DNA from: Hyphochytrium catenoides
Lineage: Eukaryota > Protista > Hyphochytriomycota
Assembly (NCBI GenBank): GCA_900088475.1
Contig: FLMG01004490.1
Span: 1-39,144 of the forward strand
DNA length: 39,144 bases
Reading direction: 5' to 3'
This document shows positions 1 to 39,144 of this stretch, piece by piece. Numbering within the stretch: the first letter of the stretch is position 1; the number at the start of each line of letters is the position of its first letter. Position numbers and translations under genes: made by a program. The notes under the pieces were generated by a model that made no database searches, was not told the DNA's origin, and saw only the letters and a list, made by a program, of their open reading frames with translations.

Positions 1-139
1 GTTCATCGTACATCGAGAAATGTGTGCAATGGAAACCCAAGAACCAAGTAATCTCCTTCTAGCGGGTCTACAGCATGCGGGGAGGTGTTGAAGGGTCAGC
101 TTCGACCCTTCACAATAGGGATTTCGAGCTGCGGGGAGG

Positions 140-406
140 TGTTGGAGTCTGAGAGCACAGCTATGTGGACTACAAGCTGGCAAGCTTAACTACCCAAGTT
201 TCAGCTCTAAACTCCCAGTAGAAGCCGAGATATGAAGCCAACGAAATGTCCCTGTTTATATCTATGGCTTATGGTCAGTACCCCGGAATATCTTCAGGAC
301 TGACTGTTCTAGACAGGGATTTCTCTATGAGTGAATAACTTAGGGTTTAGTAGAGCACTCTCATCTAATGACATTGTCCAATCATCCCCTACAAATCAAT
401 CCAACA
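140..406 (+). mobile_element. 3' LTR of a Ty1/Copia-like retrotransposon whose body extends off the left edge
   Basis: Starts TGTTGG and ends CCAACA (terminal inverted repeat). Preceded by purine tract GCGGGGAGG (131-139) and a Copia-like ORF end (FELRGGVGV*). A highly similar second copy lies at 2516-2838. Confidence 0.75.
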
Positions 407-622
407 TGGCGGTCATTATACTCTCCAAATCTCAGCTTCTAGCTCTTTCTAAATGCTGAGAGATCGCCCTTACAAGTTAGCACAGTTAGCTGCTAGTATT
501 ATGTATGGCGACTCCATTGGTCCATCCTCACCAGATAGAACCTGTTAGATTTATCATTTGGTGGTGAGCACTTTTTTAAACTAATAATAGGGGGGTGTCT
601 GAATATATTGCAGAAAAGTTTT

Positions 623-694
623 GTACGCGCCGGGATTCGAACCCATTCACCACCGTCTTTGATGCCGACACCCTAACCAGTATGCACCATACAC
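623..694 (-). other. Degenerate tRNA-like / SINE-like Pol III element
   Basis: Minus strand has an A-box-like TGGTGCATACTGG, a B-box GGTTCGAATCCC in a T-arm hairpin and TTTT just downstream. Acceptor and anticodon stems pair poorly. Confidence 0.35.
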
Positions 695-773
695 CAAACG
701 TACACTTTGTCTAATCTCCGTTTAAGTTAAATACCCGGGTTTTTTCCCCTCTGCGTCGTCCGCTGTACACTTT

Positions 774-2915
774 TTGGTTTCAGCCTCCATCACAGTTCAA
801 AGAACTACCAGTGTGGGAGGAGAGGGAAGCGTTGGGAATAAGGAAAGGGGTGGAGGCCAGACAATTGACACACAAGCAGCCCAAGAAGAGCAGGACCATG
901 GGGACATTGGAGAACCTGTCCCCGAGACAGCCGAACAAGTTCGTCAGAGAACAATGTTTGGCGAATGGCTGGACGCTTATTTCTTAAAAGGCCGGATCAT
1001 CTCGGGTGAGAAACATGATATGATGGCCAAGTACCTACGGGACTTCCAAAGCGTTGAAAGTTACATACAGGGCCCAAAATCAGTAGTATGGCACTGCTCA
1101 TTTTCGGACTTGGATGCGTAAAAATAAGTTTTCAATGATTTAAATAGGAAACGACGAAAGGATCATGGTACCAGCAACTGACTACCGGCGGGCACAACGG
1201 GGAAAACAGATGGAGGAACTACTCGATCGAGGTCGTTCCTCAAAGAAACTTTTTCAGGTCTTGAGGAGAATTTACCACCAAGGGCACCTTGGCATTGGCA
1301 AAACGAGGAAGGCTATCAAGGCCAGCTTCTACGGGATACCTGACGAGGCTATTGTGCACTTCATTAAGCCCTGCATCCGTCAGCAAACGCGGCCCTTCAC
1401 AAACAAGGCCCCGATCCGACCAATTAAGTCTAGTCAATTTTTGGGAGGCTGGTGATATAACTCATCGACATGAGACGGGAGAGCTTCAGCGGCATGAAGC
1501 ATAACTGGATCCTTCATTGCAAATGCCACTTCACTAAGTTCAGCTTCCTTCTTATTGCCCTACAAAGCAAGCATGCCAGACCTATTGCAGAGGAGCTTGC
1601 CAAAACTTCCGAAGGTTTGGACGCCCAAGGATTCTGCACTCCGACAATGGAAAAGAGTTTGTTGCAAGGGCCGCGACAGAAGGGTTGCGCGCTCTCTTCC
1701 CTGGTGTCAGCTTCATTCACGGAAGATCGAGGCATCCACATAGCCAGGGCCTCGCCTCGAACAGGCAAATGGAGTGGTTGAATATAGACTTGCATCAATG
1801 ATGAGAACTCGGGACACAGAGACCTTACAGCAAGATGCGGGACCGAAAACCCCGCAAGCGACAGTAGTTCAGCAGGATGCAGGACCAGCAAGAAGCAGTA
1901 GGGCAAATTGCAGGACATCCTGAAACTCAGCAAGAAGCAGGCGCCTAAAATGGACAGAGCCTTTGGCAAAAACTCGGCAGGATGCAACCGCCGCCTCGAA
2001 TAAAAATGGGACGGTCCTTCCTGATGATAATGACCAGCCCTCTCCAGAGGCTAAGCAGCACTCATCCGACGTCTCAGACTTCGAGGACAGTAACCTCCAC
2101 TACACACAAGATGCGTGATAAGCTGAGGATAAGCCCCAGCAGAGCAAGAGAGCATATGGCCACCCGAGGTAAAAAGCGGCTTGCCATTTATGAAGTTGGA
2201 GCATTGGTCGGATTAAAGAAGACTAAGGTGGACCGTCCTGGCAAGTTCGACGCTAAAACAATTCCCTGCCGTGTGGTGCAGAGAACAGGAGGCTCCTACA
2301 CACTGCAATGCGAGTTTGGGCTGATTACTCCAAGCTCTGATCTTCATGAGCTCAGCGGAGCCTCAGCAGTCTTGTTCGATCCCATACTCCCGGATACGAA
2401 CTTGTCGTTACTACCTAAGGTAACAGTTATTGAAGTGGCTACCAAACTGACAACATCCACTAGACGGCACGGACGCTGCGGTTGTCGGTCTGGATGTAGA
2501 GGTCATCATTGTAAGTGTTGGAGTCTGAGGGCACATCTATGTGGACTACAAGCTGGCAAGCTTAACTACCCAAGTTTCAGCTCCAAACTCCCAGTAGAAG
2601 CCGAGATATGAAGGAAACGATTTGTCCCTGTTTATATCTATGGCTTATGGTCAGTATTCCGGAATACCTTCAAGACTGACTGTTCTAGACAGGGATTTCT
2701 CTATGACTGAATATCTTAGGGTCTATTAGGAATAGTTGGCATAGTCAGTATAGCTCTAGATTATGGGACCCCAGTTGGGCTTATAAGTAGAGCACTCTCA
2801 TCTAATGACATTGTCCAATTATCCTATATAATCCAAGAGTAAGTGCAGAAATTCTGGTTCAAGATGCACAACTCAGTGCTACGAGGGCAATAAATGTGGA
2901 GAATCTGCCTTCTGA
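774..2915 (+). pseudogene. Decayed KRBA2/SCAND3/Ginger-like DDE integrase (transposase) with frameshifts and a solo-LTR insertion
   Basis: Motifs spread across frames: zinc-binding HQGHLGIGKT...FYGIPDEAIVHFIKPC; core HNWILHCKCHFTKFSFL, FGRPRILHSDNGKEF and HGRSRHPHSQG (the expected ER is lost); C-terminal VGALVGLKKTKVDR...YTLQCEFG; Cys-rich CGCRSGCRGHHCKC|RNSGSRCTTQCYEGNKC completed after removing 2516-2843. Confidence 0.8.
2516..2838 (+). mobile_element. Solo LTR, same family as 140-406, with 5-bp target-site duplication GTAAG
   Basis: TGTTGG...CCAAGA flanked by GTAAG at 2511-2515 and 2839-2843. Colinear with 140-406 apart from an indel of about 60 bp. Confidence 0.85.
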
Positions 2916-2959
2916 AGAATAGAATAGTAATGAATGGGAATGCTAAATTCCGTAGTCTA

Positions 2960-4160
2960 ATCACGTAGCACTTGTCGTCCCTTGAACCGTTACTCCACTG
3001 TTGCTCTAAGTTAGCCCCATATCCAGCAACATAGCTTCGTCCAATGACCATTGAGGTAGATTTCCGCATCATTGGACCAACTTAGTTCAATTACAAGCAG
3101 AATAACCCTAAGTTAGCCTAATGGTCATTATTCTAGCGTACCCTCCTGGCATAGAAGTAGCCTTACCCACTGTTGTCCTACGCTACTTCTTTCAATGGCT
3201 GTCTATTTAACTTCCAGTGATGGCATTTGGTGTAGCTTACCCCGACATTGCCCAAACCGATATCAATTCCCAATGATGTAGCTTCTGCTGGTACGAATGG
3301 ATGCAAATTGCTCCAATGATGGCCGANNNNNNNNNNNNNNNNNNNNNNNNNNNNNNNNNNNNNNNNNNNNNNNNNNNNNNNNNNNNNNNNNNNNNNNNNN
3401 NNNNNNNNNNNNNNNNNNNNNNNNNNNNNNNNNNNNNNNNNNNNNNNNNNNNNNNNNNATGACCATTGACGTAGCTTCGACCAATATCTGTCGATTTAGA
3501 TTAGCTCGTTGTTGGTCAAGGTTACCTCTGACTCATCAGTTTATTCTCTACAGAAGGTTGTGGGTGTAGCTTACGCCGATTATTGAGGGATATTATTCCA
3601 ACGACCATTGGCCTGCTATTCCCTAGCAGTTGTTGTCGTCACTTAGTCAAATGTTGGCAGTTGTTACCTTAATCGTCATTAGCCAAGCTTACTTTCAAGT
3701 AATTGCAGCAAGTTAACCTGTCGTTGAGCAAGTGTATCTCAAGACCAGTGATCTTCTAAATTGACGTAGCGAAGTCCCAATGGACATTGGGATACAGTAC
3801 TCCAATGTCGGGATAAGGTTTTATTCATGGTCAGCAGGACTAACATACGTTAATGTTGTTGAGCGATGTTAGTACAACGTTATTGTAATTTGGGCCCTTG
3901 TATGAGGGAATAGTCTACCTTGATAACCATCGTATAAACTTACACCAACATTGGGCTACTACAGTACTGTATTCTACCACTAGTTTGCGGAAGTAAGGCC
4001 AATGGTAATCGAAGAAAGGTCACCCAACATTGCGATAGCCTATCTCAACGTTGAGATTACTGCTTTTTCACTTTTGCAAATATTTCTGGTAGAAATGAAT
4101 TTTTTCAGGAGAAGAGCTTAGACCAACATTGGCGTAGCATACTACAATGTTCTCTAGAAT
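2960..4160. repeat. Degenerate AT-rich tandem array with units of about 22-25 bp; spans assembly gap 3327-3458
   Basis: Recurrent GTAGCTT/TAGC, ATGACCATTG and CCAACATTG motifs; no convincing ORF. Confidence 0.5.
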
Positions 4161-4282
4161 CAACAGACAAAATTTATTGGAGTAAGCGAATCCGATACTG
4201 GTGCCCTCCACGGCACTAACTTACACCTACAGGTTGGCTGTTGGGAAAGTTATTTCACACTATAGCTTAATCCGACAGAACA

Positions 4283-4655
4283 ATGATAAGAAGATTGTCT
4301 TCTAGTCACATACCTTATTCTACAGGCACTCCCTATCGCCAGGCAGTGGGGGCGTTACTCTATGTCATGGTGTGCACCCGGCGTGCCATCATCGCGCATG
4401 CGGTGGTAAGCCGTGAGCCAACATATAACTGCCTTCCGCCACGGACACAACAGCAGAGATACGATCAAACACATCCTCACCTGCCTGGTTACCCACAACA
4501 AGACTGCTTGCTGCTGTGTCTTGTTGGAGGGGATGATGCAACTCTTGGTGGTACAAGCTGATGCTGACTGGGCTAGTGAACCAACCAGCTGGCCGCAAGT
4601 CCATCAACCCACCATAGCTGAAGCAACGGTGCGCTCGATGGTACAGCGCCGCTAA
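4283..4655 (+). pseudogene. Ty1/Copia RT C-terminus to RNase H remnant
   Basis: PYRQAVGALLYVMVCTR..IAHAVVSR resembles the Copia PYR.AVGSL.Y...TRPDI..AV motif, and DADWAS resembles the Copia RNase H DADWA motif. They lie in different frames with deletions. Confidence 0.75.
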
Positions 4656-5672
4656 ACGACGGTGCTTCTGCCTACTAGTGAAGAGAGTGAATGTTGTGTG
4701 TTGTGGGATGTGTGGCATGGGTGGTGGTGCTCCTACTGTAAATGGGCAAACGCCAAGGTGCACCTTCAGTGCATGACGACCCCTGCTGCTAATTAATTAT
4801 TCACATGGAAATGCCACGCTTTCTGATGGTTTGACTTTATCTATTCTTTACTTTGGATCTGCTTTGTGATGGGAGATAAAAAAGCCCCGGATCAACTTCC
4901 CGAAGCCTTCGGTTCCCTGAAGCCAAACTTATCAAGGGAGAAACTGAGGAGCAGGCTGTGCAGCACTCACCACTAGGATCTTATTGAGTGTTTGGCTGCC
5001 TGCCGTTATGTCATCTTTATGTTACGATCTTTGGGACCTCACCGCCTCTACTACTCTTTTGGCGCACGAGAGATGAGTGATTGCTGGTAGGGCAATGACT
5101 GAGGAGGAGGTAATAGGTAGTCAAGCGCTTTACAGGATACCGACCACTCGACTCTCTGCCCAAGACAACCTAACGGGGACGTAACACGAAGGTAATGTGC
5201 CGGTCTGGTGATAATTGAGCGTGTTCCAAACAGTCGATAGACGTAGATTGTCCTTATACTTTCTCAACGGCCTTCTTCCTTATCACTCAAATAGTCAAAG
5301 CCTCGTACTGGGCGCAGCTTCAAAGAGTTATCGTAGATCCGACTTTTATTCATGGTCAGAGCAGTCTCCCTCCTTTATTCTGTTGACATTCGCTGCGACT
5401 GTTTGGCTGGCCATCATGCTGCGCTGGCTGACGTAGCGTCGGGCTAGATGTTGATATGCAGCACGGCACCAAAGCCGACCTTGCCCACGATGGCGCAAAG
5501 CGATCCCTTTTCCCAAAACTGCGTTTGGCTGTAAAGACAGGTATCTTCGTGCTCGCCCCAAGATATCGTCTTCTAAAGTACAACTACGTTGTGAGGATAT
5601 CTCCGACAGCGATAACGCTGAGCTGTTCCTCCTCATTGTTCTGTCTAGCAGTGGCTGCAGGTATACAGCGAC

Positions 5673-6695
5673 TTAGATGAAGCCTAACATCCAGAGCACC
5701 AGAATCATTAGCGCCACATAGGCGATCGTGCCCATGGGACTTTCCTGCTGGTAGTATTCCTGCTGCTGGCGCCTACTACGCCACGTGTATGTGTCAGCGG
5801 CAGCCATATTTGAGATGCCTACTACGGATGACAGCCTCAACTACTAGTCTACAGCAGAACAATCCTTACCTAAGCAGCTCTTCTTCAGCTTCCGCGCGCG
5901 GTTGCCTCTGCCGTCGCCTACTTCGAGGAGCTGCTCCCGTAGTTGTCTGATGGAAGGTCGCGAAAGGAAAACCTCCGGCTTGTCCGCCGAAAGAGGTGGT
6001 GTACACCCGGACGCCAGGCATGGAGGCGCCGCCCTGAGCTCCTCCAGCCATTGCGCGAAAGAGTTCCTCGAAGAGAAGATCCTGGCCACCTCGAGCCCCG
6101 CCCATCCCGCCAAAAAAAGCTCGGAAGATATCCTCCGCGTTGGCTGCAGTAAAACCCGCGTGGTAATTCCCGCCGCCCCCTCCACCAGGAGAGCCGCCCA
6201 CTCCGGCCACTCCGAACTGATTGTAAGCTTCCCGTTTCTGTGGGTCTGAGAGCACCGAGTAAGCCTAGAAAAGAGGCGGGCGAGAGGAGGGATTAGAGCA
6301 CGAATTATGGAGTTAGGAGAAAAGTCCATAACAGAGATTGGTCACTTTATCACGGGAGACACGTCACCTCTCCTATCTCCTTGAACCTTTTCTCCGCTTC
6401 CTCCTTATTATCAAGATTCTTGTCTGCAGCGGTACGTGGCAGCGTGGGAGAAATGGGGCAATGTGGAGAGGGAGGGAAGTGAAGGAAAGAAAGCACGCAG
6501 TCAAGTCAGTTTGTTTCCTCCTTTAAAGCTCTTTCAAAAGAGGCAGAGGGAAGTGGACAGACATGCCAAGCAACAGCAAGCACACGGACCAGGATGCCAT
6601 CGGACGGCGAGCTTCCTGTAGGCGCGCTTGACTTCCTCGTCAGTTGCACTCCTGGCCACCCCCAATACTTCATAGTAGTCGACTTCTGCAGTCAT
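5673..6695 (-). CDS. DnaJ/Hsp40 J-domain protein with G/F-rich region and C-terminal transmembrane tail anchor; exons 6695-6590, 6423-6368, 6264-5870, 5772-5673
   Basis: Spliced translation [35 protein letters not shown]|[19 protein letters not shown]|[18 protein letters not shown] has the HPD motif, then a G/F region, and ends [18 protein letters not shown]. Probable 5'UTR intron at about 6951-6722. Confidence 0.9.
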
Positions 6696-7568
6696 GGAGC
6701 TGGCACTCGATTCTCAAAGTCCTAAGCGGATGAGAAGCTAGGAGCAGCTGCCAGCTTCAATGCGCAGCAGCAGCTCCGAACGATGAGGCCCAAGGTCGCT
6801 CCTCCCCCTAGCTTAGTCTGGCTGCCTCCGATGACAAGAATCACCCCCCCGCCAGGTGTTCGCTTACAAGAGGAAAGGAGCAGATAGTTTTGGCGGCGGG
6901 CGGCCCGGGAAAGGAGTTCCCCCTTGGATGCGGCGCTAGGTGACACGCTTACCGCTGCTGGATCCTTGCGATCTGCTCAGCTTTCTCGCTCTGTGTCACT
7001 GAGGGTCTGCTGCTGCTGCTGCCTGCCTGCCTGCGTTCTATGCTGAGGTGAGCGGCCCGTGCAGGGTAGGGCAGGGAGGGTGTCGGTGCCTCAGAGAAAG
7101 AGGAGGGCGGGCATCGGATGTGAGGAATGAGGAAGGACTACTCGTAAACGGCAAAAGCAGCCCCCAACAATATCACTTCTGAACTCCCCCAGGACAGAGA
7201 AGCAGGTCTGAGGGGAGGTGTGGGAGGAAGAGGAAGAAGATCACTCTCTCTACCTACAGTGATCCCTCCTCATAGGCTCATAGGAGAGCAGAAGGAGAGG
7301 AGAGGCACGAGTGATCGGAGCTCGGCAGGAGGTCGGCAGGCCTGGCGGGCGGCAGCAGATAATGGGACGACATAGGCAGTGCGACCGGGATGACGGCGCT
7401 CTTCAACTGAAGGCAAGTCACGGCGGGCCGTCGGAAAGTGTCCACGGTGCCAGATCCAAAACCAAAGAGTGTCGGATTCGAGAGCCTCTGGACCAATGTA
7501 GAGCAGCCGCAGTGACTTGCGGATTACATCGACTACCGACTGAAAATTAGCACGCCTTGCTGCTGATC

Positions 7569-8712
7569 ATGGGAGCGGGTAACAAGAGACCACGACCAGA
7601 AGATCGTGCGCCGAAGCTGCCTGTCGATCGGCCGACCGCCGGGCTACGGAAGCAGCCTGCTTCGACTTTCCTCCAAGTGAGTCTCANNNNNNNNNNNNNN
7701 NNNNNNNNNNNNNNNNNNNNNNNNNNNNNNNNNNNNNNNNNNNNNNNCTGGACTTTGTCTCCATTGCCGCTGTGCGTGCGACAGGTAGAAGAGACTGTGC
7801 TTGGTCAGGCTGTGTTCAACGGCTTCCTAGACTCGCTGTTCAAGGTAACAGTCGCTTCTTTGGTCAGTCGCCGTTGGCTGGCCGGGGGCCTCCACTATGT
7901 GACGGCGCTCGACCTGCACCAGACGAAGATTACCGATGAAGTACTGCTCCATGTTGTCTGTCGACGATATCCGGCGCTCGAGACCTTGGATCTGCGGTGG
8001 TGCGATGGCCTGACGGGCGAGGGGTTGTCCTGTCTGGGCCAGCTCTCTAGCTTGAGAGTTTTAAACCTCAGGGGATGCACGGCCATATCTGATGGAGACC
8101 TTGCCGCTCTTGTTTGCTGTCCGCTTCAAGAGTTAGAGCTGACCGGTTGCCTGAAAGTAACAGATCGAGCACTGCGGGTGCTGAAAGAGATTCCGCAACT
8201 GGAGCGACTGCGGCTGTCGATGTGCCATCAGATAACGGATGGGGGACTTGCTCTCTTTCAGCGCTCGGCTTTAAAGGAACTGGAAGTCGCCTGCTGTGCC
8301 AGACTGACTGACAAGGCAATGGCCTCCATCGCCACCCTGTCACACCTGCAGTTCTTGGACATCAGCGGCTGTCGATTCATATCTGATCTCGGACTAGCCT
8401 TCCTTCGCCAAATCCNNNNNNNNNNNNNNNNNNNNNNNNNNNNNNNNNNNNNNNNNNNNNCGAGGGTCTCAGGCTTTGCGAGAGGAGTTTTTGAAGTCTC
8501 TGACAGCCCTGCCGAAGCTTCACACGCTAGATGTTTCCTGCTGCGAGCGCCTGACAATGGAGAGCCTGGAGAGGGCTCGAAAGCTGTTCCGCCCCGAGGT
8601 TGAGATCATCGACAGCTTTCCCCGCTTTCCACTAAAACCACTACTCGACACTGTCACGGATCAGCCCCAGGTTGAAGCAGGAGGAGCAGAAGCGGCCACA
8701 ACCTTGACTTGA
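7569..8712 (+). CDS. F-box/leucine-rich-repeat (FBXL, RNI-like) protein; intron about 7677-7784; two N gaps
   Basis: F-box-like FLQVEETVLGQAVFNGFL...LVSRRW, then Cys-containing LRRs (LETLDLRWCDGLT, LRVLNLRGCTAISD, LQFLDISGCRFISD, LHTLDVSCCERLT). The frame change falls in gap 8416-8460. Confidence 0.8.
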
Positions 8713-10000
8713 AGTGCGCTGCAATAATTCCGAGGATCTTCTCTGTACGGTGACTGCTCCTCACCTAGGCTACATCAGTTTGGCGATGGCTGTTTGTCCG
8801 ATCTCGAGGAAGCTGGCTCGACATCAAGATATGAAAGAGGCAGTAGAAGAATGGACGTTTTCTGATTAGGTGTACTCTTATTAGTGCCTCACTCTGCTAA
8901 TACAAGCTCACGCTACAATGACTGGAAGTAACCGATGCATGACAGCCTTCAGATCATCTCTACATCTGCCATGCAGCTTCAGCAAGCAACAGCCCCAAAG
9001 TCTACTCACTGCTGCGTAGCCCTGGAAGGAGTCTCAGCAGCTGCTGCCTGGTCCACCCCGGAGCCCATGTCCCTCCGCTGTGTCTGTGTGGTGAGGCCTG
9101 AGGGAACAGGCGACATGATCATCGGCCTCTCATCTGCGGAGCGCCAACTCGTCTGCTGCTCTGCCCTGGCCTTCCTTTCCTTTCCTTTGTCTGCGGCTGG
9201 GGGACGGACACTGGACCTTCCAAACTATGTTGAAAGGTGTTGAGCTCTCTATGTAGTGTGATGCAGAAGGTCCGTTAGCGGTCTCTCCAGTGGGGCCGCT
9301 AACGGCCGGCTGGAAGGTGGCGTAGGCTGTGTTCGGTCCTCCTCTCTCCTCTCTCTCTCCTTCCCTTCTCACCCTTCCGAAGCGGGGATTTGAATCTATC
9401 TGCCGCCAGCTCTCCTCCCACTCCCGCCCTCCTGATCATTCCGCGGCGCCTTCTTTGAGCTCTGAGCTCTCTCTCTCTCTCTCGTGCCGGATCGTCTGCC
9501 TGAACTTATAAAGCTTGAGACTTTAGAAGCTCCTTGGTGGACGCTGGCCTGTCATCAGGCACATTAGTTATCTAAACTCTTGCCCGCATCGTTACCTTCC
9601 GTGCTCCTTATGACAAGAAAACTTTTGAATCACTCGGGTTCTTGGTTCTCTCAATGCATCTGTCCCAAGCGACAGACAGGCCAGTCAGGAGCACGGCCGC
9701 GCGACTAGAGCTCTGACTCCGCCCGTTACTACCTTTCTTCTCTCCAATAAGAGGAGAGCAATTGCCCGGCTGCTATTGTGGAACCTTTCTGGAAACAGCG
9801 TGAAAATTTGCAAGAGGTGCACACTTTTTGCCTTGCCTGGAAGACTGACCCACGCCGCCGCTGCCGCAGGATGGTTAATAGCTGCTGCTGACCCTGAGTG
9901 CCAGCTACTGAGATGCAAGACAACCAGGACGCTCTGGATTGAGCATAGACTAAGCTCCCAAACATTGGCTGGGTAGATTAGATAGAGAGGTGGAAGGGAG

Positions 10001-10798
10001 ATGGGGAAGCGTGAGAAGCGTCGTCTCCATAAGAAGGCGCCAGGAGCGCCAAAGCGGGGTAAAAGCCCGTACATTCTCTTCAGCATGGACAAACGGGAAG
10101 AGATCAAGGCACAGCTGGCCCCAGACGCGAAGGTGAAGCAAAAGTCACCATGCCGTGTCTTTTCTTGGTCCTCAAAGTCTCTTTGTTCTCATCTTACCCG
10201 TCACTCTGCCGCCCATCATCACGCTGCTTCCAGGTGACAGAAGTAATGCGTGCGATCGCTGATGCTTGGTCCCGGCTATCCGAGGAGGAGAAGCAGCCCT
10301 GGAAGACCGCGGCAGATGCTGACAAGCAGCGGTATGAGGAGGAGATGGCGAACTATGACGGGCCGCTGAGAGTTCCTAACAAGCGTGCAAAGAAGGATCC
10401 GGTAAGCAGCCTTCCCACCCTTTGCAGCAGTATGATTTCTACTAATGTGAGAATATATGGTAGGAAGCTCCAAAGCGCGCGATGTCGGCCTTTCTGTATT
10501 ACAGCCAAGTCATGCGGCCACGGATCAAGGCGGGACATCCAGAGAAAGGGAACACCGAGATATCCAAGCTGCTTGGGGAATACTGGTCACAGTGTTCGGA
10601 GGAGGAGAAGGAGGAATACATTGAGAAGGCAAGGGAGGATCTAGCGCGGTACAAGCGGGAGATGGAAGATTGGAATAGCGTGCGGCATGGTGGAGGTAAG
10701 ATAACACTTGTGTCAAGAGAGATCGCTAAGCTGCTCTGAAACAATTCTCTGCAGAGGATGAAGAGGAAGAGCTGGACTATGATACGACAGGCGCTTAG
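10001..10798 (+). CDS. HMGB-type protein with two HMG boxes and a short acidic tail; exons 10001-10132, 10234-10401, 10464-10695, 10755-10798
   Basis: APKRGKSPYILFS...VMRAIADAWSRLSEEEKQPW; KKDP|EAPKRAMSAFLYYS...EISKLLGEYW; tail EDEEEELDYDTTGA*. All junctions are GT-AG and in frame. Confidence 0.92.
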
Positions 10799-11970
10799 AA
10801 CAAGGAACTTCACAACCCCCAGTGGGTTGTCTCGAGCTCTAAAGCTGTGCTGGCCTCTCTCCTGTCCGCTGTGAGCCCTAAGCCTTTTAGGAGGCGGTAA
10901 TCGGCCGCGCAACGAGTCATTCAACCTCTGCTCTTGTCTCCACGCGGTTTCCGGCTGTACTGAAGGCGATCAGGGAGGATGTTGTGCCAGGGGCCACAGG
11001 GAACTGTGGGCCACTATACTCCCTAGCAGACATAGACCAACACACATCCATTCCCTCTCCCATCTGCAACATCTGCATGGGTAAAGTGCTAGCTTTCCTC
11101 GTGAGCTCGGCGAGAGTGCTCATAGAGAGCCCAGGTCGGGGCGGGCAGCGAGCACTAGCGAAAGAACTGTGTATACCTTATGCCACTTATTTCTACCTAT
11201 TGTAAATACACTCTTCTCAATACCTAGCAGCCCCTCTGGCACGTCTGGCGCTAGTCATCCTTGCCATCAGCTCCCGGACGCAGGAGAATGCCTTTATTTG
11301 CGGACTAGCGGGAGCTGAGTTGGTGAAGAAAGCACCGGGATTGGGTGAAGCATGAGAGATGTGAGAGGCGGCGATGCTTATTGCGTAGATGGCGATGACA
11401 GATATCAGCGGCTGTCTGTTGATGTAGGCAATGCAGGTGGGGAACGGCAAGCCCAGCACAGCCAAGGATTTAAAGAGTGCATGCCGCCATGACCTCGGAT
11501 TCTATACTTTAACATGTGAGCTGTGAGGCCCAGGAGAGTAGGGAGGGAGACATGCGGACCTGCGAGCTCAACTTGGTCCCCGCCCGCCGGAGCAGAGGCG
11601 GCGTCTGCTTCTCCTGCTGCCGCTTCACATCCAAGGCATACGAGACTGCTCCACTATTGGTAGCTGAGCAATGCAGCTCCTGCAAGACCTGCTAACGACT
11701 AAGGTCTCGGCTGCATCAGCCCGACGTGAAGAGCCAAAACAAGCGCTAAAATCCCGGAGCACCTTCCTCCTTCCTTTCCCTCCTCTCCCTCCTCTCTCCC
11801 TCTGTCAGGAGCTCTGCTCGTCCTCGGGCCCGCTCCCGCGCCCGCCGCCAGTGAGCCATCATTTGCCGATAATCTCCAGCAGAGAAATCATCTTCATCAG
11901 CGCATCCACCTCTAAAGAGACCGGATTCTGCCCGCTCGGCCACCTGTGGTCCTTCCTTCTCCTCGTCGTC

Positions 11971-14029
11971 ATGACGCTGTTGATAGACGGCGTCCCGGAG
12001 GGTGGAGATGTCCTTCGCATCCTTGCGATAGTCCTGGCTCTTTATCTGCTCTATCATGCGAGTTGGACTTATCATGTCATCAGGACCCTGCCCAGAGATC
12101 TCAGGTAAGCTTAGTACCCGTCGATGCGCTGATGAGCCTTCGTTGGTCCTATCGTCATTGCCGTCCTAACCCCTGGGTGCGCCTTTCTTTGGCTCACCAT
12201 GGCGTTCCGCAGCGCCTTAATGACCTTCATCCATGTCACGGTCTCCATGAAACTCTTGGCGCGCCAGGGAAAAACAGTGCCGGAGCTCTTCGATGAGACG
12301 GCAGCCCGTCGGAAGGACGCGACCGCGATTATATTTGAAGATCAGCGCTGGACGTTCACGCAACTGCGGGATCGGACCAACGCCGTGGCGAACTACTTCA
12401 GCCGACAGGTAGCCCCTCCCTTGAGCTCTATGTTGGGAAGCCTCTAACAGCCTTGGGTACGTGTTGCAGGGCTATAAGAAAGGCGACGTCGTCTCGCTGT
12501 TTATGGACCAGCGCCCCGAGTTTATTGCCTTCTGGTTAGGCCTTGCAAAGCTGGGAGTCCAGGTTGCGCTGATCAACTTTAACCTCCGCGGCGCCCCTCT
12601 TCGGCACTGCATCAGCACTGTGAGCTCCAGAGCCATTATCGTCGGAAGCGAGCTCTCTTCTTACCTAAAGGAGGTGCAAGGAGAGCTTGAAGGTGTGGAG
12701 GAGGTCTTTATCTCTGGTGGAAAGCAGGAAGGGTACAGAGCTGTGGACGAGGTGCTGAGTGCCGAGAGCACAGCGCCTGACTATCCGCGACACCCTGGTG
12801 ATTTCCACGAGAAGCTGCTCTTTATCTTCACAAGTGGGACCACGGGCCTGCCCAAGGCCGCCATCGTCCGCAACGACCGGTTTTATTATCAGTTCAAAGC
12901 CATCAACGTCTTTTTCCGCATCCGCCCCGCGGACATTATCTACGTGACTCTGCCCATCTACCATAGCGCAGGCGGAGTGGTTGGCGTGGGCAACATGCTC
13001 CTGGCGGGGGCCACGATTGTCCTCAAGAAGAAATTCTCCGCCAGTAACTTCTTCAAGGACTGCACAGAGCACAAATGCACTGTCATCCAGTACATCGGAG
13101 AGATCGTGCGCTACCTCAACTCCACGGCGCCATCGCCGTACGATACAGCGCATAACGTGCGGGTGGCCATAGGGAATGGTCTCAATGGCAAGGTTTGGGC
13201 GGAGTTCCAGGAGCGCTTCCACATCCCACAAGTAGGAGAGTTCTATGGGGCGACGGAGGGCAACACAAGCATGGTAAACAGCGTCAACAGAACCGGCGCT
13301 TGCGGCTTCAACTCCATCTTCCTACCTTTCGTCTACCCAGTACGTACCGTGCGCTTTGACGTGGAAAATGAAGAGCTAATCCGCGATAAGAGGGGATTTT
13401 GCATTCCATGCCGTCCAGGTGAGATTGGAGAGCTTATCGGCTATGTCAACATGAAGAGCCCGCTTCGTAAGTACGATGGCTACGTAGGCCAAGAGCATAC
13501 ACAGAAGAAGATTGCACGGGACGTCTTTCGCAAGGGTGACATCTGGTTCCGCACTGGAGACCTGCTGATGATGGATGCAGACGGCTTCTACTATTTTAAG
13601 GACAGGATTGGGGACACTTTCAGGTGGAGGGGGGAGAATGTCTCGACTGCAGAAGTGGAGGAGGTCGTAGCCAGAGTTTTGAATAATAGCACACCTGTGG
13701 CCGTCTATGGCGTCCAAGTACCTGGCAGTGACGGCCGGGGCGGGATGTTGGCCATTGGCGGGGGTGAGGAGGAGCAAGTGGAGGGGTTGTACGAGAAGCT
13801 GAAGAGTCAGCTTCCTTCCTACGCCGTCCCACTCTTTATCCGGCTCCTGCAGTCGATGGAGACTACAGGGACTCACAAGATCGTCAAAACAACGCTGAAG
13901 CAGGAGGAGTTCCATCCCGCGCGTGTTGGCAAGGACCCGGTGCTGGTCCTGGACAGGAAAGAGGGCAAATACGTGCCTCTCGATGCCGCGCGGTACCAGC
14001 AGATTATGGCAGAGCAATGGAGGTTCTAG
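11971..14029 (+). CDS. FATP: Long-chain fatty acid transport protein / very-long-chain acyl-CoA synthetase (SLC27/FATP, FAT1 family); exons 11971-12104, 12213-12408, 12470-14029
   Basis: N-terminal TM then TLPRDL; AMP-binding FIFTSGTTGLPKAA; EFYGATEG; FATP motif DVFRKGDIWFRTGDLL...FKDRIGDTFRWRGENVSTAEVE. Confidence 0.95.
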
Positions 14030-14366
14030 CCTCTTAACGCACCAGAAGAGGTAGGAAGGGCTCTCTGCCTGAACTAGGAGTTGGCTTTCAAAAAGAGATG
14101 AAGGAGAGGAACAACGAGGAGAGAGGGAGACAGGAAAGGTAACGGCGTGCGAGCCAAGGAACTGAACATATTCTTATTATATAAAATGAGTTCGACGGGA
14201 TAGGGGAGCACGGTCTAGTGTAGCACTGTGTAGGCAGCCTCATCTGGAGGTCCAGAGCCAAATGCTAGTGCTATTCAAGGATCAGGGGCTGTCGCTAATG
14301 GAGAAAGAGACGGTGAAAAAGTGTTAGAGTGGTAGCGGAGAAGTCAGCGAGTCACTCGGTGTGGAT

Positions 14367-17300
14367 CTACGTGAAATAGTCGTTGAAGTTCAGTTGGCAG
14401 AGCGCCTCACTCAGGTACTGGGCGGCTTTGGTCCTGGCCATGGCTGTCAATATGATGATTACGTATCGATTCGCCTTCATAAACTCGTCTGCCGTGTCTT
14501 GAGCTAGTGCGAGGTGCCGTGAGCGCTCCTGCTCCGTCATTCTGAGACCTGAAGGTGAAAGTAACACCGAGATCGTGAGATAAGGCAGAAATGGAAAGAC
14601 TTTAAGGCAAGGGTGAACAGAATGGCATAGAGGACTCTAGGCAATCGGGAACTTGGCCGCAGATCATGCAGCAAGCACGAGAGGTTCAATGGTTTGGTTA
14701 GCGGACCTGACCTACCTTGACTGAGGTAGAGGGCAAGCTCCTGCCTAAACTTGATAGCAAGGTTCATCATGTCCCTGAGGTAGTGGAGCACCATCTTACT
14801 CCGCGGTACCAGGAAACAGCGCTCGAGAATAAGCTCTAGATACTCCTCATGGGCTCTCTTCAGGGCCTCCACTGTATCTGCTGCCTCTAATGCGGCCTCC
14901 AGTCGCTTCCAAGCGGTGTGAAGGACCTGGTTGAGCAGAAACGACTGCAACCCGCTGAGGAAGTGGAGAATTTGGCTTACTACGGCTAAGAGCCTATATC
15001 AGCAGGGCGAGACGAGATCTCAGTACAATAACAATGATTATCCGGAAGACGAGAACGTGAGATAGACACCACAGAGAGGAAGAGCAAAAGATGATCGGAA
15101 GGGCGCAGCTAGGTGGAATCTGGGAAAGGATTGTCCAGAGGGAAAGATCTACATGCCTGCGATGGGAAGGTGAAAGCACAAGCTTCTTCCTCGCCTCCAA
15201 GTGTAATTGATCGTACAGAGAGCGGACCCGCTTGACCTGCAGGAGGAGACGCATCGCGCTGTTATACTGCCGGAGAGACTCCTCGCTCAGGATCATCCTA
15301 AGAGGTCCTTCTACAACGTACTCAAACCGCAGCAGGGCCATGATGTTCACGTCTGAAGGGGGGCAGCGGGCGCCGGACTCTTCAACAGTGACTGAGAACC
15401 TATCAAACATCTGCCGGACGTGCTCGGGGTCCACCGAACGGTTGCGTTCCCTTTCAGCTAGACAGATGCTGCCATAGATTTGGCTGGTCAGTGTCTGAGA
15501 GAGAGAGGCACTCAACAGGTGATTCAGGACAAAGGAGTCCGCCCAAGAAACATCTCCGCTGTTAAGTCTGACGCAAACAAAGCGGACCAACGGCCCTAGC
15601 AACTCCTCGTCCGCCATGAAGAAAAATGACCGCATAGCTCTTAAGTGCGCTGCAAGCTGCAGACGGAGGAGGAACGAATCCCTCAGAGCTCTGTCTACTA
15701 GCTGGTAGTGATTCAGTACTGGTTGGCACAGCTGCTGGTCAAGCACGCGGGGCCATGAGGCCGTAGGGTCACCTAGCGCAGCCATCACACGGTCCGGCCA
15801 GCCTTCAAAAGTAAATAGCGTGTGATTGTCGGAACTGCCGCTTGAGAAGACGTGCCGCAGAAGATGCGCCTTCACCCCTACTTCATACAGGACCGGCGCG
15901 AGGTCAAGGAGGAAGGCTGGTATCGCCGCTTGATGTATGCCGAACTTGCTATCGCTCCTCCCTTCTTCAGCTGAGGTCAGAAGTGCGTCAACCTTGTGGA
16001 TGAATATCTCTCCATTGAGATCCAGTAACTCCCCTCTCCGGATCCAGGGTTCGAAGATCTGGAGGTAGCAGGCTAAAGACTCTGAGAACACAGCAGCAAG
16101 CCGCTGGGATGGTGAACGCAACCTCTCAGACCCCGTGAAGGTTTCTTGGGCTCCTTTCCCAGCTAAGGTCCTGTGAAGAGACGTAAGGAGAGTCGCAGTC
16201 TGAGTCCTGCAGCCGTGTCCGTCCGAATCCCCTGATGTTAGGACGTGGCACTCCATAGCGCTACGAGCCACCCTACTTAGGGCTGCGAAGGTGTCCAAGT
16301 CTTGCTCCAGCAGTGACAAGAGCTCCAGCACTGACATTTCCCCATCGGCACTCAAGTCCAGGAGCCGTTCCTCAAACTCCTCTACTAGACTGGACAATGC
16401 GCCACTCATTGCCCTCACGGTGGAGGAACCTCTGCCCTCATTAGCCAGCTCAGCACAGGAAAGTACAAAGTCTCTGCACGGCTGCAGATAGTTCGCCAAC
16501 TCCAAGAAGCGCTGGAGCACCTCAGAGCAAAGCGATGGCGAAAGTCCGGCGAAGGCGATCGCTCCAAGCTGCTCCTTCCTCTTGAACCAGCGATAACCTT
16601 GTGAAGCAGTATCTTCCTCAAAGATGACGGCCGGGAAACCTCGAAGAAGCCAGTGCAGAAGCTGTACCATCCGTACCTCTGGGAAGATCTTACAGGGCAA
16701 ACATAGGCCAAGGGACTGAGAGGGATCACTAAGAGGGCTGGCGGGACGAAGAGTCTCCTGCCAAAGCCGCCGCTCGTCTCCAAAGCCAAAGGAAAGCCCG
16801 GTCACCTCTTCAAGTGTCATTTGTTTTAGCTGTGCACTTAACTCTGGAAGGGTCGGGCTTGTCTCGACCTCCTCGTCATGTCCAGCAGCGCCATCTTGGC
16901 TGCGAGGCTCAATGGGAACAGGTAGATCCTCAACTGGCGGGTCCTCATGATCCGAGAGGCCCGAGTGCTCCCAAGTGGATGTGCTGTCTGAGCCGCAGCT
17001 GTCCTCCGACGATAGGTTCTGTTCCTCATCCAGAGCTTGTGGCTTCTCTTCAGCAATGAGCGTCCCATCGGTGAGCTCGAGCTCAAACTCGTCGAAGGGC
17101 TCCGAGAGCGATGTGGGCCGATCCGAAAGCAGGAGTAACAACCGGAGGATGTCCTAGAGGACCAAGACCGGTAAGAAAGGACGGTCATTGGCCACGAAGA
17201 GTAGTGATCTTGGCCCGAAGACACTGTTAACGCGGTGAAACTTACGTGTGCGAAGGGATCTTTGGGTCCGACCCGCTTCAATAAGACTTCCACCTTGGCC

Positions 17301-17711
17301 CATAAGCGCATGGCCAGCGTAGGCTAGAGGCAGCAGGTTAGCAGTGGAAAGGCTTTAGGGAGTGAAGAGGAACTCGTGTCACGCCCTGTTAATCGGCTCA
17401 GCGACGGAGATCTTACCTTCGCATGGTACTGGAGTTTGTCCACAATCCTGCCGGGAAATCAATCTGTGAGCATCATCTCAGAGGAAGACAGTCTATCTCA
17501 CGCTCGCTCGTGGTACTTACCCTTGCACCTCGCGGATCACTTCCAACTCATTGGTGGCTGGATAGCGGTCATCGAGGATGTTGCCGGAGACAAAAGCTGC
17601 GGCATAATCGAAGTCTTCTTTATCGATGTCTGAGGGTAAGAGTCGCGACACTAGAGCCTCGCTCAGGCGCTGGCGCTCAGCGGCGAGCTCTTTATAAAAG
17701 TCTGAAGCCAT
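14367..17711 (-). CDS. TUBGCP5: Gamma-tubulin complex component, GCP5-like; exons 17711-17521, 17447-17417, 17323-17246, 17153-15157, 14993-14716, 14548-14367
   Basis: GCP5-like N-terminus (RYPATNELEVIREVQGIVDKLQYH; LLLLLSDRPT) and acidic linker. GRIP motifs WIRRGELLDLNGEIFI, LAAHLRAMRSFFFM, YVVEGPLRMILSEESLRQYNSAMRLLLQVK, HEEYLELILERCFL and terminal LNFNDYF. The GCP5 subfamily call is from recalled similarity. Confidence 0.82.
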
Positions 17712-18221
17712 CCTCTCCTTCTTGCGCTAGCAACGACCGTCTACGCTCTTGTACACAAGGGAGACATGCTATTGCCACCTCCCGTCCGGAGTTGGACACC
17801 GGCTTTCAAGAGCATTCTAACTCCTGAATGTATGCCTTGGCCCCTCGCCGCTTGAGTCTCCATATAACAGAAAGGGATGGTGTCCTTAGTCTCAGGAGGC
17901 AACGTATGACAGTCTAAGAGGCGCGCCGTCTGATTCTCCAGCTCCTACTAAGTCCATGACAGGCTGAGTGACTACTTAGCTTCCTATTGCTAGGATCTTC
18001 CCCGTCCTCTCTTCTGCCTCTCCACTATGTTCTCTGATCTGCCCGGCGCTCTGTGTCTGTCTCGCTCTCCCTCTTCCGCCTGTGGGGCGGCGCTCATCGT
18101 CTCATCCTCGCCTCCCTCCCTGCCTCCGCTCCCTCTCTTGGTCCTTTCTCCTTCCTCCTTTCTCACTTCTCACACAAGCGCTGGGGCCTTTCGGCTTTCC
18201 CGCCGCTAACAATTCCAAATA

Positions 18222-18579
18222 GAATTCGGACATGGCTTGCCCTCCGTGGTACTTTCGAAGGAATATCAAAGGTGAGCCAAATTCTTGACCTTCCATCCAG
18301 GATATTCGTTATTGTAGCCTTTGATTTCGTTCATTATGGTTGCTAATATCGGTGAGCTTTATTTATTCTCGGGTTGGCTCAGATCATACCATGGCCCTGC
18401 TGTCTCTGGGACAGAAAGGAACTTACAGAGACGGCGGCACCGTCCCCAGCCTGACGCCGCATTATCCGAGGCAAAGAGAGCAAGGTCCTGCAGGGAAGGT
18501 GGCTGTCCAACCCGGCGCTGCAGCCTCCCAGCCCATTGAAGATCTGTTCAGCCCGGTACTCCAGCTGCAAGCTCTCTAG
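18222..18579 (+). other. Possible small spliced transcript, reading frame unresolved
   Basis: Branch-point-like GCTAAC plus AG at 18222, donor AAG|GTGAG at about 18292 and acceptor CAG at about 18382. No recognisable protein motif. Confidence 0.2.
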
Positions 18580-18843
18580 AAGGTCGCTCTACCGGCTAGG
18601 AAAGGAGTGACAGCGAGGAAGGTATGCGTTCTCTCGAGCTCGGGGTAATGAGAGGGCAAGGAGACATATGAGACATCGGTAACAGCCGCTTGCAGCACAG
18701 CAGGCAGGTGCCTGCTGGAATGGCTACCGTCCAGCCTTGATAGTGGTACAAAGATAAATAATAAATTAAAGGCTAAGAGGGACTGTGACTGCCCCACGGT
18801 TATCCCTAACGGCCCAGGCGGCAAGACACCTAGCAATGTATGA

Positions 18844-21800
18844 CTAGAAGAAATCCGCCGCGCGCTTGCGACTCCCCTTCGAACTGGTTCCGTTCACTGA
18901 GGGAGACGGAGTGCTGGCCTTTGACATGCCCTTTAAGTCCTTTCCCTTACTTTTTTTAAGCTCCGGTGTGCCGCTGTCACCTGAGCTGTACTTTAGCACT
19001 CCTTTCACCGGCGTAGCCTTCTCTCCGTCCAGAGAGGTTCTGGGAGACATTTTCAGCCGCTTGACAGAGGCAGTGTAGGCTGGACAGAAGAAGAAGAGAG
19101 GAGGAGAAAAATGCAGAGAGCAGAAGATAAAGAGGGGACAGGAGTCCAGTCAGGTCTTGAGAGTCCACGTTTGTCTCAGTGTCTGTGAGGCCTACCAAGC
19201 GCTTCATTCTTGTTGGAGAACTTGACTCGTTTGACGGCACTGCCCTTCAGAGGCTCCTGAGACGGCTTCTGAGAGGCTTTGGACGGCTTCTTAGCTGGGT
19301 TCTTCTTCATGGCAACTCGGCTGCAGTGCCGGCAATGGGTGGACGACGGTGGAATTAATCCTTTTCCCCAGCCTTTACAGCCCTGACACCGAGGGTAGCG
19401 CTGCTTCCCTTTCACCACTGGGAGACGGAGAAAGTTAGTGCTTGTGACAGAAGGTGTGCTTGTGATGACAAGAGCAAGAACGAGAGAGACAGCAGGGAAG
19501 GGGCCCTTACCGAACTCTATCGTAGACTTCGCAGTCTCCCCAGCGCTCTTTTCCTTCGTTGCTTGTTCCATCTTTGTTCCCTCGGTCTTATCCTTCAGAT
19601 TCAGCTTTCCTCCGCTCTTCTTCTTTGTCTTCTCAGCCTGCTGGTCCTGCTTAGCCTGCTGGGGGGCCTTGTTCAGTGTCTTAGCTTCTTTCTTAGCCTG
19701 CTCCTCCTTGCTCTTCTCGGATGTCAGCGTCTTAACCTTGCTTGTTTTTCCGTCTTTCTGCTTGCTCGCTATTGCCTGACTCTTCTTGCTTTCTTCTGCT
19801 TTTCCCTCCTTCTGGGCTTCTTTCTGTTTTTTGGACTCTGGTTTGCTATCTTTCGCGTCGGGCGCCGTCTTGCTCTCTTCTTTCTCAGTGCTATCCTTTC
19901 CTTGTTCCCTTTGAACTTCCACCTTCTGAGCCTTTGACTTCTTCTCCTTTTTCAAGGTAGTGCCCGTCTCGGGCCCAGCACCACTCTGCTGCTGCTTCTC
20001 TGTTTCAGACACTTCATCTACTAGCTTCCGCTTCTTGCCTTTCCCTGGCTTGTTGGCCTCAGCAGCACTTTTATCGGACGCTGTGGAGCCGTTTCCTTGT
20101 CCCGTCAGGCCAGTGTCCTTCTTCTCGTCGTGTTTCTCCGCCGTTCTGGGTTTCACTGCCTCTGCCTTGGTCTTTTTAGTTTTCTTCTTTGGAGGCTCTG
20201 TCACCTCCTCGGGCTGTTTACTTCCTTGAATTTCCTCCTCTTCTTGATCTCCCTTCGCCTCGGACGCGTCGGGCTGCGAAGTAACCTTCTTGCCTACCAG
20301 CTTTGCAAGCTTGAGCACCCTCGCCCGACACTTGTCCACGAGTCCTCTTCTCAATGGGAATGGTAAGATAGAGGAGAGTGAGGGCAAGATAATTCCATGT
20401 TAGTCCTTCTCGTCTTTCCGACGGCAAGGGAGAGAGCGCCACTCTTACTCTTGGGAGCCGAGCTCAATCAAATAGTCTCGCCAAACAGACAGATCCACGC
20501 GAGGGAAGCCGCTCTGGCTCGACCCTTCTTCTTCTTCTTTGTCGGTCTCGGGTTCACTCTCCTCTAAAGCCCCGAACTTGTACTTATCCAACATTCCCCT
20601 GGAAAATGAGAGAACCAAACGACAAGCGTCAGAAAGAAACGAGAATTGAAGAGAGGACAATCGTATCCGAGGGTGATCTTGAAAGATTGAGAGAAGAACA
20701 GAAAGAGAAATGGACGTAGATTGTTACCTTAGGACTTCATGTCCCACTCTTCGGTACACGACATCCTCTGTTGAGATGGCAATTGTGCGGGCAAAAGGAG
20801 CAAGAAGGGTCTTAAACGTCTCGGATCCGACCTGTGTACCAGACAAGAAGCGCTCATTAAAGGGTGTTGCCAACGAAACCAGTTAGAGAAATGCTCAGAG
20901 ACCAGCAGTGGCAAGGGCATGGGGCGACGAAGAGCGTGAGGGCGAGAGCTAAGCTCCCCTAGAGCCATACAAGAGTAAAGGCTACTAACTTATAGCTGTA
21001 CACCTTTTCTCTTACCTCTCTCCCTGCGGCGGACTCGAGCTCTGTCATGAAGATGTCGGCGATGTGGAAGCGAAGGCCATTGGGATCTGAATGCAGAGCC
21101 TCCTCATAGACGGAGGCAAATCTGTGCATTGTGAAAGGTTAGGCTCAGCAAATAGGAGAGCAAGAGACAGAAGAGATTCGAGAGAGAAGGAGAGACTGTC
21201 TGCAGCCCTACTCAACGCCATCGTCATTTGGAAGAGGCGAGACGCTAGCGAGGCGGCAATTGAATCTTGCACTATCACGATGTCGCGGACCAGCATTCCA
21301 GAGCTGGCCGGACTGACGTACGATAGTGCGGGAAAGCGGGCGAATGCTGATTGAGGAACAAACAGTCGAGGAGTAGAGTCAACTAGAGGCAAGATAGAGG
21401 GGCGCCACGGAGGGGAGAGGGAGACAGAGAGAGCAAGAACCTTTCGACCAGGTCTTTCTTCATCTCCTTGTTCTTGAGGTAGAGGAAAGCCTGATGGAAT
21501 GCCTTTCGAACCAAAGAATAGAACTTATCTAGCCTGCGGAAGGATAGAGAAACAGAAAGAGAGAGAGAGACCGCGCAAGATAGCGTTAGACGACAATCCA
21601 AAGGATGTACTCACTTCTAGAAGCAAGGTGTCAGCATTTACATAAGGAAGAAGGAGCCTGATAGTAAGATAGGCACATACAGAGCCAAGATGACGGACGA
21701 TAAGACAGGCAAATGTGTGTGTGAAAGAGAGAGAGAGAGAGAGGGAGAAGAGGCAAAGAGAGTTTAGAAAGCGCGAATACGTTTCCCTTACCGATGCTTA

Positions 21801-22141
21801 TCCAGGCCCAGCCACTCTCTTTTCATTGTCCTCAGGAAGCACTGGAAGTACAGCAATGCGCTCTCCTCAGTGGGAAAGATATGGATCAGAGCGGCAAGGT
21901 TCTCGGCCAACTCCTGCTGAACAGGAACCTTGTCTGACATCCACATGCAATAAAACAGGCCTTTCCAGATCTTCATCAGGTCCAAGTCGGTCAAAGCCGA
22001 GCGCCTGCTCAGCCAGCGGCGCAGGGCCTTTACAGCTTTATCTCGTACTCTTTTGTCCACGTGCGCCATCTTCCGGCCAAAATTGAAGGTCGAAGTTGTC
22101 TCTTCGGCCATCTGGGCCGCGTCCAGACTGACCGAACTCAT
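18844..22141 (-). CDS. RRP1: Ribosomal RNA processing protein RRP1/Nop52, RRP1B-like; about 8 exons
   Basis: Nop52 motifs KIWKGLFYCMWMSDKVPVQQELA, REWLGLDKHRLDKFYSLVR and GLRFHIADIFMTEL. Lys/Glu-rich linker, RVxF motif KRVKF, PVKGVLK, and C-terminal RAADFF* as in RRP1B. Confidence 0.92.
21194..21332 (-). ncRNA. Candidate intronic box H/ACA snoRNA in RRP1 intron 2
   Basis: Hairpin 1 (GCACTATC/GATAGTGC, GGCCAGC/GCTGGTC), hinge with imperfect H box AGATTC, hairpin 2 (GCGTC/GGCGT upper stem), then ACA plus 3 nt; about 138 nt. Confidence 0.6.
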
Positions 22142-22699
22142 TGTTCTAGGTAGGAGGCGGCGAGTGCTGGCGGGCTCCTGCCTTGCTAACTAGCGAGTGT
22201 GTCCTAGTCGATGGCAGTCTGTCAGGTGGAAGGCGTGATCAGCATTCTTCGTCGTGGTCCCTGTCTGGCGTGCGCCACTCTGTGGCGGTCAATTGGTCAA
22301 TGCAGCCAGAGGCTGGAGAGGGAAGGAGTGATGGCAGTGGCAGAGCACAGAGTGACTTGGCTCTTCCCTTCTCTTGGATGTAGGGTGAGACAGAGTCAGT
22401 CCTAGATGCGGAATTGAGCTGTTTGATCATGGGGGGAGGGAGAGACAGAGCGAACAGATAGGTAAATAGAGGGGTCGAGAGAGGAAGGGTCAGAACCCAA
22501 CAGCAAATGAATGGCGAGGGAGGAACAATCTCAAAAGCTTCTTTGCAGCGCGAAATATTCCCAGACTGGTGGCCTGAACATTAGCTGAGGCGCTGCTGTA
22601 GGGACGCAAGAAATAAATTTGACCGAAATATTGTAAAATACCACTCCTGGAGTATTTCTGAATCTGGGGAGGCTCCGAGGGATTATGAGACAAGAGGTG

Positions 22700-22815
22700 C
22701 TCTTTCTCTCCCCTCTCTCTCTGTCTCTCTTTCTGTCTCTCTCTCTCTCTTAAGGTCTCTGTCTCTGTCTCTCTCCCTCTCTTCTGCTCTGTACTTCATT
22801 CTCTCTCTCTTTTTC
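22700..22815. repeat. CT-rich microsatellite in the divergent intergenic region between RRP1 and the next gene
   Basis: Interrupted (CT)n/(CTCTGT)n run seen directly. Confidence 0.9.
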
Positions 22816-23027
22816 TCGTCATTTTTCTCGTTCTTTGTCTTGCCTCTTCTGCTGCTGCAGCAGGTTGGAGGAAGGAATCTCCCCGGCCTCTGTCCTCGCT
22901 GTGGAGGAAAGAAGGGGCCACCACGATAGGAGGATAGCGAGGAGGATACCGGAGAGGAGAGAAGCGCTCGCGCTGCGTGAAGCAGAGGAAGAAACTGCAG
23001 AGGACCTGAAGAGATCAGCAGCATAAG

Positions 23028-25681
23028 ATGCAGCATCGCGTAGTGTACCGGCTCTGTGGCCCCGCTGCCAGCAGCAGCCTCGGCCATGGACTTCAGAGAG
23101 CAGCAGGACGTAGGCGGCCGCTGGGAGGCATCCCGGCGCTGGCGCGTTTTGAAAGCGTGAGCGCCGCTGGCGGCCGGCCAACCCACATCACGCCCCGGCT
23201 CGCTCAGCAGCGCGCCGCGAAGGCCGCACGGCTGCAAGCGGAGGAGGAGGTACGCTGCTTGCAGTGCTGACAGTACTCATAGTGGACCCTCACCTGCTTC
23301 TGTCAACGTCAAGGCCAATCGGCCCGGACTTTTTAGGCGTCACGTTCTTCCCTTGGCGCTTTGGACCTTTGCATCTATCAGTGGCGGAGGTGCGGTCTCC
23401 AAGTCTGCATTACCTGGGCCTCTTTAAGCTAGCTGATGCTAACCTGACCCGGGCCGCCTGCTACTGCTCTCTCCCCTTTGTCTCTCTCTCTCACTCTCTC
23501 ACACATAGTGTACATGCTCAACAATGATCCGTCGGTGGGGCTAGCGGAGTCGTTCACCTCCACGATGAGTGAGTACCTCTTCCCTGCAAGCACTTTGAGT
23601 CTGGGCTATAACATCTGGAACGACCTTTCCTAGATCTTCTGAAGTTAGACGATGAGAAGCTGACAGAGGAGACGTTGGAAGGCCTGGCAAGAGCCACAGC
23701 GACCAATGGTAAGCAAAGAAGATCTCTTCTCTTCCTCTCATCTTGGGCAGTACCACGTCTCTCAGACTGTGCCCTCTTCTGCCCTCCATGTTTGGGTCTG
23801 CCAGAGTCTCTCCTCCTCCTCCATCTTTGCTTTTGGCTATGCAAGGAGGCTATCTCCACTAGGCTCCTCCTCCCTCCTCCCGCTTGGCCAAGTTGCTTCA
23901 CCTTAGCTCGCGCCCCTCAGACACCGCCAAGAGGCTGTTCCTGGATTCCCCAGAGCACTTTCTGAAGCTTCTCGACTTGGTAACCTCCGGTGAGGACTAC
24001 ACCTATCGTCAAGATAATACCTCGTCTCTTGTCTCTTGGAGCTGTGCCCTAATGGATAGCGTGACAGGAAAGAGTGTGACAAGCAGGCAGCACGCGGCAA
24101 AGTGCATTGAGAACATTACATTGGCGCCAGACTGCGGAAAGAAGGTAACCTAATCTCGTCGTTTTTCTTCTTCTCTATCTACATTCTTCCAGGAATACGT
24201 CTCAATTGGTCCACACTGACAGGTGCTGGAGAGCGGGCTGCACGAGCAGATTATTGGCACAGTGGCAGGGAAGAAGAGGTGCGATATTCACTTTGAGATC
24301 TCTACGCATGAGCTTCCACTCTTGCCAAACCTATTTTCTCCGTCCGCCGCTGAAGTGCCCTCCTTCATCCTGTCTCCTTTTCCTTCCAGGTCACTATTCG
24401 TGGTAAAGACCTTGACGTCGGCTGTTGCCAACTTGGTGGGACCAGGTACAATCTATCAATCTATTTCTGGGCGTTGGGAACGTGATGCTGACGTGCTACC
24501 TCGTGCCCTCCTCCCTTCCAGACGAAGAAAAGAACTGGCAGCTGGTCGAGGCAGGAGCCATACAGCTGTTCCAGGCAGTTAACAGCCACAAAGTGCTGCA
24601 GAGAGAGAAGTTTAAGATAGCACTTGAGCGGCTTTGTGCCACAGCTGTCACGCGTCCAGGTGGAGTCCTTCACGACTTCTCCAACCTACCTTTCGTGGTC
24701 CTACTACGTGTTCTTGCTATTCTATGCCCACTTCTTTCTTTGGGTTGATCTGGTCCTCTTTTTGCTTTATACTGCATAACCTTAGCTGTATCCTCTCTCC
24801 ATCGCTTCTTTCAGAGAGACTAGCGACCCTAGGATTGGATGGTGAGGAGCTGCAGCAGGTGCAGGAACTAGGTTGGCAAGCTCTCAAGGCAGCAGAGTCG
24901 CCTTGGCACGCGATGAGGAACACCATCATCGAGTCTGGAGTGTTGCTCTATTTTCATACTGCCGTGGGAGGCGCAGGTAATGTATGCCTTGGAGTCTCCT
25001 GTGCACTTGTCTCTATGGTCACCTTCTCCTGGTTGATCCGTGACCTCTTCAGCGACTCTGAAGTTTGCCCCAAACGTTCGGCCTCAGCTCAGGTTTTAGC
25101 CGGTCTTAGATGTACACTGTGTCTAACCTCCTACCTGTGTCTTTAACCCTTCTAGTCTGGGGAGCAATAGAGAGCTTTAGAAAGGGAGAGGCCGCTCGTG
25201 CAGTCCTTCGAAATAGTTTGAGAACCTCGATAGTGACTTCCCTTGTGCCAATCTACTCGGTAGGTGACGGGAAGAGATAATACCGGGCTGTCTCCCCTTC
25301 TCTCCTCTTCATTTGGCCCCTCTTTCCTCGTGCATCTGCTCCTCTCACTTGGATAACCATCCGACTTACCCTTTCTTGTTGCCATTGCGACAGGTTGGCG
25401 CTGTGGTCAGCACTTTCAACTATCTGAGGCGTAGAATGGACAAAGACGAGGAGAAGTTTGCTTTTTACTCTCTGGCAGGGCTGTCAGCGTACCCGCTTTA
25501 TAGAGTTCTACCCATTGTCGAGAGCTATGCCCCGAATTGGCTAGGAGGGCACATTGTGGGCTTCGTCTCCTTCTTCTTGTACATGTTGGTGACTGAGAAT
25601 GACCTGCTGAAGAACGATATGGAGCTCAAGCAGCGGGACCTTAAACAGCAGCAGAAGCTGCAGGTCCACTCGTCAGCTTAG
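23028..25681 (+). CDS. Uncharacterised, probably mitochondrial membrane protein: presequence - TM - ARM-like repeats - multi-TM C-terminus; about 11 exons
   Basis: Arg/Ala-rich, acid-poor N-terminus; TM HVLPLALWTFASISGGVYML; ARM-like segments RQHAAKCIENIT, VLESGLHEQII and NWQLVEAGAIQLF; hydrophobic C-terminal segments. GT-AG junctions join in frame to the TAG ending at 25681. Confidence 0.7.
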
Positions 25682-26512
25682 AGAAAGCCATCGAGATGCA
25701 TCGAGAGGCTCAGCCAATCACACACTCGGAAGGATCAGACAGCAGATTTCATTCACCTGGAGCTGCTGAGCCCGACCTCTTGCCATTGCCATGATCACCA
25801 TCTGAACCCACAGCGTCATGGCTGACGAGGGTGCTTCTTGGTTAACCGGAGTGCCCGCTACGTGGCCGGGATAGTGAAGGACGAGAGGTATAGGTGTTGA
25901 AACCTCCGAAGGTCCGCTAGAGAATTTGCAGACAGCGAGGTTAGGTGACACTTGTCTCTGCCGCTTACACTGGGCATAGCGCACATCAGATGATATTGAC
26001 TAATCTGGCTGTTATTGGCGTTGAGCATCAATGAGAGTTGCGAAGGAGCTGCAGCTGACCAGAAGGAAGAGTAAGGCATTTGACCAAGGATGTCAACTCA
26101 ATGAAAGCAGATATTCCCTGGAACATGTTCGTCCTCTGTCGATATTACGCATTGTTAATAAAGCCCGGTGCCTGCTGAGCAGATAGCGTGCGATAGAGGT
26201 ATGAAGACAGAGCTTCCTGTTCGACGAGCTAGTGCCATTCTCTGCATGTCAACAATCTAATAGTGGGTGAGACCCCCAGCCAAAGAAGAGTGGGAAGCAC
26301 TCTAACTAGGCTATGACTGCCATGATGCTTAACCTCTAGGGCCCAATCTTGGCAGGGAAGCTAGGCTAATATCTAGGCTATTATCGTACTCTCAATTCTA
26401 CGTTCGTCTATGGAGAGTTCGAGACAAAAATATGTAGAGAACGATGCTCAGTCGAAGAAGCACATGAGGATGGCTCTCTTAGAAAGACAAGCAGGGGAAA
26501 GGGGAAGCGCCC

Positions 26513-29500
26513 TTACAGTCCTGGGCCATCAATGCTGGCTACCGTTCCTTTCTTGGCGCTTGACTGCATTATGAAGGTCGTCGCCGCTTCCGTCCTCACA
26601 AACCTTTGAAAGGTGGGAAGCAGCAGACTGAGAACTTCCTTCTCCAGAACCTTGGCTGTCTCCTCAAGTTCCGTGCTACTCATCAGCACCTTGCCTCGGC
26701 CGCTATCCTTGCTCCGTATTACCTTCCTTAGGTCAGCAGAGATGTTGAGCTCACAAGGCGATTGCAAGGCAATGTACTTGATCACTATCTCCTTGAAGAT
26801 AAGAGCACGTTTCTCCGGCTGCTCTACCTCGAAAAAGCGAGACAGATCCTCCCAGGCCAAGAGGTTCTCCTCAGCCATTTGCTGCACGAGGAACTGTCGG
26901 AACTTGGTTTTGAGCAGCAGATCCGACACTAGCGCCTGCTTCAGCTGCTCACAGGTCGCAACAGAGGAGAGAAGCTCAAAGTTCCTAGGGTAGAGGAGAG
27001 AGAGAATGTCGGCATGTAGAGGAAGGAGGGAATGTTGGCATGAGACGCGTCCCAGCATAGCGGAATGGGAGACAAAATGAAAGAGAAAGAAACTCGTGGA
27101 AACCCGCAGGAGGGAAAAGGAGAGAACCCAAGCTCCTATGAACGCGGCGGTAATTAGGGAAAGAGGAATGAGAGGGCAGTCATACGAGGGAGGCTGGTTG
27201 AAAGGCATAGAAGATAAACTTACATATGATGCCGACTCTGCACGGCGTATGTCCCCGACCTTGACACCCTGCTGGCGATCAGCTTTGGCAGGAACCAGGC
27301 CAGCTGGAAGACCGTGATCTCAAGAAGGACTGCGTGCTGGAGAAAGATCTGAGGTCCCAGAGGGTACATGTCAATCGTCAGCCCCAGATAGAGCCTGATC
27401 GACTCAAAGCCAAAGAGAACTACGGCTGCCAGGCGGAACTGGCGGACGTGAGGCATATACCTCGCCAGGTCGCTGGTCTGGAAGAGCAGAAAGGCAAGTG
27501 AGGCGCCAAGAACTACCTTCCATATCGCCACAAAGTACGCCACACGCTGAGGCCGGAACCGAGTGGGCACCCCGACTATCCATTGACTCATAATGGTTAC
27601 CTCGGTCAAGGGTCTGGCGGCTGCGGGATCCTCTACAATATCAAAGAAAGAGCTTATGGCCGACGCAGCATAGATGAACGGAAGTCCCACGGCGATCGCG
27701 CGTTGCAGCTTCCTCATCTTTTTCAGAGAGTGCGGCGACCGCAATGCACTTTCATCTCCGCCCAGAAAGCCGAACTTAAGGATGGCAATGGGCGCAGAGA
27801 TTGTGCTGATTATCAGCGTGGCGAGGAGCCCATCGAGTATGAAGGCGTAGTCATATGGGTCCATCGCGGGAGGCACCCACAGGAAGAAGACGAGGCACGC
27901 TTGAGCTAGCAAGGAGCCCAACAGGATGGTTTGCGATGGGATGCCTGCTGCCATGAAAGCGTTCTCTCGGCGGTGACGGACCAAAGCTCCCAGCAGAAGA
28001 GCTGTGCTCAGGAAGGTGACAGCAAAGTGGCAGATGAGACCGCTTGAGTCGGCTGAGCCTAGGACTAAGTGGTTACACTCGATCGCGTTTGCAGGCAAAA
28101 GAGTTTGCCCATGGAGGCAGTGACTCTCTGGCTTCCAGTTGAACGTCACAAGTAGACTCTGCTCGTCTGTGACGCACTGTGACCCCAGCGTGGGCTGCAT
28201 ATCTGACAGTTGGCAGAGCGGCTCGGGCTCTAAGACGGAGTATTGTCCTACCCGGATCTTTCTCAACAGCTTGCGGCTCAGCTCTTGGGCTTCAGCTGTG
28301 GGCGGGATTGCGATGTCGAGGTCCGTGTTCAGGGCCCACTTGGCAAAAGAAGCATACACAAACGCAAGAGAGTGGTAATCTTCCTGCCAGTGTCTCCGTA
28401 TCGCGATATTGAAGGCTGAGGCTATGGGCCAGCAGCCAGCTTCCTCATAGACTGGGCTGACGGGCTTGAAGATCAGCCCGGTTGCCCCTTCAAGGGGCTT
28501 GTTGTCCTCGTCCTCTGACACTGAGTCATACAGCTTTGCTCCTGGAATGCCCGCCTGACAGGCCTTCAACTGAAGAGATGAGCTGGACAGCGGTCCTCTC
28601 CCCCGGGTGCTTTCGCCGTTATCGCTGCTGGGGACAGGCAGAAGCAGGTCCAGCGTGCTCTGGAAGATCTCAGGAGAGGTCCACACCAGCCCCAGCCCGC
28701 CAACCGTGGACGTGACTGCGGCAGTCACTAACTCATCTCGAACCATTGCACGGATATTGGTGCTGCCCTCAAGGAGGCGGGTTGTGAGGCCGTTGCAGTC
28801 ATGGAAAAAGCCAGAGTCCACAGCGTCAAGAACCGTGCAGACTGTCTGGGCTAAGAGAGTGCGTGGACCGTCAAGATAGAGTTGAATAGATACTGAGGGT
28901 AGGCTAGCACTTGGGTTCAGAGCCTGAATTTTCCCGTCATTCCACTACCATATCGTGCCCTTTAGAATCTCTCCTAGCACCTCCAGAGAAACATTGAGCC
29001 GAGCGACTCCTTGCAAGTTGAATATCAAAGACACGGGAAGTGTGAAGAGAGGCAAGAGCACGTGATCCTGGAAGCCCGCGGAGGCTAAAGAGAAGCTCTG
29101 GCTGGCAAAAATGGACAAATTGCTTGCCATTCCTAAGCCTATATCCTCGATCAACGGACCAGACCTGAGGTTCGAGCCCGCTTCCTTATTAAAGCCATCA
29201 TAGTAAGAGGCCAGGAAGGTATCGAGGAAGAGTCCTGGCAGCCCAACGACTGGCCCCAAGTCCTTCTTAGCCAATTGCACTAGAGAGCAAGCATCCACCG
29301 AGCAGTCTGTGACTCGATCTGTACCAAGATTACTGGGGGCACAAAGGATCTTTGTCTGTACGTCTGCGTCGATAAAGCTTCGAAAGTATTCAGTGAGCGT
29401 TGAGAAGCCCGTCGCCCTAGCGATGTCACTGAACTGTTGGCTGGTCAGCGCCCAGTGAATCCATTCCAGCATGGCCTGCCGCTCATGGCAGGTGTTCATG

Positions 29501-30734
29501 GTGACGTTGGTTCTAAAAATAAGATAGGAAATGGAGATGATAGGCCAGCCGCCGCTGGCACTGGTGTCGATAACAGGGGCCCTCCAATGTTCGTCGAACT
29601 GGGCCTCAACCCAGACCAGTGAGGCCATGACGGAGTCTGACGAGGCTACGACAGGTGTCCCAGCTCTGTTCATGAGACGAGCGACTGGCAGATGATAAGT
29701 GGAAGCTTCACTGAGAACAACATAGCCGATGCTGTAGGGCGTGCTTTGCACCTGGAGGCAGCAGGTGATGAGTCGAGTAAGTCTTCACTGTCCCTTGTTG
29801 TTTCTTCCGTCTCCTCCTCATCAAACAAAAAGCTTAACTTACCGTCACTGCAACGCCTGCCGTCCCCTTCGCCTCGTAGTATCGCCAAGTCCAGCCCTGG
29901 CCATCCCTGCAGGTCACCTCATTGAACGTCCCCGTGCCTGCCAGGCGGCTAGCGTTTGCTTCTGGACCGCACCATCGAGGCTGCTGAGACGAGGGCACTC
30001 GCTGGCTGAAGACTGTATCAAAGGATCCGAGCGCTGATGTCATGACTTGAGACGTTCCTGAGGAGTCCTGTCTCACGACCAGGGTGATGGGATAATCGAT
30101 AGGCTCCAAGCCTGGGTTCAGGGCTTTTATCTCAGGATCATTCCACCTGCAGAAGAAAGGAGAACAAAAGCCGAACCCATACTAAGAGACTGCAGACCCG
30201 CCGCCGAAAGGAAAGGAACCGAGCACTAGCAACGCGAGCAGCTTCTTCCACTTACCACGTGATAGCGCCCCTGAAGATACGAGCCAACACCTCGCGAGAT
30301 AGGAGGAGATCCTTTACACCTGGCAGATTGAATACTGGCACCACGGCTGAGAGACAGAGGGGAACCTGCATTAGGTCCGTGTAGGTGGCAAAGTCACTGC
30401 TATCTAGCGGAGCATCTACCACACCAAAAGCTGAGAGATTCGAAAGGAGCTTGGTCTTCCCAGCCCCAGATCCCACGGGATCATAGTTAATGCGTGTTGG
30501 GATCTCCCCAGCTGAAGTGCTGGAGGTGAACTGATGGTATAGGCGGTTAACTCGTCTCAGGAGATCTGTGGGAAGCGTGCCTCCCGCCACGTAGAGAGAC
30601 ACAGGGGGAGGATTCTGAGGGCTTCCATCAGCCTCTCCTGTGCTTAGGGTTAAACCGGAGCTCCTAGTAGGAAGCCAGAGTGAAGAGCTCATGAAGAGGA
30701 GACATGGGAGGATCCTGAGACAGATATTTCGCAT
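26513..30734 (-). CDS. PstS-PstS-7TM(class C-like)-RGS receptor; exons 30734-30256, 30146-29843, 29751-27224, 26984-26513; one in-frame TAG at 28947-28945
   Basis: Signal peptide; PstS motifs AGGTLP, YDPVGSGAG, FGVVD, GAITWWNDPEIKALNP, VRQDSSGT, IGYV and GGWPIISISY; second repeat GTIW*WNDGKIQALNP; seven hydrophobic helices ending WFLPK; RGS motifs FRQFLVQQMAEENLLAW, YIALQSPCELNIS and FQRFVRT. Exon lengths total 3783 nt, which is 1261 codons including the terminal stop. Confidence 0.85.
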
Positions 30735-32806
30735 CTTGCTTAGGAGTATAGTTTGCTCCTCGCTGAGTGTAAGAAGACGACGCTTGCCCCGCTTCTTCCC
30801 GTCTTAGACCTCATACAAAAGCGCTATCATGATGACTAGGGGACAAGTGATGTTGGAGACGGAGAGGTAAGAATGATGACGAAAGACTTGCAGGGCCACT
30901 GTCTCCCGCTGACGCTGCTGCACAACTAGGCGAGTATCTTGTTTGTTGCTGCTCTGATGGCTGCGGTGGTCTTCCATTACGGCTACGCACGCAGGTGCAA
31001 ATCTTAGACTAAAGAAGAATGTTCTGAAGTAGTGGAGAGGAGGCCAGGAGAAGAAGAGGTCGGCCCTCGCTCTCCTCGTCAGTGATCTTAGTAACACGGC
31101 TGCTCGCTGATCGAGCGCAAGATTCTCTTGGGTAGAGTTTCTATTATTGATCCTTTGGAGGAGCCTGCCGCAGGAGAGAGAGACGAGCAGCATCCCTTCC
31201 CTGGGTTGGGACAGACTTCGATAGCATGGAACAGAGGAGCCAGATTGTCGCTGCCCAGCGCGATCCGTAACCGCTGTGATGGTGAGGCTAGCAGCTGCTG
31301 GTTATCTGGGAGGAAGTAGATTCCTTCTCTTTGCCTTCCTTCCTCTTAATCCCCTTGCCACTGTGCTGCCAAGGACTTATGTGTCTACTTTCCTGGGAGG
31401 GACAGACTGGTCTTCACTCTTCTCTCATCATCTCCCTTTCTCATTCTTCCTTCTTCTCACTCTATTCGGTGATGGCAACAGTGATGGAAGGCGAATCATA
31501 TGTATAAATAGCATAACCTCAAGTTTCTCAGAGCCAAAAGAGAGCTGCTCGTAGTAGTGGAGAGAAAACGATGCAGTTGGTGGCACTCAACACCTTCTCT
31601 GTTCTCCTCTTGCTCATCCTTCCCTCTTGCAGAAAGAGGCTTATTCACTAAGCTACCGCTGCTTTGGCAATGGTGGCCGCTGGTGAGCGTGGGCCCGTAA
31701 CTGCCCAATAAGACGAACAACCAGGAGGTGGCGGAGGTGACCTACGAACAGATGAAGAGAAGGAAGGACATGCCTCCTCCGGGGACCTGCTCTCTGCTGC
31801 TGGTGCTCAGCTCTTCTCTCGTGCGTTCAGAAGATGATAGGAAAGGTTGGTTGGCATCATCTCCTCCTCGGTCGGAGGAGGAGGTGACTGGAGGCGACAG
31901 GCAGGAAGCAAGCTGAGTAGATTCCTTCTCCTCTCATTGTCTTGCCTTTGCCTAGCTCGGCTGGAGGAGTGCACCAGGAGGGGACTGGACCAGGAAAGCC
32001 AAGTGAGAAGGAGGGGGAACGGAGGGGGGAGGAGAGAGAGAGGAACGGAGGCATCGAGGAGGAAAGGTGAAGAGAAGAGGAAGACAGAGAAACCGTTGGC
32101 CTAGGTTTATCCAGTGATCAGAGCGCGCGAGACACGATGATAGACGAGGAGTGGGAGGAGGGGGAAGAGCAGCGAGCTGCAGCGATTATGTGTCCGTTAC
32201 AAGGGGAGGGGGAACTCTGGCTCTCGCTCTGTCTTCTCTTCCTGTGCTATTCAGCGAGACAGAGTCACAGAGAGACAAAGCCCCTAGGAAGAAATGACAG
32301 GAAGTAAGAGAGACAGAGATTTAAAAACTAACTACTGCCCCGCCCCACCCCTGGGTAAGTGGCTCTACCCCCGAGGCCTCCCCCTGATGGAGGAGTGAGA
32401 AGCCTCCATAAAGCTGATCGTGGATCAGAAGAGCTTCCCTTGTGAAGAACCTGCACTTCTAGACGAGCGAGCACTTTGCATCATCATCGGCCCCCGCCTT
32501 CTTCTTCCTTGATTGTCGAGATCATGCTGCTGTACGCACACACACATCGCGCGCCACGATTGACGCTGTACAAGCCAAAGGATCTTCTTCTTGTTGATGA
32601 GGTGAGGAGGAGGACGGAGACGAAGACCGGCCACACCTCTCTTACTTGTTCTATCAACTACTATGAGATTGATCATCAGCATAGTAAACGATAGTTCTTC
32701 TATCTCCACCTACGACCGGCAACTCCTGACAAACAGAGCCTGGTATTCAGAGCTGCGGTCTGCGAAAACCTTCCTAGAACAGACGTACTTTAGTAGTAGA
32801 AAAACA

Positions 32807-35800
32807 ATGCAAAAGCCGTCTCCATCTTCAACTTCATCATCATCATCATCAGAGCCGTCTGATGTCGTTGTTAATGTAGTTTGTCCGCCAATATTACCTG
32901 TTGTAGATAGCGGTTAGCGGTACCTTCATCCGATAGTTCCAGAGTGCAGTTGTTGGCTTGGCATCTGCATCTTCAGTCTTCAGGCCGCATCTTCAGGCAG
33001 CAGGTGGCGGCGTGGGCGGAGCAGAGACAGGAGAGGATGCGGCGGCGGTGGGTCCTGGCAGGGAGCAGAGGCCCAATAGGGACCCTGCGCTGCTAGAGGA
33101 GGAGAGACAAGGCTTCCAAGAGGACGTTACTACCAGCACTCCAAGGTAGCTCACAAAGGCACAGGCGTTAGGCAGCAGCGTGTGGCCTCAAGCAGAGGCT
33201 TCGCCGCGGCCTGACAGCCCGCCGCATCTGGTCCACTATCATCATCATTGAGATGGTTCTGCTCAGTATCTTTTAACTTATAGTGTTCGCTGCCTGACAC
33301 AAAGGGAAGAAGGACTTCCTTAGCTCTCCATCCAGTTGCTGACTCCCTCCTCCTCCTTTGCAAAAACGTTGGGCAGCGCCTCGTTCCTACTCTGTCTTTT
33401 CTTTCCCTCTCCTGCCTCCTGGACTACTTGTGCCGCCCTACCTACTCACTAGTGAGGACGATGGGAGGGCTACGACCTTTGGACGAAAGAAAGAAAGCGA
33501 AGACCTGCGCTGGCGGTCGTCGCCTAACGTATTTCTTGGAGGAGAAAGGCTCACAAGAAGGAGGAGCATCAAGTGGGAGGTTAACTCCTTCTTTGCCCCC
33601 AGCCAGCTTTCGAGTCCTCACAGACCGCTTCCTCCTGCCATAAATCAACTCTTTCCAGCGGCGACACAGAACCTTTACTGCGTGGCGGCCGCTGGACGGC
33701 AAGACTGCGATAAGCAATGGTCACTTCTCTCTCATTAAGGAGAAGCACCGCCTAGAAAGCGACGAACGGTTTGTTTTCACCTCTTCTGCAGCCAAAAGAG
33801 CAGTAGAGACGGGAAATGAAGAGCTTGTCAAGTGGCTGCATACGCACGCTCGACACTCTAGAGTGTGTTCTCTCACGATGCCAGCAGGGGAAGGACACCA
33901 GGAGCCCCGGTATAAGATCTCTTGGATGGTCGCTCTCTGCTGCAAGGATGTCAATGATCGTGAGATGACACGAGCCTTCGAGCACTGCTCTCTGGAGCTT
34001 GTCCAGTGGCTTTGTGCCAACGGCCACACCAATCCCTTAGCGGGCGATGAAGATCTAATGCAGGACCCGTCCACTCTCTACGTCATGCTGAGGTTCAAAG
34101 ATCTTGACGTTGCCAAATGGCTTGTTCAGGGAAATAAGACAGCTTTGGAAAGATTGAGCAACTGGGGGAGAGACTGTTCTAGGACGCTGCGTATTGAACA
34201 GCTAGGTCTCAAAGGCGTGAAGTGGTTCAGGCAGACTACTGGAGAGTACTGCCAACTTAGCGACAGCCAATTGCACTATCTCGTGACACACAAGTCCGAT
34301 GGTCCTGCTGCAGCTCGCTGGCTGCAGGGGCAGAAAGTCAGTCCGCACCGTCCTGCGTACGATGAAGCTTCCACTTAACGAATTTCCCTTGTGGTGCCTC
34401 CAGCAGACGGCATATAGCTCCATTGTTCGAGAGGAGTTGGGCATGGTTGTGGCCAACGCTATCGCCTACGGAGAGGTGACGCTCCTAGATTACCTGGCAG
34501 AACAGGTTTGTTGTTGGACACCGGATATTGCAGAGGTGGTGGAAGAAGCCATAGTACACGGTCAGTCCTCTGTTCTTGAATGGGCCTTGAATAGGACGCA
34601 AAGCGAGATCTCTAGCCTAGTGCCTCGTCCTCATCCTGGTCCTTCCTTGCAATGCTGCTCTAAGAAGCGAGCCTTTCTACGGTTACTGAACGACAGGGCA
34701 CCTGCTCTGTACTCGCACTACGTACCTGCGGCAGTGCGAGACAGCTTTGAATATACGGAGACGACTATTCGCATGTTAGCTGAGGCAATTGAAAATGGGC
34801 AAGCGGACGTCCTTCGGGGATTTACCCTATCCTGGAAGCGAGTCATGGAACCTCAGACGGTGCAGGAGGACCTGTCTCGTGCGGTAGGGGTAGCGATGGA
34901 GCGAGGAAACATAGAAAGTGTAGAGGTCCTCTTCAAGAAAGAGCCGTGGATCTCATGTCGTTCCTGGGCTCGTACGATGGTTCAATCTGCGGAGAAAGCC
35001 ATAACAAGTGGCCCAAAGCAGATGATTCACCTCTTGCAATCCTTCAAAAAGGGTAGGGACTGCCTCGAGCAAGTGTTGAGATCCGTCATTAGATCTACAA
35101 CGGCCGAGAGCTATAATCCCTTGCGGGCGGCTCTCTCCCTCGATCCTGATCTTCTCAGTCCAATTCTGGACTCTGGTGCTATGGAATCACTCTGTTTCTC
35201 TGGACAACTGTCCAAGCTACAGCTTGTTCTGTCGGCAAACTCAGTAATGCAGATACCTGTCACGCCCGACGCAGTTCTTATCGCAGATAAGCGAGGCGAT
35301 AAGCCGATGATGGAGCTACTCTTGGCTAACTGTCGCGCGTGGATCTTTCCCCCCCACGTTCGTGGGTCCTCCCAACCAAATACGCCTATCTTTCTCAGCT
35401 AGTACAAATGGGAGAGGGGAGCGGTATGGATGAGGATGAGGACGAGAGTTACGTGATGGGCTACCTTGGATATGAGCCGGACCTTGAAGACTTATATCCA
35501 GCGGTTGAGTGTGAACAAGTGGAGATGCTACAATTGTTCTACTGTTGGATTGGCAAAGATACTTTGCCAGTTCACCTACTGTCGCATGCCATAGAATCTC
35601 ACGCTTGGAAGTCAGCACAGTGGATTGCCGCTTCTTCTCCTACCACCTGCCACCAGTTCATTGCGATCTTCGTAGGCATCTTGCAAACCGCCCAGCTCTA
35701 CATCCAGGAATACGAAGAGGCTCTTGCTGGTGCCCTGGGCCCTGGGTGGCTAGAGGAAGTACAAGAGGTGATCAGAACCCGCGAGAATGTAGGATCCTCA

Positions 35801-36205
35801 GATTTTTTGCCTCAGTCGGCGGTAGGACCCTATGTTCGTCGTGTATCTGGTGAGAAAGATGAAAAAATGGCAGAGTTGTTGACTCTGGTGGATAGTATGA
35901 GCGGTTTGTCCGTCTACAGGCTTCCAGCCGATGATAAGGAGGAAGTAGAAGAGGAAAGATGTCACTGGGTCTGGGAAAATAGAAGTATCAAGTCTCACCC
36001 GCTGCCTTGCTCACCGCGCTGGAGAGGACCTACGAGGAGTGGAGTTGGCGCCAACAGAGGAGGGACCCTTGGCCGGAAGATCAGGACTAAAAATCGAAAG
36101 ACCATTCTCTTACTCCGTGATTGTTTGCTTTGTGAGATAGCAGTCCTAGTCGATAACCTCTTCGTATGGCAGCTGATCAAACAAAGGGAAATACACATTG
36201 GCTGA
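32807..36205 (+). CDS. Multi-exon ankyrin-repeat-like protein; 5' and 3' exon structure uncertain
   Basis: Degenerate ankyrin repeats TAISNGHFSLIK, AVETGNEELVKWLH, AIAYGEVTLLDYL, AIVHGQSSVLEW, AMERGNIESVEVL and ADKRGDKPMMELLL. ORF frame changes coincide with GT-AG intron candidates at about 33580-33658, 34337-34406 and 35362-35402. Confidence 0.6.
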
Positions 36206-37117
36206 TGCTCTGCATGCGGCTAAAAACCCGAAGAACGCCAGGGAATGAAGAGGAGACTCAAGAGAGAGGCAAGATTCGAGGCCGTAGCCGAGAGAGCTAG
36301 CATGAGATGCTATGGCCCCTGCACAAGCTACTTCTTGAGTCAGATCCTGCGGCGAGCCTCTCTTTATCCTCCTTCGGAGTTCTCGGCTTCAAAACCTCAC
36401 TGGACTTACCAGTGTGTGACTTTCCCTCTCCATCAGAGGCACGACTTAAGCTTCTCTGAACGTCAGCAGCTTAGCTCTTTTCGTTTGCGCATATGTTCCC
36501 AGCACGGTTCTCCCGTATGCAGCGCGGGAATCTAACTCACCATGTCCTACATCCAAGGCGTTCTCTCCATCTGCCCTACATGGCCTTCACCTATGACCGC
36601 GTTGCCGCCGATGAGTTGGGGCCTATGGGGCTTATGTTTCTCCGCGCGCCCGTACTTCCTCGTAGCTCTCGTACCGCACCCAGAGCGAGAGAGAAGGTGG
36701 CTTGCAACAGAGAGGTAAAAGCTGTGGTCGACCTGACAGTGCTAATCAGGGTCTTCATGGACCAGTATCGTAATGCTGGGCGGTGCTACTTAGCTTCACT
36801 ATAGGAAGTTCAGAGCGCTTTCAAGGGCAGAAGAGAAGACGAAGGTCGCCGAGAGAGAGGTAAGCAGGACCATAGAGTGGGAGAGAGAGAGAGGGGGGGG
36901 GGAGGGAGGAGAAGAGATTAGGGAGAAATGTTTCTACGTAATCCCGAACGTGTCTCTTCTTTGTCTCTCTTGAGGTACCAGCACGTTAAACTTTTAAGGA
37001 AAGAGGTTTATCGTTTTACTCTTTATCTCTAGCGGTCCGTGTATGTTAGTCCTAAAGCCACCCAGAGAAGCAAGCACATGATGCGAGATGAGAGGGCCGT
37101 CCGTCACCTTCCCACGC

Positions 37118-38884
37118 CTAGTCTCTCTTCTTTCGGTCGCGGGAGCTGGAGGTTGCTGCCCTGAGGGAAGAAGGGAACAGTAGAGGCAAGAAGCTGAGTA
37201 ATTTATGGCATTTTAAGGAAATAGTGCGGAAGGAGACCCTCCCCTCTCTCCCTCCTTGTCTGTTCTTCGACTCTTCGCTCTCACCTTCCCACTCCCTTTC
37301 TTGCTTGAAGTCTTCTCCTGCCTCTCACTTTGCACTCTGTACCACCGCCTACCTTGTTCTCTCCAAGGTCAGCCAAAGTGTCTTGATCTCTTCAACGAAG
37401 AGGAAGACCGTGGGAACGATGCACCTCCAAACATCTTTCTGGTGGTGTCTGTGCGGATCCGAGCACAGAGACAAGAATTAGGACCAAGATGTGGAGATAT
37501 GGGTTGAATGAACCGCACACAGAAGAGAGAGAGAGAGAAAGAGAAGAGAGAGAGAGAGAGAGCGAGCGAGAGAGAGAGAGAGAGACGAAGTAGGCACAGA
37601 CGCTGTAGGACAGCTAAGGCAGAGGCATACTGGAGAGAGGGAAAGTCCACTGGGAAGAGAGAAAGAGACTTCGCTAGGAAGAGGTACACTTTGGCACCCC
37701 CTATTTGACCTCTAAACATATTCTCCAGCTGCAACTCCTCCCATGAACCTGCTGCCTTGCTCACACGTCTCCTTTGAGGTGTCTCCCAGAGTCATTGCGG
37801 GCGCCGTCTAGGAGAGGGGGAGACGAGAACGTCCAGGGGCACTGGACACCAGTCCAGAACAGGGTGATCCAGCAAAGAGCCCGACGACAATGGGAGACAC
37901 CTCTAGGGAGACTGTCGAGCGGCAGAGGTGGGAGGAGAGCTGGAGACTATGTTCAAGAAGCCAAAAGGGATGTATCCAACGGTTCTTTGTCCCTTCTAGG
38001 GACCCGGGAGAGAGGACGACCTGAAGAAAGGCGAGAGAGAGGAAAGGACTAGTTTCTCTCCTGTGTCTTACCTTCTTGAAGATCATCCCGAGCAGTGTCA
38101 CCCTCCTCCCAGCACTCTTCTTCACCATACTCCTCCTCCTCTTCCGGCTCCTCCTCCTCATAGTCATCCCCGTCCTCGAATTCGCCTCGTGAGTCCTCTT
38201 CACGGCTGGCGCCCGTCTTCCAGGACCAGCCTGGGATGCAGCCGTCAGCGGCGCTCCCTAGAGCGCAGATAAACAGGTGAGAACTGTAGCTTCTCAGGAG
38301 CCCATGAGGCAGAAGGTAAGCAGAGAACAAAGGAAGAGAACGGAGAGGGGAGACAGAGAATCAATGACAGCAAGGCAAACACGTACCATTGTGGAGCCCA
38401 TCTCGAGTGTCACTCTCCTCCCAGCAGTCTTCGTCACCATACCCCGGCTCCTCATCCTCATAGTCATCCTCCTCCTCTAACTGCGACTCGCCTCTTGAGT
38501 CCTCTTCACGGCTGGCGTTCGTCTTCCAGGACCATATTGGGATGCCGCTGTCAGCGTCGCTCCCTAGAGCACACATCAGCCAGGTGGGGAATATAGCGTT
38601 TCAGGAGCTCATGAGGCAGAAGGCAAGCTGAGAAAGGAAGAGTCCGGATGAGCCGGGATGGAGACAGAGGGTCGATAATGGGATGGCAGGCAGGAGAAGA
38701 GAGGGAGAGAGAAAGGAAAGAGAGAGACCAGACAACGCCTTGGTCCATAACCGCTTACCCGTAAATACTCCTTCAAACCTCTCCTCCTGCTCCTCATCGT
38801 CGAGCTCTTCTTCAGAGCCATGCTCACTCCGCGTGCCTGAAAAGAAGCACTGATGATGATCTTCCTCATCCGCCTCACTGCTGT
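37118..38884 (-). CDS. Hypothetical acidic multi-exon protein with a duplicated exon; ends uncertain
   Basis: Successive phase-1 exons (DSSEADEED..., GSDADSGIPIWSWKT..., GSAADGCIPGWSWKT..., EGTKNRWIHPFW...) bounded by GT-AG and pyrimidine tracts. No family recognised. Confidence 0.45.
37521..37585. repeat. (GA)n microsatellite, probably intronic
   Basis: Interrupted GA run seen directly. Confidence 0.9.
38094..38642. repeat. Tandem duplication of an exon plus intron unit (38094-38338 and 38406-38642)
   Basis: Shared blocks such as TGAGTCCTCTTCACGGCTGGCG, CGTCTTCCAGGACCA, CGCTCCCTAGAGC and CATGAGGCAGAAGG, offset by about 310 bp. Confidence 0.9.
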
Positions 38885-39144
38885 CTGCTCGATGAAAGAG
38901 AAAGAAAGAGACAAAAGGAGCCAAAGTAAGAGACAGGTATCAAGAGTGAAAAGATCTGGAAAGGTCAACTCGGAACAGCGAGAGAGAAAGAGAGAGAGGA
39001 AATGCTGTCCCATTGACGGCCTCACGCTCTCATGTCAACAGTTTCTCATTGCGACTCCCCGTTCCACCCTTTCTTAGAGACAGGGCGCGGCGTTTTTTCC
39101 TTAAGAAATAGATGGAAACGCTGCCGCGTCACCGAGCGTGGCGG

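Follow-up and report, generated by a model that had tools for sequence, protein, structure and literature searches.

A predicted receptor gene joining tandem PstS-type domains, a seven-helix core and an RGS box in Hyphochytrium catenoides, with an in-frame TAG

Type II binding-protein ectodomains, among them PBP_like_2, have already been published for class C receptors (PMC3251606, PMC4815078), which qualifies the statement in a first-pass annotation of the DNA analysed here that this class normally uses a type I Venus flytrap. PBP_like_2 (PstS) is joined to 7tm_3 in SPPG_06488 of Spizellomyces (PMC3251606) and in the 7tm3-PBP proteins of Plasmodiophora brassicae (PMC4815078). Any function of the PstS-7tm_3 family is putative, and the papers report no RGS domain in these receptors. 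Seven transmembrane helices followed by a cytoplasmic RGS box are found in Arabidopsis AtRGS1 (PMC3386157), which is almost devoid of an ectodomain, and in 7TM RGS1-4 of Naegleria fowleri, whose large ectodomains (PMC9283941) contradict the earlier statement that 7TM-RGS proteins lack them. The animal orphan receptors GPR158 and GPR179, which act with RGS7-G-beta-5 (PMC8611064, PMC3373406), have a class C-type core without a Venus flytrap and bring RGS to the membrane, where it ends G-alpha signaling; the RGS protein is separate and non-covalently bound. Bacterial PstS (E. coli 1IXH, Yersinia 2Z22, M. tuberculosis PstS-1 1PC3) is a free periplasmic protein that feeds PstCAB. In line with the expectation that PstS domains, seven helices and an RGS box had not been described in one protein, no such description was found in the literature searched. 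Both halves of the design are already known and their combination appears undescribed.

The window, i.e., the whole stretch of 39,144 nucleotides from H. catenoides that was analysed, carries a gene predicted to encode this combination on its minus strand (30734-26513). The five minus-strand ORFs that had been assembled into a single 1260-codon frame through three canonical introns and a read-through TAG are present, and splicing and translating them gave that frame: the four joined exons make up 3783 nt, or 1260 codons plus TAA, with a single internal TAG. Read-through of the TAG is the part of the claim that is unproven. Splicing and homology confirm, at the level of sequence, a real four-exon eukaryotic gene predicted to encode a bacterial-type phosphate-binding sensor, a seven-helix core and an RGS box.

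30256..30734, minus strand: exon 1, ATG at 30734; signal peptide and N-lobe of the first PstS domain (PstS-1)
30147..30255, minus strand: intron 1, 109 nt, GTAAGT...TGCAG
29843..30146, minus strand: exon 2; PstS-1 hinge and phosphate-clamp motif WNDPEIKALNPG...VVRQDSSGTS
29752..29842, minus strand: intron 2, 91 nt, GTAAGT...TCCAG
27224..29751, minus strand: exon 3, the long exon; PstS-1 C-lobe, second PstS domain (PstS-2), four-Cys linker and seven-helix domain
26985..27223, minus strand: predicted intron 3, 239 nt, GTAAGT...CCCTAG, 72% pyrimidine
26513..26984, minus strand: exon 4; encodes a linker, the RGS box and a short tail before the TAA stop (26513-26515)

An in-frame TAA lies 24 codons 5' of the ATG in exon 1, which encodes a signal peptide (hydrophobic residues 4-22) and ends in phase 2 on TG. 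The closest full-length comparison is P0002, an uninterrupted PstS-PstS-7tm_3 metagenome protein of 1028 aa. Its alignment runs without a gap across the junctions of intron 1 (ITWWNDPEI here, ITEWNDPSI in P0002) and intron 2. The positions of introns 1 and 2 and of the TAG are thus validated by homology, since the P0002 alignment is gapless at all three points. An alternative intron 1 donor (AC/GT) was rejected, because the length given by TG/GT fits both P0002 and TIGR00975 gaplessly. Sequence variation was found inside both introns, with five SNPs and a 3-nt deletion inside intron 1 in run X1 and four single-base indels inside intron 2 in an X2 contig. Exon 3 also ends in phase 2 (on AT), and without splicing of intron 3 the seven-helix frame would stop at a TAA formed by the donor (AT/GTAA). 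All three introns follow GTAAGT...YAG, the third donor being identical to the other two, and by inspection the predicted acceptor of intron 3 is the sole AG that keeps the RGS frame. We infer intron 3, which joins the seven-helix domain to the RGS box, from its donor, pyrimidine tract and in-frame acceptor. A neighboring gene is FATP-like, with approximately 50% identity to animal FATP1/4.

The predicted product contains every part of the order first proposed, from the signal peptide through PstS-1, PstS-2, the four-Cys linker and seven transmembrane helices to the RGS box.

29356..30602, minus strand: PstS-1, residues 45-393, spanning introns 1 and 2
28240..29262, minus strand: PstS-2, about residues 425-765, an internal repeat of PstS-1
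28945-28947, minus strand: in-frame TAG, codon 530, motif KGTIW*WNDGKIQALNP, in the PstS-2 hinge
28060..28227, minus strand: four-Cys linker (C774, C787, C806, C820; EPEPLC...C...C...C) between PstS-2 and the first helix (TM1)
27277..28035, minus strand: seven-helix domain, residues 834-1086, by hydropathy
26594..26926, minus strand: RGS box, residues 1124-1234

PstS-1 resembles bacterial PstS over nearly the entire domain. The product matches Pfam PBP_like_2 (E 2.4e-9), exon 1 matches PstS entries in the PDB (E 2.5e-8) with the Ser38 and Asp56 equivalents retained, and TIGR00975 (model length 315) is tiled by exon 1 (4-110, E 2.4e-18), exon 2 (112-161, E 4.5e-9) and exon 3 (186-312, E 2.1e-19). 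Coverage of 4-312 of 315 with a full clamp is shared with the bacterial proteins. The pieces total approximately 172 bits, short of the 205 bits required of an equivalog, and PstS-1 is therefore taken as a family member rather than an equivalog. All ligand equivalents are retained (T53, S89, D107, R185, S189, G190 and T191, with D187 as the Asp137 equivalent), matching Thr10, Ser38, Asp56, Arg135, Asp137, Ser139, Gly140 and Thr141 of E. coli; the equivalence of T53/L54 with Thr10/Phe11 was read by inspection of the N-terminal motif. Because PstS-1 retains every phosphate ligand residue, phosphate is reasonable as a candidate ligand, and naming it as the plausible ligand of PstS-1 is a reasonable guess from the residues. 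Unlike bacterial PstS, the domain would be fused in tandem to a receptor core, is encoded by a spliced nuclear gene and carries a eukaryote-specific Cys loop, an insertion after the clamp motif in exon 2 that is common to P0002.

The claim of two PstS domains held as far as both were found, with PstS-2 being degenerate. PstS-2 is recognizable from PstS-1 by internal BLASTP (E 5e-13) and lines up collinearly with the second of the two PstS domains in P0002. The phosphate ligands are absent from PstS-2, with Asp56 replaced by Ser, Arg135 by Asp and SGT by TLL. All four cysteines of the linker align in P0002 and P0001, a second relative described below. No Pfam match to ANF_receptor or NCD3G was found, and the ectodomain consists of two type II PstS domains and the four-Cys linker. 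In contrast to the known 7TM-RGS proteins, this would be an ectodomain of the small-molecule binding type with an identifiable pocket, not one of EGF, lectin or GPS modules.

With the TAG read as X, residues 45-834 of the product align with 2-735 of P0002 (E 9e-75, 826 columns, 29% identity), and homology ends precisely where TM1 begins. P0002 shares the tandem PstS domains, the Cys insertion in PstS-1, the linker pattern EPEPLC...C...C...C and the seven helices that follow, but it ends after the membrane domain and has no RGS match. Judged by ectodomain collinearity up to TM1, the gene is a member of the eukaryotic PstS-PstS-7tm_3 family. Exhaustive phmmer with the 533-aa ORF against 1.8 billion proteins gave one match, P0001 (E 5.5e-7), and no 7TM-RGS protein as a relative. 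Word-index searches seeded with P0001 and P0002 returned those two proteins alone, and metagenomes scanned twice, once with one protein as the query and once with alignment A1, gave no confirmed relative. Across the phmmer, word-index and metagenome searches, the three-part architecture was not found in a second organism. In the Atlas, which is searched by language model, neighbors of the receptor carry PF00003 and PF12849.

The membrane domain is more difficult to place. Seven hydrophobic segments were found, with 15 cytoplasmic Lys/Arg versus 4 outside; this positive-inside topology predicts a cytosolic RGS box. The only Pfam family matching the domain is 7tm_3, which is spanned over profile positions 10-251 of 251 at 15.6 bits (E 0.013), below the 33.5 cut-off. 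TM7 carries FLPKLI, and the PK of PKxY-type TM7 motifs is typical of class C. The TM3-ECL2 cysteine pair present in both P0001 and P0002 is missing, as the only cysteines of the domain are C835 and C880. The domain is too divergent to align with the corresponding regions of P0001 and P0002, where hhalign found nothing (probability 0.3%). When the TM region was searched by itself in the Atlas, the best scores were 0.90-0.91 with 186-189 shared features. The top match (0.91, 189) belongs to an unannotated set, which accounts for 17 of the 100 nearest clusters. Two of the three top clusters carry 7tm_3, as do 44 of the 100 nearest (0.90, 186-188), and an RGS-bearing cluster appears no earlier than rank 48 (score 0.76). 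The proposed class-C-like 7TM stands for its seven helices and its span of the 7tm_3 profile, and falls short in its sub-threshold score and absent disulfide. Together, these features weakly suggest a class-C-like but divergent core.

Such divergence raises the alternative that the 7TM and RGS half was recruited from one of the 7TM-RGS genes of the genome by exon or gene shuffling, with the PstS-PstS-Cys ectodomain grafted on. The end of P0002 homology right at TM1, the empty hhalign comparison, the 7tm_3 score under the cut-off and the missing class C disulfide are in line with a graft. However, 7tm_3 is the sole family matched, and over nearly its full profile; the Atlas neighborhood is led by 7tm_3 clusters, well ahead of any RGS-bearing cluster; the PK motif of TM7 looks class C-like by inspection; and exhaustive phmmer recovered no 7TM-RGS protein. 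We consider such recruitment rather improbable. We favor descent of the whole gene from the catalogued eukaryotic PstS-PstS-class C receptors, which would then have gained an RGS box at the C-terminus.

In the predicted product, the RGS box follows TM7 after a linker of approximately 38 residues. It scores 42.5 bits with Pfam RGS (PF00615), for which the cut-off is 23.9 (E 9.8e-11, profile 7-110 of 117), and the RGS exon has 26 RGS matches in the PDB, including RGS3, RGS5, RGS2 and RGS4. Both G-alpha-contact asparagines are kept, with AEEN corresponding to SEEN and ELN to EVN of RGS3, RGS5 and RGS2; we take them to be the equivalents of RGS4 Asn88 and Asn128. By inspection, the Asp163 equivalent is apparently Pro. 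The Atlas score of the box is 0.92 with 198 shared features. AlphaFold2 models built without an alignment had pLDDT values of 38.8 for a 573-aa piece and 45.5 for the RGS exon. The first-pass annotation had named fewer than seven helices or a missing RGS match as grounds for dismissal; seven helices and a clear RGS box were found. The predicted architecture shares with AtRGS1 and Naegleria 7TM RGS1-4 the order of seven helices and a cytoplasmic RGS box, and by analogy with AtRGS1 it may be a candidate membrane GAP whose activity an extracellular cue could set. The known 7TM-RGS proteins differ in having no sequence similarity to the helices here by phmmer. With GPR158 and GPR179 the difference lies in the RGS box, predicted here to be on the same polypeptide, and in the PstS-type ectodomain.

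The TAG at codon 530 is real in the DNA. It occurs in contigs of both DNA runs that contain the locus: X1 contig 4 has it unaltered, its 17 differences all lying at other positions, and no change is recorded in X2 contig 8. The codon sits at a true residue position, which is W in PstS-1 and K in P0002, and presumably also K in E. coli PstS. As sequenced, the allele encodes a predicted truncated product that ends inside PstS-2. Excision of the TAG by a mini-intron was rejected, as the in-frame 39-nt GT...AG would remove the conserved WNDGKIQALNP and by inspection is also much shorter than the 91-239 nt introns of the gene. TAG as a genome-wide sense codon was rejected as well, because a conserved GCP gene nearby terminates at TAG (...NDYFT-TAG), as do several long ORFs. 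The only other TAG joining two long open segments lies on the antisense strand of the FATP gene.

If the TAG is a real stop, the locus might instead make two products, a secreted PstS protein of 529 residues and an independent, downstream-started 7TM-RGS protein. The stop falls in the middle of the PstS-2 hinge motif, though, and both flanks form one continuous domain by homology. The first ATG past the TAG (residue 597) is not followed by a signal peptide, and approximately 240 ectodomain residues with the four conserved cysteines would still need export. Two separate products are highly improbable.

Haplotype differences provide evidence for constraint on the gene. The 33 coding differences comprise 20 synonymous and 13 non-synonymous changes (pN/pS 0.21, binomial p 1e-5), and 3' of the TAG the ratio is 15 to 11 (p 3e-4). 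All five differences within the RGS box are synonymous (5/5), and indels are confined to introns or the 3' UTR. These differences show purifying selection on the gene. Since the remainder of the gene has no lesion and evolves under purifying selection, this is most likely a very recent loss-of-function allele of a gene that still worked not long ago. The TAG lies in the longest difference-free tract (~820 nt) and is common to all haplotypes seen, though these differ elsewhere under constraint. Such sharing fits a dead allele a little less well, unless the TAG was spread by recombination or gene conversion.

The same observations give some room to a decoded TAG, with the full-length receptor made by read-through or by A-to-I editing of the mRNA that turns UAG into UGG (Trp). 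The paralogous PstS-1 motif has Trp (TGG) at this residue, haplotypes that without exception bear the TAG show purifying selection on the frame that follows it, and restorative UAG-to-UGG editing is documented in fungi, namely filamentous ascomycetes (PMC11156358, PMC10776026). Such editing is known in some fungi only and favors hairpin loops, but no hairpin was found in the sequence surrounding the TAG or in that following it (z +1.2 and +2.8). UAG followed by U is not known to be leaky. A search of the window found no tRNA gene, and neighboring genes use TAG as a normal stop. We regard decoding as unlikely, and a recoded stop as less likely than a very recent nonsense allele. Somewhat more doubtful still is its fullest form, in which editing or efficient read-through to Trp would be a wider habit of the genome and the full-length protein an active G-alpha GAP gated by extracellular phosphate. 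If true, this would be the first receptor joining a dedicated phosphate-binding pocket directly to the shut-off of heterotrimeric G proteins.

We suggest that the locus is probably one gene for a cell-surface receptor-GAP, selectively maintained, with a very recent nonsense allele. The receptor would consist of a signal peptide, PstS-1 with an intact clamp, the degenerate PstS-2, the four-Cys linker, a divergent, class-C-derived 7TM and a cytoplasmic RGS box. Phosphate or a similar oxyanion might close PstS-1, and closure could reach the helices by way of PstS-2 and the Cys linker, changing the encounter of the tethered RGS box with G-alpha-GTP. The ligand might relieve a membrane GAP, as one does in plant AtRGS1. 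Alternatively, the receptor itself might activate G proteins and carry the RGS box to end that activation. We infer expression, ligand, GAP activity and coupling logic of the receptor from this arrangement.

The value of the gene is tempered by its premature stop in the strain that was sequenced, and by the searches having recovered no orthologue with all three parts. External phosphate sensing in eukaryotes is still poorly understood, and a PstS clamp, a 7TM and an RGS box predicted on one chain make the gene a concrete, testable candidate for phosphate-to-G-protein signaling. The gene would also be a natural case of a class-C-like receptor with its own RGS, a pairing that animals achieve non-covalently with GPR158 and RGS7.

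The gene under study runs on the minus strand from 30734 to 26513 and is assembled from the following elements.

30252-30734, 29834-30109, 28945-29751, 27220-28821 and 26513-27208, minus strand: the five source ORFs of the ORF listing
30734-30256, 30146-29843, 29751-27224 and 26984-26513, minus strand: the four exons that join these ORFs by splicing

The first-pass annotation had joined the five ORFs into one 1260-codon frame through three canonical introns and one TAG, and every countable point was correct. The introns measure 109, 91 and 239 nt, each beginning with GTAAGT and ending with YAG. The spliced frame of 3783 nt (1260 codons plus TAA) contains exactly one internal stop, the TAG at codon 530 (window 28945-28947). 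By inspection, an in-frame TAA lies 24 codons upstream of the start ATG at 30734, and no ATG occurs between the two. The model, with X at the TAG, aligns with the metagenomic PstS-PstS-7tm_3 protein P0002 over 826 columns (model 45-834 vs 2-735, 29% identity, E 9e-75). At the level of homology, introns 1 and 2 are validated, since this alignment is gapless at both junctions (GAITWWNDPEI vs GQITEWNDPSI for intron 1, GVAVTVQSTPYSIGYV vs GVGLGVHMEPYGIGYV for intron 2) and the exons tile the PstS family model TIGR00975. The 315 positions of that model are matched independently by exon 1 at 4-110, exon 2 at 112-161 and exon 3 at 186-312. Read differences add support to the gene model. Intron 1 contains the 3-nt deletion and five SNPs of DNA sequencing run X1, and intron 2 contains four single-base indels of one contig of a second run, X2. 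The remaining indel, from the soil metagenome run X4, sits just beyond the stop codon, leaving zero indels in exons. Intron 3, which would join the seven-helix region (7TM) to the RGS box, is a predicted splice. Its donor GTAAGT is the same as in introns 1 and 2 and itself forms the TAA that would otherwise close the 7TM frame. Pyrimidines make up 72% of the intron body, and on inspection no AG in the 239 nt except the predicted acceptor preserves the RGS frame.

The ectodomain belongs to an established eukaryotic receptor family rather than being a fresh bacterial import, because it shares with P0001 and P0002 both an insertion in PstS-1 that contains Cys and a linker with four Cys (EPEPLC...C...C...C). 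P0001 was the single match (E 5.5e-7) in an exhaustive phmmer homologue search of 1.8 billion representatives, and P0002, its full-length relative, comes from a JGI metagenome, is 1028 aa long and carries PF00003 and PF12849. PstS-1 (residues 45-393) is a complete PstS-family domain. Compared with solved PstS structures, it keeps the phosphate ligands Ser38 (S89) and Asp56 (D107) as well as the clamp formed by Arg135 (R185), Asp137 (D187), Ser139 (S189), Gly140 (G190) and Thr141 (T191). By inspection, T53 in the AGGTLP motif corresponds to Thr10. PstS-2, at about residues 425-765, matches PstS-1 as an internal repeat (E 5e-13). The equivalents of Asp56, Arg135 and the SGT triplet are all replaced in it, and it has probably lost anion binding.

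The seven hydrophobic segments at 834-1086 might tentatively be assigned to class C. Of the domain hits expected in the first-pass annotation, PstS and RGS were recovered, RGS above its cut-off. 7tm_3, the sole Pfam match to the 7TM, spans profile positions 10-251 of 251, but its 15.6 bits fall short of the 33.5-bit cut-off. All ectodomain homologues carry 7tm_3. When the TM region was used by itself as an Atlas query, the top scores were 0.90-0.91, with shared features numbering 186-189. 7tm_3 is carried by two of the top three clusters, and the 7tm_3 set accounts for 44 of the 100 clusters nearest to the query. TM7 reads FLPKLI, which we take to be a class C-like motif. The TM3-ECL2 cysteine pair is absent from the 7TM, and hhalign found no similarity between this region and the 7TM of P0001 or P0002. 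A PstS ectodomain grafted onto a 7TM-RGS cassette would be an alternative reading, but seems unlikely. The C-terminus, and hence the RGS box, is predicted to be cytosolic because loops contain 15 Lys/Arg on the predicted cytoplasmic side vs 4 outside. The RGS box itself (1124-1234) is unambiguous by profile and motif: Pfam RGS scores 42.5 bits where the cut-off is 23.9, and there are 26 PDB RGS matches and an Atlas score of 0.92. Its AEEN and ELN align with the SEEN and EVN motifs that hold the two G-alpha-contact asparagines.

The TAG occupies a genuine residue position. The P0002 alignment is gapless there (KGTIWXWNDG vs VGYVKKWDDS), and the aligned residue is Trp in PstS-1 and Lys in P0002. 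E. coli PstS presumably also has Lys at the equivalent position, in an IKKWDD motif. The TAG is real in the DNA. Contig 4 of X1 (28270-30900) covers it and all 17 differences of that contig are placed elsewhere; contig 8 of X2 covers it with no change listed, slightly less certainly given that one of its six differences is missing from the printed table. The window also contains the following features.

7557-8603, plus strand: LRR_6-type leucine-rich-repeat ORF, 348 aa
12461-14029, plus strand: AMP-binding enzyme ORF of FATP/SLC27 type, 522 aa, best matches animal FATP1/4 at ~50% identity
14300-17153, minus strand: gamma-tubulin complex component gene (GCP_N, GCP_C); at least two introns rich in pyrimidines lie close to its 3' end
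19176-20387, minus strand: 403-aa ORF, no Pfam match
34299-36205, plus strand: two long overlapping ORFs, 367 and 288 aa, no Pfam match

The last exon of the conserved gamma-tubulin complex gene ends ...LNFNDYFT followed by TAG, and TAG is therefore an ordinary stop within the window. Only one other TAG in the window joins two long open segments, and it lies antisense to an actual gene, the FATP-type one. The FATP-type ORF gave no identical self match in a collection of 5.8 billion proteins, which thus seems not to include the proteins of this genome. A strong AT skew (-0.34) covers 19001-20400, over the 403-aa minus-strand ORF, and GC content drops to 0.37 at 3001-4000 vs ~0.52 elsewhere in the window.

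Apart from the TAG the gene is pristine, and haplotype differences show constraint. The 33 coding differences comprise 20 synonymous and 13 non-synonymous changes (pN/pS 0.21, p 1e-5); 3' of the TAG the counts are 15 and 11 (p 3e-4), and the RGS exon has five synonymous and no non-synonymous differences. The longest difference-free tract, ~820 nt, contains the TAG. The simplest reading in an otherwise intact, constrained gene is therefore that the nonsense mutation is young and was spread through recombination or gene conversion. Constraint downstream of the TAG would also be expected if it were decoded, through read-through or through UAG-to-UGG editing comparable to the restorative editing of ascomycetes (PMC11156358, PMC10776026). 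With TAG serving as a stop elsewhere in the window and no RNA structure found around or after it, decoding is unlikely, and a young nonsense mutation remains our preferred explanation. Across 26300-30900 at least two haplotypes ~0.6% apart are present; X1 is close to uniform for one of them, and X2 contigs break at haplotype differences. X4 contains fragments of 95% identity or more that have three variants in common with X1, which suggests that the organism, or one closely related to it, lives in soil.

Two generalizations of the first-pass annotation are outdated. Class C receptors were said normally to use a type I Venus flytrap, and 7TM-RGS proteins to have no large ligand-binding ectodomain. 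PBP_like_2-7tm_3 receptors are published from Spizellomyces (PMC3251606) and Plasmodiophora (PMC4815078), and among the widespread 7TM-RGS proteins (PMC3971589, PMC3386157) Naegleria members carry large ectodomains (PMC9283941). The three-part PstS-7TM-RGS combination, which the annotation did not recall as described, was found neither by full-text literature searches on these architectures nor in any protein retrieved, and Atlas neighbours had no RGS. The animal GPR158-RGS7 complex is a functional analogue, but there the RGS association is non-covalent (PMC8611064). In the sequenced strain the gene is broken by one stop codon. It represents a real gene lineage, whose architecture is a new variant combining two known kinds. 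Assuming that intron 3 is spliced as predicted and that the gene is expressed, a phosphate-gated GAP mechanism is plausible, with phosphate as the putative ligand and GAP activity as the presumed output.

Follow-up and report, generated by a model that had tools for sequence, protein, structure and literature searches.

An in-frame TAG in a receptor gene of Hyphochytrium catenoides with PstS-like, seven-transmembrane and RGS parts is probably an ordinary nonsense variant

A receptor gene of Hyphochytrium catenoides carries an in-frame TAG, and this codon is genuinely present in the assembled sequence (contig FLMG01004490.1; the window is the whole stretch analysed, 39,144 nucleotides). With a probability of roughly 0.78, we consider the TAG to be a nonsense variant of the ordinary kind, present in the DNA itself and affecting one gene of a multi-copy receptor family. 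To judge from the genome background, the TAG allele is most likely heterozygous in the diploid isolate; less likely, both chromosomes carry it and the receptor is a pseudogene of very recent origin, its loss being buffered by 10 or more paralogues. An earlier note on this DNA had left three options side by side. The recent nonsense allele is favoured here, the switch by editing or readthrough is left unsupported, and an assembly error stays as a minor rival.

The gene was rebuilt from the sequence as four exons on the minus strand, and GTAAGT...YAG forms the boundaries of all three introns. Its parts are as follows, with a slash marking the splice site.

26513..30734, minus strand: whole receptor gene, four exons
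30734-30256, minus strand: exon 1, with a Pfam PBP_like_2 match within it
30255-30147, minus strand: intron 1, 109 nt, phase 2 (TG/G)
30146-29843, minus strand: exon 2
29842-29752, minus strand: intron 2, 91 nt
29751-27224, minus strand: exon 3, which holds the in-frame TAG
28948..30734, minus strand: coding part 5' of the TAG, 529 codons
28945..28947, minus strand: the in-frame TAG (plus-strand CTA), in exon 3
28036..28944, minus strand: remainder of PstS-like domain 2 and a Cys-containing linker, 3' of the TAG, placed by colinearity with the paralogues (query residues 1-345)
27292..28035, minus strand: seven hydrophobic segments in a hydropathy scan, read as a 7TM domain
27223-26985, minus strand: intron 3, 239 nt
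26984-26513, minus strand: exon 4, terminating with TAA
26594..26926, minus strand: RGS domain in exon 4 (Pfam PF00615, E 3.4e-11)

Counted within exon 3 the TAG is codon 269, and over the whole gene it is the 530th. It directly precedes the conserved Trp of a W-[ND]-D motif in PstS-like domain 2, where G-T-I-W-stop-W-N-D-G-K-I-Q-A-L-N-P is colinear with the domain 1 sequence that results from splicing out intron 1, G-A-I-T-W-W-N-D-P-E-I-K-A-L-N-P. The 529 codons before it encode a signal-peptide-like N-terminus, the whole of PstS-like domain 1, a linker and ~100 residues from the start of domain 2, so that the stop falls inside a domain and away from any domain border. Past the TAG the frame stays open for 573 codons in exon 3, one split codon and 156 codons in exon 4, and both the seven hydrophobic segments and the Pfam RGS domain are encoded within this stretch. 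The earlier note had reported a single in-frame TAG followed by about 730 open codons with 7TM and RGS parts; both statements are borne out, the former in the minus-strand frame of exon 3 and the latter by hydropathy and the Pfam match.

Regarding the architecture, the homology and profile searches were run on the exon pieces singly. Residues 8-110 of exon 3 match the C-terminal part of Mycobacterium tuberculosis PstS-1 among proteins of known structure. The Pfam search of the exons gave no 7tm_3 match in this receptor copy, and a feature search for the receptor region led to clusters with PBP_like_2 plus 7tm_3; fusions of these two domains are present in other protists. By Pfam and hydropathy, a PBP-type ectodomain, seven membrane segments and an RGS domain are thus combined in one gene, and this architecture of tandem PstS-like domains, 7TM and RGS is interesting in itself.

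The gene belongs to a family. At least 10 further PstS-like/7TM loci lie in the genome, with ~23-40% identity, and their open frames of 444-1188 codons each contain no in-frame stop.

Contig C3832, 3266-5128, 9402-11012 and 18802-20628: paralogue loci, three clustered on one contig
Contigs C2229, C3424, C3702, C788, C2457, C1638, C2629 and C4239: further paralogue loci

Among the family loci, only this gene and the C1638 locus have an RGS match immediately 3' on the same strand. RGS domains are strongly expanded in this organism, with 71 Pfam RGS matches in the 61 Mb genome. Outside the genome, relatives are few. A protein search by words with the 573-residue piece past the TAG gave zero matches, and an exhaustive search of 1.84 billion representative proteins (query window 27225-28944, minus strand) returned only three weak relatives and no orthologue, in collections from which the organism's own proteome is apparently absent. 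These relatives show E values of 6e-7 to 3e-4 and 28-31% identity; P0001 and P0002 carry PBP_like_2 plus 7tm_3, and P0003 carries PBP_like_2 only. A look-up of the exact product of the reading frame past the TAG in the contig collection gave no entry.

The paralogues and distant homologues allow the codon at the TAG position to be compared across the family. Paralogue matches to the pieces 5' and 3' of the TAG abut with exactly one sense codon between them, and in nine paralogous domains of the same genome this codon is AGG, CAT, AAC, ACT, AGA, CTA, CTA, TCA or AAG. The three distant homologues have F, A, Q, T and K at the position. The residue is T in M. tuberculosis PstS-1 and K in E. coli PstS, the computed PstS-1 alignment ending at the residue that precedes the W-[ND]-D motif. 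Among the compared sequences, Trp is found at the TAG position only in domain 1 of the gene itself. Therefore, the view that the stop lies opposite a Trp holds against the gene's own domain 1 and does not hold against the nine paralogous domains and the three distant homologues, in which the position is variable; the comparison of paralogues that the earlier note had proposed reveals no conserved Trp there. The conserved residue of the motif is the Trp after the TAG. The TAG is also one step from codons for K, L, Q, S, W, Y or E, several of which are seen in the family. Since the position varies, an ancestral TGG cannot be inferred, and with the neighbouring Trp as the conserved one and seven amino acids within one step, TGG has no special claim as the ancestor.

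The background of the genome accounts for how such a codon may enter an assembly. The H. catenoides genome is diploid, with 1,393,505 SNPs in 65.7 Mb, or about 0.0275 per site on most scaffolds, and it was assembled at 610x coverage with Platanus, which was picked for allowing multiple ploidy, the haplotypes being merged (PMC5795050). Because two haplotypes were merged into one sequence, the consensus can show a TAG while the other chromosome is intact, and the combination of diploidy, high SNP density and a merged consensus means that captured heterozygous nonsense alleles are to be expected. If a fraction of a percent of the several hundred thousand coding SNPs is nonsense, we estimate hundreds of heterozygous stops genome-wide, about half of them showing in the assembly. 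No second haplotype contig of the gene was found: a search of the genome with both exon 3 pieces gives only the window itself at 100%. We propose that the TAG arose as a recent single nonsense change in one family member, that the other chromosome would carry a sense codon at this site, and that the haplotype-merging Illumina assembly would have kept the broken allele in its consensus.

The intact frame past the stop also limits its age. No further lesions are present in the 729 codons examined past the TAG, in which 3.3% of substitutions would create a stop. By a neutral-decay estimate, a frame that has stayed open over these codons allows a neutral divergence since the stop of at most ~4% down to 1% (95% level) for indel-to-substitution ratios of 0 to 0.1. 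With this limit at or below the allelic divergence of the isolate, the variant would be young, which is consistent with a polymorphism.

The same assembly holds three microbial rhodopsin genes, at 7223-8107 and 15707-16882 of contig C2531 (adjacent) and at 6417-7183 of contig C3799. Their translated exons score ~2.2 bits per residue against the solved HcKCR1 and HcKCR2 structures, close to identity, and the genes are, in this order, HcKCR2, HcKCR1 and a third that is presumably HcCCR; they mark the genome as that of H. catenoides.

The alternative that survives best, though we regard it as unlikely, is an assembly artefact, in which the TAG is in neither haplotype and was produced by the merging of two heterozygous SNPs into a chimeric codon, or by gap closing or polishing. 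At a SNP density of ~2-2.75%, it is not rare for a codon to contain two SNPs; the consensus is a patchwork of both haplotypes, and some pairs of the sense codons seen at the position in the family could combine to TAG. Bubble merging in the assembler, however, normally holds neighbouring SNPs in phase. Furthermore, the 610x coverage makes a plain base-call error very unlikely. Within its 39 kb contig the site occupies a central position, and neither Ns nor repeats occur close to it.

We think it considerably less probable that the stop is recoded, either by an adenosine deaminase that converts UAG to UGG or by ribosomal readthrough, in which case one gene would give two products, a secreted PstS-like protein of 529 residues and the full-length receptor. 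The ~730 intact codons past the TAG are also what a recoded gene would show, and the UAG has U at -1 and G at +1, the neighbours favoured by known A-to-I systems (PMC11156358). A Trp does occupy the homologous position in domain 1 of the gene's own product; this resemblance loses its force with the paralogues and distant homologues, since the position is not a conserved Trp and the main argument for UAG-to-UGG editing falls with it. The biological setting also argues against editing. Stop-correcting A-to-I mRNA editing is documented in filamentous ascomycetes, where it proceeds via ADAT2/3 (PMC11156358, PMC10962958, PMC5496914), whereas the host here is a stramenopile, outside the setting of the stage-specific editing machinery of those fungi. 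A Pfam search of the genome found A_deamin at one locus, on contig C2209, and six dsrm matches, none of them on that contig. This lone deaminase locus, with no double-stranded-RNA-binding domain on its contig, resembles the tRNA deaminase ADAT1 and not ADAR, and no ADAR-type gene combining deaminase and dsRNA-binding domains was found in the genome. ADAR-based stop-correcting mRNA editing is known in animals and their viruses; to our knowledge, stop-correcting mRNA editing has not been documented in stramenopiles.

The local RNA structure gives no help to recoding. The 141-nt fold around the TAG has a minimum free energy of -33.2 kcal/mol against a shuffle mean of -37.4 (z +1.09), with 175 of the 200 shuffles folding at least as well, so that no stable double-stranded structure around the TAG was found in this comparison. 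Depending on window size, the target A is unpaired with a probability anywhere between 0.07 and 0.99, and no consistent hairpin loop emerges; the earlier note had likewise seen no complementary editing hairpin. The same note had judged the UAG-U context poor for readthrough, and rightly so: the context UAG-UGG-AAU-GAC has U at +4 and no CARYYA-type hexamer, and the local folds show no stable stimulatory structure downstream of the TAG. The protein would be poorly designed for the purpose as well. With the stop ~100 residues into domain 2 and ahead of its second-lobe part, the truncated form would consist of an intact domain 1 followed by a piece of domain 2 that could not fold, which ill suits a secreted-protein/receptor switch. 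Lastly, the TAG is ~1.7 kb upstream of the last exon junction, which would make its transcript a typical target of nonsense-mediated decay. With no ADAR-type enzyme, no consistent editing hairpin and no leaky context, and with the Trp position variable, the proposed switch finds no support, and we infer that recoding at the TAG is absent.

Two further explanations are very improbable. Under the first, the organism would read TAG as sense, either because the codon is reassigned or because a suppressor tRNA decodes it, and this is contradicted by the end of a FATP-like gene on the same contig, which we used as a control, and by the long open frames of the paralogues, which lack any in-frame stop.

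14027..14029, plus strand: TAG ending the FATP-like gene (reading frame 12461-14029)

Human FATP2 has 620 residues and this protein 522; residues 100-616 of the former align with residues 4-518 of the latter, which leaves four residues in each past the alignment and places the TAG at a colinear end. The TAGs that fall within actin, histone and RGS matches mark intron boundaries, and a Myb Pfam search of the genome found no TAG inside matches. The ends of histone H3 and H4 genes have no bearing on TAG, all seven of those sampled using TAA or TGA. TAG works as a stop in this genome; the earlier view that it is not globally reassigned agrees with the FATP gene end and the stop-free paralogues. 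The supporting claim that TAG ends other genes here holds for FATP and probably fails for the reading frame of a gamma-tubulin complex protein. The latter (14994-17141, minus strand) runs to a TAG, with GCP_C_terminal matched only to profile position 138 of 309, and this partial match suggests that the TAG probably belongs to an intron and does not terminate the gene.

Under the second, the TAG would lie within a very short or unusual intron or be skipped by alternative splicing, and here the resemblance of TG/GTAGTG at the stop to the domain 1 donor TG/GTAAGT at the homologous codon, together with frame-preserving GT...AG pairs around the TAG (the shortest 36-45 nt), is outweighed by candidate donors (GTGGAA, GTGCTA and GTAGTG) that are weak and differ from the GTAAGT of the three real introns, by lengths far below the real 91-239 nt, and by the fact that each candidate would delete residues from the conserved W-N-D...L-N-P block, where all paralogues align colinearly. 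One sense codon in every paralogue and colinear flanks indicate that the site is coding. Intron 1 (30147-30255) does split, in phase 2, the domain 1 codon homologous to the TAG codon; as domain 2 runs colinear with every paralogue and has no intron there, we regard this correspondence as coincidental.

If the TAG is a nonsense allele, as we favour, the site has no mechanistic importance and serves mainly as a caution. In this merged assembly of a highly heterozygous genome, any single in-frame stop should first be considered a candidate heterozygous nonsense allele, and recoding proposed only afterwards. Where nonsense-mediated decay removes transcripts of a broken allele, RNA reads would come disproportionately from the intact one, and this bias, seen without matching DNA reads, could pass for A-to-G editing. 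If recoding were true, this would be the first stop-correcting mRNA recoding in a stramenopile lineage, with one gene giving a secreted PstS-like protein and a PstS-7TM-RGS receptor.

Finally, we compared the gene with known systems. The UAG to UGG editing of AMD1 in Fusarium graminearum (PMC5496914, PMC11156358) likewise concerns an in-frame UAG in an otherwise intact gene and a favoured triplet. In contrast, the present case is in a hyphochytrid stramenopile and has neither a consistent hairpin loop at the A nor a conserved Trp. The ADAR-edited amber/W site of hepatitis delta virus would be alike in the change from UAG to UGG and in the switch between short and long proteins, and differs in that the H. 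catenoides genome has no ADAR-type gene and the TAG no extended double-stranded structure. As a receptor, the gene resembles 7TM RGS proteins of the plant AtRGS1 type and class-C-like receptors with PBP ectodomains in its PBP-type ectodomain, seven helices and C-terminal RGS domain; it differs in that no Pfam 7tm_3 match is detected in this copy and that its ectodomain is a tandem of two PstS-like domains. Heterozygous nonsense alleles of diploid, largely clonal stramenopiles, of the kind that haplotype-merged assemblies display, differ from the present case in that heterozygosity of the TAG site is read here from the genome background, and they share with it the setting of a diploid genome, here with ~2% SNP density (PMC5795050), a single stop one base from sense codons, the absence of any other lesion and a redundant family.
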